Part shown: positions 1-64,000 of the stretch, piece after piece
Numbering within the stretch: the first letter of the stretch is position 1
Layout: the number at the start of each line of letters is the position of its first letter
DNA from: Nitrosopumilus sp.
GTDB lineage: Archaea; Thermoproteota; Nitrososphaeria; Nitrososphaerales; Nitrosopumilaceae
Length of the DNA: 64,000 bases
Reading direction: 5' to 3'
NCBI GenBank assembly: GCA_965238275.1
Contig: OZ250186.1
Coordinates: 1,408,001-1,472,000, forward strand
The notes under the pieces: model-generated
Seen by the model: the letters and a program-made list of their open reading frames with translations, nothing else
The model's database searches: none
Told to the model about the DNA's origin: nothing
Made by a program: the position numbers and the translations under genes

Positions 1-111
1 ATTCCGGAGGCGGCAGGCATGTACGCGCCATGTCGGGGGCTCAAACCATGACGCCGAAGGTTTGTGGATGGGACTCATGCCGCACGCCCACTGTACACAC
101 CGTGCCTGATC

Positions 112-348
112 CTAGTCGCGTTTCTTCTTCTTTCTTTTGTCAGGCGCCTTTTTCACCTGTGTCAAAAAGAGGTATGCAAAGAATGCGCCCAGCCCAAAGT
201 TGACGACCCCCAAAAACGTAATAATTAGAGTTGTAGTCGGAGGCGCCACCACCAGCCCGACGGCCATGCCCATCGTGCCGGTTGCAAAGAACATCAGCAT
301 TAAAATCTTGACCCTTCTTGGCTCAATGTATCTCATAGCAAATATCAC
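112..348 (-). CDS. small two-TM membrane protein, hypothetical
   Basis: 78-aa ORF with two hydrophobic segments and a basic tail (PDKRKKKKRD). Confidence 0.7.
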   Translation of the reverse strand: MIFAMRYIEPRRVKILMLMFFATGTMGMAVGLVVAPPTTTLIITFLGVVNFGLGAFFAYLFLTQVKKAPDKRKKKKRD

Positions 349-470
349 GTCACATTACTATTATAAATTGACGATGGTGCACCCGACGGAATTGCGTGAG
401 TGGCAGGTGCGGACCGCGACCGGGGCTTACATCCGGCCTGTCAAAGGAATCGGGAAATTGTACCTCCCTA

Positions 471-480
471 ACACTTTAAA
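471..480 (+). promoter_or_regulatory. putative TATA box of tRNA gene
   Basis: ACACTTTAAA about 27 nt upstream of the tRNA 5' end. Confidence 0.5.
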
Positions 481-506
481 CCTTCAAAAATTTCATTTTA
501 CATCGT

Positions 507-581
507 GCCAATGTAGCTCAGCCTGGCTAGAGCATTCGCCTTGTAAGCGAAAGGTCGTGGGTTCGGATCCCGCCATTGGCT
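507..581 (+). tRNA. tRNA-Thr(UGU)
   Basis: Acceptor stem GCCAATG/CATTGGC, anticodon arm TTCGC-CTTGTAA-GCGAA, T-arm GGTTCGGATCC; no encoded CCA. Confidence 0.95.
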
Positions 582-680
582 TTTAGTTATTCTGGTTCGT
601 CCTGCAGCCCGCCGTGCTTCCGGGAAGCACCACACCCTGCATGCAAAGCCGGAACCATAACGGTCATGTCCGGGATCACT

Positions 681-706
681 GCCTGCCTGCCTGCCTGCCT
701 GCCTGC
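681..706. repeat. (GCCT)n microsatellite
   Basis: gcctgcctgcctgcctgcctgcctgc; shorter copy at about 51733-51753. Confidence 0.9.
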
Positions 707-777
707 AGGTTCATCGGCTCCAGCCTGAATCCGACTGTTCCGGTTCAATACGATTAATTATGTCATAAATTGAACAG

Positions 778-1740
778 GTGACTGTGAGTAGCACAGATCC
801 TGATGATAACACCAAGGAAACCGTTCCGGATGCATCATCATCATCATCATCATCTGATGGCAAGGATGCCGTTGCAGACGATCTCCGGGACTCGCACGCT
901 GCACCTGATGACACCGTCAAGCAGTCTGATGCCCCCAAGGCAGACACTGGATCGGCCACCCGACATACAACCGTAAAGAATCCCCTGTCCGGCGGACTGG
1001 TCATGGGGCTGATAGTGGCAGTAGGAGTCGCTGCATTCTTTGCAGGATACTATGCCTCTGATGTCGGCTCCAATGCGATTACACAAGATGATCTCAACGA
1101 CGCCCTGTCCAACCTGGAGCTTAGGATGATGCAGAACATGATGCCTGCAGGCCAGCAGCAGCAGCCGCCCGAACCGCCGGTGCAGATATCTGCCGACGAC
1201 GATCCCGTGCTGGGTGATCCGAACGCGCCAATCACGATAATCGAGTTTTCAGACTTTCAGTGCCCGTTCTGCGCCAGATTCAGCACCCAGACGCTGCCGC
1301 TGCTTTTGGAGGAGTACATTGACCGCGGCGATGTAAAACTGGTCTACAGGGACTTTCCACTCCAGAACAGTCATCCAAACGCGGTACCTGCGGCCGTGGC
1401 AGCAGAGTGCGCACACGAGCAGGGACAGTTCAAACCGATGCATGACCTGCTCTTTGAGAACCAGGCCCAATGGAGCCCGCAGGAGACCATTCAGGCAGTC
1501 TCGACATTCAGCCAGTATGCTGCACAGATTCAACTGGATCAGGAAGTATTTGATACGTGCCTTACGACCGGCAAGTACGTAAACGAGGTTCGAATGGATC
1601 TGGAGGACGGAAGAATCTATGGAATCTCTGGAACCCCGGGATTCTTCATAGGCAATGACGATCTGGGGTACGTGGAGATATCAGGAGCCCAGCCGTTTGA
1701 GAACTTCAAGAGGGTCATTGATGCCCAGCTTGGGGTATGA
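778..1740 (+). CDS. membrane-anchored DsbA-family thioredoxin-fold oxidoreductase
   Basis: EFSDFQCPFC CXXC motif, GISGTPGFFIG, GAQPF; one N-terminal TM segment. Confidence 0.9.
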   Translation: MTVSSTDPDDNTKETVPDASSSSSSSDGKDAVADDLRDSHAAPDDTVKQSDAPKADTGSATRHTTVKNPLSGGLVMGLIVAVGVAAFFAGYYASDVGSNAITQDDLNDALSNLELRMMQNMMPAGQQQQPPEPPVQISADDDPVLGDPNAPITIIEFSDFQCPFCARFSTQTLPLLLEEYIDRGDVKLVYRDFPLQNSHPNAVPAAVAAECAHEQGQFKPMHDLLFENQAQWSPQETIQAVSTFSQYAAQIQLDQEVFDTCLTTGKYVNEVRMDLEDGRIYGISGTPGFFIGNDDLGYVEISGAQPFENFKRVIDAQLGV

Positions 1741-1854
1741 CTGGCGTGGTGGACATACGGCATCCATTTAATCCAGCGTGACGACTGACCTGCACTAAAA
1801 CACGACATTGGAACGATACGAAAGCAAATTAAGCCGAATCATGCCACCCATACC

Positions 1855-2142
1855 ATGTTTGTAATGATGGCCGACATTCAACTCAGGGATGGCATCGAGG
1901 ATGACTTTAAGGAGTGGTTCTCAGAATCAAACCGGATCCTCTCAAAGTTTCCCGGATTCATCTCGCGGCGCCTTTTGCAGTCCAGCAACAACAACTCCTA
2001 CCGTGTCATAGTGGAGCATGAGACCCGGGAATCCTTTGTCCAAATGCACCAGAGCCCAGAACACGAAAAGGTTCACCCCGTTGGAAGATCCTTTATGACC
2101 TCAGACCCGGCGCGGGAGACGTTTTCAGTGGTAGCCAAGTGA
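1855..2142 (+). CDS. antibiotic biosynthesis monooxygenase (ABM) family protein
   Basis: About 95 aa, FPGFISRRLL motif, dimeric alpha/beta barrel pattern. Confidence 0.8.
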   Translation: MFVMMADIQLRDGIEDDFKEWFSESNRILSKFPGFISRRLLQSSNNNSYRVIVEHETRESFVQMHQSPEHEKVHPVGRSFMTSDPARETFSVVAK

Positions 2143-2143
2143 G

Positions 2144-2461
2144 TTGAAGTACAAATACAGCCTGTCCGAATGCCTCAAGGAGACAGGCAGCGACTCTTAT
2201 TTTTACACCTTTATCAGCAGGCCCGGCCTGGCAGCCGGGGTCTTGGTTCTTGGGCCCGGGCAGCAAGACACGCAGGAGCCGCATGACAGTGACGAGGTGT
2301 ATCTGGTGCTCTCCGGCGACGGGTTCCTGAGAATCGGGAACCGGGACCACAAGGTCTCAAAGGATACGATCTTTTTTGTGCCAGGGAACACGCCGCACCA
2401 CTTCCATGGAAACACCGCTGATCTCAGGGTCCTGTACTTTTTTGGCGGCCCCGATTCCTGA
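2144..2461 (+). CDS. cupin domain protein
   Basis: PHDSDEVYLVLSGDG and FVPGNTPHHF cupin motifs. Confidence 0.85.
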   Translation: MKYKYSLSECLKETGSDSYFYTFISRPGLAAGVLVLGPGQQDTQEPHDSDEVYLVLSGDGFLRIGNRDHKVSKDTIFFVPGNTPHHFHGNTADLRVLYFFGGPDS

Positions 2462-2662
2462 CAGGTACCACTGCTACTACTACTACTACTATTACAGAGA
2501 CGCTCAGGGCCGCCATACCTGAAACAATCCCGGGACGAATGCCATACTGCCGCACCGCCATAAATCGGGATCTGCGTGCCTGAAACCTGCAGGCCGGAGG
2601 CGCAAACCTGTCATTTATATCAAATCCAATTGCCACCCTCCTCGTTGTCCCGACAGATAGCC

Positions 2663-3628
2663 ATGACCAAGAACGGAATCCTGTGCAGCATTGGCCGAAG
2701 GCGCATCCTGCTGGATCCCAAGACTGCCGATCCCTCGGGCATCAATTTTGTCTCCCATGCCCATTCTGACCACCTTCCGTCCAGAAACGGCGGGGCCATC
2801 CTTGCCTCAGACGAGACAAGCCAGATATCCAGCCTCAGGGGGTTTGTAATGGAGAACAACGTGGATTCCCTTGAGGGCTTTTCCATGATTGACAGCGGAC
2901 ACGTTCTTGGCTCAAGGGGGGTACTCTTTGATGACGTCTTTTACACAGGGGACATCTGCACCCGGAGCCGCGGCTTTCTTCGTGGCGCCAGGGTGCCAAA
3001 ATGCAAGACACTAATCACAGAATGCACGTTCGGGCTGCCGGAGTTTGAGTTTCCTAGGGTAGATGAGATTCAAAGGCAGGTCAACCAGACAATATCTGAA
3101 CTGTATGGCAGGGGAATACCCGTGATTCTAATGGGGTACCAGCTTGGAAAGGCCCAGACCATCACCGATCTCTTTGGACACTGGGAGCCGCTATACCTTC
3201 ACGACTCCGTAAGGGAGATGAACCTGCTACATCAGAAGTTCGGCATCCCGCTCAAGGACGGAATGGGCCACTCGGAGGCCGAAAGGCGGGGACTGCTTGA
3301 AAAGAAGCCCTGGGTGATGGTGGCGCCGATGATGTCAGGCAAGAACGGGTTCATCCAGGACATGAAGTCAAGATACGGGGCAGTAACGATTGGATTCAGC
3401 GGGTGGGCAAAGTCTGCCAGGTTCTCCTTTGGAAGGCGGACAGACTATTCCATGCCCATGAGCGACCACTGTGACTTTGGCGACCTCGTGGGGATGGTGG
3501 TGCGATCCGGGGCAGAAAAGGTCTACACCATTCACGGGTTTGTAGACGAGTTTGCAAAGCACCTGAGGGGCATGGGAATCGACGCAAAGGCGTTAAAGGC
3601 AGGAACGCTCGACGATCTTACTTTGTGA
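2663..3628 (+). CDS. metallo-beta-lactamase/beta-CASP fold exonuclease
   Basis: SHAHSDH, SGHVLGS, YTGD, ECTFG, SDHCD, IHGF; ATG at 2663 taken as start. Confidence 0.85.
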   Translation: MTKNGILCSIGRRRILLDPKTADPSGINFVSHAHSDHLPSRNGGAILASDETSQISSLRGFVMENNVDSLEGFSMIDSGHVLGSRGVLFDDVFYTGDICTRSRGFLRGARVPKCKTLITECTFGLPEFEFPRVDEIQRQVNQTISELYGRGIPVILMGYQLGKAQTITDLFGHWEPLYLHDSVREMNLLHQKFGIPLKDGMGHSEAERRGLLEKKPWVMVAPMMSGKNGFIQDMKSRYGAVTIGFSGWAKSARFSFGRRTDYSMPMSDHCDFGDLVGMVVRSGAEKVYTIHGFVDEFAKHLRGMGIDAKALKAGTLDDLTL

Positions 3629-4127
3629 ACTTGCCACACCTGCAGTCTGCAACCAGGCATGTCTCTGAGTTTCTGACGTGATCATGCAAAAAGTGCTTGC
3701 ATTTGCTGTTCTTGCATATTCTGCGGGTGGCCTCCCTTTGCACCACCCTCCTTGCAATCTCGTTTGCCTTCTCCTTCGGGTATCCCCTCTTGTCCATGTA
3801 GTAGTGGACCACCCTGTTGTACAGCATGTCCGGCCTGAACTGTTTTTCTAACAACACTTCCTCCTGTTGCCCCTCCGGAACCTGGACTCGGTATGGCAGA
3901 TGCAACTGCAGGACTCCACGCCGCACAGCGTCGTGCTGTTGTTCATTACCCCGTATGCGCAGTCGTGCTATTTCAAGTGCTCCCTTTTTTGGTTCTGTTA
4001 CCTTGGCAGAAGAGGAGGAGGAAGAAGAAGAGGAGGATGAGGAGGGGGAAGTCTGTGTGTTACATTTCGGGAGGGAATGGTAAATCGATAGCAGGTAAAA
4101 CTGCCCGACTGTTCTAGGTGGCCCCAC
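3618..4127 (-). CDS. conserved hypothetical protein with C-terminal Cys/His cluster (true start probably near 3956)
   Basis: C-terminal CKNSKCKH..H...C....C.C; the 5' part of the ORF runs through a repeat and a poly-Ser tract and is probably non-coding. Confidence 0.6.
   Translation of the reverse strand: MGPPRTVGQFYLLSIYHSLPKCNTQTSPSSSSSSSSSSSSAKVTEPKKGALEIARLRIRGNEQQHDAVRRGVLQLHLPYRVQVPEGQQEEVLLEKQFRPDMLYNRVVHYYMDKRGYPKEKANEIARRVVQREATRRICKNSKCKHFLHDHVRNSETCLVADCRCGKFTK
3991..4083. repeat. dispersed repeat copy 1 with GAG/GAA microsatellite expansion
   Basis: GGTTCTGTTACCTTGGC...GGGGGAAGTCTGTGTGTTACATTTCGGG matches 20607-20665. Confidence 0.7.
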
Positions 4128-4171
4128 ACACTACTGGGAATAAATTCTTAAATAATGTATTTTGACATATA

Positions 4172-7100
4172 GTGCGGATTAATTTGGAATTTCGCATGGG
4201 CATGCCAGCGCATCCCTACATCTGCATGATGCTGCTTTTTGCCCTTGTCGCCGTGCCGGTATCATCAGCAGCCCAAGTTGAAGCGGACGGGGAGCCGTTT
4301 GTCACCACCTGGCGCACCACTACCCCGGACGAGTCCATAACCATCCCCGGATCCGGCACGTACACTATTGACTGGGGCGACGGAGCTGTATCTGCTGATG
4401 TCTCAGGGAGTCAGACTCACGAATATGCCGAACCCAGAGATTACCAGGTCCGCATATCAGGCGACTTTTCAGGCATCCATCTCAGAGGCGATCCAAACGC
4501 GGCAAAACTGCGATCCATAGATCAGTGGGGTGAGATGCAGTGGAGGTCAATGAGCTCGGCGTTTTCAGGCGCGTCAAACATGGTATATCGCGCAACCGAC
4601 ATACCGGATCTCTCGGCTGTGACCTACACGAATCAGATGTTTCAGGGTGCCACCTCCTTTGACGGCGACCTCTCTGGATGGAATGTCTCGGAGGTAATCA
4701 ACATGAGTCAAATGTTCTTTAATGCCATCTCCTTTGACGGCGACCTCTCTGACTGGGATGTCTCGTCTGTAAACGACATGAGGAGTATGTTTGCCCACGC
4801 CACCTCTTTTGACGGCGACCTCTCTGGATGGAATGTCTCGGAGGTAACCAACATGGTCAATATGTTCTATCTTGCCTCCTCATTCAACAGCGACATATCT
4901 GACTGGGACACCTCGTCGGTAACATCCATGCGCTGGTTGCTTGCCCAGGCCTCCTCATTCAACAGCGACATATCTGACTGGGACACCTCGTCGGTAACTG
5001 ACATGCGTAATATGTTCTGGAATGTCTCCTCATTCAACGGCGACATTTCAAAATGGGACACCTCGTCGGTAAACAACATGAGGATGATGTTCAACGGTGC
5101 CTCCTCATTCAACAGCGACATATCTGACTGGGACACCTCGTCGGTAACTGACATGAGCGTGATGTTCGCCTTTACCTCCTTTGACGGCGACATTTCAAAA
5201 TGGGACACCTCGTCTGTCGTCAACATGTTCAGCATGTTCTCCGGGGCCACCTCCTTCAACGGCGACATTTCAAAATGGGACACCTCGTCGGTAACTGACA
5301 TGCGCGTGATGTTCCTCGATGCCTCCTCCTTTGACGGCGACATTTCAAAATGGGACACCTCGTCTGTAAGCACGATGACCTGGATGTTCCTCGATGCCTC
5401 CTCATTCAACAGTGACATCTCTGACTGGGACGTATCATCTGCAACCGACATGCAAGCTATGTTCCACCGTGCCCCCTCATTCAACCAAGACTTGGGGAAA
5501 TGGTACATCGTGCTTGAGGATTCTGCCATTGACCCTTCCACTGGAATAATCGGAAACATTGCCGCGCAGAATTCGTACCTTGACGGGCAGAATCCCACGT
5601 ACGGTATAGGCTCCGGCGAGGGCGCCGAGTTCTTTGAGATGGACGGATCCACCCTAAAGCTAAGCGGGTCCCCGACCAGCCCGATCCATACAGTCACCAT
5701 AACTGCTACTGGTGATATCTTTGGTACGGACAACTCCCGCATACTTGACATATCCGTGGACGGCACGCCCGCGCCCCCGGTTCCCGCCGACGGTGATCCC
5801 TTTGTCACCACTTGGCGCACCACATCCCCCGGCGAGTCGATAACCATCCCGGTTGGCGGCACCTCAGACACGTATACGGTAGACTGGGGAGATGGGACCG
5901 TATCCGAGGATGTCTCGGGGGATCAGACCCACGCATATTCCGTTGCCGGAGATCACACGGTCAGCATATATGGCGATTTTACAAGAATTTATCTAAACGG
6001 CAAGCAACCCAATGCGAACAAACTACAGTCGATAGACCAGTGGGGCGACATGCAATGGGCCTCGATGAACTCGGCGTTTAGGGGCGCGACAAGCATGGCA
6101 TACGCGGCAGACGACGTACCTGATCTCTCTGCCGTGACCGATATGAGCCGGATGTTTTATGGCGTCTCATCATTCAACGGCGACGTCTCCGGCTGGGACG
6201 TCTCGTCGGTGACTAGCATGTTGGGAATATTTGAAGGAACCTCCGGCTTTAGCGGCGACGTCTCCGGCTGGGACGTCTCGTCGGTTACCGACATGTCGGA
6301 GATGTTTGATGGTACCTCCGGCTTTAGCGGCGACGTCTCCGGCTGGGACGTCTCGTCGGTTACCGACATGTCGGAGATGTTTGATGGTACCTCCGGCTTT
6401 AGCGGCGACGTCTCCGGCTGGGACGTCTCGTCGGTTACCGACATGTCGGGGATGTTCTTCGGTATCAACTCATTCAATAGCGATGTCTCCGGGTGGGACG
6501 TCTCGTCGGTTACCGACATGCATGACATGTTCGCCTTGGCAGATTCCTTTGACGGCGACATCTCCGGGTGGGGCATCTCGTCGGTTACCGACATGCATGG
6601 CATGTTCCAAGATGCAGACTCTTTTGACGGCAACCTCTCCGGGTGGGACACCTCGTCGGTAACCGACATGGACAGTATGTTTGCAGGTGCCTCCTCCTTC
6701 AACACGGACATCTCCGGGTGGGACACCTCGTCGGTAACCGACATGGACAGTATGTTTGCAGGTGCCTCCTCCTTCAACACGGACATATCCGGCTGGGACG
6801 TCTCGTCGGTTACCGGCATGGACAGTATGTTTGCAGGTGCCTCCTCCTTCAACACGGACATCTCCGGGTGGGACACCTCGTCGGTAACCGACATGCGCAG
6901 TATGTTTGCAGGTGCCTCCTCCTTCAACACGGACATATCCGGCTGGGACACCTCGTCGGTTACCGGCATGGACAGTATGTTTGCAGGTGCCTCCTCCTTC
7001 AACACGGACATATCCGGCTGGGACACCTCGTCGGTTACCGGCATGCGCAGTATGTTTGAGGGTGCCTCCTCCTTCAACACGGGCATATCCGGCTGGGACG

Positions 7101-9142
7101 TCTCGTCGGTGACTGACATGCAGGCCATGTTCGGCGGAGCCGACGAGTTTGACCAGAACCTGGGAAAATGGTACATAGTGCTCGAGGATCCCGCTGCTGA
7201 TCCCGCCGCTTCCGGAACAATCGGAAACATTGCCGCGCAGAATTCGTACCTTGACGGGCAGGATCCCACGTACGGCATAGGCTCCGGCGAGGGCGCCGAG
7301 TTCTTTGAGATGGACGGATCCACCCTAAAGATAAGCACGCCCCCGACCAGTCCAGTCGACGCCATCAACATAACTGCCGCCGGAAGAATTTTCGGCACCG
7401 ACAACTACCGCATACTTGACATATCCGTGGACGGCACGCCCGCGCCCCCGGTTCCCGCCGACGGTGATCCCTTTGTCACCACTTGGCGCACCACATCCCC
7501 CGGCGAGTCGATAACCATCCCCGCCAGGGGAGCGGCAGGCACATACTCGATAGATTGGGGCGACGGACGCGTATCTGCCAACATCACAGGAGGCCAGACA
7601 CACACGTATGACGATGCCGGAACACATACAGTCAGCATATCCGGCGACTTTACGAGAATTTATCTTGCAGACCAGGAATCCAACGCGCAAAAACTGCAGT
7701 CGATAGAACAGTGGGGCGGCATTCAATGGGAGTCCATGGGCTCAGCGTTCAGGGGCGCCTCAAACATGGCATACAACGCGACTGACGCCCCCGATCTCTC
7801 ACGCGTCACCTACATGGAGCGCATGTTTGCAGGAGCGTCCTCCTTTGACGGCGACCTCTCGAATTGGGACGTCTCTGGCGTGACCGACATGTCGTACCTG
7901 TTCCAAGACGCGACCTCGTTTGACTCCGACCTGTCTGACTGGGACGTCTCGCGCGTGACGGACATGGACGGAATGTTCTGGAACGCGACCTCGTTTGACT
8001 CCGACCTGTCTGACTGGGACGTCTCGCGCGCCACCAACATGTACGGCATGTTTGCAAGTGCCAGCTCCTTTGACTCCGACCTGTCTGACTGGGACGTCTC
8101 GCGCGTGACGGACATGGCCAACATGTTCAACCGCGCCAGCTCCTTTGATTCTGACCTCTTGGATTGGGACGTCTCGCGCGTCACCAACATGTACGCCATG
8201 TTTTCAATCGCCAGCTCCTTCAGCGGCGACATCGCAAACTGGAACGTCTCGCGCGTCACCGATATGGCAGACATGCTCAGGTCGACAAACTCCTTCAACA
8301 GCGACATCTCCGGCTGGGAGATCTCTAGTACGGTCCGCCTGAGTACCATGCTTTATCGCGCCGACGCGTTTGACCAAAACCTGGGTCCGTGGTATATCAT
8401 CCTGGATGACGACTCCATCAGGGGCAGCGACATACCCGGCACGGTCGGGAGCATCTCCACACGAAACCCGTACCTGGACGACCAGAACCCGTCATACGGC
8501 ATAGGCTCGGGCGGGGACTCTGCCCACTTTGAGGTTACAGGCAGCATCCTCAGGATGGTATCTGTGCCGGACGGTCACGAGGGACCCTACACGGTAAACG
8601 TAACGTCTGCCGGGGGCTACGGCACGGACAACTCCAGGACACTTGGGATAACTGTGATTCCATACAACAATACATCCCCTGACGCTGCAGTCGATCCAGA
8701 ATCTGATATCACCGTAGACACGCCAATCGACACCGGACCTACCGTGAAACCTGACCCCGTAGAGGTTGAACCCGAACCTATACCAAAATCAACCGGGGAT
8801 CCCGGATCAGTTGCAGAACCCGAACCGGTTGCAGAACCCGAACCGGTTACAGAGCCTAAGCCTACAGAGATTAAAATAGATCCAGAGAATGTTGCAAAAC
8901 CCGAACCGGCTGCAGAACCTAAGCCTACAGAGATTAAAGTGGATCCAGAACCGGGTATAGATCCCGAACCAACAGGGACGGATCCAGAAACTGCCGCAAA
9001 CACAGAGCCAACCACACAACCAGGACAGGAATCACCCACAGAACATGACGCCGCTGAAACGTGTGACACGGCCGACTGTGATTCGGATCCATTTTCACCC
9101 ATCCTCGACTGGTTTAGATCGATATTTGGATTCCTTTTCTAA
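4172..9142 (+). CDS. giant secreted BspA-family/DUF285 repeat surface protein with PKD-like domains
   Basis: Signal peptide; three modules of [17 protein letters not shown] plus 25-aa repeats ([24 protein letters not shown]); Pro/Glu-rich C-terminal linker. Confidence 0.92.
6171..7120 (+). repeat. 75-bp coding tandem repeats (DUF285 units), several near-identical
   Basis: Repeated ggctgggacgtctcgtcggttaccgacatg / gggacacctcgtcggtaaccgacatggacagtatg units. Confidence 0.9.
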
Positions 9143-9542
9143 GCTGCCAAGACTGTCCGGGGAACCATGACGGCTTCAACGACGACTTGATACAGACGCA
9201 TCCGGAACTAATCCGAAACGTCCACAAGAGTTACCATGCTTGTCCGGTACGTTTCAAATTCCCCTGAGGCACCTTGATTTTTTTTAATAGTTGACTCATC
9301 TAACTCTAACTGAATCATGCCAGCTGTCTTTTTTGGAATAAATAAAGTAAGAGGTCACGTGTTTCCTGTTGCTGGCGTGGATTTTTTTGAATTTGGATAC
9401 TTTTCATGCCTGATATGCGCGAGGAGATGACCTCATACCACTCATGTAGGCAATGATAAAAAAATAATTCGAGTCACTAGCGTTGGGTTGGAATAATCGT
9501 ACGAATTAACCTGCATGCGTGGCGCTACTGCGGGCCGGGCAT

Positions 9543-10808
9543 TCAGGACAGGATGACTCCCACATCCATAAGGTTTGTGTGGGTGATGCCTGTCATTATG
9601 CATCCGTTGTTCCTTTGAAAGAACCCCCCCGAGTCGCTGTTTTTGAGATGCCCCTTGATGACGTCCCTGTCTGTCCTGACGTTTTCGATGATGGCTCCTG
9701 CATGGGGCGAGTTTCCGTCTATGCCGTCTGTCCCGATCGACGAGATGACGATCCTCTTTCTGCCCTGGGTGTTTTTCAGTATCCTCAAGACGATCTCCTG
9801 GGCCCTTCCACCGGTTCCCCTGCCTAGCACCTTTACTGTCGTCTCCCCGCCAAAGACAAGGCACGTCTTTGGCCTGTCAGGAATCCTCTCAAGAATTTCC
9901 TTTGTTGCCTCCTTGATACCCCCAAACACCTGAAGCACGGAGGTCTCGTATCCCATGTTCCTTGCAGTGTCCTCCATGGCCTTCAGGCAGTCCATGTTGT
10001 TTGCAATTACGTGGTTTCTCACAGCCCTCTCAGGCACTCCTGCAGGCTCCATGCCGCATCCTAGCACCTGCAGCACCTCGTCTGGCATCCTTCCCCTGAG
10101 CTTGTACCTCTCAAGGACGTCCATGGCATCTGCAGGCGTGGTCTCGTCCGGATGCGTCATGCCGGATGCAATTGACGAGATGTCGTCATCCTGCACGTCT
10201 GACATTATGAGGCCGATTCCGTGGCATCGCAGGTTCTCCACCATTTTGCCGCCCTTGATTCTTGACAGGTGCTTTCTGACGCAGTTGATCTCCTGGATCG
10301 TCGCGCCCGACTTGAGGAGCAGGTCCGTGGCACGGATCTTGTCCTCAAGGGTGATCCGGTCGGGCATGGCAAGGAGCGAGGATCCCCCGCCTGACACAAG
10401 AAAGACCACCAGCTCGTCACTGCGCCTGTTCTGGAGAAACTTCATGATCTCCTTTGCGGCCTTGACGCTTGTCTTGTCCGGTCTGGGGTGCCTGGCATTG
10501 AAGATTTGAAATTTTTTTCCGCGCACCCTTGATCTGGAGCCCTTGGGAATCACCACGATTCCGCTCTTTACGGGAATTATCGCATTAAACGCCTTGGTCA
10601 TGGCGTCAGCCGCCTTGCCAAACGCAATCACGTAGACATCAGAGTAGTCCCCTGTCATGACGGCCTCCCCGCCTGTGCTGATTACGCCAGGATTTACATG
10701 CCTTGGAATGATTCCTTCAGGCTGTGCCGCCTGAAGGCCCGCCTCCAGAATCCTCAGGCAGTCCCCCTTTCCCCTGGAGGTTGCAAGATCATCCAGATTC
10801 TGAATCAT
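9543..10808 (-). CDS. glycerate kinase (MOFRL/TtuD family)
   Basis: AFGKAA, LVSGGGSSL, VRKHLSRIKGG, GGETTV, GTDGIDGNS, TNLMD. Confidence 0.9.
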   Translation of the reverse strand: MIQNLDDLATSRGKGDCLRILEAGLQAAQPEGIIPRHVNPGVISTGGEAVMTGDYSDVYVIAFGKAADAMTKAFNAIIPVKSGIVVIPKGSRSRVRGKKFQIFNARHPRPDKTSVKAAKEIMKFLQNRRSDELVVFLVSGGGSSLLAMPDRITLEDKIRATDLLLKSGATIQEINCVRKHLSRIKGGKMVENLRCHGIGLIMSDVQDDDISSIASGMTHPDETTPADAMDVLERYKLRGRMPDEVLQVLGCGMEPAGVPERAVRNHVIANNMDCLKAMEDTARNMGYETSVLQVFGGIKEATKEILERIPDRPKTCLVFGGETTVKVLGRGTGGRAQEIVLRILKNTQGRKRIVISSIGTDGIDGNSPHAGAIIENVRTDRDVIKGHLKNSDSGGFFQRNNGCIMTGITHTNLMDVGVILS

Positions 10809-10853
10809 GTAACCAGTGGAAGGTATAATAATAATAAGCAATCCCAGTGTTTC

Positions 10854-11798
10854 ATGCATACCGTGCTTGTTCCAAAGATAATCAACTTTGGCGATAATGC
10901 GCTTTCTGAGACCGAGTATCCAAAAAACGCCCTCATAGTCACGACCGTTCCTCCCGAACTCTCTGACAAGTGGCTGGCAAGAATGGGAATCCAGGACTAC
11001 ATGCTGTATGACCAGGTAAAGCCCGAACCCTCAATTGACGATGTCAATGCCGTCATATCACAGTTCAAGGACAAGAATCCGTCTGTCCTGATAGGGCTTG
11101 GCGGAGGCAGCTCCATGGATGTGGTAAAGTATGCCGCACCCGAGATGAAAAAGGAGAAGATCCTGGTTCCCACGACATTCGGGACGGGCGCAGAGATGAC
11201 TACCTACTGCGTACTCAAGTTTGACGGCAAGAAGAAGCTCTTGCATGACAACAGGTTTCTGGCAGACATGGCCGTCGTTGACTCGTATTTTATGAACGGC
11301 ACCCCCAAACAGGTCATTAAAAACTCCGTATGCGATGCATGCGCCCAGGCCACAGAGGGGTATGACAGCAAGCTTGGCAATGATCTTACCAGGACCCTGT
11401 GCAGGCAGGCATTTGACATACTCTACGATGCAATCATGAACGACAAACCCCAAAACTATCCTTACGGCTCGATGCTCTCCGGCATGGGATTTGGCAACTG
11501 CTCCACCACGCTAGGACATGCCCTGTCCTACGTCTTTTCAAACGAGGGCGTACCGCACGGCTACTCCCTTTCATCATGCACCACCGTTGCGCACAGGTAC
11601 AACAACTCCATCTTTTATGACCGGTTCAAGGAGGTCATGGACAAGCTTGGCTTTGACAGACTGGATCTCAAGGCAGACGTCTCAGAAGCTGCCGACGTTG
11701 TCATGACTGACAGGGGCCATCTGGATCCCAACCCGGTACCGGTATCCAAGGAGACTGTCGTAAAATGCCTTGTGGACATCAAGGCAGGCAACCTGTAG
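10854..11798 (+). CDS. iron-containing alcohol dehydrogenase family protein
   Basis: GLGGGSSMDVVK, VPTTFGTGAE, GHALS, VPHG. Confidence 0.88.
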   Translation: MHTVLVPKIINFGDNALSETEYPKNALIVTTVPPELSDKWLARMGIQDYMLYDQVKPEPSIDDVNAVISQFKDKNPSVLIGLGGGSSMDVVKYAAPEMKKEKILVPTTFGTGAEMTTYCVLKFDGKKKLLHDNRFLADMAVVDSYFMNGTPKQVIKNSVCDACAQATEGYDSKLGNDLTRTLCRQAFDILYDAIMNDKPQNYPYGSMLSGMGFGNCSTTLGHALSYVFSNEGVPHGYSLSSCTTVAHRYNNSIFYDRFKEVMDKLGFDRLDLKADVSEAADVVMTDRGHLDPNPVPVSKETVVKCLVDIKAGNL

Positions 11799-11987
11799 GT
11801 GCCATCCCTCTAGAAATAAAAAGTCTGCCTCATCATCCTTTTGCCAAACCGTGTTGGACCTGTCCCAAACGTGGCAGTTGGCGGTCTGCAGGGGCGGCAC
11901 ATCTGATTTTTTGATGCCATTGGGCAACAGGTTCTGGATTAACATCTGAGCAAACTTATTTATCCTCACGCTCCAAACCCTCTATAC

Positions 11988-13088
11988 TTGGCAGGAAGCA
12001 AGCTGAAATTTGGTATTCAAAACGGGCTCAATGTTGCGCGGGCAGGCTACACAGAGGATCAAATTCTGACTGCATGCATGCTTGCCGACAAGACCGGCTA
12101 TGACTCCATCTTTTACATGGATCACACCAACGTTCCGCAATGGAAGAAGGCGATTGTTCTGGACCCATGGGTAATGCTGTCTGCAATTGCAGCCGTAACC
12201 AACAACGTGGAGCTGGGAACGTGTGTCACTGACGCACTGCGGAGGCACCCGTCCAACATAGCGCTGGCAGCAATTACGCTTGACAGGATATCAAAGGGAC
12301 GGGCCATCCTTGGAATCGGCGCAGGCGAGGCTCAGAACCTCAAGGAGTTTTGCATTCCGTTTGAAAAGCCTGTCTCAAAGTGGGCAGAACAGATCGAGCT
12401 TATCCACACGCTGTACGAATCCACCCCTGACAACACCGTTGATTATGACGGGACCTACTACAATCTAGAGGGCGCATGCCTGCAGGCACCGCCAATCCGA
12501 AAGCCGCATCCCCCCACATACATGGCATCCGGCGGCAAACGGACGCTTGGACTTACAGGAAAGCTTGGCAACGGCTGGCTGCCCATCGGATACACGCCGG
12601 AACTCTTCGAGGATCACGCCAGCCTGATCAAAAAATCCATGGATGAAAACAACAGGACCCAGGAGGACAAGGACGACTTTGAATACGCCCTTGACATTGA
12701 CGTGTACTTTTCAGACGACGCAGAGGCGTCCTGGGCAAGGATGAAGGAGGCAGTAAAGGTGAGCCTCTTCAAGCCCGAGATCCTGAGGGTCCACGACATA
12801 CAGGACGTCGCAGGATTTGACTTTAGGAAATACTTTACCGAATACTCCATGTCCAACCAGGATTGGATAGTCAAGATGAGGGAGGCTGCAACAAAGATAC
12901 CCGACCCGGTTGCGCGCTCCTCGACTGCCGTGGGAACGCCTGACGATATCCTGCCTACCTTTGAGAGGTTCATGGATGCAGGCGTGAACCACTTTGTAAT
13001 CAGGTTCTGGGGCTCAAACTACTTTGGCTCCATCGACAAGTTTGCAAGCCACGTGATGCCTGCCCTGCGTGAAAGAGCAAGATGCTAA
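11988..13088 (+). CDS. luciferase-like (LLM) flavin/F420-dependent oxidoreductase
   Basis: YMDH, DPWVMLSAIA, TLDRISKGRAILGIGAG. Confidence 0.9.
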   Translation: MAGSKLKFGIQNGLNVARAGYTEDQILTACMLADKTGYDSIFYMDHTNVPQWKKAIVLDPWVMLSAIAAVTNNVELGTCVTDALRRHPSNIALAAITLDRISKGRAILGIGAGEAQNLKEFCIPFEKPVSKWAEQIELIHTLYESTPDNTVDYDGTYYNLEGACLQAPPIRKPHPPTYMASGGKRTLGLTGKLGNGWLPIGYTPELFEDHASLIKKSMDENNRTQEDKDDFEYALDIDVYFSDDAEASWARMKEAVKVSLFKPEILRVHDIQDVAGFDFRKYFTEYSMSNQDWIVKMREAATKIPDPVARSSTAVGTPDDILPTFERFMDAGVNHFVIRFWGSNYFGSIDKFASHVMPALRERARC

Positions 13089-13133
13089 TAAAACAGAAAA
13101 CCTATTTTATCTCTCATACACACTAATGGTATC

Positions 13134-13355
13134 GTGGACGACGAGGATCTAAAGAAGTGCCTTGACATGCTTGATGACACTGTGGACTTTCTTGCAGACC
13201 TTGAGCTGGAACTCAAAGACGAGCAGAAAGACGAGCTGGCTGCCGATGTGGGCCTGCATGAACTGTACGACATGGCAGAAGATGTTGCAGAATCGGCAAG
13301 ACTTGGACGTGCAGAGTTTATGCTTGGCAGACGGCAGGCAGAGGAATCCCTGTGA
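13134..13355 (+). CDS. acidic helical hypothetical protein
   Basis: 73-aa ORF with host-like codon usage between two genes. Confidence 0.55.
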   Translation: MDDEDLKKCLDMLDDTVDFLADLELELKDEQKDELAADVGLHELYDMAEDVAESARLGRAEFMLGRRQAEESL

Positions 13356-13398
13356 CCGGACTCTGAATTTATTAACCAAGCCCTCCCAATGATGCTCG

Positions 13399-14031
13399 TT
13401 GCAGCTAAAGGGGATCCTGCAGATGCGCTCGCAGGAAAAGATAAGGGAGTTTCTCAACGCCGAGCACGTGGGAAGGATCTCCACTATCGACTCGGACGGA
13501 TTCCCGCAGACAATCCCGATGAACTTTGTGTACCTGAATGGCGTCGTCTACATGCACTCCCACGTGAGGGGGGAGAAGCTGGACAACATATCCAGGAATG
13601 GCAGGGCGGGATTCGAGGTGGACCGGGAGCTGGAGTTTCTTCCATCATACTTTGAGGATCCGCACGATGCCTCCCTTGCCGACACCCTGTACGTCAGCGT
13701 GGTAATCAAGGGAATGGCCTCAATCGTCACTGACCGGGAGGAAAAGACGCTTGCACTCAACGGCCTGATGGAAAAGTACCAGCCAGAGGGCAGGTACGAG
13801 CCGATCCGGCCGGAGATGGGAGTGCTGGATACAGTAAGCGTAATTAGAATATCCCCGCACACGCTGCGCGGCAAGTACAAGATCGGCCAGCAACTGCGCC
13901 CCGGCAGGCGCCTTGCGCTGGCGCAGAAGATCCTCCAAAGGGGGTCGACAACTGCGCTCAAGACTCTGGAGATAATGGGCTTTGAGGTAGTCGACGGCGA
14001 GCCCGTGATGGCCAGCGAGCCTAAATGGTAG
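13399..14031 (+). CDS. pyridoxamine 5'-phosphate oxidase-like flavin-binding protein (NimA-like)
   Basis: VGRISTID..FPQTIPMNFV, GEKLDNI, YVSVVIKG, GKYKIGQ. Confidence 0.85.
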   Translation: MQLKGILQMRSQEKIREFLNAEHVGRISTIDSDGFPQTIPMNFVYLNGVVYMHSHVRGEKLDNISRNGRAGFEVDRELEFLPSYFEDPHDASLADTLYVSVVIKGMASIVTDREEKTLALNGLMEKYQPEGRYEPIRPEMGVLDTVSVIRISPHTLRGKYKIGQQLRPGRRLALAQKILQRGSTTALKTLEIMGFEVVDGEPVMASEPKW

Positions 14032-14100
14032 ATAGGGGTTTGGCCGGTTCTGCGAGTTTGGCAATAGTTAGAGATAAGTTTTGTATCCCCAGCAACATCT

Positions 14101-16056
14101 GTGTTGAGACGCGCCACCAAATTTGAGCTGGTATCAAAGTATGCGCCAGCAGGCGATCAGTCAGAGGCCATAGACTCGCTTGTCCGGGGAGTGAAGAAGA
14201 GAGCAGTCCAGACGTTGCTCGGTGTGACCGGCAGCGGCAAGACGTTTTCGATTGCCAACGTGATTGCACGGACAGGAAAAAACACCCTCATAATATCCCA
14301 CAACAAGACGCTTGCCGCGCAGCTGTACTCGGAACTCAAGCAGTTCTTTCCAAAGAACAACGTGGGATACTTTGTATCCTACTATGACTACTACCAGCCC
14401 GAAAGCTACCTTCCACAGACTGACACCTACATTGAAAAGGACACCCAGATTAACGAAGAGATAGAAAGGCTGCGCCTAGAGGCCACGGCAATGTTGTGCT
14501 CCGGGGAGCCGACAGTCATCATATCCACAGTCTCGTGCATCTACTCCCTTGGCAATCCCGATGACTGGGACGGCATGGCAGTTCGGGCGGGATCCGACGA
14601 AGAGATACGCCGAGACGACCTGATCAAGAAACTCATCGACGCAGGATACGAGCGCAACGACATCGAGATAGCCCCTGGAAACTTTCGGGTAAAGGGTGAT
14701 ACCATCGATATCGTCCCTGCATACCATGCAGATATAGTGCGGGTGTCGATGTTTGGCGACCAGATAGAGAGGCTCACGCTCCTTGACCACGTCTCCCTTG
14801 CAGAAAAGAGGCGGGTTCCGTCCGTGACCATCTTTCCTGCGCGGCACTACATTATACCCGACCACGTCCGGGACGGGGCAATCAAGACGATTCGAAATGA
14901 GCTGGAGAGTAGGTTGCCGGAGCTGCGCGAACTGGAGCGACAGCGGCTTGAGATGAGGACCAAATATGATCTCGAGATGATAGAGGAGCTGGGGTTCTGC
15001 TCTGGAATAGAAAACTACTCCCGGCACTTTGACGGCAGAGCGCCCGGGGAGAAGGCATTTTGCCTGCTGGACTTTTTCAAAGACGACTACCTCTTGGTAA
15101 TCGACGAGTCCCACGCAACCCTGCCACAGATTCACGGGATGTACAAGGGAGACTATTCCAGAAAGAGGGAGCTTGTCACGTACGGGTTCAGGCTACCCAG
15201 CGCATACGACAACCGCCCGTTAAAGTTTGAAGAGTTTGAATCATACATCAGAAACACCATCTTCGTCTCTGCCACCCCTGCAGTGTACGAGAGGGACAAC
15301 TCGTCGCAGATAGTTGAGCAGCTGGTGCGGCCCACAGGACTTGTCGACCCGCCCGTGGTGATTAGGCCCAAGGATGGACAGATAGACGACCTCATATCTG
15401 AGATCAAGAAAAGGGCTGCCGTCTCAGAGCGCGTACTCATCACCACCCTGACCAAGAGGATGGCAGAGGATCTGGCCGAACACCTCTCAAAGAGGGATAT
15501 CCGCGTCCGGTACCTGCATTCGGAGATAAAGGGGCTGGAGAGGACCGAGATCATAAGGCAGCTGCGCCTTGGAGAGTTTGACGCGCTGGTGGGAATCAAC
15601 CTTCTCCGGGAGGGCTTGGACATACCGGAAGTCTCACTGGTTGCGATATTTGACGCCGACAAGGAGGGATTCTTGCGGGGTGCTATTAGCCTGATTCAGA
15701 CGTTTGGTCGCGCTGCAAGAAACCTCAACGGTGCCGTCATAATGTATGCCGAAACCATCACGCAGTCGATGCAAAAGGCAATCGACGAGACTGACAGGCG
15801 CCGGGAAATACAGGTGCAGTACAACCAGCAGCACGACATTACCCCTACAACCATCACAAAGCCGATACCCGAAAAGGTGACTGACATTGACGACTTTAAG
15901 CTCAAGCCCTCGCACGACATCAAGGCCGACATCAAATTGCTCCGGGAGCAGATGGAGGCGTACTCCAAGGCGCTGAACTTTGAAAACGCCATCGAATGCC
16001 GGGATAGACTAAAAAGACTTGAAAAGGAACTTCAAAGCCGAGATGACAGAAAATAA
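14101..16056 (+). CDS. uvrB: excinuclease ABC subunit B
   Basis: [45 protein letters not shown]-terminal UVR domain. Confidence 0.98.
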
Positions 16057-18898
16057 GCTGAAGGTTCGCGGAGCCAGGCACCACAACCTGAAAAACTTGG
16101 ACGTGGAGATTCCCAAAAACAGCCTGGTGGTGATCAGCGGGCTTTCCGGCTCCGGCAAGTCGACGCTTGCATTTGACACCATATATGCCGAGGGGCAAAG
16201 GCGCTACGTCGAGTCCCTTTCTGCCTACGCCCGGCAGTTTCTGGAGATGATGGACAAGCCCGACGTCGATTCCATCGAGGGCCTCTCGCCTGCAATATCC
16301 ATCCAGCAAAAGACCACCAGCAAGAACCCGCGCTCCACGGTAGGAACCACCACCGAGATTTACGACTACATGAGGCTGCTTTTTGCACGAATCGGCACCC
16401 CGCACTGCACAAACTGTGATCGGCAGATATCCAGCCAGTCAGTCGAGACCATATGCGACTCCATTTTGCGGGACTTTGCAAAAAAGAAGATTCTGGTTCT
16501 TGCGCCGCTCATCCAGAGAAAGAAGGGAACGCACGAAAAGATCTTCGAGCAGATCAAACGCGACGGCTACTCGCGCATGCGGGTGGACGGAGAGGTGCTC
16601 GGGCTTGACGAGCCGGTCTCGCTGGAAAGGCAAAAGTGGCACAGCATTGAGATTGTAGTGGACAGAATCAAAGTGACGCGCCCCGAGCGCTCCAGGCTGT
16701 TTGAGGCAGTCCAGACTGCGATAAACGCATCCAAGGGCGACGTTATCATCGCGTCTGACGGCACCGAGGCGATATTTTCACAGCGAAACGCCTGCCCGCA
16801 CTGCGGGGTCACCGTGGGGGATTTGGAACCGAGAAACTTTTCGTTCAACTCGCCTTTTGGCATGTGCAAGGCCTGCAGCGGGCTGGGGGTGAACATGGAG
16901 TTTGATCCGGACCTGGTGATTCCGGACAAGACACTCTCCCTTACCACGGGGGCGATTGCCCCGTGGAATACAAGATACTCGTCACACTACATGAGTGCAG
17001 TAGCACATCTGGCCAGCAGGCACGGCATCTCGATTAGGGCTCCGATGGAACAGCTGGACTCTGAAAGTCTTGGGATAATCCTTTACGGCTCGAATAATCA
17101 GCCCGGGAACGGGAATGGCCACGGGAGTGGTGAAGGTTACGGAGACGGCGGCAGCAGCAGTGGCGAAACCGACGGGTGGTACCCCAGCATGTCTGACGGC
17201 GTGCTCTCACACCTCAAAAGGAGTTTTGCAGGAACCGACTCTGAGGCAAAACGCCTCTGGCTCAGGCAGTTCATGATGGAGACGCTGTGCGATTCCTGCC
17301 GCGGGCGCAAGCTCAACCCCGAATCCCTCAACGTCAGGATCAACGGCAAGGGAATCATGGATGTCTGCGACCTGCCAATTGATCAGTGCCTTGACTTTTT
17401 CGGCACCATAAAACTTACCGACACCGAGGCGTACATAGCGCGCGACATCCTCAAGGAGATACGCGAGCGCCTCGAGTTTCTGCTCAACGTGGGGCTCAAC
17501 TACCTTACGCTAAACCGGTCAAGCGCCACGCTCTCCGGCGGCGAGTCCCAGCGGATACGGCTGGCAACGCAGATAGGCTCAAACCTTACCGGCGTGCTAT
17601 ACGTGCTTGACGAGCCGACCATCGGACTGCACCAGCGCGACAACCGGCGCCTGATAAAGACACTCAGCAAGCTGCGAAACCTGGGAAACACGGTAATCAT
17701 AGTGGAACACGACGAGGAGGTCATACGAAGCTCGGACTGGATAGTGGATCTGGGGCCGGGAGCCGGGGTGCACGGGGGAAGCGTCGTCTTTGAGGGCAAG
17801 ATTGAGCAGATACTTGACAGCGACACGTCCGTGACCGGCAGGTATCTTGACGGCAGGTCTTCCATAACCCTAAAGGACAGGATCCGCAACCGGTCAGGCT
17901 CCCTGGTAATCAAGAACGCATCAGAGAACAACCTCAAGGGAGTGGACGTTGAGATTCCGCTGGGGCTGTTTGTCTCAGTTACCGGCGTCTCAGGGTCAGG
18001 CAAGTCCAGCCTGGTAAACGGCATCCTGCTAAAGTCCCTGATGAAACATTTCTACAAGTCAAGCCCCAGGCCGGGCAGGCATGATGAGATAACAGGCCTG
18101 CACGACATCGACAAGGTGATTGCAATTGACCAGTCCCCAATAGGCAGGACGCCGCGCTCAAACCCGGTGACATACATCGGCGCGTTTACCCCGATAAGGG
18201 ATCTCTATGCGCACACCGAGCTCTCAAGGAGGCGCGGATACGCTCCCGGCCAGTTTTCATTTAACGTGCATGCCGGACGATGCTTTGCCTGCAGCGGAAA
18301 CGGCGTAAAGCAGATCGAGATGCAGTTCCTCTCAGACGTCTTTGTGCGGTGCAACGAATGCATGGGAAAGCGGTACAGCTCCGAGACGCTCTCCGTGCTG
18401 TACAAGGGCAAGAACATATCAGATATCCTGGGCATGACCGTGTACGAGGCGCTGCAGTTCTTTGAAAACGTGCCCCCAATCAGGAAAAAGCTCCAGACCA
18501 TATACGACGTCGGACTGGGATACATCAAGCTGGGCCAGTCCTCGACTACCCTGTCAGGCGGCGAGGCGCAGAGGGTAAAACTGGCATCGGAACTCTCCAA
18601 GACCAATACCGGCCGGACGCTGTACATACTCGACGAGCCCACGACCGGCCTGCACTTTGCAGACGTTCAAAACCTGCTAGACGTGCTCAACCGCTTGGTA
18701 AACATGGGCAATACGGCAGTGGTAATAGAGCACAACATGGATGTTATTCGGAACTCTGACTGGATAATCGATCTGGGGCCTGAAGGCGGCGACGAGGGGG
18801 GGCAGATAGTCTGCACCGGGACGCCAGACGATGTTGCACGGGCCCCGGGAAGCTATACCGGCCGATACCTCAAGAAGATGCTAAAAAATGCCCTTTGA
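16043..18898 (+). CDS. uvrA: excinuclease ABC subunit A
   Basis: Two ABC ATPase domains ([21 protein letters not shown] twice) and zinc fingers. Confidence 0.98.
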
Positions 18899-20474
18899 CA
18901 TATCTGGCGTTGCAATACCCACGGATCCGGGAATCTACCTGATGAAGGACTCGGGCGGGACGACAATCTACATCGGCAAGGCAAAGAATCTCCGGAACCG
19001 CGTGAAATCCTACTTTGTAAAGAACCAAAACTACAAGACGCAAAAGCTGGTCCAGAACATATCTGCAATCGAGTTTGTCCTGACTGACAATGAAAGCGAA
19101 GCGTTCCTGCTGGAGTCCAACATGATAAAGCGGCACCGTCCGCGCTTCAACATAGAGCTAAAGGACCAGCAGAGGTACACGTACCTCCGGGTCTCTGATG
19201 AAAAATACCCCAGACTGCTGGTTGCAAGACGCACCAGGGACGGGAAATTTCTGGGCAAGGGCAAGACGTTTGGCCCGTTCACGCAGGGCAGCTCCAAGCT
19301 GCTGACCATCGGCGCGCTGCGCAAGGCGTTCCAAATCCGAATCTGCAAGACCCTCCCAAAGAAGGTGTGCCTGGAGTACCACCTGGGAAACTGCGAAGGG
19401 CCGTGCGAGTTTGAAGGCGCCCAGGAGAGGTATCCTGGGCATGTGGCAGCCCTTGAGGAGGTCCTCAAGGGAAAGGATCAGACCAGAATATTCATGGAGA
19501 AGATGCAGGCCGAGATGCTCCAGGCAGCAGAGCAGGAACACTTTGAGCGCGCAAAGGAGATACGCGACACCCTGATCAGGCTTGGAAGCCTGCAGTCCGG
19601 GCAGAAGATGGAGTATGTCAAGAACTCAGACGAGGAGTACTTTGGCATGGGAATCGAGGATGATGCCGCCACTGTCATGAACTTTAGGATGATTAACGGC
19701 GTCATCCGGGACAGCGACAAGTTCTTCTTTGACATGGTGGGCGACAACTCCCTTTCAAACTTTCTTTACCAGTACTACTCCACCCACAAGATACCCCGGT
19801 TCGTACTGCTCAGCGAACCCCTGCAGAATCGCGACCTGATGGAGTCCCTGCTGTCTGAGAAGGCAGGGTTCCGGGTACAGATACTGGTTCCGGCCAGGGG
19901 AAAGCGCAGGGAGATAATAGACCTGATTCTAAGGAACGTCCGGCTCATCCAGTCAAAGAGCGGCGAGCCGGGGCTTGCAGAGCTAAAGGAGATTCTTGAT
20001 CTTCCCACCATGCCCCGCGTGATTGAGTGCTTCGACATATCAAACCACGGCACGGACTTTGCGGTGGGCTCCATGTCAAGCTTTGTAGGCGGCAAGCCAA
20101 ACAAGTCCGGGTACCGGAAGTTTCGAATCAGGACAGTCTCTGGCAGGGACGACTTTGCGATGATTGCAGAAGTAGTCAAGAGAAGGTACCACCGGCTGCT
20201 CAAGGAGGGCTCTGATCTGCCGGATCTTGTGGTGATTGACGGCGGCAGGGGCCAGCTCAACGCGGCCCTGAACTCGCTGACGTCCCTGGGGCTCAAACTG
20301 CCGTGCATATCGCTTGCAAAGGAAAACGAGGAGGTCTATGTTCCAAGGCGGCCCAGCCCCGTGGTGATACCCCGGGAGAATCCCTCGCTGAAGATACTGC
20401 AGCATGCGCGTGACGAGACACACAGGTTCGGGGTGGCCTACAACAGGACCATCAGAAAAAACCAGATTAAATAA
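18888..20474 (+). CDS. uvrC: excinuclease ABC subunit C
   Basis: GIY-YIG (PGIYLM..IYIGKAKNLR), IECFDISN, IDGGRGQ, RDETHRF; no HhH tail. Confidence 0.97.
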   Translation: MPFDISGVAIPTDPGIYLMKDSGGTTIYIGKAKNLRNRVKSYFVKNQNYKTQKLVQNISAIEFVLTDNESEAFLLESNMIKRHRPRFNIELKDQQRYTYLRVSDEKYPRLLVARRTRDGKFLGKGKTFGPFTQGSSKLLTIGALRKAFQIRICKTLPKKVCLEYHLGNCEGPCEFEGAQERYPGHVAALEEVLKGKDQTRIFMEKMQAEMLQAAEQEHFERAKEIRDTLIRLGSLQSGQKMEYVKNSDEEYFGMGIEDDAATVMNFRMINGVIRDSDKFFFDMVGDNSLSNFLYQYYSTHKIPRFVLLSEPLQNRDLMESLLSEKAGFRVQILVPARGKRREIIDLILRNVRLIQSKSGEPGLAELKEILDLPTMPRVIECFDISNHGTDFAVGSMSSFVGGKPNKSGYRKFRIRTVSGRDDFAMIAEVVKRRYHRLLKEGSDLPDLVVIDGGRGQLNAALNSLTSLGLKLPCISLAKENEEVYVPRRPSPVVIPRENPSLKILQHARDETHRFGVAYNRTIRKNQIK

Positions 20475-20606
20475 AAAAAGAAACAATACCGTGATTTTCC
20501 ATGATGCAAAACGCATGTATGGCAGGACATCATAAATTCCTGCGCACAACAGCAGCAGCAGCACTGATATTAAAAACCATTCTGGCTGATAAATTTTATC
20601 AAATTA

Positions 20607-20665
20607 GGTTCTGTTACCTTGGCGGGGGGCAAGTTTGCGTGTTACATTTCGGGGGGGGGGAAGGT
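20607..20665. repeat. dispersed repeat copy 2 (IS6-like end motif)
   Basis: GGTTCTGTTACCTTGGCGGGGGGCAAGTTTGCGTGTTACATTTCGGG matches 3991-4083. Confidence 0.7.
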
Positions 20666-20889
20666 GATGAAACTTTGCTGGTACGCACGTGCCCCGACCA
20701 GGCTCAGGCAACTGTAAGACGCACCAATAAAGAGTCAACGATTTGGTAGCCAGGCTATTCTGAACAATATCCTTTTCAAATTTTTGATAATCATGTCATC
20801 CAGCGAGCTTGTAGGATCCAATCCAGCCGCATGTGCTATCCGCCACGTGTCACCAATGTTAATAGATATGATTTAAAATCAAAACAGTC

Positions 20890-21208
20890 ATGAGAGTGTC
20901 CGTCAAGGGAACACCAGAGTTTGCGAAATTTTTTCAATCGTTGAACAAAACAGACAAGACATACAAAGAGTTAGATGTAATTTTAGAAGCGCTTGCAGAA
21001 AATCCAAGACTGGGAGACATGATAAGATTTGAATTGATTCCAAAACCGCTCAAGAAAAAAATATCCTGATCTGGACAACCTGTTGCGGGTAAGGGTAAAC
21101 AGGGATCGGCGACTACTGTATACGCTGGTAGGATGGCCACAAAACAAAACAGTGTATGTCCTGATGTCTATGTCACACAAGGAATATGACAAGTTGTTTG
21201 GATACTGA
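20890..21208 (+). pseudogene. RelE-like type II toxin, frameshifted at an A7 run
   Basis: MRVSVKGTPEF...LIPKPLKKK then stop; removing one A at 21055-21061 continues as YPDLDNLLRVRVNRDRRLLYTLVG...HKEYDKLFGY*. Confidence 0.75.
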
Positions 21209-21493
21209 CTATTTGAGTGGAATTGAATTCTTTTCCAGATCAACTAGACCCGGCTTGTTTTTCGCAAAGATCCAGAATACCGCCCCATTCTTGTCATAAG
21301 ATATTTTGTTTGATTCTTCCAAATACGTCAACACTTTCTTGAAGGTGGCATGCTGTACACCGCGTGGCAGTGCCCCATACAGTTCTGTTACGGTTCTAAA
21401 ACCGTGATTTTTTTCAATCGTTTGCTCTATCATCTGTATGGTATCCAGATTTGGACTATGGCTTTTCTTCTTGAGCGCAGCGGTTTTACTCAC
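21209..21493 (-). CDS. small winged-helix protein, possible antitoxin
   Basis: SPNLDTIQMIE...ELYGALPRGVQHATFKKVLTYLEESNKISYDKNG wHTH pattern. Confidence 0.75.
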   Translation of the reverse strand: MSKTAALKKKSHSPNLDTIQMIEQTIEKNHGFRTVTELYGALPRGVQHATFKKVLTYLEESNKISYDKNGAVFWIFAKNKPGLVDLEKNSIPLK

Positions 21494-21809
21494 ACAGTAT
21501 AATGTACATTAATGTATATATACATTATTGTATATAATGGATAACCCCGATGAGACTCATCTGGTAAACTTTCAACGCACATAAGACTATGAGGCCTCTT
21601 GCTAAGCATCACATCCTGTTAGCTCTTCGGCTGGCTGGGGTATCCGTTTGAGAACTTTGGCGCGTCAGTGTGGATTGGTGCCAAGGCGACAGAAAATTCC
21701 ATGTCCGTTGTGAGAAGACAGGTGCATCCAACACCACCCATGGTGGAATAATTAATCCATATTGTCTATATCTTTTGAATGCAACGTTTATGATCATGTA
21801 TTAAAAAAG

Positions 21810-21998
21810 ATGCCCATGACAGAGTCATGCACCGCCTTTACAAACCTGGTCGACGGGCTAGTGGAATTCTCCGGGGATGATCCGGAACTGCTCAAAGAGA
21901 TACGGTGGCTTGACGAACAGGCACGGCAAAAGCACATCTCGTTTTACGACATGGTCTTTGAAGTACTGTATCGGCATGATCAGAGCCCTGAATTATAA
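21810..21998 (+). CDS. small conserved hypothetical protein (ISFYD motif)
   Basis: DPELLKEIRWLDEQARQKHISFYDMV. Confidence 0.65.
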   Translation: MPMTESCTAFTNLVDGLVEFSGDDPELLKEIRWLDEQARQKHISFYDMVFEVLYRHDQSPEL

Positions 21999-22447
21999 AT
22001 CCTCCAAAATCACGCACACCCTGAATTTAAAACAGGCTTGCCGGCAGTCTGCAGGATCTGTACCTTATTTTAAAATTCATTTTATAAAATCCGGTTTTAA
22101 TACACATATTTTTCATAATGCCGCGCACAAATCCTGATACCATCTGATTATTTGTGACAGTGATGCCCTGCCCGCGGCATCGTTTCTGCAATATTTGACA
22201 AATTTCAGCCGGTTTGGATTGGTTTTGGTGGCAAAATGTCGTTCATTTTGTATGTCTGCTGCGTGTCCGGTCAGCAGAATGGATCAAAAACAGCCGTGCC
22301 TGAAATCCGAGATGCTTCGGCAGGAATAATTTCATCACACCGGGGAAAAATCCCTCCACAAACATGTCTGCCCACCGGATGTCCCCAAATATCGCCGGTC
22401 AACTCTGCAGGCATGTGCGGTGCCTGACCACAAGATCCGCCGGGGAA

Positions 22448-23611
22448 TCAGAATCTCAAATCCAATGTCTTGTATTCGCAGCCATCTGGCCCGCAATACT
22501 TTCCGACATACGTCGCCTTTGGTCTGTACAATGCAGGCTTTGGAGCAGCCTCTGCAAACTTTTCCTCTATTATGTGTGCGGCCCATCCCACAACCCTGGA
22601 GATTGCAAAGATTGGGGTGTTCATGTCTACTGGAATTCTCAGCATGTAGTAGACTGAGGCACTGTACAAATCCACGTTGGGGTAGATGTCCCTGCCTTTA
22701 CTCGACTTCATCTCAGAGATGGTAGTCGTCTCGACTTTTTCAGTCATGTCAAACCATGGCTGGCCTGTCTTCTTTGCAAGGCTTCTTGAGAGATCCTTTA
22801 GAATCTGCGCCCTGGGATCATACGTCCTGTACACTGCATGCCCCATTCCCATGATTCTGTTGCCCTTGCCCATCTCTTCTTTGATCCAGCCTTCTGCCTT
22901 TTCTATGCTGTCAATATCCATCAGCATCTTCATGACCTCCGTGTTTGCCCCTCCATGAAGCTCGCCGCTTAGCGCCCCTATTGCCGAGCTTGATGCAGAA
23001 TACATGTGCGCCCTTGTTGATGCAACCTGCCTTGCTGTAAATGTGGATGCGTTGAACGTGTGGTCTGCATGAAGAATCAGGCATACGTCAAAGATCTTCT
23101 CGACGTCCGGATCCGGCTTTTTACCTGACATCATGTACAAAAAGTTTGCAGCATGGCCAAGCTTCGGATCCGGGTCTATGATGCTCAAGCCGTTCCTGAT
23201 TCTCTGCCAGCTTGCTATGATGGTCGGCACCTTTGCAATGAGGTTGATTGCCCTGTCGTAGCTTGCATTCTTGTTTGAAAACTCCTCGTCATAGTATCCT
23301 GCAAGCGCCGCCACAAACGCCTGGAGCATATCCATGGGGTCTGCGTCCTTTCTCCAGTTTCCCATGTTCTTTTGCATCTGTTTTGGAATGAACCTGGCGT
23401 CAATCAGCTTTCTGCTAAACTGTTCTAACTGCGGCCTTGTCGGCAGTTCGTCGTAAAGAAGGAGGTACGCTGTCTCCTCAAATGTCGATTTTTTTGTAAG
23501 CTCTACAATATCAAATCCCCTGTAGATGAGCCTGCCGTTCTCCCCGTCAATGTTTGAGATTCTCGTGTCTGCAACCTCGATCCCGCGCAGCCCTATGTTC
23601 TTAGTCTCCAT
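22448..23611 (-). CDS. gltA: citrate synthase
   Basis: LIYRGFDI, ILHADHTFNASTF, GELHGGAN, GMGHAVY, YPNVDLYS. Confidence 0.97.
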   Translation of the reverse strand: METKNIGLRGIEVADTRISNIDGENGRLIYRGFDIVELTKKSTFEETAYLLLYDELPTRPQLEQFSRKLIDARFIPKQMQKNMGNWRKDADPMDMLQAFVAALAGYYDEEFSNKNASYDRAINLIAKVPTIIASWQRIRNGLSIIDPDPKLGHAANFLYMMSGKKPDPDVEKIFDVCLILHADHTFNASTFTARQVASTRAHMYSASSSAIGALSGELHGGANTEVMKMLMDIDSIEKAEGWIKEEMGKGNRIMGMGHAVYRTYDPRAQILKDLSRSLAKKTGQPWFDMTEKVETTTISEMKSSKGRDIYPNVDLYSASVYYMLRIPVDMNTPIFAISRVVGWAAHIIEEKFAEAAPKPALYRPKATYVGKYCGPDGCEYKTLDLRF

Positions 23612-24128
23612 ACCCAAAAAGTGGACAAAATGCTTATTATACCTTCACTGATGTGTGCCGGTACCGGTCTTGGTCAGCATGCGTCAGGCTCTAGGCATAA
23701 AATAATGGATTCTACACGGGTTCATGCATGATTTTGAGGGAGGCCGAGACTGTTGCGCGGAATCCTGCAGCCTGCTGCTTACTGGAGGCGTCCTTTCTCA
23801 TACCGGCATATCTGAAAGTATGCCTGATTCCAGGCAGGCGCCAGTGGCATCTATTTTACACAAACCATGTGTACGGGAGGCATTCCTACTACTACTACTA
23901 TTACCCGCCTGAGTTCCTCCTGACCTGTTTAATTCATAGCGCGTCAAATGACTTGCATCGTTTTTGGCCTGCCTGGTTCAATTTTGCCCGGATTTTTTAG
24001 GCCCAATGGCATATTTCAAACATGCAATCCGGGCGTATATTTTTCGTGGGAATTATGCATATAAATTTAGTATTTAGTCTAACATGACAACCTTTGCTCA
24101 TAAATTATAACTTTTGATTAAAAATTAA

Positions 24129-24317
24129 ATGACACCGACAGAACGGCGACACTTGCAAGCCATTGACGATCTGATATTAAAGGCGTCTCCTGACGAACTA
24201 AAAAGGATTCAGAGAGTCGACTACCAAACACAGATGGACGGCATATCCTTTTATGACGTATATGTTGACTCTGACTCACTGATCAGCGGCAACATCAAAG
24301 AGTCGTTTGGAAAATAG
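24129..24317 (+). CDS. small conserved hypothetical protein (ISFYD motif)
   Basis: 62-aa ORF with upstream AT-rich TATA-like sequence. Confidence 0.65.
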   Translation: MTPTERRHLQAIDDLILKASPDELKRIQRVDYQTQMDGISFYDVYVDSDSLISGNIKESFGK

Positions 24318-24679
24318 CAGACATGCATATGGGAGTGATGGGTTGTTCCTACATCGTGCTCTCATGTGTGGCAGCAGAAGTTAATTTTCAGTAATTGCCT
24401 GGCCTGAAGGTAAAATGTCCGGTGGCAACTGTGGATTTAGAAATCAATAAAACTCAATTATTCGGGTGACTTTTGCATAAGATGATCACATCCTGCTGAC
24501 TGCTGTCATGCCTCACAGATAATACCGCAATCCTGCCAAAACAGTCCCAAGCGTAATCCGTATTGACCACAGGCATTGTACAGGTTTGTTTAGTTTTTTC
24601 AAACCGCCCAGACTGCGCTCTGCCACACACCCATACTTCATTTAAATGAGGGCGGAAATTCCGTTACGTTGGATAGACC

Positions 24680-25747
24680 ATGTCTAACACTTCTAAGAAG
24701 ACTGCCAGAAATTCAAAAAACGTAACGGCTGCGGCTGTTGCTGCAAAGACGCCTGCCGTCCAGAAGACCAGAATAGCATGCATCTCCCACAAGGAGGATG
24801 CCGACGGCATCAGTTCTGCTGCACTGATAAGGCAGGCCTTTGGCGGCGACTCCATTCTGGTTGACTATCCGGGACAGATGGAGGCACTGCAGCAGATCGT
24901 CCAGGACGAGGAGCTCAAGTCGCTGTATATCTGTGATCTGGGCCTCAGCAAGAAGACGCAGGATGAATTCGTCGAAATCATGACCGCTCTTCGAAAGCGC
25001 AGGGTATCAGTCACATACATTGATCATCATGACATAGATCCGGACGTTGTTGCTGCCCTGCAGAAGATCAAAGTCAAGATGATCCATGATATCAACGAAT
25101 GCACGGCAGTCCAGGTTTACTCTGCATTCAAGTCCAAACTTGATGATCATGCCTCCTTTGTTGCAGCATGCGCTGCAATTACAGACTATATGGAGGACAG
25201 ACCAATAGGCTCAAGCCTGCTTCAAATCTATGACAGGCAGTTTGCACTGATTAATGCCACAGTACTGACGTACAATATTGTGGGACACCAAAAGGATCCC
25301 GACTACCTGCTGTACCTTGTAGAGGAACTGGCAGAATCCATGTTCCCGCACCAGATGCCAAACACGTTTGAGTTTGCGCAGATTCAGGTGGAGAAGCTTG
25401 CCTCCATGATTGCCCTGGTAAAAGACGAGATGAAGACCAAGAAGAACCTTGGATACATGGAGATACATGACGCAGGCGCAAGCGGTGCGGTCAACTTCGT
25501 ACTTGGCCTGTCTGGAAAGAGCGTAGGCGTTGCATACAAGGAACGCATAGACCATGGAATCTACGCAGTGTCCGTACGCGGTTCCAAGTCGTGCAAGTTT
25601 CATCTTGGCAAGATAGTAAACATACTGGCCACCGATCTTGGAGGCTCCGGAGGAGGACACGACAAGGCATGCGGCGCAGTCATTCCAAAACCAAAGATAA
25701 AAAAATTCATCACCGAACTGAACAAGAGATTGGCAGATCCCGCGTGA
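24680..25747 (+). CDS. DHH/DHHA1 family phosphoesterase
   Basis: SHKEDADG, ICDLG, IDHH, GGGHDKACG. Confidence 0.92.
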   Translation: MSNTSKKTARNSKNVTAAAVAAKTPAVQKTRIACISHKEDADGISSAALIRQAFGGDSILVDYPGQMEALQQIVQDEELKSLYICDLGLSKKTQDEFVEIMTALRKRRVSVTYIDHHDIDPDVVAALQKIKVKMIHDINECTAVQVYSAFKSKLDDHASFVAACAAITDYMEDRPIGSSLLQIYDRQFALINATVLTYNIVGHQKDPDYLLYLVEELAESMFPHQMPNTFEFAQIQVEKLASMIALVKDEMKTKKNLGYMEIHDAGASGAVNFVLGLSGKSVGVAYKERIDHGIYAVSVRGSKSCKFHLGKIVNILATDLGGSGGGHDKACGAVIPKPKIKKFITELNKRLADPA

Positions 25748-25828
25748 CTTTCTACCAGAACCGCCGCCACGTGCATGATAGTATAATTGGAATAATTTTT
25801 TAATAATTCGACGCCAAATAAGTGTCAG

Positions 25829-27055
25829 TTGAATCTAAAGATTGTCGCAGCTGCAGTTGTTGCAGGCATCGTGCTTGTAATGCTGGCAGGTGTGATTCAG
25901 AGCCAGCCTACAGCTAGCGACCCGGCACCCTCCGTTGATACTATACCGGTAACTGCACCAGACGAGACCGTGCCTGTAACTGCACCAGACGAGACCGTGC
26001 CTGTAACTGCACCAGACGAGACCGTGCCTGTAACTGCACCAGATGATGCGGATCCCGCTGATGCTAAAAGTACCGTAACCATCATGGAAACTGACGGCGT
26101 CCTGCATACCATACCTCTTGGGGAGATCAGAGGCGGCGGCCCCCCCAAGGACGGCATTCCATCCATCGACGATCCCGTGTTTGCAGAAGTTGCAGACTCT
26201 GCATTCATGTCAGATTCTGACACGGTAATAGGCCTTGAGATCAACGGCCAGGCAAGGGCGTATCCGCTCTTTATTCTGGTGTGGCATGAGATAGTAAACG
26301 ACGAGGTGGGAGGAACCCCGGTATCTGTTACCTATTGCCCGTTGTGCTATACCAACCAGGTCTTTGAGAGGATCATTGACGGACAGACCGTGGAGTTTGG
26401 CACCTCTGGAAAATTGTACAACAGCAATCTTCTGATGTATGACCGACTGACTGAGTCCTACTGGAGCCAGGCAGTCGGTCTGGCAGTAAAGGGTCCGCTG
26501 AGCGGACGCGTGCTGGAGACTGTCCCGTTTGACGTGATTACATGGGGGGACTGGAAGGGCCTTCATCCTGACACCCTTGTACTTACCACCGACACGGGAC
26601 ACGCCCGCGCGTACAATGTCGATCCCTATGGCAGCTACTATACGGATCGCCGCGTGATGTTCCCCATAGACAACAGGGACGACCGGCTGCACCCCAAGGA
26701 GATAATTTTGGGATTTAGCATGGGCAATACCTCCAAGGCATATCCGCAGAGCGTCGTGGAGTCAGAGGCGCTCATCAATGATGCCATCGGAGACACCCCT
26801 GTGCTAATTGCCTCCCTGTTCCCAGAGAATGCCCGCGCGTTTGAAAGGACGGTGGGAGGCCAGGTTCTGGACTTTGAGTATGAAGATGGCCGCATAACCG
26901 ATACCGGCTCCGGCTCCGTGTGGAGCTATGACGGGCTGGCAGTGTCTGGCACCCTTCGAGGCGAGCAGCTGGAGAGGCTGTCAATAGAGCCCGGATTCTG
27001 GTTTGAGTGGTTTGCGTTTCACCCACAGACCCTGATTTATGGTGATGGCAGCTGA
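25829..27055 (+). CDS. DUF3179 family secreted protein
   Basis: GGPPKDGIPSID, WHEIVND, TYCPLC, FGTSGKLYNSNLLMYD, FWFEW. Confidence 0.9.
   Translation: MNLKIVAAAVVAGIVLVMLAGVIQSQPTASDPAPSVDTIPVTAPDETVPVTAPDETVPVTAPDETVPVTAPDDADPADAKSTVTIMETDGVLHTIPLGEIRGGGPPKDGIPSIDDPVFAEVADSAFMSDSDTVIGLEINGQARAYPLFILVWHEIVNDEVGGTPVSVTYCPLCYTNQVFERIIDGQTVEFGTSGKLYNSNLLMYDRLTESYWSQAVGLAVKGPLSGRVLETVPFDVITWGDWKGLHPDTLVLTTDTGHARAYNVDPYGSYYTDRRVMFPIDNRDDRLHPKEIILGFSMGNTSKAYPQSVVESEALINDAIGDTPVLIASLFPENARAFERTVGGQVLDFEYEDGRITDTGSGSVWSYDGLAVSGTLRGEQLERLSIEPGFWFEWFAFHPQTLIYGDGS
25946..26045 (+). repeat. 27-bp coding tandem repeat (PVTAPDETV) x about 3.6
   Basis: gtaactgcaccagacgagaccgtgcct repeated. Confidence 0.9.
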
Positions 27056-27540
27056 GTCCTGCCAGAAAAGCAGTCCTCGCCGGTGCTGCAACCATTGCCA
27101 TTTATCTTCTGGTGGTCATACTCACCACTCCCGCACTGGATCCCCTGGATGCAGTCAGTGCCGCCTTTCAGCTAAACTCTGTTGTAATAATGGGGATGGG
27201 AATTGGAATAGGGCTTCAGGTGTTCCTCTCCGGGAAGGCCAGGATGATGGGATGCAGGATTGGCAAGCCAAGAAGGACATTTGGGGGAAACTCCGGCAGT
27301 ACGGCTGCCACGTCGTTCTTCTCGTTCTTTTCCCTGGTTCCGCTGGGATGCTGCGGCTGGTGGCTCTACCTGCTGTCACTGCTTCCTGGCGTGGTGGGTA
27401 CCGGGGCCTCGGCTGTCCTGATAGAGCACAGCCAGGCATTGGCATATGCAGGGCTCGGGGTCATCTATGGGTTTGTAGGGCTTGCAGCATACCGGCTGAG
27501 AAGGGAGCGCATGATGCGCAGCCTAGCTAGGTCTGACTAG
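27052..27540 (+). CDS. membrane protein with GCCG motif
   Basis: Multiple TM segments; frame open back to a CTG at 27052 overlapping the upstream TGA (CTGA). Confidence 0.75.
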   Translation: MSPARKAVLAGAATIAIYLLVVILTTPALDPLDAVSAAFQLNSVVIMGMGIGIGLQVFLSGKARMMGCRIGKPRRTFGGNSGSTAATSFFSFFSLVPLGCCGWWLYLLSLLPGVVGTGASAVLIEHSQALAYAGLGVIYGFVGLAAYRLRRERMMRSLARSD

Positions 27541-27888
27541 CAGTGCCACGGGATCCCCCCTGCCCCTGCTGAGAAACTTTGCAATCCTTGCCCTGAACCC
27601 ATATCTCTTCTCTCTGAGCCTTACTGCCTCCTCTGTCCGGGAACTGTCCAGTATTGCAGCCGTGCCTGAAACCCACTCCCCGGTTACCACGCCCTTGATG
27701 GTGCATGCTGCAATTCTTACCTGGCAGTTGCCCCTGAGGCGCTTTACCTTGCCTGTCTGATCCCTTGTCACAATCAGGACGCCCTCGTCTGTCACAACAA
27801 ACCACACCGGCGTCCTTACCGGCTTTCCGTTCTTTCTGTATGTCTCAAGCGAGACGTACTTTTCAGTACTTAGCCAGTCCGGAATCAT
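27523..27888 (-). CDS. PPOX-class F420-dependent oxidoreductase
   Basis: YVSLETYRKNGKPVRTPVWF, GKVKRLR. Confidence 0.88.
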   Translation of the reverse strand: MIPDWLSTEKYVSLETYRKNGKPVRTPVWFVVTDEGVLIVTRDQTGKVKRLRGNCQVRIAACTIKGVVTGEWVSGTAAILDSSRTEEAVRLREKRYGFRARIAKFLSRGRGDPVALLVRPS

Positions 27889-28136
27889 ACCCTACTTGGG
27901 CTGCATCTGTATAAAACTGATAATACCGTGTACGGAAACTGCATGCCAAGACACGCACTGCCAAATCCCCCTGAAACTGTGACCTGTCCTACCGTGGAAT
28001 GTCCTACCGGTTGGATCTGTACGCCCTGATTATCCTTTTGACCTGCCTGTAGCCAAGGACGGGAAGCACGCACCAGGGACACCCTATCTGCGTCACAGAA
28101 CAGCAACACAGACACTGGCATTTGCCCCCTTGATGA

Positions 28137-28352
28137 TTACATTCTTGGCAGATCATACTTTTTGTTCCTAGGCTTTGTTCTTAACCTTGTCTTGCAACAC
28201 GGACATACGATGTTGTCTACAAGAAAGAATCTTGCACAACGCGAGCACCATTTCTGGCCTCTCTTGTAGTGCAGTTTGTCCGTGAACGTCGTGACCCTCA
28301 ACTGCTCACACATTCCCCTGCATACCTGGGCCATGCCATATTGGGTTACCAA
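28137..28352 (-). CDS. small zinc-finger protein
   Basis: CRGMC, YKRGQKWCSRC, CPCCKTRLRTKPR. Confidence 0.75.
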   Translation of the reverse strand: MVTQYGMAQVCRGMCEQLRVTTFTDKLHYKRGQKWCSRCARFFLVDNIVCPCCKTRLRTKPRNKKYDLPRM

Positions 28353-28769
28353 ATATATTTAAAACAACATCCAAATTCAATCCTAATGCCGCCGCAATCC
28401 TCATATATTATTAAATACTGCAACAGGACTACCCCGCTTCTCCATCTCAAACCATGCGCGGATGTCCCTTTTGGCCAAGTATCCGGACATGGCGTACAAC
28501 ATTTGCGCAACCTTTTGCATGTACCTATAAGCCGAGAACGGCGTCTCCTGTACAGTCACAGACAGATTCGTGGGAACCGGCCAACTGTTGCAGGACTCTG
28601 CACCATGCCGGGCCGGATCAGATGATTTGTGCGGTACTGCCAGTTTTGGACCTGCCAGGATGGGGGGCATGTACCGTCCTCCCGCCGCGACTCTTTCGTG
28701 TTGGAATCTGCGCATCCTGATTCAGGCGCAGACAGGATGTACCTGTGGTTCCAGTCTGCTTATCTGACA

Positions 28770-29234
28770 CTACTCTCCTGCAACCTCTATTATTGCATCG
28801 ATCTCAGTCATTGCATCCAGGGGAAGTCCTGCCACGCCGACTGCGATCCTTGAGTGCGTTCCCCTCTTCTCCCCGAATACCTCCACCATGAGGTCCGAGG
28901 CTGGATTGATCACCTTTGGATGCTGCGAGAATTCGGGGGACGAGTTTACAAATCCTGACAGCCTCACAATTCTGGATACCCTCTCCAGATCCCCCAGCTC
29001 CCTCTTGGCCTGCGCCAGGATGCCGACTGCGCACATTCTTGCAGATCTTTGCGCCTCCCCAAGGTTTCTGCCTGTAACCTTTCCTGTAAAAAGTACCTTG
29101 CCGTCCCTTATTGGGATCTGCCCTGATATGTATAGCAGGTCTCCTGTCCTGACTGCAGGAACGTATGATCCTGCAGGTGCCGGAGGCTCGGGAAGCACTA
29201 TCCCAAGTGACCTGATTCTCTCCTCAATCAACAT
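28770..29234 (-). CDS. RidA/YjgF family protein
   Basis: PAGSYVPAVRTGDLLYISGQIP, HSRIAVGVAGLP..A.TEI. Confidence 0.92.
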   Translation of the reverse strand: MLIEERIRSLGIVLPEPPAPAGSYVPAVRTGDLLYISGQIPIRDGKVLFTGKVTGRNLGEAQRSARMCAVGILAQAKRELGDLERVSRIVRLSGFVNSSPEFSQHPKVINPASDLMVEVFGEKRGTHSRIAVGVAGLPLDAMTEIDAIIEVAGE

Positions 29235-29260
29235 GACGGTGGGGGATCCCCTGACTGATT

Positions 29261-30421
29261 TTAGTTTTTGCTTATCCTGATGTGGGCGCTTTCGCCCTTG
29301 TGGGGGGTGTTCTGGAATACGGTCCTTGTCCCGTAACCCTGTTTTTGCAGGCACCTGTCGAGCACCGAGACCCACGGCAGGGAATGGCCGCTGTTCAGCC
29401 TTGACTCAACTGTGACACCCATGCCGTTTGGTTCAAGGACTACGCGTCCGGAACACGTGATCTGCACTATTGCATCCATCATCTCCACAACCTCCTCAAT
29501 CGATCTTGATCCCAGAGATATCCCGTTCTTTTCCAAAAACTCAAGCATGTCAAAGTCCTGCCTCTTTGAGACCATTACCGAATCCAGCATGTACTCCAGT
29601 CCGGCATCGTTTGTCATCTTGATTATCTTGTAGATCTCATGCGCCTCAGCCTTTGTCATGTCGGCCATGGCTCTGGTCCGTATGGCACCCTTCCAGACGC
29701 CTGCAAATATCCTCTCTTGGTTCCCTCCAAGAATACCCGTCGATGAAAATATCACGCCGCTCCCATTGGCATTGTCGACTACCAGCAGCTGGGTGCCGTC
29801 AAAGATGAAGCAGTTCTGGGTAATCTCCGAGGCTCTTATGTCCACCCCGTCAGGTATTACCTTGAAGGGTTTTGAGCCTATGTGCGTGGGGGGGATTATG
29901 ATGCTGATCCCGACATCCCTCCGCAGCGCCGACAGCATCCTGTCCCTGCACTCGGCAAGAAACTCCAGGCCGCACTGGTCTGCCATTATCCTGATTGATG
30001 ACTTTGCACCGTCGATCATGTTCTGGAGCTGCAGCAGTACGTTGTTTGAGCTGAGCTGCACGTACCTCCTCTCCTCAGAGCCCCTTGATCTTCTGCTCTC
30101 CTCGCTTGTCTTTTTCAGGTTGAATATGAGCGAGTTCATCGCGTTTACCTTGTTGATCTGCTCGTGAATGATCTCATCAAAGGCGTCCTCCGGTGCGATC
30201 GGCGTGCACGTGATGGGTTTTGTCTGTGAGACGATTACGAGCTTTTTCTTTTCCAGCTTGAGCAGGGTCGGATAGATCTTTGTCCTTGGAATCTCAGAAT
30301 AGTATGCAAGCTCACTTGCAGCGATCGTCCCCTTGGTGATCAGGGTGACATATGCCTGGGCCTCGTACTTGCTCAGCCCGAACTCTTCTAGGCTTATGGT
30401 CAGCGCAAGCTCGTTTGCCAT
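29261..30421 (-). CDS. TrmB family transcriptional regulator
   Basis: FGLSKYEAQAYVTL...SEIPRTKIYPTLLKL HTH plus effector domain. Confidence 0.9.
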   Translation of the reverse strand: MANELALTISLEEFGLSKYEAQAYVTLITKGTIAASELAYYSEIPRTKIYPTLLKLEKKKLVIVSQTKPITCTPIAPEDAFDEIIHEQINKVNAMNSLIFNLKKTSEESRRSRGSEERRYVQLSSNNVLLQLQNMIDGAKSSIRIMADQCGLEFLAECRDRMLSALRRDVGISIIIPPTHIGSKPFKVIPDGVDIRASEITQNCFIFDGTQLLVVDNANGSGVIFSSTGILGGNQERIFAGVWKGAIRTRAMADMTKAEAHEIYKIIKMTNDAGLEYMLDSVMVSKRQDFDMLEFLEKNGISLGSRSIEEVVEMMDAIVQITCSGRVVLEPNGMGVTVESRLNSGHSLPWVSVLDRCLQKQGYGTRTVFQNTPHKGESAHIRISKN

Positions 30422-30581
30422 GTATCATTATGGACTTGTTATTAGGTAAGATCAAAAGCTAAATTCCTTTACACATGTGCTTAAAAAAATTTAAAACTGT
30501 ACCTGCGGCGTGGTGTGACCGTGGTTACTACGCTCTCTGATACAGGCCCCTCAAATACAAAATCTACGTCATCTATGTTGT

Positions 30582-31148
30582 ATGTTGATAAAAAATACAT
30601 CCTGCAGCAGGCCTCTCTCTGACACAATATTTCACTCTGTCACGCTTGTCCCAAGGCTGGAATACTGCGCCGGCCTCTTGGATGAGGCTGTTTGTATTAT
30701 GGAGAGGATGACAGCTGAAATCAGAAGTTCAAACCGGAACATCGCATGCGATCCTGACGACTCTGACTGGAACCATGCAGACTCTGTTGAGCAGGAGAGG
30801 ACTGCCGTGTTCTCTCTGGAGGTGTTGCTTCTGGTCAGGATGAGGCTGCAGAGGGTATCTGATGTGGGCATGATTCCCGGAGCCCTCTCGCCGCTTGTTC
30901 CTGTAATCCGTACAGTCAGTGCGGGACTGCACAAGACGGCCCCTGACTGCAGCCAAAACCTCTCCAAACTCTCAATTTACATGGGCAGCATCATACTTGA
31001 TTCTGCTGCCCTCACAAGGGCAAGGTTTGACTTTGAGCAGTCCGGCAGGGAGTCCTCTGTCCTGCTTGATAAAGTAAAGTTGATGGCAGACTCTAAAATA
31101 AGTAAGCAGTACCCTAATGTTGATCCTTTCATACCGTATACTGCTTGA
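30582..31148 (+). CDS. divergent ESCRT-III/CdvB paralog
   Basis: RLQRVSDVGMIPGALSPLVPVIRTV and C-terminal KQYPNV resemble CdvB helices; upstream of cdvC. Confidence 0.6.
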   Translation: MLIKNTSCSRPLSDTIFHSVTLVPRLEYCAGLLDEAVCIMERMTAEIRSSNRNIACDPDDSDWNHADSVEQERTAVFSLEVLLLVRMRLQRVSDVGMIPGALSPLVPVIRTVSAGLHKTAPDCSQNLSKLSIYMGSIILDSAALTRARFDFEQSGRESSVLLDKVKLMADSKISKQYPNVDPFIPYTA

Positions 31149-31657
31149 CTATACTGAACCCCCTGCGGGGCTCTGACGGAGAGATCCGACGCGTGAGATC
31201 CATCTCGTCTGAGATCAACAAAAGACTGTCTGCGCTTGACTCCTCTGGAGATGATGATGATGATGATGATGATGATGCTGCCGCCGCCGCCGCCATCGCA
31301 AAACTCTCAACAGAAGAGATGCAGGACCTGAACAAGCTTGCAGGCATTGCAGACTTTTTGCTCTGCAAGTACGCCAACAAGAAGGATGCATACTCCATAT
31401 TCAAGGAGTTTGCATCAATCGTTGCCAAGACGGCCGACTCCCTTGAGCAGATAGACGATGAGATCTCAGAACTGATGCTGTCTGCAGACGACTCGGTTGG
31501 CAGGATAACTGACATGCGTACCAGAATCTCAGGCGGTTCTGATTTTGATCCCAAGTACGGCTACGGCCCTGACTATACCAATGAGGAGACCAGCCTGACA
31601 TTGGCTGCCGAACCTGAGCGTGTATCCGAGCCGGCAAAACGAGTGGAATTAATTTAA
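31145..31657 (+). CDS. hypothetical protein with poly-Asp/poly-Ala tract
   Basis: Overlaps the upstream stop (TTGA); contains (GAT)n(GCC)n. Confidence 0.75.
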   Translation: MTILNPLRGSDGEIRRVRSISSEINKRLSALDSSGDDDDDDDDDAAAAAAIAKLSTEEMQDLNKLAGIADFLLCKYANKKDAYSIFKEFASIVAKTADSLEQIDDEISELMLSADDSVGRITDMRTRISGGSDFDPKYGYGPDYTNEETSLTLAAEPERVSEPAKRVELI

Positions 31658-31730
31658 CCAACTTTGTTGCATAGATTAACACATCAAAATACCAACCAAA
31701 TTTTCAAGGAATAACCGGTAGATAAAAGAG

Positions 31731-32924
31731 ATGAGCATGGCACCGCAAGAATTGGAAAATATGGCAAGCAAGTATGCCTCTGAGGCGATCAAATTTGACT
31801 CTCAGGGGGCCCGTGGCATGGCAATTACCCACTACCAGCACGCAATAGATGCGCTGGTAAAGCTGCTGCACCTGTATCCCACCAGCAAGCTGAACCAGAT
31901 ATACAAGGAGAGGTGCCAGTCATACCATAACCGAATTACCGTACTGCAGCAGGCACGCGGAGTGGAGCCTGCAGTGGATCCCAAGGCATCTGCCGAGGAG
32001 CAGAAAAAGTCAGTACAGAGACAGGAGACTGAAAACGACTTTGAGGATCTCGTGATGAAGGAGAAGCCTGACGTATCCTGGAAGCAGGTGATAGGGCTGG
32101 AGGATGCAAAAAGTGCACTGCGCGAGTCCATCGTATACCCTACCAAGAGGCCCGATCTGTTCCCTCTTGGATGGCCCAAGGGCATGCTGCTTTACGGACC
32201 TCCGGGGACGGGAAAGACCATGCTGGCAGCTGCGACTGCAAACGAGATGGACGGCTACTTTATCAACGTGGATGCCTCCTCTATGATGAGCAAGTGGCTG
32301 GGCGAGGCAGAAAAGAACGTCTCAAAACTCTTTAACATGGCAAGGCACTATGCCGAAAAGAAGGGCAAGCCTGTCATCCTGTTTGTAGACGAGGTGGACT
32401 CTTTGCTAGGATCAAGAAACAGCGAGGTTGGCGGGGAGGTAAGAACCAAGAACCAGTTCCTGACCGAGATGGACGGCGTCAACGGGAAGGGAAAGAATCT
32501 GATGCTGTATGTGATTGGCGCCACAAACAAGCCATGGAGCCTCGACTGGCCGTTTTTGAGGAGATTCCAAAAGAGGATCTACGTGTCACTTCCCACACAC
32601 GAGGCAAGAAAGATGCTCTTCGAGCAGTACACTGCCCCGCTGAAAAAGAACATAGATGTGCGTCCTGGCGATCTCTCAAAACTCTTTGACGGATACAGCG
32701 CAAGCGACATCAAGGATGTCTGCCAGTCTGCGCAGATAAAGACGGTGCATGAGATATTCAACGCCCCTGACTACCACGAACCCACAGACGGGGAAGACCC
32801 GGTTCAGCCTAGGGCTCTGACCACTGCCGACTTTAGGGAGATAATGGGAAGAAGAAAACCCAGCGTCTCAGTAGAGATGATTCGGGCATACCACAAGTGG
32901 AGCGAAGAGTTCCAGGCGCTGTAG
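31731..32924 (+). CDS. cdvC: Vps4/CdvC AAA ATPase
   Basis: N-terminal MIT domain, GPPGTGKT, SKWLGE, FVDEVD, ATNKPW, RRFQKR. Confidence 0.93.
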   Translation: MSMAPQELENMASKYASEAIKFDSQGARGMAITHYQHAIDALVKLLHLYPTSKLNQIYKERCQSYHNRITVLQQARGVEPAVDPKASAEEQKKSVQRQETENDFEDLVMKEKPDVSWKQVIGLEDAKSALRESIVYPTKRPDLFPLGWPKGMLLYGPPGTGKTMLAAATANEMDGYFINVDASSMMSKWLGEAEKNVSKLFNMARHYAEKKGKPVILFVDEVDSLLGSRNSEVGGEVRTKNQFLTEMDGVNGKGKNLMLYVIGATNKPWSLDWPFLRRFQKRIYVSLPTHEARKMLFEQYTAPLKKNIDVRPGDLSKLFDGYSASDIKDVCQSAQIKTVHEIFNAPDYHEPTDGEDPVQPRALTTADFREIMGRRKPSVSVEMIRAYHKWSEEFQAL

Positions 32925-33295
32925 GCGCGCCTGCATGGGAATATACTGCATGCCTGGTTCAACGTCGAGATTTTCCCAGACACAAAGGTGGCAAACGGAG
33001 AATGACTTTAGAATTCCGCTTGGAGATACCATAGACAGGTATGTGGCATTTGGCGACTCCGTTCAAGGGGCCTGATTCTGCTCATGCCCCAAATTACACG
33101 ACAGGGAAACTTTGAATCTGTAACAGACGCATGGAAGATGTTTCTATACCTGAAAAAGTTTCTTTGAAACGTGTACCCGAGAGAAATAAATACTTCTTAA
33201 ATGGCAATCCAGAAACAAATTAGTTCAAATATTACTAGATATGATGCCAGTTTGGAAATAATGTTATATATGTTGGTGCGTACGCTACAACAGCA

Positions 33296-33661
33296 ATGCC
33301 GTCTCAGAGGACAGTTTTTTATTCAAAGATGTTCAATGAAGTCGTCTCTCTGAATGACCACATACGTACTGTTGCAGTAATCAATCTGTTCGGGGATCTG
33401 GTCTACCAGAATGCGCACAAATCCGTAGGGGCTACCAGTAGCAAAACTCGGGAGCAGTTCAGACGGCTGTCCTCATCCATCAGCATGCTAACCTTTGAGG
33501 GCATAAAATTCATTCTGATGGAGCAGAACGACATAAAGACCATCCTCATCAATGCCGCTGAGACCAGCATCCTGATAGGAATGGATGAAAAGACGGTCTG
33601 GAAGGACGTCCTGAATGTTCTGAGCTATTTCTCGGACTTGCATCTTCCTAATCATAGTTAA
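33296..33661 (+). CDS. roadblock/profilin-like thaumarchaeal hypothetical protein
   Basis: LNDHIRTVAVINLFGDLV pattern. Confidence 0.55.
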   Translation: MPSQRTVFYSKMFNEVVSLNDHIRTVAVINLFGDLVYQNAHKSVGATSSKTREQFRRLSSSISMLTFEGIKFILMEQNDIKTILINAAETSILIGMDEKTVWKDVLNVLSYFSDLHLPNHS

Positions 33662-33685
33662 ATAATATACATCAGTGTATGTGCT

Positions 33686-34567
33686 ATGATTACCGAAGAG
33701 GGGATAGCTGAACAGATTGATGTCCGAAGCATATGCTGCACACTACTGCCTGTCAGGACTGAGGGTTTGTCTTCAAAACAGAACCAGTCGATGCGGGAGC
33801 TTGTCCTGAGCATCAAGGAATACGGGCTTATTCAGCCGGTAACAGTCAGGCCGGTGAATTCCAGTTTTGAAGTTGTGGCCGGGCACAGAAGATTGCGGGC
33901 ATGCAAGATTCTTCGATGGAAAAAAATCCCATGTATAATACGAATACTGTCTGACAAGGTCGCGTTTGAGATTCAGTTGGTGGAGAACATACAGCGGGAG
34001 AGGCTAGATCCCATCGAAGAGGCAGAATCGTTTAAAAAATACATTCTGGATTACGGCTGGGGCGGAGTCAGCCACTTGGCCAAGGTCATCTCAAAAAGCG
34101 AACAGTACGTCTCCAGCAGAATTCAGATGCTCCGGCTGCCCAAAGAGATCATAGTCGAGATCTCGCAAAGGAACCTGAGCCTCTCTCATGCGATGGAACT
34201 AGTCAATCTGGACGAGGAAGATCAGAAGATTATGAAGGATGCGATCATCAGCGAGGGTCTGACTGTACGAGACGTCAGGGACATGGCCGGCTCTAAAAAA
34301 TACCGACAGAGCCAGGAACCGCCTGATTGTGCGACATCTCCTGCAAACAAGGCAATCGCAAAAAAGATAAAACTGTTCAAAAAATCCCTGATTGTTTTTA
34401 GAATGTCACTGGCAAATATAGATGGCCTTATTGACGAGGCAAACACTACCCTGAGCAATAAGGAAAGAGTCAATCTTGTAAGCGCCCTGATGACGTACAG
34501 GATTCAAATCCATTCCATGATTGACGAATGCCTCAAATCATCTAATGAGCTAAAAAGAAAACTGTAA
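33686..34567 (+). CDS. ParB/Spo0J-like protein
   Basis: SIKEYGLIQPVTVR, VAGHRRLRA, LVENIQRERLDPIEEA, HTH. Confidence 0.9.
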   Translation: MITEEGIAEQIDVRSICCTLLPVRTEGLSSKQNQSMRELVLSIKEYGLIQPVTVRPVNSSFEVVAGHRRLRACKILRWKKIPCIIRILSDKVAFEIQLVENIQRERLDPIEEAESFKKYILDYGWGGVSHLAKVISKSEQYVSSRIQMLRLPKEIIVEISQRNLSLSHAMELVNLDEEDQKIMKDAIISEGLTVRDVRDMAGSKKYRQSQEPPDCATSPANKAIAKKIKLFKKSLIVFRMSLANIDGLIDEANTTLSNKERVNLVSALMTYRIQIHSMIDECLKSSNELKRKL

Positions 34568-34861
34568 TTTTGGTAACCAGTACGTGCAAGTGGCAAGTCC
34601 AAATGCCTCATGGTGCTACCACTCTTTCCTGAAGGACTGGCGCGGTGACAACCACGCGTTGTATCCAGATGGTGCTGCATGGTGAGGGCTTGGCCAGAAC
34701 CGTGTCTTTTGGATATTTATGGATGTACGACCTGATGGAACCTCTCTTCGGACTGCGTAAGGATGTCCAAAATCATACGGGCATCTCAATTTTAAAATGT
34801 AGATAACCGCGCTTCTGAACTAACTATTTTTAAGGAAAAAGGTTCTCATGTATCGTTAATC

Positions 34862-36655
34862 ATGAAAGATTTTTTTTCAAATCTGCGTCATGCGAAAAGT
34901 CTGGATTTTTTTGGATTCTGCTATCTGCAAAAATGGATAATCATAGGGGTGCTGATAGGAATTGTCGCAGGCTTTGGCTCCGTGGCGTTTTTTCTCATGC
35001 TTCAAGTTTCGACATTGTTTTTTCTAGGCTTTGGGGCAGGTTATGTCCCTCCAAATTTTGAGGTAATTAGCACATCATACACTACTGTTGCTGAGAGGCC
35101 GTGGATGATTCCCCTGATTACCGGGGGCGGCGGTCTTGTAGTGGGACTGCTCACAAGCAGGTTTGCTCCAGAGTCTGCCGGACACGGAACTGAGGCTGTA
35201 ATAGATGCCTTTCACAACAAAAAGGGAACGATCCGTTCCAGAATCCCGTTGTTGAAGACAATTACTGCCTCGATAACCATAGGCAGCGGCGGGAGCGGGG
35301 GGCGCGAGGGACCGGCCGCCCAAATTGCAGCTGGCTTTGGCTCAATCCTTGGCAGGCTGTTCAAGCTGCGCACCGAGGATCGAAGAATTGCAGTGGCAGC
35401 CGGGCTTGGGGCCGGAGTCGGAAGCATGTTCAAGGCTCCGCTGGGTGCGGCCATCTTGAGCACGGAGATTTTTTACCGCCGGGATTTTGAAGTCAAGGCC
35501 CTGCTTCCGGCACTGATTGCATCTGTGACCGGGTTTGTAATATTTGGCTCCGTTTTTGGATGGTCCCCAATTTTTCAAATATCTGAATCTGCCCCCGAAT
35601 TTAACCAGCCCCTGCATTTTTTACTGTATGCAGTCCTTGGGGTCTGCTGTGCGGGAACAGGCAAGCTGTATGTTTTTACTTTTTATAAAATTCAGCACAC
35701 CTTCCAAAAATGGAGCATTCCAAATTTCATTAAACCTGCCATAGGGGGGCTGCTGGTGGGAATCATTGGCATGTTTCTTCCCCAGATTCTGGGTGGGGGA
35801 TACGGGTGGCTGCAGATAGGAGTGTTTGATGACATAAGACTTTTCCCAATCTGGATTCTGCTGGCCATTTTGTTTCTTAAGATTCTGGCCACCTCCTTGA
35901 CAGTAGGATCCGGTGGGAGTGCGGGTGTTTTTGGACCCAGCCTGATAATAGGAGGGTTTGTAGGCGCCGTAGTGGGAGAGGTATTCCATTCCCTTTCCCT
36001 GTTTACAGACCTCCAAGTTTCGGCGATAGCCATTGTCGGCATGGTTGCATTCTTTGGGGCTGTCTCCAAGGCCCCAATCTCGACTATAATAATGGGGAGC
36101 GAAATGACGGGGAGCTATGTACTGCTGCCGGCCATGATTCTTGCCTCCGTAATCTCTTACGGCCTGATTGGCCTGAAGACCACCATATACCAAAGCCAGG
36201 TAAAGGACAGAAATGAATCCCCGGCACATATGCATGAATACCGTGCCCTGCTGAAGAAACTCTCAGTCAGAGATGCCGTGAACCCCGACTTTAGCAAGAT
36301 ACATCATGACAGAACTGCATACGAGGCATCTGATATTCTAAAAAACTCCAAATCTGCAGGCATCGTAATCGTCGATGCTGACAGCAGATACATCGGTTTT
36401 ATAGACTCCGACAGCCTGAGGAAACTGGACATACACGATACAAGCCTGTCAGAGATAATCTCTGCAGCCGGGGCCGTGCCAACCGTTGGAATCGAGGCCT
36501 CGCTGTACGATGCAATTAAGAAAATATCGGACTTGGAAACAATGGAACTGCCTGTCACAGACAAGAAGAATATTGTATTGGGAACAGTATCCGTGTCGAA
36601 TATCATGAATGCGTATGATCGGGGGGTTGCCGATCTAGAGGACGAGCAGGATTGA
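34862..36655 (+). CDS. ClC chloride channel/antiporter with CBS pair
   Basis: GHGTE, GSGGREGP, GGSAGVFGP, C-terminal CBS domains. Confidence 0.93.
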   Translation: MKDFFSNLRHAKSLDFFGFCYLQKWIIIGVLIGIVAGFGSVAFFLMLQVSTLFFLGFGAGYVPPNFEVISTSYTTVAERPWMIPLITGGGGLVVGLLTSRFAPESAGHGTEAVIDAFHNKKGTIRSRIPLLKTITASITIGSGGSGGREGPAAQIAAGFGSILGRLFKLRTEDRRIAVAAGLGAGVGSMFKAPLGAAILSTEIFYRRDFEVKALLPALIASVTGFVIFGSVFGWSPIFQISESAPEFNQPLHFLLYAVLGVCCAGTGKLYVFTFYKIQHTFQKWSIPNFIKPAIGGLLVGIIGMFLPQILGGGYGWLQIGVFDDIRLFPIWILLAILFLKILATSLTVGSGGSAGVFGPSLIIGGFVGAVVGEVFHSLSLFTDLQVSAIAIVGMVAFFGAVSKAPISTIIMGSEMTGSYVLLPAMILASVISYGLIGLKTTIYQSQVKDRNESPAHMHEYRALLKKLSVRDAVNPDFSKIHHDRTAYEASDILKNSKSAGIVIVDADSRYIGFIDSDSLRKLDIHDTSLSEIISAAGAVPTVGIEASLYDAIKKISDLETMELPVTDKKNIVLGTVSVSNIMNAYDRGVADLEDEQD

Positions 36656-36761
36656 TTTTTAAAACCGGCCATGCGTGCCAGAAGGCTTGCAGATTTTTCT
36701 GCGTCCGGAATAAAATCACGTCAGTCTCTTGACTGGATGTAAAAATAAAAAAGAGTGGGTG

Positions 36762-37319
36762 CTACTCTACGAATGCCTTGAAATTAAGCCACTTCCCATC
36801 CATGATGATCGTGACTCTTTCATTGATCTGTGGAGTCGCCTCTTGGAGAGTAATTTCCGGTAGGGTGTTGCCTTCTGAGCGTCTCAAGACGTGGTAGCTA
36901 AAGTCTATCGCGCTCATGATCCCGTCTGTTCCACGTCCTGGCGCGTCGCCTGGCAATGAGAACGTCGAGAAGAGCTCGGCAATAATCTCCCTCACAGGGT
37001 CTGCATAGTTTGCAAGCACCTCTATTAGCCTATAGTTGAAGGGATCATTTGGCATTGTCGTGAATTTCCTTACTGGTGGACGATCATATTCCGCTTTTTG
37101 TTCTGGCGACAGGCCGAGGGCATCACAAAGTGTTTGCCTATCAGCTGCGCTTGGGTAGTGCGTCCCGTTGATAAATCCGGCAACGAATACCGGATTTTTG
37201 CCTATCAGCGCTGCCAATGACGTAGTCCCCGGAGCCGTTCCGGTGTACGAAAGTCCTTTTTCTCTCATGGCCAGTTTTGCGGCCATTATTGTTTCATCTG
37301 ATACTTTGAAGTCAGTCAT
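36762..37319 (-). CDS. cynS: cyanase (cyanate hydratase)
   Basis: N-terminal HTH-like domain; PNDPFNYRLIE with catalytic Arg/Glu, DGIMSAIDF, ERVTIIMDGKWL. Confidence 0.92.
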   Translation of the reverse strand: MTDFKVSDETIMAAKLAMREKGLSYTGTAPGTTSLAALIGKNPVFVAGFINGTHYPSAADRQTLCDALGLSPEQKAEYDRPPVRKFTTMPNDPFNYRLIEVLANYADPVREIIAELFSTFSLPGDAPGRGTDGIMSAIDFSYHVLRRSEGNTLPEITLQEATPQINERVTIIMDGKWLNFKAFVE

Positions 37320-37734
37320 TATACGGATCATCACAAACAGCTTTCATATCTTTTCAGCTACCATGAATCTTTAAATATTGTTTTTTGCAGTCGCCTGTCG
37401 TACCACTGTCCGCGTAACCCTTGGGGCCCTGTTGATTCAATAATCCCGTATACCCGGTAGTGTTTAGGGAAATTTGATTACCTGATACCAGAAACCACAT
37501 AAATGACTGCATACCTGGCGTTAATTACGAATCAAGTCTAAGGTACTGGCTTGCAGGTGGCCACGCACACGGTTTTGTTCATGACTGATTTGAGCATTCT
37601 GCAGAGACGACTCGGTATGACATTCTGGCTGGAAAAAAAATTACCCGATGTCGGGTAATTTCAAAGCATGATTCATGCTCTCCTGACCATGTTTCCGAAA
37701 AAGCAATTAACCAGCATGATGCATTCCAAAACAG

Positions 37735-38709
37735 TTGATTGCTAATCAGTTTCTGTTACTGGCATCAGTCTTGTTCCTAATGCCGCTAACAACAGCCGAG
37801 GTTCTTGGAGATATAATTGTCAATGAAATCGAACTTGAACCGGTTGAGGGGGAGTCCCAATGGTTTGAGCTGCATAATCCAACCGACTTTCCGGCGTCCC
37901 TAGAAAACCTTGAGCTGCAAATCCATGATGGTGATGCCGCCCGGATCATTCTGATACCCTTTTCAGATGGCGATGCGCTTGGTTCGGGGGACTATCACGT
38001 GGTGTCCTTGGAAGATTTTATACAGTATCCTAGCAACCTACAAAACACTACTATTACATTGTTTGATGGAGTGAAGAGTCTAGATGTCATTGAGGGATTA
38101 GGCGACGGGCTTGCAAGTGACAAAAACTGGCAGCGGTTTCCTGATGGAACGGATTCTGGGACATTCGGGGACTGGACGTTTAGAGCAGCCACAGAGGGAC
38201 GAAGCAACGGCAACCTGGGCCAGGTAGTGGCAGAGTGCACCCTTGACCCGTTCTGCTGGGGATCACTGGATGTATTTTATCATAATGAGCACCATATCAC
38301 AGTAGACGATCGCGTATTTTTGGTTGAAACCTTTTATGACTCGGAAAAGACGGAGGCGGATTTTGTCCTTGAAGAAAAAAAGATCGTTATATCGCTGGAT
38401 TCTTCGAATTTTCCACGGTTGGGCGCAAGCTCGCCATTCGTACATGTGACAATTCCTGACGAACTTCTGAGCGGCTCGTACACCGTTTTTGCAGACGGCA
38501 AGCAAAAACCGTTCCATCTGGTGGTATCCAATCAGACAAACACCCGCCTGATCATCAATGACCTGGCAGATGAGAAACTCGTAGAGATTGTGGGTACGGA
38601 GGTGATCCCTGAGTTTCCAATGGGATCTTTGGCCATTGTCACAGTTTCAGTTCTTTCTGTGCTGATCTTTTATCGCTGCTGCGGCTCGAGATGTTTTTTA
38701 AAAGCATAA
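37735..38709 (+). CDS. lamin-tail-domain surface protein with PEFG-CTERM-like anchor
   Basis: Signal peptide, IIVNEIE..QWFELHNP, WQRFPDG, VIPEFP plus TM. Confidence 0.8.
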   Translation: MIANQFLLLASVLFLMPLTTAEVLGDIIVNEIELEPVEGESQWFELHNPTDFPASLENLELQIHDGDAARIILIPFSDGDALGSGDYHVVSLEDFIQYPSNLQNTTITLFDGVKSLDVIEGLGDGLASDKNWQRFPDGTDSGTFGDWTFRAATEGRSNGNLGQVVAECTLDPFCWGSLDVFYHNEHHITVDDRVFLVETFYDSEKTEADFVLEEKKIVISLDSSNFPRLGASSPFVHVTIPDELLSGSYTVFADGKQKPFHLVVSNQTNTRLIINDLADEKLVEIVGTEVIPEFPMGSLAIVTVSVLSVLIFYRCCGSRCFLKA

Positions 38710-39187
38710 TCCGGACCTGAGTGTCCTGAGCATGGTATCCGTTTTCCGGACATCATCATGTCTTCCCCTGTCTGTCTGATTGCAGCTATTTGCCTTAGGG
38801 AACACCCGTATGCCTTACGAGGCGCTCACTGGATACACGCGATATGTAAAATTAAATTTGGTCGTTGAAATTCCCTGTACCGGACTATCCAAGACAACAT
38901 CAAACTACGTCAGGCATGCAGCTAGCGTGCGTCATGCGCAACGTCCCATTTGTCCACGGTGTCAAATATCCTGGAATTTTTGTTCTACCCATTAGACAGG
39001 CATCCATACCGTAATTCCCCAAGACGGTTTCCGGATTAAGCAATTATGGGAAATTTTAGCATGAATTTTTCATCGCTGGCATAAATGAATGGGAATGCCA
39101 TGTATTCATTTTGTCCGACGTATGGGTTCTATTATAAGTTAATCCAATAATCCAATGCTTATTTACTATAGAACAGTTGCTAAAGGA

Positions 39188-40513
39188 ATGAACATAGCTG
39201 ACGATATCGCAGATACATATAGTTCTTTGCCTAATCCTGAACCGCAAAATGCTACAATGACGCCTCTGTCTTCGAGTATGGGAGCATCTCCGTCCTCGAG
39301 TCCGGGGGCATCTCCACCCACGAATACAATGGCACCATCATCTGTAACAAATTCTGCCGGCTCTAGTCCGCCGGGAGATTCCGCATCCGCCGCATCGGCC
39401 ATTTCTGAGGAAGTGCCCCCACCGCCACGTATTATGGCCGGGTTATTTGGTATCCCGGACACAATAAAGACGCTAAGTAATATCGGAGTTGCCAAGACCA
39501 AGGTAAATCCCGCACAGGGAATTCTCATGGGCTGGCAATCAATGAGTTATCTTGCCTTTGCGGCGTTTTTCGCATGGATGATAATGTCTACAGTCGCACC
39601 CGATCTTTCTCCCGGACTTGGAAAATTCCTGATGTTCGGAGTGTTCGGTTTTGCAGCCTTGGCCCTTGTGGTTATCTACGGGTCCAATCTTGTAACCGGA
39701 GATTACATGACCTCGGGAATATCACTGATGACTGGTCAAGCTCAATGGCGAGAAGTGTTGTGGCAATGGACAATTACCCACTCGGGGCATTGGATAGCCG
39801 GATTCACAATCTCGTGGATGATAATTATTGGCGCAGACCAAGCGGGAGCCTCAGGCTCCGCACTGATGGAAATGCTGGCAGGCATTGGCAATACCAAAGT
39901 CAACGTACTTGAATGGGACCAATTATTCTACAGAGGCATCTTTGCCAATTGGATGATTGGCATGGGAGTATGGGGCGCGTTTAGAACCCAAGAAGTCATC
40001 GCCAAGATTCTCCTGATCGGAATCCCTGTATCAATATTCTTTGCTACAGGATTTGAGCACAGCATAGTAAACCACTTTGCTCTGTCCGCCGGAATCTGGG
40101 CTGGTGCAGAATATACATGGGGAGAAGCATGGCTCAAAAACCTCGTTCCAGTAACATTGGGCAATATTATCGGCGCGATGTTATTGCAGGGCATGGTGTA
40201 CTGGTATGCAGGCGGAATGCAGTCGTGGCTTGGACCTGACAAATGGAAGAAGCCACACGGAACATACAAAGACTTGGTAAGAGCAATCCGAGACACATGG
40301 TCTCTTATGATCTTCTTTGTTGCAATGGCACCCCTGATGGCCGGCCTGATATTTGTCTACGCCGTTGAACCTGCCCTGGGAGTACTTCCCGGGACAAACG
40401 ATCAGGGCTGGACAGTACCCATCGGGATCACAGTCTACTTCGTTGCCACTGCGCTGATTGTAAAGTGGGGCCTGATGCCAAGAAAACCGTGGTACAAGAT
40501 TCCAGCAACCTAG
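39188..40513 (+). CDS. formate/nitrite transporter (FNT) family, probable cyanate channel
   Basis: GSNLVTGD, RGIFANW, GFEHSIVN, NLVPVTLGNIIG; TATA-like ATTATAAG at 39131. Confidence 0.9.
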   Translation: MNIADDIADTYSSLPNPEPQNATMTPLSSSMGASPSSSPGASPPTNTMAPSSVTNSAGSSPPGDSASAASAISEEVPPPPRIMAGLFGIPDTIKTLSNIGVAKTKVNPAQGILMGWQSMSYLAFAAFFAWMIMSTVAPDLSPGLGKFLMFGVFGFAALALVVIYGSNLVTGDYMTSGISLMTGQAQWREVLWQWTITHSGHWIAGFTISWMIIIGADQAGASGSALMEMLAGIGNTKVNVLEWDQLFYRGIFANWMIGMGVWGAFRTQEVIAKILLIGIPVSIFFATGFEHSIVNHFALSAGIWAGAEYTWGEAWLKNLVPVTLGNIIGAMLLQGMVYWYAGGMQSWLGPDKWKKPHGTYKDLVRAIRDTWSLMIFFVAMAPLMAGLIFVYAVEPALGVLPGTNDQGWTVPIGITVYFVATALIVKWGLMPRKPWYKIPAT

Positions 40514-40517
40514 CCCA

Positions 40518-40530
40518 CCCTTCTTTTTTT
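40518..40530 (+). terminator. oligo-T terminator
   Basis: T-rich run directly after the FNT stop. Confidence 0.5.
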
Positions 40531-40626
40531 TAAAACACATATTTTTCTATTAAGACGCCGTTGCAGACTGGAAAAACTGCAGCCTGAATTATTTCATGCC
40601 ATGGTTGGAAATATTTTGGTCATCAT

Positions 40627-41496
40627 CTATACCCACCAATTGGTTGATGCCTGGCCTGCCTTGCTCTCCATTACTTTTCGAAGGTTTTCATATTCATAAA
40701 TCGTAATCTCCCCTTTGGCAAGCCTGGTGTTGAGGATTTTCAGCGGCTCGTCAAGCGCAGACGAATGCACCGACTGGTACTTCTCTGCCCTCAAGTTTTG
40801 TGTGAGGTCTGGGGGCTTGATCTCCTCTGTTTTGACCCCGTCGCTTCTACAAACAGTCCTCCTTTTGCCTTGGTTTGTATCCAGCCTTGCGATGAATGGC
40901 TTTTGGTCTGTTGCCACATAGAAAATAGTCACGGATTTTTGGGGATCCTTTGAGAAGGTAATGTTGGATCCTTGAGAACCCGAGGCAAGGGCAGCACAGC
41001 CTAATTTTTCTACAACCAAGGACGGTTTTGACTCTACTGAGTCAAATTGGATGGCTATCTGGTTGTCTGAGTTCCTGTTGTCAAACTGGAATACGGACAG
41101 GTATGCATGTTCTGGCACGCCCGCATGCGTTGATGGTTCCAAAAAGAATCCCTTGATCATTGTTTTTTTTCTTTTAACGGATTTTTGCATGAATCCTCCT
41201 CCTGCTTCAAGGTATTCTTGTCTCGTGAACACGGAGCATCTCATAAACTCCATGATCTTATTCCCCTTGAGAACTATCGCTATCTCGTTTGGAAAATTCT
41301 TGGATAATCCGGGATTGTCAAACTGGGCGTTGTCCTCTCTGCCAAACCTATGGTCAGAAATTGTATAAATTTTCAGATCGTCTTGTATGATTGGCTCAGA
41401 CATGCAGTCGACAAAGCTTTGGCTCATCTTTACCGTGCCACTCCATAAGACATCAACATCCTCCTGCCTCTTCAAAATGTCATATTCCAATCCCAA
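40627..41496 (-). CDS. SHOCT-domain protein
   Basis: C-terminal PLKILNTRLAKGEITIYEYENLRKVM. Confidence 0.75.
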   Translation of the reverse strand: MGLEYDILKRQEDVDVLWSGTVKMSQSFVDCMSEPIIQDDLKIYTISDHRFGREDNAQFDNPGLSKNFPNEIAIVLKGNKIMEFMRCSVFTRQEYLEAGGGFMQKSVKRKKTMIKGFFLEPSTHAGVPEHAYLSVFQFDNRNSDNQIAIQFDSVESKPSLVVEKLGCAALASGSQGSNITFSKDPQKSVTIFYVATDQKPFIARLDTNQGKRRTVCRSDGVKTEEIKPPDLTQNLRAEKYQSVHSSALDEPLKILNTRLAKGEITIYEYENLRKVMESKAGQASTNWWV

Positions 41497-42304
41497 AGAG
41501 GATACCCACGTTTAGTATTTAAAAAATTATTTTGCCGGTAAAATCGGTTTTAGTTCTGTATAGTAACACCCGGACAGGCCCAAACCCCTGCTACCAGGAT
41601 TTCTCGTTGTTGTCAGACACGCGTAAAACGTGCCAGGGCAGGCCGTGTGCGGCATCTGCATCCAACTGTGGCATTTTGATCATGGGTGACGGACACATGA
41701 TTCGTACTCCATGTTGTATTCCACAACCAAGCCCCGTTGGGATCCTGCGGGCCGCCCATATCGGGCCATCTGATTTTACGAATCACTGCTATGCGTGTTC
41801 TTTCAATTCACAGTACCCAACCCAGCAGGAAGAAAATTACAGCTCCTATGACAAAAACAGCCCCGTAAATCTTCCAAAACTTTCCCGACGCTTTTTTCTT
41901 TTTTGGAATCTCTTTATCTGGACTATCTTTATCTGGACTACCTTTGTTTGGAATCTCCTTTTTACGTTTCATCCTCTTGACTCTATTCGGGAATGCATAA
42001 TGTTTCATTTAACTCTTATTTGCCATCCAATCAGCCTTGCCGTTCTGCCTAAAGTCATGTGAAACGATTGCCATGCCCTTCTCATAACTGTCCAGACGTG
42101 CCAGTCATGTGCGTTTTCTGGACGCACCTGAGAAGTAGCAACCAGACACGCTATGCGTGGAGCAAAAGCCAATGGCAAAGACGGCATGCAGCGGCAGTTG
42201 GGATCAAAGGCAATGCCATCTATTATTGCCAGCATGCTGCAAAATATAACCCTGACCGCAGTTGTAAAAATAAGAAAATTTGAGTTTTTCTTAACTCGGA
42301 TGTG

Positions 42305-42496
42305 TTATTGGTGCCCCCATCGTATCTTCCTACCGGTTTCTCCAAAGAATTTTACGACGTCTAGGTCAAGCCCCATCTCACTTAATTCGGCAATCATTTC
42401 TGATTCAGGCGTGTTCTTCTCTTGGGTATTTTGCTTCATGAGCAAATAGATTATTGCATCCAATCTTTTAGTAACCGCCTCAGCATCTGTACTCAT
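42305..42496 (-). pseudogene. small HTH-like protein, probably truncated
   Basis: VTKRLDAIIYLL...IAELSEMGL then an aberrant C-terminus. Confidence 0.35.
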
Positions 42497-42939
42497 ATAG
42501 CTAATCGCTAGGAAATGAATGTTAAAGGTTTGTCCCTGTTCTGGTTTTTTTAAGATGTTGCGGGGGACATGGGGGATTTACAAGGGCTCTCCTTCATTGA
42601 ATACATTGTGCAGAACCCCGGAATTGCCTGTAGATGTGCCAAAGACAGTCACGGTCGTCAGGCACCATCAGACTGTACCGGCAAAGATGCGGCAGGAGAC
42701 ATGGCATGAACAAGATGGATCCGAATTACGCACCGACCCCGGCTCGTCCGCGTGTGAAGCTGCCATTTTGGCTGCTTTAAGGCGAACACTGACGGGCACT
42801 TTGACAGGCACGTCATCTTGGTTTTGTTCATGTTCAGATCAAATGATGTGGACAAAACGGTACTTCCAATCTGGCATTATGTATGGTGATGTTGGAACTA
42901 ATTTGTCCCCGGGTTGCTTTTTGAGACGTATTCATTTCC

Positions 42940-43512
42940 CTAAGGCATGCTTTTCAAAGAAATTTCTTCTTTTACGGCGGTAACCCCTACGCATTTTTCT
43001 ACAAATTCATAAAATTCCCCTATCGTGTAATTTGCGGCATGAACAAAATCAGGCCCCTTGATCGGAGTCATGTCAAATGCCACATATTTGTCTATGATGT
43101 CTCCAAACAGAGTTCTGAAAGAGTCGCTCTCCATGTTTGCCACCTTTGAATTTGGGAAAATCTTGACGTTGATCCAGTCATACTCCCCTCTGGTCCTGGC
43201 TGCAAAGGCAGCAAAGGGGGCACCATGAAGATAGTTTGTGAACATTGCCACGCGTTCCTCGAACAACTTAGATGTCTTGAAGGATATCAGTACGAATCGG
43301 ATGATCTTTCCCTCGTAGTTTTGGGGTTTGGTTTTTAGCGTATACCCTGAGATGACTCCCTCCTGTTCCAGTCTATGAATTCTTCCCAAAACAGCCCGTT
43401 CAGTGCGGGTTATGCCGTTACGCTTGAATTCAGTCACGATTTCCTTGGTAGGTATCTTTGCATTTCTAGAGAGGCATGACAGAATTATCTCGTCCATCTT
43501 GGAAATGGCCAA
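42940..43512 (-). CDS. Lrp/AsnC family transcriptional regulator
   Basis: MDEIILSCLSRNAK...RIHRLEQEGVISGYT, TRGEYD. Confidence 0.88.
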   Translation of the reverse strand: MAISKMDEIILSCLSRNAKIPTKEIVTEFKRNGITRTERAVLGRIHRLEQEGVISGYTLKTKPQNYEGKIIRFVLISFKTSKLFEERVAMFTNYLHGAPFAAFAARTRGEYDWINVKIFPNSKVANMESDSFRTLFGDIIDKYVAFDMTPIKGPDFVHAANYTIGEFYEFVEKCVGVTAVKEEISLKSMP

Positions 43513-43558
43513 CGAACACGTTACGTATTACTGGTATTAACGTTTTATTGTGTGTGTG

Positions 43559-44682
43559 AGGAGTTGTCGCGTAATCGATCTATGCATAGATTATGATGTA
43601 TCTCAGTTCCTCGGCACACTCCATCCTGTTGAGAACCCCCAGGCTCCAACCGATTGCCTTGAACAGCCCGAACTTCCTCTGGTTTGCTTTCTTCCGGAAC
43701 CTGCAGTAAACTGGTGGTGTTCGGTCTCCTCTGCCCCATAGATCCCCTCTGTCATTCATGCCCCGCCTCTTGTAGATGCCGGGCTCGAAGATCTTTGCAG
43801 CCCTTGTCCTGAAATGTTTCCCCCGCCCTTTGCATACCTTCTCTGCTTGATGTTGGGCAGCAGCAGCAGCCTGCTGACGGCGTCTTTTCTCTGCTTGATG
43901 TTGGGCACCATGCCCATCCAGAACAGCTCCTCGACGTTGTAGTCGGCGTCATACCCGCGGTCTGCATCAAAGACGCTCCCCGAAAAGTCATACCCGCGGC
44001 GCCTGATCTCGGCCAGCATGACGGGCAGCATCGTGACGTCGTTGACGTTACCCGGCGTGGTAAACGTGGCCAGCACAATCTGTAGTCCCAGGATGGCCGT
44101 TATGTGGTATTTCCAGTAGGTTTTTTGACGCATCTCGACGAAGTCACGCTCCTTTTTGTAGGGTTTTTCGATGTTTTCGTACCTGGTAGTCTCCACCCCA
44201 CTGCTGTCTGCGCCCAGCGGGCCCGTCGCGCCGGCCGCCTCGGCGATGCAGCGGCGGGCAGTCTCGGCCAGTATCAGGTCCATCCAGTCCGGCGGAATGG
44301 TCTGGAGGTGCCTGACCATCGTGGTGTGGTCCGGAACCGGCTCGTCGTCCCAGGGAGTCCGCATGTCGCGCAGGTCTGATTCGATCCTGCGGAAGGTGTT
44401 GTTGTAGGCCATCATCAGCAGGCAGGCAAAATCCATCTTGTCCTTGGAGTGGATCCTGGGACGGCCCCTGTTGCCGTTTTCGGGGCGCGGGCAGGGGTTC
44501 TCTCGAATCATTTCAATCAGCGTCCTCCTCAGGTGGGATGCCTCGACTTCGTTTGCAAGTTCGTAGTACTGCCAGTATCTTTCCCGTCGGTTGTGTTTGA
44601 TCATTACCGCGTGCGGGCGATCATGGGATCATTGAATGTATCGGACGAGATTAGCAGCCAAAGGATTTACGCACCAACCTCC
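43559..44682 (-). mobile_element. IS5/IS4-like (DDE_Tnp_1) element, transposase disrupted
   Basis: Transposase 44604-43756 (PDHTT, ADSSG, DADRGYD); internal 19-bp duplication and frameshifts in the 3' part; imperfect IR GGAGTTGTCGCGTAATC / GATTTACGCACCAACCTCC. Confidence 0.85.
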
Positions 44683-44690
44683 GCCCGGGC

Positions 44691-46137
44691 TAGTTTGTTG
44701 CACAACCTCGTCGAACCCATGGACGTGGGGAAGTACTGCCAGTACTGCCACCCTTCCTACGCCCTCATGATTGCCTCCCGTGCCACGTCCAGCAGTTCAT
44801 TGTATATCCTGACCTTGATTCCGATCTCGTTGATTATGTTCTTCATGGTTCTGGCCATCACAAAGTCGCCAAACCGCCTCTTGAACGCGGAGAATACTAT
44901 CTCTACAAGCCACCGGCGGCCATAGCCTACCTTCCGTTTCCATTCCTTTTGGTTCTTGGAGCGCTCGTCGGCGTCCAGTGCGGAAAGTTCCTTGGGCCCG
45001 TGCTTGCTGCCGCACAGCTGATCCTGCGCAGCCAAGGCGCGCGCCCGGCCCTTGCCATTTGATCTGGAATTGGAATTCTGGCGTACCTTGATCAGCGAGT
45101 AGATCCCGAGATTCTTGCACAGCGAGTGGATCTTCCGGGTGTCATATCCTCCGTCACCCAAGACGGCTATGACGGATTCTTCCAGATTCCCAGCCGTGCT
45201 TGCGGCATTGATTGCCTGTTCGATCACGTCTGACTCCCTCTGGGGTTGTCGATCCCCTTGGCCCTTCCTGTCAGATGACGGGGACTGTGCCGGGTCCTTT
45301 TTGTCAGCCGACCCTCCCCCCTGCCGGGCGTTCCTGCAGAGCCTGCCGGCGTCGATTCCGAGGCACTCCAGCGAGTCCTCCAGGAGGCCCTCAAACTGCG
45401 GAGAATCTCCCGTGCGTTCGTCAGTCACCTTGAATGCCACGATCTTTTGCGTGTCGTGCTCGATCATGACGCTCAGCCTGATCCAGCCCCGCTTTACCTT
45501 GTGCTTGTGGCGCATCCAGTCGCTGCGCGTGGAAGGCGTCAGTCCCGTGCCGTCAGGGATCAGCCGCATGATGCTCCCCTTGCTCCTTACCTCCACGCAT
45601 CCCTCCGCGCTTGTGACATTCATCTTGTTGATTCGCCTGCACAGCGTGGTGTGATCCGGGGCATCCCCCTCCCCCAGGGCACTTATCGCCAATCCTTCGC
45701 AGGGCCGGTACGCGAGCTTGAGCTTGTACCTCACCCCGGCGATTGCCATTATGGTCAACTCGGAGTAGTCAAAAGGGCGCCCGTTTTTCTTCTCCCGTGT
45801 TCATCCTGGCAAGATCCTTGGCAGAATCCGGATCGGGGGCCAGGAACAGCAACATTCCCTGTTCTATGTACCTCGCGTCGTTCTGGGAATGGGTTATGTG
45901 GAGCCTGGATTTCTTCCCGCCTGTTTCCTCTACATCTGCCACGTACATGTGGGGGTAGGGTGATCTTTGTGCCTTTTGGGCAAAAAAATTGACGGTTTTG
46001 GCGGATTTTTGTCAACCTGCAGTGGCCACATGCACATACACTATTCTTGTCTCCCGTATGCCCGGCAGATTCTGCCTGCAGGAATGCCCAAGGCCACAGG
46101 AGTGGGGTGATTCTAGGCAGGGTTGTGCAACAAACTA
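44691..46137 (-). mobile_element. IS5-family element with perfect 17-bp TIRs and 8-bp TSD
   Basis: TAGTTTGTTGCACAACC (44691) / GGTTGTGCAACAAACTA (46121); flanked by GCCCGGGC at 44683 and 46138. Confidence 0.92.
44757..45948 (-). pseudogene. IS5-family transposase, frameshifted near 45795
   Basis: MYVADVEE...LARMN in one frame joins KNGRPFDYSELTIM...PDHTTL, DGTG, GDGGYD, RRWLVEIVFSAFKRRFG in another. Confidence 0.85.
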
Positions 46138-46189
46138 GCCCGGGCATAAAACTTAAATTCACATTATTGCGGATTCAACGAGGGTTAAA

Positions 46190-47353
46190 ATTACTATAAA
46201 ACGATCAAACCACGCACAAAAGTTTGGAAAGCTGGTTTTTGACGACGGAACCGTTCTTGACGGTAATGGGTTTGGCAGCTCCACGACAGGGTTTGGCGAG
46301 ATTGTATTCAATACCGGGATGGTCGGGTATACCGAGGCGCTGACTGATCCCTCGTATAACGGCCAGATCCTGACACTCACGTACCCCCTGATTGGAAACT
46401 ATGGCGTTCCGGATCCCGGCGCAGTTGATGCTGACGGAATCCCCAAATTCTTCGAGTCTGACAGGATACAGGTCCGGGGGCTGGTGGTCCACGAGCTGTC
46501 CCTTGTGGCAAGCCACTGGAACCTCTTCATGACGCTTGACCAATGGATGCACAAGGAGGGAATCCCGGGAATATCCGGAATAGACACGCGCCAGCTTACC
46601 AAGAAGCTCAGAACCGGCGGCGTGATGATGGCAGCGCTTGCAGTCTCTGACTCTGAGATAGACGTCAAGCAGGTGCAAGAGGGCCTTGCATCCGCTGCGC
46701 ACTACGACTCTGAGCAGTTCATGGATGCAGTATCCACAGGACAGGCAAAAACCTACGGGGATGAGTCCGAGTGCGTGGTGGTGATTGACACTGGCGCAAA
46801 GAATGCAATACTGAGAAACATCCGCAGCATAGGATACCGCGCAGTACTGCTCCCGTGGAACACCCCGTACGAGACGGTAATGTCGTACCGGCCGCGGGGC
46901 GTGGTGCTGAGCAGCGGCCCGGGGGATCCGCAGAGGTGTCCGGAGACCATCGACACCGTAAGGCAGCTGATGCGCAACGACGTTCCGACCCTTGGAATAT
47001 GCCTGGGTGCGCAGATAATGGGAATTGCAGGAAACGCCGATACGTACAAGCTAAAGTACGGGCACCGGGGACAGAACAAGCCGTGCCTCAACCTGGAGAA
47101 CAACCAGGTGTATGTCACAAGCCAGAACCATGGCTACGGCATAACGCCGGAATCCCTTGAGGGTTCCGAGTTTGACTTGTGGTTTACAAACGCAGACGAC
47201 AAGACAGTCGAGGGGATAAGACACAAGACGCGCAGCTGCATTGCTGTGCAGTTCCATCCCGAGGCCGCGCCAGGCCCGCACGACTGCAAATTCGTCTTTG
47301 AAGAGCTCAAAGGCCTTATGGAGAAGGAGGAGGGGTGTCCTGCCAAAGAATGA
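46190..47353 (+). CDS. carA: carbamoyl-phosphate synthase small subunit
   Basis: GKLVFDDGT..GEIVFNTGMVGY, GICLGAQ, GHRGQN, QFHPE; conserved N-terminus lies upstream of the first ATG. Confidence 0.95.
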   Translation: MTIKRSNHAQKFGKLVFDDGTVLDGNGFGSSTTGFGEIVFNTGMVGYTEALTDPSYNGQILTLTYPLIGNYGVPDPGAVDADGIPKFFESDRIQVRGLVVHELSLVASHWNLFMTLDQWMHKEGIPGISGIDTRQLTKKLRTGGVMMAALAVSDSEIDVKQVQEGLASAAHYDSEQFMDAVSTGQAKTYGDESECVVVIDTGAKNAILRNIRSIGYRAVLLPWNTPYETVMSYRPRGVVLSSGPGDPQRCPETIDTVRQLMRNDVPTLGICLGAQIMGIAGNADTYKLKYGHRGQNKPCLNLENNQVYVTSQNHGYGITPESLEGSEFDLWFTNADDKTVEGIRHKTRSCIAVQFHPEAAPGPHDCKFVFEELKGLMEKEEGCPAKE

Positions 47354-50300
47354 GTCGCTAAAGAAAATTCTTGTACTGGGCAGTGGGGCAATAAAAATCG
47401 GAGAAGCCGGCGAGAGTCGCTAAAACGACCGCCAGTTTGACTACTCCGGTAGCCAGTGCCTCAAGGCAATACGCGAGGACGGACTGAAGAGTGTGCTTAT
47501 CAACCCAAACATAGCCACCATTCAGACTGACACCAGGTTTGCAGACCAGGTGTACCTTCTTCCCGTGACGCCCGAGTACGTGGAATCGATCATAGAAAAG
47601 GAGAGGCCAGACGGCATAATGCTGGCATACGGTGGGCAGACTGCGCTGAACTGCGGCGTAAGGATCTCCGAATCCGGCATACTGCAAAAGTACGGCGTCG
47701 GCGTCCTTGGAACCCAGATAGAGGGGATTCAAAGGACCGAGGACCGGCAGCTCTTCAAGGATGCGATGACCGGGATAGGGGTGCCTGTGCTCAAGAGCAG
47801 GACGGTTACAAACTTTGCAGACGCCAAGAATGCCGCAGAGGAGCTGTCCTACCCCGTGATTATTCGGGTGGCCTACACCCTGGGTGGCAGGGGCGGGGGA
47901 GTGGCGCACAACGAGATCGAGCTGTACGAGATAGTCGAGCGCGGCATCAAGGCAAGCATGGTGGGCCAGGTGCTCATAGAGGAGTACATCGGGGACTGGA
48001 AGCAGATAGAGTACGAGGTGATGCAGGACTATGACGGAAACAACATAGTCGTCTGCAACATGGAAAACGTCCTCTCCATGAGGGTGCACACGGGGGACAA
48101 CATAGTGGTTGCCCCGTCCCAGACGATCGACAACCACGAGTACCACATGCTGCGCTCGGCTGCCCTGCGCGCCACAAAGCATGTCCGGATCGTGGGGGAG
48201 TGCAACATACAGTATGCCCTGGCGCCCGACTCGGACCGGTATGCGGCAATCGAGATAAACCCCCGCCTTTCGCGCTCCTCTGCCCTTGCAAGCAAGGCCA
48301 CAGGATACCCCCTTGCATACATGTCTGCCAAGATAGGCCTTGGCTACAACCTGTCCGAACTGGTCAACCGAATCACAAAGAGCACCACTGCCTGTTTTGA
48401 GCCGTCCCTTGACTACGTGGTGTGCAAGCATCCGCGGTGGGACTTTTCAAAGTTCGAGCTTGCCAACAGGAGGCTGGGCCCCTCCATGAAGTCCGTAGGC
48501 GAGGTGATGGCAGTCGGCCGAACATTTGAGGAGTCGCTGCAAAAGTCAATCCGCATGCTTGACATCGGGCGCGACGGGCTGGTCCTGAACCGGGAGAACG
48601 GCAGGACGTACGACGAGGAGGAGATAGAGGAGAAGCTCTCACACCATGACGACTGCATACTGTACCACGTGGCCGTTGCGCTGAGGATGGGCATACCGGT
48701 GGACAGAATCTACCACCTGTCTGCAATAGATCCGTGGTTCATTGAAAAGATAAGGAACATCGTGGCCGTGGAGGATGCCCTCAGGTCCCGGGAGCTTGAT
48801 GCGGGCCTTCTCTGGAATGCAAAGAGGATGGGGTTTGCCGACAAGCAGATTGCGCGTGCAAAGGACAACTGCACGCAGGATTCGGTGCGCGCCCTGCGCA
48901 AAAAGCTTGGCGTGCTGCCGTCAGTAAAGCAGATAGACACGCTTGCAGCAGAGTGGCCTGCCGTAACCAACTACCTGTACATGACGTACGGGGGGGACTC
49001 TTCTGACATCAGGGTGTCGCCTGACGAGAAGGGAATCGTCGTAGTCGGCGCCGGGCCGTACCGGATAGGAAGCAGCGTGGAGTTTGACTGGGGGACAGTC
49101 AACATGGTCTGGGGGCTCCAGGAGAACGGGGAGAAGAACGTCTCTGTGGTCAACTGCAATCCCGAGACGGTGTCGACTGACTATGACATATGCACCAGGC
49201 TGTACTTTGAGGAGCTGACCCAGGAGAGGATCCTGGACATTACCGAGTTTGAGAACCCAAAGGGGGTCATCACGTGCGTCGGGGGGCAGACTGCCAACAA
49301 CCTCACCCTCGGGCTCGCCGAACACGGCGTGCCAATCCTGGGAACAAGCGCGCGCGACGTGGACATGGCAGAGAACCGCTCAAGGTTCAGCGGGGAGCTT
49401 GACAAGCTTCACATACAGCAGCCGCGGTGGCAGGAGTTCCTGAGCCTGAAGGAGGCAAGATCCTTTGCGCAGGACGTGGGGTTCCCCGTGATAGTCCGTC
49501 CCTCGTACGTCCTGTCGGGGGCGGCCATGAAGGTGGTCTGGTCGCAGGGCGAGCTGAAGAGGTACGTCAAGGAGGCCACCGACGTCTCGCCGGATCACCC
49601 CGTGGTGATATCCAAGTTCATGCTCGACTCCCTCGAGGTGGACGTTGACGGGGTCTGCGACGGGAGCCGCGTGGTGATAGGCGCGCTAGTCGAGCACATC
49701 GACAGTGCCGGGGTGCACTCCGGCGATGCGATGATGTGCATCCCGCCGTGGCGCCTGAGCAACAAGATAATCGAGACGATAAACGAGTATGCAAAAAAGA
49801 TAGCCCTGACCTTCAACGTGCGCGGCCCGTTCAACCTGCAGTTTCTCATACACGACGACCACGTGTACGTGATCGAGCTTAACATCCGGGCCTCGCGCTC
49901 CATGCCGTTTGTCTCAAAGCTTGTCCGGACCAACCTGATATCCCTTGCATCCAAGGCGATCCTGGGCATGCCGCTGCCTGCGATACCTGAAAACAAGTGG
50001 CAGAGGATAAGCAACTTTGGAATCAAGGTCCCGCAGTTCTCCTTCATGCAGCTTGACGGGGCAGACATCGCGCTGGGAGTGGAGATGCAGTCGACGGGGG
50101 AGGCGGCATGCTTTGGAAACAGCTTTTATGACGCCCTCTCCAAGGGGCTCACCTCGGTGGGCTACAACCTGCCCAAAAGCGGCGCGGCCCTGGTGACTGT
50201 GGGCGGCGCGCAAAACAAGAAGGCCCTCGTCGCAACCGTTGCCAAGCTCAGGGATCTGGGGTTTAGAATACTGGCGACAGAGCACACTGCAGAGTTCCTC

Positions 50301-50606
50301 CAGGAGAGGATCGGAGACGTGGAGACTGTACACAAGATATCAGAGCCTGACAGGAAGCCCAACATCGCGGATCTTCTCTACGAGAGGACCATAGACTTTA
50401 TCATAAACATCCCTAGCACCTCCACGCTTGAAAAGTACGTCGGGATGCTTGAAGACGAGTACCAGATTAGGAGAAAGTCACTGGAGCTTGGCATTCCGGT
50501 GCTGACTACGATCGAGCTTGCAGAGTCGTTTGTAAACACGCTGGAGTGGCTCAAGACAAACCAGACCACAAGGGAGCCCATCGAGCCCTACGACAAGCTC
50601 GACTAG
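47340..50606 (+). CDS. carB: carbamoyl-phosphate synthase large subunit, join(47340..47414,47436..50606)
   Basis: PKNESLKKILVLGSGAIKIGEAGE | FDYSGSQCLKA.. contiguous after removing 21 nt; two ATP-grasp domains plus MGS domain. Confidence 0.95.
47415..47435 (+). other. putative BHB/BHL-type archaeal mRNA intron
   Basis: AGTCGCTAAAACGACCGCCAG with in-frame TAA; 4-bp helix GGCG/CGCC, 3-nt bulge AGA, internal stem GTCG/CGAC. Confidence 0.85.
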
Positions 50607-50634
50607 AAAGAATCCGCGGCATTATCTCCTGCTG

Positions 50635-51396
50635 CTATAACACCTGGTTAATGGCCGACTCGTTTCCTATTATGGTCCCGTCAAGGGTCACTATCCTTGC
50701 CCTGACTGACCCCCCCTCGAGCCTGTCGATGATCGGCGAGATCGATCTTCTGTGCCCGCCGCCGCCCCTGTGCGTCGCATAAAAGTACCTGTTAAACGAG
50801 GGCAGGACGATTATCTCCATCGGGCCTGACCTGTCCGGGAATATGCACTCCTTTTGCGCCATTATGGACACCCAGACCCTCTGTCCGTTGACCACCGAGC
50901 CCTCCTCAAAGAACACCGGGTGCAGGTGGCCCATGATGATCCCGTCCACGTGCGAGAATTTCTCAGAAGGCATCGTGTGCCCGTGGGTCAGCAGGATGTT
51001 CTCCTGGACCATCCCCGTCTGGCTGATCATGGTGACGCCGTCGGGGACCAGCCTCTGGATGTTGGCATCGTGGTTTCCAGGAACCACCACCACGTCGCAC
51101 TTTGCCTTGATCTCGTCAAGAAACCTTGGAACCTCCTCCCACTCGCTCCTTGAGATGCCTCTGATGGTTGACTTTATGTCACCCAGCAGCACCACCGAAT
51201 CCGGCCTCTCCGCATCTATCATGTCTGATACCTCCTGTATCGTCTGGTTTATGGTGGAGTTTTTTCCCACAAAGATGTTGTTTGCAGCCATGCTGCCTTC
51301 AAACCCTATGTGGATGTCTGAGACTATCAGGGTCCTCTCCTGGCCCTCCAGAATCAGGGCCGGCTTGCCTGGAACGATCCTTGTCTGGGGCATCAA
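50635..51396 (-). CDS. calcineurin-like metallophosphoesterase
   Basis: SDIHIG, LGDIK, PGNHD, THGH, GHLHP. Confidence 0.9.
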   Translation of the reverse strand: MMPQTRIVPGKPALILEGQERTLIVSDIHIGFEGSMAANNIFVGKNSTINQTIQEVSDMIDAERPDSVVLLGDIKSTIRGISRSEWEEVPRFLDEIKAKCDVVVVPGNHDANIQRLVPDGVTMISQTGMVQENILLTHGHTMPSEKFSHVDGIIMGHLHPVFFEEGSVVNGQRVWVSIMAQKECIFPDRSGPMEIIVLPSFNRYFYATHRGGGGHRRSISPIIDRLEGGSVRARIVTLDGTIIGNESAINQVL

Positions 51397-51427
51397 GGTT
51401 ATACCGTACGCATCCGATTAAACACTT

Positions 51428-51733
51428 GTGAGCAGGGATTCCAAAAAGGCTGAGTCCATCGTGTCTCAGAGGGGGGTAAAGATGCATGTCTTTGAGCCCA
51501 GCAACAGGCGGGTCTGGACTGTGGTGGGCAGGAAGGAGCGCTGGATAAACCCCGAGGTTGGTTACTGCTCGTGTCCGGGATTCTACTTTGCCAACATGCA
51601 CGGGAGGCCGGGCTGCTACCATCTGGATGCTGCAAGGCTTGCCATGATGGAGGGGGCAGGCGCCGTTGAGAGGATCACCTTTTCTGACGAGGAGTTTTAC
51701 GACTTTGTACTGGGACTGGTATCGGAGATGTAG
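51428..51733 (+). CDS. SWIM zinc-finger protein
   Basis: YCSCPGF...CYH. Confidence 0.8.
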   Translation: MSRDSKKAESIVSQRGVKMHVFEPSNRRVWTVVGRKERWINPEVGYCSCPGFYFANMHGRPGCYHLDAARLAMMEGAGAVERITFSDEEFYDFVLGLVSEM

Positions 51734-51791
51734 CCTGCCTGCCTGCCTGCCTGACGGAATCTGTTAATAACCCGGAATCCTGAGGACTGTC

Positions 51792-52043
51792 ATGAATGAT
51801 GATCTGCTGAATGCCGAGATAGAAAAGATTGCCAACCTCATGGTTCATGACCATGTCTCTGCAGACGAGCACGATGTCGCGGTGCTCGAAAAGTACCGAG
51901 ACCAGGTGAAAAGCGACTGCAGTCTTGATGACGAGGCTGCAATGAAGCTGGTCTATGAGACCCTGCTGTACAGAAAGCTCAGGAGCGCCGAATCAGGCAA
52001 CGTACTGGAAAAAGGAAACGAGTTTGGTGCGGGATTCAGCTAG
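51792..52043 (+). CDS. conserved hypothetical protein
   Basis: 83-aa ORF ending FGAGFS. Confidence 0.7.
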   Translation: MNDDLLNAEIEKIANLMVHDHVSADEHDVAVLEKYRDQVKSDCSLDDEAAMKLVYETLLYRKLRSAESGNVLEKGNEFGAGFS

Positions 52044-52046
52044 CTA

Positions 52047-52346
52047 CTAGCCCAAGGGAACCTGGTCTATGTCATCCTTTGAGACGCCCTTCCAGAGGCC
52101 GATCATGCCTTCTGGCTCCACGTCGATGACTCCTGTAATCTGCTGGATCTTGATATGATCCGGATTCGGCGGCATCCACAGCATTGCCATGTAGTCGCCC
52201 ACCTTCCCGACCTTGTCTGGCATTGCCATGACTATCTTGTCTGCGGCAAAGCCTTTTGTGGCAAGGGCGGTTGCTGCTTTTTCCCTGAGGTCCATCCTTC
52301 CGTGCAGGAAGAGGTAGACGTCCTTTTGGGCATCAATGTCAGTCAT
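52047..52346 (-). CDS. conserved hypothetical protein
   Basis: 99-aa ORF with typical codon usage. Confidence 0.7.
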   Translation of the reverse strand: MTDIDAQKDVYLFLHGRMDLREKAATALATKGFAADKIVMAMPDKVGKVGDYMAMLWMPPNPDHIKIQQITGVIDVEPEGMIGLWKGVSKDDIDQVPLG

Positions 52347-52447
52347 GATGTTGCTGATCCCTCTGGTTAAATCAACCTTTCCTCATGCGGCGCATCCGGC
52401 GTGCGCATCCAAAAAGGGTTAAATTAGAACGCACAGGAGTGGGAGTC

Positions 52448-52741
52448 GTGAAGGTTATGACTGTAGGCAGCAAGTCGTTTGTAACCAGTTTTCAGCTGGC
52501 AGGAGTGCCTGGAATAATCACCGCGACTCCTGATGCTGCCCTCGGAGAGATCAGGAGGCTTACTGACGACCCGGATGTTGCGCTGGTATTGGTCAGCGAC
52601 GACATTACAGCGAGGATCAGCGACGAGCTGACGGCGCTCCGCACAGAAAAATCCGCCCTAGTCTTTGCACTGCCTGCGGCAGGTAGCGGAAAGACTGACG
52701 TGGACTATCGGGCCATGCTCAAGAAGATTCTTGGCGTATAA
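52448..52741 (+). CDS. atpF: A/V-type ATP synthase subunit F
   Basis: KVMTVGSKSFVTSFQLAGV...LKKILGV; SD-like GGAG upstream of GTG. Confidence 0.85.
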   Translation: MKVMTVGSKSFVTSFQLAGVPGIITATPDAALGEIRRLTDDPDVALVLVSDDITARISDELTALRTEKSALVFALPAAGSGKTDVDYRAMLKKILGV

Positions 52742-52774
52742 TCTACTTATAATCATCCCCTGTAACATCCCGCG

Positions 52775-53803
52775 ATGAAGAGCGTGTCTGTCAAGGAACC
52801 GTCTGTGGTGTCTGTCGATGACGTCCAGGGATCCGTTCCCGGCCCAGGCGACATACTGGTTCGGATGCATGCGTGTGGAATATGCGGATCCGACCTGGAA
52901 AAGGTCTACGGACAGTACGGACAGCCGTCAATGCGGCTGGGCCACGAGCCTGCAGGCGTGATATCCAAAACAGGTTCCGGCGTCGAAGGGTTTGAGGTGG
53001 GGGACAGGGTGTTTACGCACCACCACGTGCCATGCTATGACTGCCACCTGTGCCGTCACGGAAGCGAGACGATGTGCCCCAGATACTACGAGACAAACCT
53101 CTCCCCGTGCGGCCTGTCAGAAGAGTATGTTGTGCCTGCATGGAACGTACTGCACGGGGGCGTACTGAAACTGTCTGACTCTACAAGCTTTGAGGAGGCT
53201 GCGATGATTGAGCCCCTTGCATGCTGCATCCGGGCCTGGAGAAAGTGCAGCCATCAGAAGGGCGACTCGATTGCAGTCTTTGGGGCAGGGCCGACCGGAA
53301 TGATGCACCTGCTGCTTGCCCGGGCAAAGGAGTTCTCAAGGATATTCTGTCTTGACGTGAATGACTTCCGGCTGGACTTTGCAAAAAAGTTTGGAGTCAC
53401 CGGGGCGATAAATGCTGCTGACAAAGACAGGCAGAAAATAATCATGGATAATACTGGTGGGGAGGGCGTGGATGTTGCAGTGGTTGCGACAAGCAGCCTT
53501 ACGGCCCTTGAGGACGCAATATGCGTGACAAGACGTGGCGGCACCGTCATGATGTTTGGCGTCCCGTCAAAGGGCGCCACGATAAACCTGGACATGGGCA
53601 GAATCTACTCCCGGGAGATTACGCTGGTTACAAGTTATGCAGCCTCGGACAGGGACACGGCAGAGGCGCTTGAGATGATCGAATCCTCACAGATTGATGT
53701 CGGGGGATTAATCACCCATACGTACGGGATTGCCGACTCACAGAAGGCGTTTGACCATGCCCGCAGCGGGGATCGTGCCATGAAGATAATCATTACCGGA
53801 TAA
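52775..53803 (+). CDS. zinc-dependent (MDR) dehydrogenase
   Basis: CGICGSD, GHE, CYDCHLC..C, GAGPTG. Confidence 0.92.
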   Translation: MKSVSVKEPSVVSVDDVQGSVPGPGDILVRMHACGICGSDLEKVYGQYGQPSMRLGHEPAGVISKTGSGVEGFEVGDRVFTHHHVPCYDCHLCRHGSETMCPRYYETNLSPCGLSEEYVVPAWNVLHGGVLKLSDSTSFEEAAMIEPLACCIRAWRKCSHQKGDSIAVFGAGPTGMMHLLLARAKEFSRIFCLDVNDFRLDFAKKFGVTGAINAADKDRQKIIMDNTGGEGVDVAVVATSSLTALEDAICVTRRGGTVMMFGVPSKGATINLDMGRIYSREITLVTSYAASDRDTAEALEMIESSQIDVGGLITHTYGIADSQKAFDHARSGDRAMKIIITG

Positions 53804-54154
53804 CATCCGAATTGGATGTCCGGTCATGGCATGAATTAAAAACAACATGATTTGATTGTGCCATTATTTCATGATTGTTTTAATCTCGTCGCTTGTCGAT
53901 CCGTTTAATTTTCTGGCCATATGATAAATGACGTTCACCGTTTTTCATATTCATTTTATAATGACGCGCAAGAATTCATGTATAGCATAGTATAGGCCAG
54001 AACAATCCGCTCACCTTTGGCTAAATTAACCATATAACCATGCACTTGTCAAACCTGACGTGGTTGAAACCACGGCCTGCACAGAAATCAGGCCACATGC
54101 AAACAAAGATCCGTATTATTTCACACGCAAGAATAAATTTTCACACTAATGTGG

Positions 54155-55356
54155 CTAATTTACCAGATAGCCCACAAGTCGGTTGCCCATCTCTTTTTCA
54201 AGGATTATCGTTATCGCCGCCTTTAGATCCTCTGGTGACTCAAAGTACCTGCCTGCCAGTCGTCTCTTGAGATCCCTCCAGACGTTTTCAATCTGGTTAA
54301 GCTGCGGCGTGCGGGGCGGGAGAAATTCCAGCTTTACGTCACCGCCGGTGCCGGCCACGTATTCTCTGACCTTGTGCGACTTGTGGTACGACGCGTTGTC
54401 CAGAACCATGTAGAATTTCGGGTGGTTCCTGCGGACATCCTCGAGGAACTCCTTGAACGTCTCAGAGTTTGCAGAATCTGCCATGCGGACGTAGAGGGTA
54501 TCTGTGCCCATGATGCCAAGCAGGCTGACGGCCTTTTTCGAGAACCCGGTCTGGATCTCGTCGCGTCCTCCCGTGGGCCTCCACCCGTAGCCCGGTTCCT
54601 GCGACATGCCGACTGCGGCCTCGTCTTCGACGAACACGGCGTACCCTTCATTGGCCAGATCCCTTGCCCTCTTGCCGGCCGCTGCCTTGAACTCTTCTTG
54701 CTCGCTTTTGGAGGCTGACTTGGGCGGAACCGGCCTTGCCTTTCGGTAGGAGAACCCGATCCTTTTGAGCATCCTTCGCAGCGTGCGCTCCTTGCAGTCC
54801 ATTCCAAACTTCCGCCGGATCATCTCCAGCACCAAGTTGAGCTGCCAGGAGCCGGACTCGAATCCGTACTTTTTTGGCTCGTTGTTCAGCCACGCTCGAA
54901 TTGTCTTGGAAAAAGACTTGGGCATCTTGCTTTTCCTGCCTCTGCGCATTCGGTTGAACCTGGCCCTCAATCCCCGCTCCTGCATCCGCACCAGCCAGTC
55001 GCGCACGGTGGAATACGGCATGACAAGCTTCCTGCAGATCTCCCTGATGCTGTGGCTCTGCTTTCTCATGATGCACGCAAGCATCCTGAGCTTGGCCAGA
55101 ACGTTCTTCTCTTTTGCGCACATCCGCACCAGCTTCTTTTCGCTCACGTTCGGCATGAACAGGGATCCGGCCTCGAGCCTCTTTTGTCCGGATGCCAGTC
55201 CGGTTGCGGGAACGGTCCTTGCGCGACGGCCGGGGTCGGCGACGCCTTGTTTTTCTTCGGCAACAGTCATCATAAGCGCATATGAACATACCTATGATCT
55301 GAATGTATGCCCCGAGGCATTCAGTCCAACCGGACACAGCACTGACGGGCAAATTA
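54155..55356 (-). mobile_element. IS630-family element with intact transposase (55273-54155)
   Basis: HTH domains, FVEDE, LDNASYH, PQLNQIENVW; imperfect TAATTT(A/G)CC IRs, stop codon overlapping the terminal TA. Confidence 0.92.
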
Positions 55357-55545
55357 TTTCATGAGGCTCGGTAGTTTTCGGAATTATTGACCGAGGGTGA
55401 TCGGATTGTTTTGGCCCCTACTAGGCATCATTAATTCAAAAATCTCATCAGCAGACACCATGCAGTGGCACTCAACATTTCTCATTTATTTTTTATTTAT
55501 TTGTATATTTCAAACATTGGCGCGATTTAACTCTGAATGGTTCTT

Positions 55546-56775
55546 TCACTTTTCAACCGATTTTGGCGGACTTTCCTTAAATGACCTTTTGACTAAAACG
55601 GGCGTAATTATGATCGTTGCCAAAATCACAAAAATGACCGTGGAGTAAATTTCTTCTGAAAGGATTTCAAACGCCAGCCCAATCCCGGCTACGATGAATG
55701 CCACTTCCCCCCTCGCCACCATGCCATACCCGATTCTGAACCCGCTCTTTCTGCTTTTCAGTAACAGGGATGCGGGAATGCCACATCCCAAAACCTTTGA
55801 GAATACTGCCACGCAAAGAATTACCCCGAACAAGACCCAGTTTATTGATGAGATTTGTGTTATGTCTACGTGGGTTCCGATTATGACAAAGAACAACGGC
55901 GCGACAATCACTTTGAGCTTGCCTATAAATTCGCGTATTTGGAGCACCATCTTTGATCCTGCCAGTCCCATTCCCGCTGCAAATGCCCCTACAATCGGAT
56001 TCAGGCCAAGGCCTGAGGCGATTGCGGCCAATCCGAATGCGGATCCCAGGGCAACCCCCTGCCTGATTCCTCTTCCCTCCAGTGTTGTCGGATGGGTCTG
56101 CCCCAATCCATGGACGATTTTTGGCAGAACATACACTGCGCCAAGCAGCATCAAAAACCAAAACCCTATCTGGACAATGGTTGTAATTGCTACCGACTCG
56201 ATTGTTGGAACTATTTCCAGCGTGACCAGCGAAATCACTGCCGAAAGAATTGCAAGACCTATGACGTCGTCTAGCACTGCGGCGTTTATCAAAATGTTTC
56301 CTTCTGTTGTTTTTTCCTTGCCCAATTCCTCCAGAATTATGACCGACACGGCTATGCTTGTGGCCCCGAATGTTGCCCCTATCAGTATCGCGGCAGTCCA
56401 ATCCAACCCCATCCAGACCATCACAAGATATATGGTTCCAAGTGGTACGATGACCCCGCACAGTCCGACTATTGCAGCCTTTGGACCCGCCTTGATGAGA
56501 TCACGGAATGTAAAATGCAGTCCTGCAGAAAATAAAATTATGATTCCGGAAATCTGCCATAACGCAAGCATTACCTCGTTTAGTTCCACTATGGGCTTTC
56601 CAAAAATTGGGACTATTCCTCCTATTGCGGATGGTCCCAGAGCAATTCCTGCAATCACGAATCCGATTATTTCTGGTATTTTAAAATGGGAGCAAACTCT
56701 TCCAAGCAGTAACGCGGGAATGACTAAAAATAAAACGCCTATGATTGTCGGAATTACGTCAAACTCGGTAACCAA
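55546..56775 (-). CDS. CPA2 cation/proton antiporter
   Basis: About 12 TM segments, ATSIAV, AAVLDD, GMVARGEV. Confidence 0.92.
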   Translation of the reverse strand: MVTEFDVIPTIIGVLFLVIPALLLGRVCSHFKIPEIIGFVIAGIALGPSAIGGIVPIFGKPIVELNEVMLALWQISGIIILFSAGLHFTFRDLIKAGPKAAIVGLCGVIVPLGTIYLVMVWMGLDWTAAILIGATFGATSIAVSVIILEELGKEKTTEGNILINAAVLDDVIGLAILSAVISLVTLEIVPTIESVAITTIVQIGFWFLMLLGAVYVLPKIVHGLGQTHPTTLEGRGIRQGVALGSAFGLAAIASGLGLNPIVGAFAAGMGLAGSKMVLQIREFIGKLKVIVAPLFFVIIGTHVDITQISSINWVLFGVILCVAVFSKVLGCGIPASLLLKSRKSGFRIGYGMVARGEVAFIVAGIGLAFEILSEEIYSTVIFVILATIIITPVLVKRSFKESPPKSVEK

Positions 56776-56947
56776 TGAGGATACACCTCAAAGAAATTAA
56801 AAAAACCTTTAGATCGTTCAAAACAGGCATGCTGTATGAAAAGCGGTCCCTTCCCCGCTGAGGGGCAGGACTGCCGGGCGGCAGGACCGGCCTGACGCCG
56901 AATGAAAACAAGGGCGTGTGGCCAATGCCGGCGTGTTCCAGCAGGTG

Positions 56948-56980
56948 GCAGCAGCAGCAGCAGCAACAACAACAACAACA
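56948..56980. repeat. (GCA)n(ACA)n microsatellite
   Basis: gcagcagcagcagcagcaacaacaacaacaaca, intergenic. Confidence 0.85.
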
Positions 56981-57273
56981 TACGGGAATCCGGCAAGTAC
57001 GCCTGGTGGGGAAACCAAGCGAATCAAAGACAGGGCGGATACTTTCGGAAAAGGCCGAGAGATTCGCCAACGCATACGTCTCCCAAGCCACGGGGGCATC
57101 GCCGCAGCGGGTACGGTATCTGTGGTCTTGGCGCGGAACCAAGAACGCACCGGCGTAACCTGCCAGATGCGCGTGGGCAGGCCCGCAAGCGGTTCCTCCT
57201 TGCCGTCACCCTGATGTTCTTTAGATTCATCCTGTGAGAAAGAATTAAGAGAGGCGCCCCTGCTCCGTTAGAA

Positions 57274-58089
57274 ATGGACTGGGGACTGGAGAATCGGCTA
57301 TCATCCATCATAAGGCCGCCACACAACCGCGCCCTCATGCTGGCAGTGGATCACGGATACTTTCTTGGCCCCACCGAGAGGCTGGAGAACCCAAGGAAGG
57401 TAATCGCCCCGCTGCTCAAGTACTGCGACTCTTTGATGCTGACGCGAGGCGTTCAGCGGACATCGGTTCCGCCTGCCACCCGCACCCCCATGGTGCTCAG
57501 GGTATCTGGCGGCTCCAGCATAATAGGCGATGATCTGTCCCAGGAGGACATCACCGTATCCATCCAGGACGCCATCCGGCTCAATGCCAGCGCGCTTGCA
57601 ATGTCCATATTTGTGGGTTCAAAGTACGAGTATCAGACGATAGTAAACCTTGGAAAACTTGTGGGACAGGCACAGGAATATGGACTTCCCGTGCTTGCAG
57701 TTACGGCAGTGGGAAAAGAACTTGGAAAGGACGCCCGGTATCTCTCCCTTGCGTGCAGGATTGCAGCCGAGCAGGGCGCACACGTTGTCAAGACGTACTA
57801 TTGTGAAGACTTTGAAAAGGTAGTCAACTCGTGCCCGGTTCCAATCATAGTTGCAGGCGGAAAGAAGATTCCCGAACGCGACGCGTTGGAACTGACATAC
57901 AACTCTATCCAGGGCGGCGCAGTCGGGGTGGACATGGGCAGAAACATCTGGCAGTCAGATCACCCAGTCTCCATGATTCGTGCGGTAAGAAGCATCGTCC
58001 ACGGCAACTCCGATGTGGAACACGCCTACGAGCTGTACCAGAATCTGGTCACAGCAGAATCCGAAAAGGCAAAGGATTCCGGCAAATAG
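57274..58089 (+). CDS. lsrF: LsrF/DhnA-type class I aldolase/thiolase
   Basis: MDWGLENRL, AVDHGYFLGP, VVKTYY, AGGKK, GVDMGRNIWQ. Confidence 0.85.
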   Translation: MDWGLENRLSSIIRPPHNRALMLAVDHGYFLGPTERLENPRKVIAPLLKYCDSLMLTRGVQRTSVPPATRTPMVLRVSGGSSIIGDDLSQEDITVSIQDAIRLNASALAMSIFVGSKYEYQTIVNLGKLVGQAQEYGLPVLAVTAVGKELGKDARYLSLACRIAAEQGAHVVKTYYCEDFEKVVNSCPVPIIVAGGKKIPERDALELTYNSIQGGAVGVDMGRNIWQSDHPVSMIRAVRSIVHGNSDVEHAYELYQNLVTAESEKAKDSGK

Positions 58090-58093
58090 ATTT

Positions 58094-58492
58094 CTATATC
58101 CTTGACAGGTGTATGTGTGCAATCTTCCACGTGGGCTGCCTCACCAGTACAAATGTGGCCCTGCCATTAATCACCACGTGCTCTCCCGTGTACGCCTTGT
58201 TGTCAACCAGCATCCCTTTCTGGACCAACTCAATTGCAACCACTGCAGCGTCCCCGAATATGCTGATCTTGGGTTTTTTGATCTCGTACTGGTAGTCTGA
58301 TATGCTCACAAACCTCAGCTCCTCAAGCTCTATGGTGGTCTGGTAGTCCTTGAGGTCGTACGGCGGCAGGTCGCTAAAGCTTGAAAACCTGGAATCATCA
58401 AGATGAATTTCCCTGAGCGGGGTGACGTCCTTTGTGATTCCAGCCTGAAACAGGGTCTCAATAACGTTGATGATATCCTCACTATCTGACAA
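58094..58492 (-). CDS. NTF2-like/SnoaL (DUF4440) protein
   Basis: GDAAVV...RATFVLV..WKIAHIHLS; TTG at 58492 taken as start. Confidence 0.8.
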   Translation of the reverse strand: MSDSEDIINVIETLFQAGITKDVTPLREIHLDDSRFSSFSDLPPYDLKDYQTTIELEELRFVSISDYQYEIKKPKISIFGDAAVVAIELVQKGMLVDNKAYTGEHVVINGRATFVLVRQPTWKIAHIHLSRI

Positions 58493-58714
58493 AACAGCCA
58501 ACTGTACTGATGCGGGCAACCAGTTAAGTCTTCTGCGGTGTGTCATCTCTGGTCTGGCCTCATCTCATCCAAGGAAAAACGGGATCAAACCATCATGATC
58601 AGTTAATCTTATAAACAATTATACAATTTGATATGTCATGACAGTTCCAGTACTACTTGACGTTCTTCTGCTGGATCTGCTGAACTGATTCCTCAGTCCT
58701 AACACATTAAAATT

Positions 58715-60427
58715 ATGGCGATTGGTTTGATGAATAAAATGGAAAAAATGATTGGTGCAAAGGCCCTGATGGTGGCAATGGAGCGCGAGGGAGTCAAGCA
58801 AGTCTTTGGACTCCCGGGCGGCGCAAACCTTCCAATGTATGACGAGTTTGCCCGATGCGACATAAGGCACATTCTGGTAAGACACGAGCAGTCTGCAGCC
58901 CACATGGCCGACGGCTTTGGGCGTGTCAGCAGAAAGCCCGGCGTGTGCTTTGCAACATCAGGCCCCGGGGCGACAAACATACTGACTGGCATCGCAACGG
59001 CACAGGCCGATTCTGCCCCGATGGTGGCAGTTACAGGGCAGGTGCCTGTGGCCATGATAGGAAGGGACGCATTCCAGGAGAGTGACATCATTGGCATGGC
59101 AAATCCCGTAATCAAGTACGCCTTCCAGCCAAGAACCGCAGCCGAGATTCCGGATGCCGTGGCAAAGGGCTTCTTTATTGCAGAGACGGGACGGCCCGGA
59201 CCCGTCCTGATTGACATTCCAAAGGACGTCCAGCAAGGCGAGGCCGAGATGGTGTTTCCAAACGAGTTTGGAATCCAGGGGTATCACCCGTGGACTGATC
59301 CTGACATCGTAAACGTGGAAAAGGCAATCGATGTAATACTCCACTCCGAAAAACCGGTAATCCTTGCCGGGGGAGGGACGGTCATATCGTCTGCATTTGC
59401 CGAACTGCAGGCAGTGGCAGAGGCCCTCATGCTGCCCGTGGTGACCACGTTCAAGGGCAAGGGCGCGTTTCCTGAAAACCACCCCCTCTCGCTGGGCCCG
59501 ATAGGAATGCACGGACATGCAGAGGCGAACCGAATAATGACCGAGGCTGACTGCGTGCTGGCGGTGGGAACCCGGTTCTCTGACCGCTCCGTTGGAACCT
59601 TTGCGGCCTTTGAGAAGCGGCTCAAGATTATCCACATCGACGTTGACCCCTCAGAGATCGGCAAGAACCAGACCGCCCATGTGGCCGTGGTGGGAGACGT
59701 TCGGGCCTCGCTTAGAATCATGGTAAAACTGCTGCTCCAAAGGGCAATCAGACAGACCGAGGAGTCCCCGTGGATAAAACATGTCAAGGAGACAAAGGCC
59801 TACTGGAAGGAGAACCTCAAGATTCATCCAGGCGAGATGGGGGCAGCCAAGATTCTGCGCAAGCTGCGCCAGCTCCTGCCGCCTGAGTCCATAATTACCA
59901 CCGAGGTGGGCCAGCACCAGATGTGGGCATCGCTGTTCTATGACGTGATCCAGCCTGGAACATTCTTCAGTTCCACCGGCCTTGGCACCATGGGCTGGGG
60001 ATTCCCTGCCGCAATCGGTGCCAAGGTGGCAAGGCCGGATGTCCCGGTGGTGGACATTGCAGGGGACGGAAGCTTTAGCATGACTGAAAACTCCCTTGCG
60101 ACTGCAGTCCTTGAGGACATTCCGGTGATAGTATTCATAATGAACAACTTTACGCTGGGGATGGTGGCCCAGTGGCAGAGGACGTTTTACAACCGGAGGA
60201 TGATAGGGGTGGACCAGGGCCGGTGCCCGGACTATGTCAAGCTTGCCGAATCCTACGGGGCCCAGGGAATCCGGGCACAGTCCATGGACGAACTGGACCG
60301 AGCAGTCCGAACCGCGCTGGGCAGCGACGTTGCAACCGTAATAGACATTCCAATTGATCCCGAAGAAGACGTCTTGCCGTTTGTGGCCCCGGGAACCCCG
60401 CTTACGGAGATGATACTCCCGTCATAG
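58715..60427 (+). CDS. ilvB: acetolactate synthase large subunit
   Basis: RHEQSAAH, TSGPGATN, VGQHQMW, GDGSF..N TPP motif. Confidence 0.96.
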   Translation: MAIGLMNKMEKMIGAKALMVAMEREGVKQVFGLPGGANLPMYDEFARCDIRHILVRHEQSAAHMADGFGRVSRKPGVCFATSGPGATNILTGIATAQADSAPMVAVTGQVPVAMIGRDAFQESDIIGMANPVIKYAFQPRTAAEIPDAVAKGFFIAETGRPGPVLIDIPKDVQQGEAEMVFPNEFGIQGYHPWTDPDIVNVEKAIDVILHSEKPVILAGGGTVISSAFAELQAVAEALMLPVVTTFKGKGAFPENHPLSLGPIGMHGHAEANRIMTEADCVLAVGTRFSDRSVGTFAAFEKRLKIIHIDVDPSEIGKNQTAHVAVVGDVRASLRIMVKLLLQRAIRQTEESPWIKHVKETKAYWKENLKIHPGEMGAAKILRKLRQLLPPESIITTEVGQHQMWASLFYDVIQPGTFFSSTGLGTMGWGFPAAIGAKVARPDVPVVDIAGDGSFSMTENSLATAVLEDIPVIVFIMNNFTLGMVAQWQRTFYNRRMIGVDQGRCPDYVKLAESYGAQGIRAQSMDELDRAVRTALGSDVATVIDIPIDPEEDVLPFVAPGTPLTEMILPS

Positions 60428-60430
60428 TGA

Positions 60431-60919
60431 TTGATCATGTGGGCAATTCTATCGATACTAGTTGAAAACAAGCCGGGAATCCTCTTCAAGGTGACCCACC
60501 TGTTCCGTTCCAGAAACTTCAACATCGACAGCATCTCTGTCGGGGTTACTGAGAATCCGGACTACTCCAGGATGACTATCACCACGGACGGTGATGCGCG
60601 CCGGATAGACCAGATAGTAAAGCAGCTTGACAAGATGATCGACACCGTAAAGGTGGTTCATCTCGACGAGCACAAGATCGTATACCGGGAGCTGTGCATC
60701 TTTAGGATAAAGCTTGCCAGTGCCGGCCAGAGCATGGAGGTAAACAAGATTGCAAACGCCTACGGCGGCAGGGTGCACGATGCAAGGGAGGACTCGATCA
60801 TGGTGGAACTTACCGCCACGCCCGCACAGATTCGTGCCTTTGAGGAGCTTGTAAAGCCCTTTGGCATAGCCGGCATTGCAAGGACCGGCGTTGCTGCCCT
60901 GGAGCGAAGCGGGGTATGA
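60431..60919 (+). CDS. ilvH: acetolactate synthase small subunit
   Basis: ACT domain ENKPGIL..FNIDSISV, ARTG. Confidence 0.93.
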   Translation: MIMWAILSILVENKPGILFKVTHLFRSRNFNIDSISVGVTENPDYSRMTITTDGDARRIDQIVKQLDKMIDTVKVVHLDEHKIVYRELCIFRIKLASAGQSMEVNKIANAYGGRVHDAREDSIMVELTATPAQIRAFEELVKPFGIAGIARTGVAALERSGV

Positions 60920-62427
60920 GGGTCAGAATATTTGACACCACGCTGCGGGACGGGGAGCAGACACCCGGAATATCACTGACGCCAGAAAACAAGCTCGCCA
61001 TTGCAAGAAGGCTTGACGAACTGGGAGTGGATGCAATCGAGGCGGGTTTTCCGGTAATATCCGAAGGCGAGATGGCCGGGGTTCAACTGATTACGGGCGC
61101 CGGGCTGTCCTGTGAGATTGCAGGACTTGCGCGGACCCGCAGGGAGGACATTGATGCTGCAGTGGACGGCGGCCTGGAGTACATCCATGCCTTCATTGCG
61201 ACATCTGACATCCACCTCAAGTACAAGCTCAAGATGACTCGGGAGCAGGTCCTTGAAAAGGCAGTCGATGCAGTGGAGTATGGAAAGTCGCGCGGCCTTC
61301 AAGTGGAGTTTTCAGCAGAGGACGCCACAAGGACTGACAGGGAGTTTCTCAAAAAGGTGTTTGGCGATGTTGCAGGGGCGGGTGCTGACAGGATTGACAT
61401 TCCGGACACCGTGGGGTACTCTACGCCAGAATACATGGCCGCAATTACCCGGGATGCGATAGATGCCACCGGCCTTCCGGTAAGCGTCCACTGCCACAAT
61501 GATTTTGGGCTGGCAGTGGCAAACGCGCTGTCCGGGATTCGCGCAGGGGCCTCGTGCGCGCATGTCACCATAAACGGAATCGGCGAGCGTGCGGGGAATG
61601 CGTCCCTGGAGGAGTTCTCCATGGCGCTGCAGTGCCTGCCGTTTGATCAAAAGTACGAGACCGGCATAAAGTCCGAACTGATCTATGATACGTCACGGTA
61701 CGTCTCGAGGCTTGTGGGGATCCAGGTGCAGCCAAACAAGGCAATTGTGGGCGACAACGCCTTTGGGCACGAGTCCGGCATCCACACCCATGGAATACTC
61801 AACAACCCGCTGACATATGAGCCGATCAGCCCCGAACTGGTAGGACGGAAGCGATGGCTCCAGGTGGGAAAGCATGCAGGCATTCACGGGATGAATGCAA
61901 TACTTGAAGAATACGGGCTCAAACCGACTGGCAAGCAGTCACAGCAGATTCTGGAGAGGGTCAAGACGCTTGGCGACCAGGGAAAACAGGTCACAGACGT
62001 CGAGCTGCTCTCGATTGCAGGCGAGATTCTGGAAGGGGAAGGAATCAGGAGGATCGTGCAGCTGGCAGGATTCTCAGTATCCACGGGAATAGGCGCAATG
62101 CCGTACGCGTTTGTAAAACTCAACATCGACGGCAAGGAGTTTGTCAGTACCGACCACGGCGTGGGGCCGGTGGATGCTGCCCTCAAGGCGATCCAAAAGA
62201 TTACCGGAAAGGTATCTGAGATTAAAATCAAAAACTACAACCTGGCATCGATCTCCGGCGGCTCCTCTGCACTCTGCGAGGTAACCATAACAGTAGAGGA
62301 CGTGCACGGGAACACGGTCTCCTCAAAGTCCGTCGGCGAGGACATCGTCACTACCAGCGTGCAGGCAGTAGTTGACGGCATTAACCGCATCATGCTCAAA
62401 AAGATGATGATGCAGGAAAAAGACTAA
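60916..62427 (+). CDS. leuA: 2-isopropylmalate synthase (or citramalate synthase)
   Basis: DTTLRDGEQ, HCHNDFG, GERAGN, HESGIH, GVGPVDA regulatory domain. Confidence 0.88.
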   Translation: MRVRIFDTTLRDGEQTPGISLTPENKLAIARRLDELGVDAIEAGFPVISEGEMAGVQLITGAGLSCEIAGLARTRREDIDAAVDGGLEYIHAFIATSDIHLKYKLKMTREQVLEKAVDAVEYGKSRGLQVEFSAEDATRTDREFLKKVFGDVAGAGADRIDIPDTVGYSTPEYMAAITRDAIDATGLPVSVHCHNDFGLAVANALSGIRAGASCAHVTINGIGERAGNASLEEFSMALQCLPFDQKYETGIKSELIYDTSRYVSRLVGIQVQPNKAIVGDNAFGHESGIHTHGILNNPLTYEPISPELVGRKRWLQVGKHAGIHGMNAILEEYGLKPTGKQSQQILERVKTLGDQGKQVTDVELLSIAGEILEGEGIRRIVQLAGFSVSTGIGAMPYAFVKLNIDGKEFVSTDHGVGPVDAALKAIQKITGKVSEIKIKNYNLASISGGSSALCEVTITVEDVHGNTVSSKSVGEDIVTTSVQAVVDGINRIMLKKMMMQEKD

Positions 62428-62459
62428 ATCCTAAAATCCCCCCGTTCCGGTGTGATACC

Positions 62460-63479
62460 ATGTATAGCCTCTCGCTGATTACAGGTGACGGTGTGGGCCC
62501 GGAGCTCTCCGAGTCCGCAGTGTCGGTGCTTGATGCGATTAGCAACAACGACGGGACGGGCCCAAAGTTTGAGATTACACCACTGCCTGCAGGCGATGGC
62601 GCGCTTGCCGATACCGGCAGGGCGCTTCCAGATGACACCGTATCCCACATAAAAAAATCCGACGCCTGCCTAAAGGCGCCCGTGGGGGAGAGTGCCGCAG
62701 ACGTGATAGTGGTGCTGAGGAGGATGCTTGACCTTTACGCCAACATCAGGCCCGCAAAGTCATACCCGGGCATGCCTGCACTGCGCGACGACATAGACAT
62801 GGTGATAGTCCGGGAGAACACCGAGGATCTCTACACCGGAAAGGAGTTTGATTTGGGGGGGTCTGCTGTGGCATTGAGAATAATATCCGAGAAGGCGTCT
62901 AAAAGGATTGCAAGGCATGCATTTGAGACTGCCAGGCAACGGAATGGCAAAAAAAAGGTGACATGCGTCCACAAGTCAAACGTGATGAGGGTCACTGACG
63001 GGCTGTTTGCAGGCGCGTGTGCCGATGTCTCCAAGGACTACCCTGACGTCTCCTTTGAGGAGATGTACGTTGATGCGTGCGCCATGAACCTGATCCGCCA
63101 ACCCCAGGAGTTTGACGTGATAGTCACCACGAATCTGTTCGGGGACATCCTGTCTGACGAGTCATCGCAGGTGGTGGGGGGGCTGGGAATGGCCCCTGCT
63201 GCCAACATAGGCGACTCCTTTGCGCTCTTTGAGCCGGTCCACGGGGCCGCATTTGACATTGCAGGCAGGAACATAGTGAATCCGTCCTCGTTTTTGCTCT
63301 CAATTAGGATGATGCTGGACTGGCTCGGCTCAAGGCACAGCGATCCGGCATGCATCAGTGCCGGCGCAAAACTGGAATCTGCAATATTTGACCTTGTAAA
63401 GTCGGGTGCGGCGACTAGGGACATCGGGGGGGACATGACCACCTCGGAATTTACAGAACAGGTTGTAAAATCCCTCTGA
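62460..63479 (+). CDS. leuB: 3-isopropylmalate dehydrogenase
   Basis: GDGVGPE, RENTE, HKSNV, NLFGDILSD, EPVHG; operon context. Confidence 0.88.
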   Translation: MYSLSLITGDGVGPELSESAVSVLDAISNNDGTGPKFEITPLPAGDGALADTGRALPDDTVSHIKKSDACLKAPVGESAADVIVVLRRMLDLYANIRPAKSYPGMPALRDDIDMVIVRENTEDLYTGKEFDLGGSAVALRIISEKASKRIARHAFETARQRNGKKKVTCVHKSNVMRVTDGLFAGACADVSKDYPDVSFEEMYVDACAMNLIRQPQEFDVIVTTNLFGDILSDESSQVVGGLGMAPAANIGDSFALFEPVHGAAFDIAGRNIVNPSSFLLSIRMMLDWLGSRHSDPACISAGAKLESAIFDLVKSGAATRDIGGDMTTSEFTEQVVKSL

Positions 63480-64000
63480 CGCTGTGTGTGTATGTATGGG
63501 CCAGCTCCGTGCATTTCGGGTATAGTCGTACCGTGAAGGTTCATGCCGGATCCGATCGTGAATGCGGTATCTGGCACTGCCATGTGCCCATGATTGCATC
63601 CCTGCATGATCCTGTCTGGGCCATGACTCCGCCGGTTCCGGCTCCGCTTTGTGGCCCAACTTGGTTTGCGGCCCTGCCATTTGACGCGGTTACATCACCA
63701 ATGTCCGTGTCCTAGGGCTGCGCTGCTGATTGGGACGCGCCTCTGGGTTCTGTTAACTTAGCGTTTGGTAATTCTTCGTGTTAACGGCTCTGTTCAAATA
63801 TGGTGATCTCGTTTTAGAACAGTTAATTCTGCAAGCTCTCGATAAGATCAACAAATCTCACTTTTGAACGGCAAATCCCACAGCTCACCATATTTGAAGA
63901 GCCCTCATGGAATGCTCTGCTTACCAGCAATGTAATTCGCTGAGAACAGTCAAATTTTTATGATCATATTTGGTGTAAGAAATATGTGGGGTTTCTGGAA

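What the first reader, a model, noticed from the sequence alone, without database searches (positions are those of the whole stretch)
47398..47450. Probable EndA-spliced BHB/BHL intron in the carB mRNA
Seen in sequence: the highly conserved CarB N-terminus GEAGE-FDYSG is split by 21 nt (47415-47435) carrying an in-frame TAA, while the remaining 3.2 kb of carB is intact. The RNA folds as GGCG-AG|A-GUCG-CUAAAA-CGAC-CGCC-AG|U. That gives a 4-bp central helix (GGCG/CGCC), a 3-nt bulge, an intron hairpin (GUCG/CGAC), and an outer exon-exon helix AUCGGAGAAGCC/GACUACUCCGGU (10 of 12 paired) that leaves a relaxed loop at the 3' site. Established: the archaeal tRNA splicing endonuclease cuts after the second bulge nucleotide on each side of a 4-bp helix. 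Applying that rule gives exactly GGC GAG UUU GAC. The well-known archaeal mRNA intron is in crenarchaeal cbf5. Inference: the Arg/pyrimidine entry enzyme is expressed only after splicing, a possible post-transcriptional control point that pipelines would miscall as a truncated gene.
Basis: partly seen in the sequence, partly recalled or inferred. Interest (0 to 1): 0.93.

Follow-up and report, generated by a model that had tools for sequence, protein, structure and literature searches.

The report
tRNA-type intron interrupting archaeal carB
A 21-base stretch that breaks the gene for a key arginine and pyrimidine enzyme in an ammonia-oxidising archaeon looks like a tRNA-style intron cut out of the messenger RNA, which is very rare in archaea and makes annotation software call a working gene broken.

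Summary
Window 47415-47435 is a 21-nt insert with an in-frame TAA. It splits the conserved CarB motif GEAGE|FDYSG in the only carB of a complete 2.2-Mb genome.

The insert is not an error, a pseudogene or a recoding site.
- **Distribution:** the same site carries a 15-35 nt insert in 223 of 401 genomes sampled from the order, and in 3 genomes of two families outside it.
- **Length:** among 79 unique sequences the inserts are 17-33 nt. 23 of 79 would shift the frame. All 56 in-frame ones hold a stop.
- **Structure:** both helices covary, with GGCG/CGCC, GGUG/CACC and GCGG/CCGC in the central helix and at least 15 different intron stems.
- **Selection:** carB is under strong purifying selection (dN/dS 0.04-0.08).
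- **Enzymes:** the genome encodes a two-subunit splicing endonuclease that has the loop needed for relaxed motifs, plus RtcB.
- **RNA hint:** in one metatranscriptome, contigs of a relative end and start exactly at the two predicted splice sites.

Best reading: a relaxed bulge-helix-bulge intron removed by EndA and RtcB (confidence 0.88). Splicing itself was not seen, and a regulatory role is untested. My literature searches found no report of it; they show only cbf5 as a coding-region case.

The parts
46319..47353 (+). carA (small subunit) ORF directly upstream; its TGA stop (47351-47353) overlaps the start region of carB
47340..47414 (+). carB exon 1 (start uncertain: 47340-42 is CTG where relatives have ATG/TTG); ends ..GGC GAG
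   Evidence: alignment to solved CarB residues 2-24
47397..47406 (+). 5' strand of the outer exon-exon helix (AUCGGAG.AG)
   Evidence: 8 pairs, 99.1% of cells paired in 41 sequences; changes only to G-U
47409..47412 (+). 5' strand of the 4-bp central helix (GGCG), in exon 1
   Evidence: covaries (GGUG/CACC, GGUG/CACU; GCGG/CCGC)
47413..47415 (+). 3-nt 5' bulge A-G|A; predicted 5' cut after 47414
   Evidence: A-R-A in 40 of 41 rows; A-G-U in L086; an RNA contig of run X1 ends at 47414
47415..47435 (+). the 21-nt intron
47416..47429 (+). intron hairpin GUCG-CUAAAA-CGAC; holds the in-frame TAA 47421-47423
   Evidence: 4 of 5 stem pairs with changes on both sides
47430..47433 (+). 3' strand of the central helix (CGCC), last part of the intron
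47434..47440 (+). relaxed loop with the 3' splice site A-G|U; predicted cut after 47435
   Evidence: an RNA contig of run X1 starts at 47436
47441..47450 (+). 3' strand of the outer exon-exon helix (CU.CUCCGGU)
47436..50606 (+). carB exon 2, 1056 codons plus stop
   Evidence: only carB in the genome

Best explanation
Window 47415-47435 is a relaxed bulge-helix-bulge (BHL-type) intron in the coding region of the carB pre-mRNA.

Proposed mechanism:
1. After transcription of carA-carB, exon 1 (47397-47406) pairs with exon 2 (47441-47450).
2. GGCG at the end of exon 1 pairs with CGCC at the end of the intron. This forms the 4-bp central helix.
3. A-G-A forms the 3-nt 5' bulge next to a 4-bp intron hairpin. 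The 3' site lies in a looser loop.
4. The two-subunit (alpha-beta)2 splicing endonuclease cuts after 47414 and after 47435.
5. RtcB joins the exons. This restores ..GEAGE-FDYSG.. and a full-length CarB.
6. Unspliced mRNA can only give a peptide of about 26 residues, because of the TAA.

Shown here: the insert, its conservation, its structure with covariation, selection on the gene, and the presence of the enzymes.

Inferred: the cuts, the ligation and the enzymes responsible.
For: **Single essential-type gene.** There is one carB in a 1-contig genome that is 99.9% complete.

**Same site, many genomes.**
- The pattern exon1-N{15,35}-exon2 matches 223 of 401 genomes of the order; the reversed-pattern control matches 0.
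- By family: own family 71/112, f4 9/9, f15 96/111, f10 40/97.
- Own genus: 11 of 46.
- With a looser pattern, 3 of 341 genomes outside the order match. They carry 28-, 28- and 19-nt inserts.

**Not translatable.**
- The 79 unique intron-bearing sequences have lengths 17, 18, 20, 21, 22, 26, 27, 30 and 33 nt.
- 23 of 79 are not multiples of 3.
- All 56 of 56 in-frame lengths hold a stop.

**Structure.**
- All 51 of 51 unique relatives keep at least 3 of 4 central pairs and an abutting stem of 3-8 bp, with at least 15 different stem sequences.
- On 41 aligned sequences, 95.3% of cells pair, against 90.2% in shuffles (0 of 500 shuffles reach the observed value).
- The covariation score is 0.230 against 0.134 (0 of 500). 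Slid partners pair at most 53.8%.
- RNAalifold finds the same helices on its own.

**Junction.** Intron-less relatives read ..GGN GAR TTY GAY...

**Selection.**
- dN/dS is 0.076 for own genome against G017 over 754 codons.
- It is 0.053 and 0.036 between other intron-bearing genomes, one of which has a 22-nt insert.
- None has a stop downstream.

**Enzymes.**
- Two EndA-domain genes are present.
- One matches chain B of the crenarchaeal heterotetramer 3p1z at E 1.2e-41. It aligns without a gap across the Crenarchaea-specific loop, with K49 and K51 at the places of K44 and R46 (PMC3241643 passages).
- The other matches the N-terminal, structural half of the fused-dimer profiles.
- One RtcB is present.
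- Reviews say that Thaumarchaeota have the alpha2beta2 type (PMC4090602). They also say that only (alpha-beta)2 and epsilon2 enzymes cut relaxed motifs well (PMC6379350).

**RNA hint.** In metatranscriptome run X1, from a relative about 92% alike, a 1296-nt contig ends with its own last base at 47414. A 1925-nt contig starts with its first base at 47436. There are no loose ends. This is what an assembly bubble between spliced and unspliced forms would give.
Against: - No read, contig or peptide with the joined form was seen. Table 5 lists no 21-nt joint.
- In RNA run X2, a 980-nt contig runs through the intron unspliced. It could be pre-mRNA or DNA in the library.
- The contig breaks in X1 come from one run of one study and from a relative, not from this organism.
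- The 3' site is not a canonical 3-nt bulge closed by a helix.
- In 10 of 41 aligned sequences the outermost central pair is G-A.
- The MFE fold of the window's own sequence pairs the 3' cut site, and its z-score is only -2.1.
- The intron lies about 75 nt into the ORF. A ribosome following the polymerase would compete with folding.
- No test here ties the cut to EndA rather than to another nuclease.
Confidence: 0.88

Rival explanations
1. The insert is bridged during translation and the RNA is never cut. The ribosome either hops over it (as in phage T4 gene 60) or reads the stop through.
For: A stop codon and a hairpin lie just after a conserved Gly-Glu. The insert is short, and no spliced RNA was seen.
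Against: - Readthrough cannot handle the 23 of 79 inserts that shift the frame.
- Hopping as in gene 60 (recalled) needs matching take-off and landing codons. The take-off is GAR, but the last three intron bases are CAG, CAA, TAA, TAG, AAA, AAG, AAT or CAT, never GAR.
- The conserved features are those of a BHB: a 4-bp helix between the two sites and a 3-nt bulge.
- RNA contigs break at the exact boundaries.
Confidence: 0.03
2. The insert is removed from the RNA, but by machinery other than EndA plus RtcB, for example another structure-specific nuclease and ligase.
For: The enzymes were inferred, not tested. The 3' site departs from the canonical motif.
Against: - The geometry is the one EndA recognises: a 3-nt bulge, a 4-bp helix, and a second site on the other strand.
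- The genome has the broad-specificity form of EndA with the loop lysine, and RtcB.
- I know of no other archaeal system for precise excision and ligation of about 20 nt (from memory).
- The Rfam scan found no ribozyme or group I/II intron in the window; tRNA was the only hit.
Confidence: 0.06
3. carB is a pseudogene or a decaying gene here, or the 21 nt are an assembly error.
For: There is an in-frame stop 26 codons into the gene. Gene callers would start the ORF at GTG 47493.
Against: - It is the only carB in a complete genome.
- dN/dS is 0.04-0.08 and the downstream frame is intact in all genomes compared.
- The insert is in 223 of 401 genomes and its structure is conserved.
- Contigs of two further runs carry the 21 nt with 0 differences.
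- Named enrichment or culture strains also carry it: Ca. Nitrosotenuis chungbukensis MY2, Ca. Nitrosopumilus salarius BD31 and Nitrosopumilus sp. b1.
[quoted passage not shown] From my own knowledge, not from a call, such cultures grow in mineral medium and so need the enzyme.
Confidence: 0.01

Closest known systems
BHB intron in the cbf5 pre-mRNA of Crenarchaeota (Watanabe 2002; Yoshinari 2006; Yokobori 2009, PMC2738675: passages read)
   Same: - A short intron inside a protein-coding region with a relaxed BHB motif.
- Hosts have the hetero-oligomeric endonuclease.
- The distribution is patchy, pointing to repeated gain or loss. Here at least 12 changes are needed on a 108-row carB tree, and at least 4 are forced by well-supported branches.
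   Different: - A different gene: a metabolic enzyme rather than an RNA-modification protein.
- A different lineage: ammonia oxidisers and their relatives, which are mesophiles.
- Far wider sampling here: 223 of 401 genomes.
- cbf5 splicing was shown by experiment; this one is not.
Archaeal pre-tRNA BHB/BHL introns, including non-canonical ones (PMC6379350, PMC3241643: passages read)
   Same: - Same motif logic: 3-nt bulge, 4-bp helix, second site.
- Same size range.
- Same predicted enzymes.
- PMC3241643 used a BHL mini-helix of Cenarchaeum symbiosum pre-tRNA-Tyr as substrate.
- ARAGORN predicts introns of 10-69 nt in 7 of the 45 tRNA genes of this genome, plus one dubious intron of 1287 nt.
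   Different: The host RNA is an mRNA. The flanking helix is made of codons, so the exon sequence is constrained twice. The product is a reading frame rather than a folded RNA.
BHB intron in the 5' UTR of Haloferax volcanii HVO_1309 (PMC7714728: passages read)
   Same: It is an mRNA substrate of the splicing endonuclease. That paper states that cbf5 was then the only other mRNA case.
   Different: That intron lies in the untranslated leader and does not interrupt codons. The host also has a different endonuclease type.
HAC1/XBP1 unconventional mRNA splicing in eukaryotes (mentioned in PMC4090602)
   Same: It works alike: protein-only excision of a short intron from a coding mRNA, tRNA-ligase joining, and a frame that is restored or changed by splicing.
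   Different: The nuclease is IRE1, not the tRNA endonuclease, and the event is a regulated stress switch. No regulation is shown here.

Membership tests
Archaeal BHB/BHL intron (EndA + RtcB) | 4-bp central helix between the two cut sites | tested here: met
   The window has GGCG/CGCC, 4 of 4 Watson-Crick. In 41 sequences, 93.9% of cells pair. Both-strand changes occur: GGUG/CACC and GGUG/CACU and GCGG/CCGC. The outermost pair is G-A in 10 of 41.
Archaeal BHB/BHL intron (EndA + RtcB) | 3-nt bulge holding the 5' splice site | tested here: met
   The bulge is three unpaired bases between central helix and intron stem in all 41 aligned rows: A-R-A in 40 of them and A-G-U in one (L086). The MFE fold shows it.
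Archaeal BHB/BHL intron (EndA + RtcB) | 3-nt bulge holding the 3' splice site, closed by a flanking helix (canonical hBHBh') | tested here: not met
   After CGCC come 5-7 unpaired bases before the outer helix resumes. This makes it a relaxed, bulge-helix-loop form, as defined in PMC6379350, not a canonical BHB.
Archaeal BHB/BHL intron (EndA + RtcB) | Helices supported by covariation | tested here: met
   0 of 500 shuffles reach the observed pairing or covariation score, and 4 of 5 intron-stem pairs change on both sides. predicts the same helices independently. Caveat: the sequences are related.
Archaeal BHB/BHL intron (EndA + RtcB) | Removal at the predicted sites restores the functional product | tested here: met
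   The predicted junction equals the sequence of intron-less orthologues and of solved CarB. The junction is ambiguous by up to 2 nt from sequence alone.
Archaeal BHB/BHL intron (EndA + RtcB) | Host has a broad-specificity endonuclease ((alpha-beta)2 or epsilon2) and RtcB | tested here: met
   There are two EndA genes, one alpha-like and one beta-like. The specificity loop is aligned without a gap, with Lys at the K44 place (PMC3241643). RtcB scores 583 bits.
Archaeal BHB/BHL intron (EndA + RtcB) | Cleavage and ligation observed in vivo or in vitro | tested here: inconclusive
   RNA contigs of a relative end at 47414 and start at 47436 in one run. Another run has an unspliced contig. No joined form is listed.
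Programmed translational bypass (T4 gene 60 type) | Matching take-off and landing codons flanking the gap (feature recalled) | tested here: not met
   The take-off codon is GAR. The codon before TTY is never GAR in 51 unique sequences.
Stop-codon readthrough or recoding | Insert stays in frame so that it can be translated | tested here: not met
   23 of 79 unique inserts are not multiples of 3.
Self-splicing group I / group II intron | Catalytic RNA core of a few hundred nt | tested here: not met
   The insert is 17-33 nt. The Rfam gathering scan of the window finds only a tRNA.

The most novel reading that the evidence does not exclude
The carB intron may be more than a tolerated relic. It could be an old, selected gate on carbamoyl-phosphate synthesis.

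Three observations point this way:
- It seems to predate the order: same-site introns occur in two other families, with both strands of the central helix changed.
- It always makes the unspliced message untranslatable: 56 of 56 in-frame inserts hold a stop, and the rest shift the frame.
- It sits about 75 nt from the start, so folding and cutting must win a race against the first ribosome coming from carA.

CarB output would then depend on EndA/RtcB activity and on how tightly transcription and translation are coupled. That would tie arginine and pyrimidine synthesis to the state of the RNA-processing machinery or to growth rate.
Probability: 0.15. Interest if true: 0.9.

Novelty: new member of a known kind. 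Interest (0 to 1): 0.8.

Why it matters
**Rarity.** Introns of the tRNA type inside archaeal protein-coding regions have rested on one gene, cbf5, for over twenty years. PMC7714728 says so as of 2020. My eight full-text searches found no report of a carB intron.

**A second case, and a broad one.** This case is in a central metabolic gene of the globally important ammonia-oxidising archaea. It occurs in more than half of the genomes sampled from the order. That shows mRNA splicing by the tRNA machinery is not a crenarchaeal curiosity.

**Natural substrate variants.** The many variants (17-33 nt, many stems) offer a ready test set for endonuclease specificity.

**Annotation.** Pipelines will call carB truncated or a pseudogene in these genomes, which distorts metabolic reconstructions.

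**Testability.** It can be tested at once in cultured strains that carry it.

Tried and rejected
1. **Genome-wide search for more mRNA introns of this shape.** The first script timed out. The vectorised scan gave 28,256 motif hits. Of these, 2,864 passed a lax ORF filter. 655 had at least 60 open codons on both sides and a length of at most 45 nt. 68 of those had in-frame lengths. carB was recovered. The other 67 looked by eye like gene borders or off-frame ORFs. None was tested by homology, so this shows neither the presence nor the absence of further introns.

2. **First dN/dS run.** The ungapped comparison was wrong because an indel shifted the register. I redid it on aligned codons. Most pairs are saturated at synonymous sites and give no ratio.

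3. **Outer-helix pair counts.** Counting pairs with G-U allowed does not separate intron-bearing sequences (78 of 79 with 8 of 8 pairs) from intron-less ones (6-8 of 8). Codon choice at these positions does differ: ATC 76/79 against 13/43, GGA 75/79 against 7/43, TCC 70/79 against 3/43. Base composition and kinship could contribute, so I do not lean on this.

4. **Reads.**
   - Parts of carB without RNA cover in X1 and X2 mean nothing.
   - A loose end in X2 behind 47416 (26 letters resembling carA sequence near 47265-47290) fits neither the spliced nor the unspliced form. I take it for a stray match of another organism's carA.
   - The X1 and X2 shares were small (0.05-0.06), so I draw nothing about habitat.

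5. **Literature.**
   - Hallam et al. 2006 (PMC1643844) is not held. It has intron specialists among its authors, so it could bear on novelty.
   - I did not ask for supplementary files. Gene tables of AOA genome and proteome papers may list carB as split or pseudo.

6. **Other limits.**
   - Outside the order I used one restrictive pattern only, so absence elsewhere is not shown.
   - The 10-nt repeat 47353-62 / 47415-24 was considered as a sign of origin or of an alternative pairing. I left it open.
Full report
**What is there.** The window carries carA (46319-47353) followed by carB. In the carB frame the text reads ..ILVLGSGAIKIGEAGE, then seven codons S R stop N D R Q (47415-47435, TAA at 47421-23), then FDYSGSQCLK.. 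It stays open for 1056 codons to 50606. Against solved carbamoyl-phosphate synthetase large chains (1bxr_A and others, E 9.6e-73) the seven codons are a clean insertion inside the motif ..IGQAC|EFDYSG. The window lies in a one-contig genome of 2,216,668 bases, 99.92% complete. That genome holds this carB and no other; the next best matches are other ATP-grasp proteins at 27-37% identity. The closest named records are Nitrosopumilus and other Nitrosopumilaceae assemblies, so this is an ammonia-oxidising archaeon of that group.

**It is real DNA, and it is not private to this genome.** Contigs of two further runs from two studies cover the site with 0 differences (X3, 2979 nt; X4, 1770 nt). One of them may be the source of the assembly.

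A pattern made of the exon codons with 15-35 free bases between them matches 223 of 401 genomes drawn from the order. The pattern read backwards matches none.
- By family: own family 71 of 112, f4 9 of 9, f15 96 of 111, f10 40 of 97, f13 2 of 4, and f2, f3, f8 and f11 1 of 1 each.
- No match in f5, f6, f7 (0/13), f9 (0/11), f12 (0/10), f14 (0/15) or f16-f20.
- In the window's own genus only 11 of 46 have it. Nearly every other genus of the family does.
- The pattern is exact, so these counts are lower bounds.
- Two unpublished genomes (G279, G287) are among the matches. Without them the count is 221 of 399.

A looser pattern over 401 genomes of the phylum found three more carriers among the 341 outside the order. 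They have inserts of 28, 28 and 19 nt at the same site, in carB genes 57-60% identical to this one.

**It cannot be translated.** I examined 170 loci; 168 matched the exon pattern, and L031 and L132 dropped out. They gave 79 unique intron-bearing and 43 unique intron-less sequences.

| Insert length (nt) | 17 | 18 | 20 | 21 | 22 | 26 | 27 | 30 | 33 |
|---|---|---|---|---|---|---|---|---|---|
| Unique sequences | 1 | 2 | 7 | 48 | 14 | 1 | 2 | 3 | 1 |

Twenty-three lengths are not multiples of three. All 56 that are multiples of three carry an in-frame stop. Where the loop TAA is lost, the end of the insert reads ..CGC TAA. This rules out readthrough.

A ribosomal hop of the gene 60 kind (recalled) needs a landing codon like the take-off codon. 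The take-off here is GAR. The triplet before TTY is CAG, CAA, TAA, TAG, AAA, AAG, AAT or CAT, never GAR.

**It is not a dead gene.** On aligned codons, dN/dS is 0.076 between this genome and G017 (754 codons). It is 0.053 and 0.036 between other carriers, one of which has a 22-nt insert. None has a stop downstream. More distant pairs are saturated at synonymous sites. Even so, the 20 exon bases on either side of the insert, and much of the insert, are nearly unchanged. Intron-less relatives read exactly ..GGN GAR TTY GAY...

**It is a structured RNA of the bulge-helix-bulge kind.** In the window:

| Element | Sequence | Position |
|---|---|---|
| Central helix, 5' strand | GGCG | 47409-12 |
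| Central helix, 3' strand | CGCC | 47430-33 |
| 5' bulge | A-G-A | 47413-15 |
| Intron stem | GUCG / CGAC | 47416-19 / 47426-29 |
| Outer helix | UCGGAG, AG with CU, CUCCGG | exon 1 with exon 2 |

- The single-sequence fold is only modestly better than shuffles (z -2.1).
- Across relatives the signal is strong. All 51 unique sequences keep at least 3 of 4 central pairs and an abutting stem of 3-8 bp, built from at least 15 different sequences.
- On 41 aligned sequences with 20-22-nt inserts (alignment A1), 95.3% of cells pair, against 90.2% in shuffles (0 of 500 as high).
- The covariation score is 0.230 against 0.134 (0 of 500). Sliding the partners gives at most 53.8% pairing. Four of five stem pairs change on both sides.
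- RNAalifold predicts the same helices unaided.
- The central helix itself covaries: GGUG/CACC and GGUG/CACU inside the order, and GCGG/CCGC in the three outside genomes.
- Kinship inflates such counts. The variety of stems across families is still hard to explain otherwise.

The 5' site is canonical. The 3' site is not. Five to seven bases are unpaired before the outer helix resumes, and in 10 of 41 sequences the outermost central pair is G-A. This is the relaxed, bulge-helix-loop form described in PMC6379350 (passages).

**The host has the matching enzymes.**
- Two genes carry the endonuclease domain.
- The 191-residue product matches chain B of the Aeropyrum heterotetramer 3p1z at E 1.2e-41. 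It aligns without a gap through the Crenarchaea-specific loop, with Lys49 and Lys51 at the places of K44 and R46.
- PMC3241643 (abstract and passages) shows that this loop and its lysine give the enzyme its ability to cut BHL introns. One of its substrates came from the thaumarchaeon Cenarchaeum symbiosum.
- The 200-residue product matches the N-terminal, structural half of the fused-dimer profiles.
- One RtcB gene is present (583 bits).
- ARAGORN predicts introns in 8 of the 45 tRNA genes it finds. One of those calls is dubious.
- PMC4090602 (passage) lists Thaumarchaeota among the alpha2beta2 lineages.

**RNA evidence is a hint only.**
- One metatranscriptome run (X1) holds contigs of a relative about 92% alike. 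One contig, 1296 nt long, ends with its last base at 47414. The next, 1925 nt long, starts with its first base at 47436. There are no loose ends there.
- An assembly graph breaks in just this way where two forms diverge, as spliced and unspliced RNA would at exactly these bases.
- A second run of the same study (X2) has a contig that runs through the insert.
- No joined contig is listed.
- This is one study and not this organism. Strain mixtures cannot be excluded.

**History.** I built a quick tree from the first 200 residues of exon 2 with 108 rows: 61 with the insert and 47 without. The state needs at least 12 changes, and at least 4 are forced by well-supported branches. Shuffled labels need 35 on average, and 0 of 500 shuffles are as low as 12. 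One well-supported sister pair differs in state. The tree is weakly resolved and unrooted, so gain and loss cannot be told apart. The near-universal presence in most genera of the family, and the carriers outside the order, fit an old intron lost precisely several times. This is the pattern described for cbf5 (PMC2738675).

**What is known.** PMC7714728 (passages) states that besides tRNA and rRNA only the crenarchaeal cbf5 mRNA and, in that study, the 5' leader of HVO_1309 were known BHB substrates. Eight full-text searches combined BHB or intron terms with carbamoyl-phosphate synthase, carB, Thaumarchaeota, Nitrososphaera, Nitrosopumilus or RtcB. They found no report of a carB intron. Two AOA genome papers that I checked mention only tRNA or rRNA introns. 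Subscription papers, supplements and the Cenarchaeum genome paper (not held) were not seen. 'Not in print' therefore holds only for these searches.

**Verdict.** This is a relaxed BHB intron in the coding region of carB, very probably removed by the two-subunit splicing endonuclease and RtcB. It is a new member of a known but nearly empty class. The proposed regulatory role is open. The universal presence of a stop or frameshift, and the position close to the start of the gene, are worth testing.

Noticed in passing
window 47353-47362 and 47415-47424: The first 10 bases of the intron are repeated exactly 62 nt upstream, in the codons N-E-S-L-K of exon 1. The upstream copy is coding and is present with 1-2 changes in intron-less relatives too. 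This may be chance, a trace of origin, or a competing pairing partner for the intron's 3' arm.
   Followed up: partly
window 47340-47342: Where relatives have ATG or TTG as the carB start, this genome and the intron-bearing same-genus relatives L005-L007, L025 and L026 have CTG. The next common start codon in frame is TTG at 47241, inside carA. The true start is unclear.
   Followed up: no
L177 (G547), L178 (G577), L179 (G583): Three genomes of two families outside the order carry 28-, 28- and 19-nt inserts at the same carB site. Exon 1 reads IGQAAE and the central helix is GCGG/CCGC. Their lineage is unnamed. The search pattern was restrictive, so more carriers may exist.
   Followed up: partly
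all intron-bearing loci: Every one of the 56 unique inserts whose length is a multiple of three holds an in-frame stop. When the loop TAA is absent, the 3' end reads CGC TAA. Chance would give roughly a quarter for 21 random bases (my estimate). Kinship inflates the count.
   Followed up: partly
own genome, e.g. G000:C1:1236860-1238237 and 7 other tRNA genes: ARAGORN predicts introns in 8 of 45 tRNA genes: seven of 10-69 nt, and one implausible 1287-nt intron in a tRNA-Thr. Their BHB motifs were not examined.
   Followed up: no
window about 6579-7875 and genome 1396293-1396687, 1244042, 1255029: The motif scan kept hitting repeated units that translate to F-(N/D)-G-D-(I/L)-S-x-W-D-V-S inside very long ORFs. 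This is a repeat-protein family. From memory it resembles the DUF285 / BspA-like repeat. It was not tested.
   Followed up: no
window 47319: Contigs of the relative in RNA runs X1 and X2 have GGA put in behind 47319, near the Glu-rich C-terminal end of carA.
   Followed up: no
own genome 126363, 484246, 1191399, 1648489 and other sets: Several stretches of at least 44 nt recur identically at four or more places in the genome (output). This suggests multi-copy elements or gene families.
   Followed up: no
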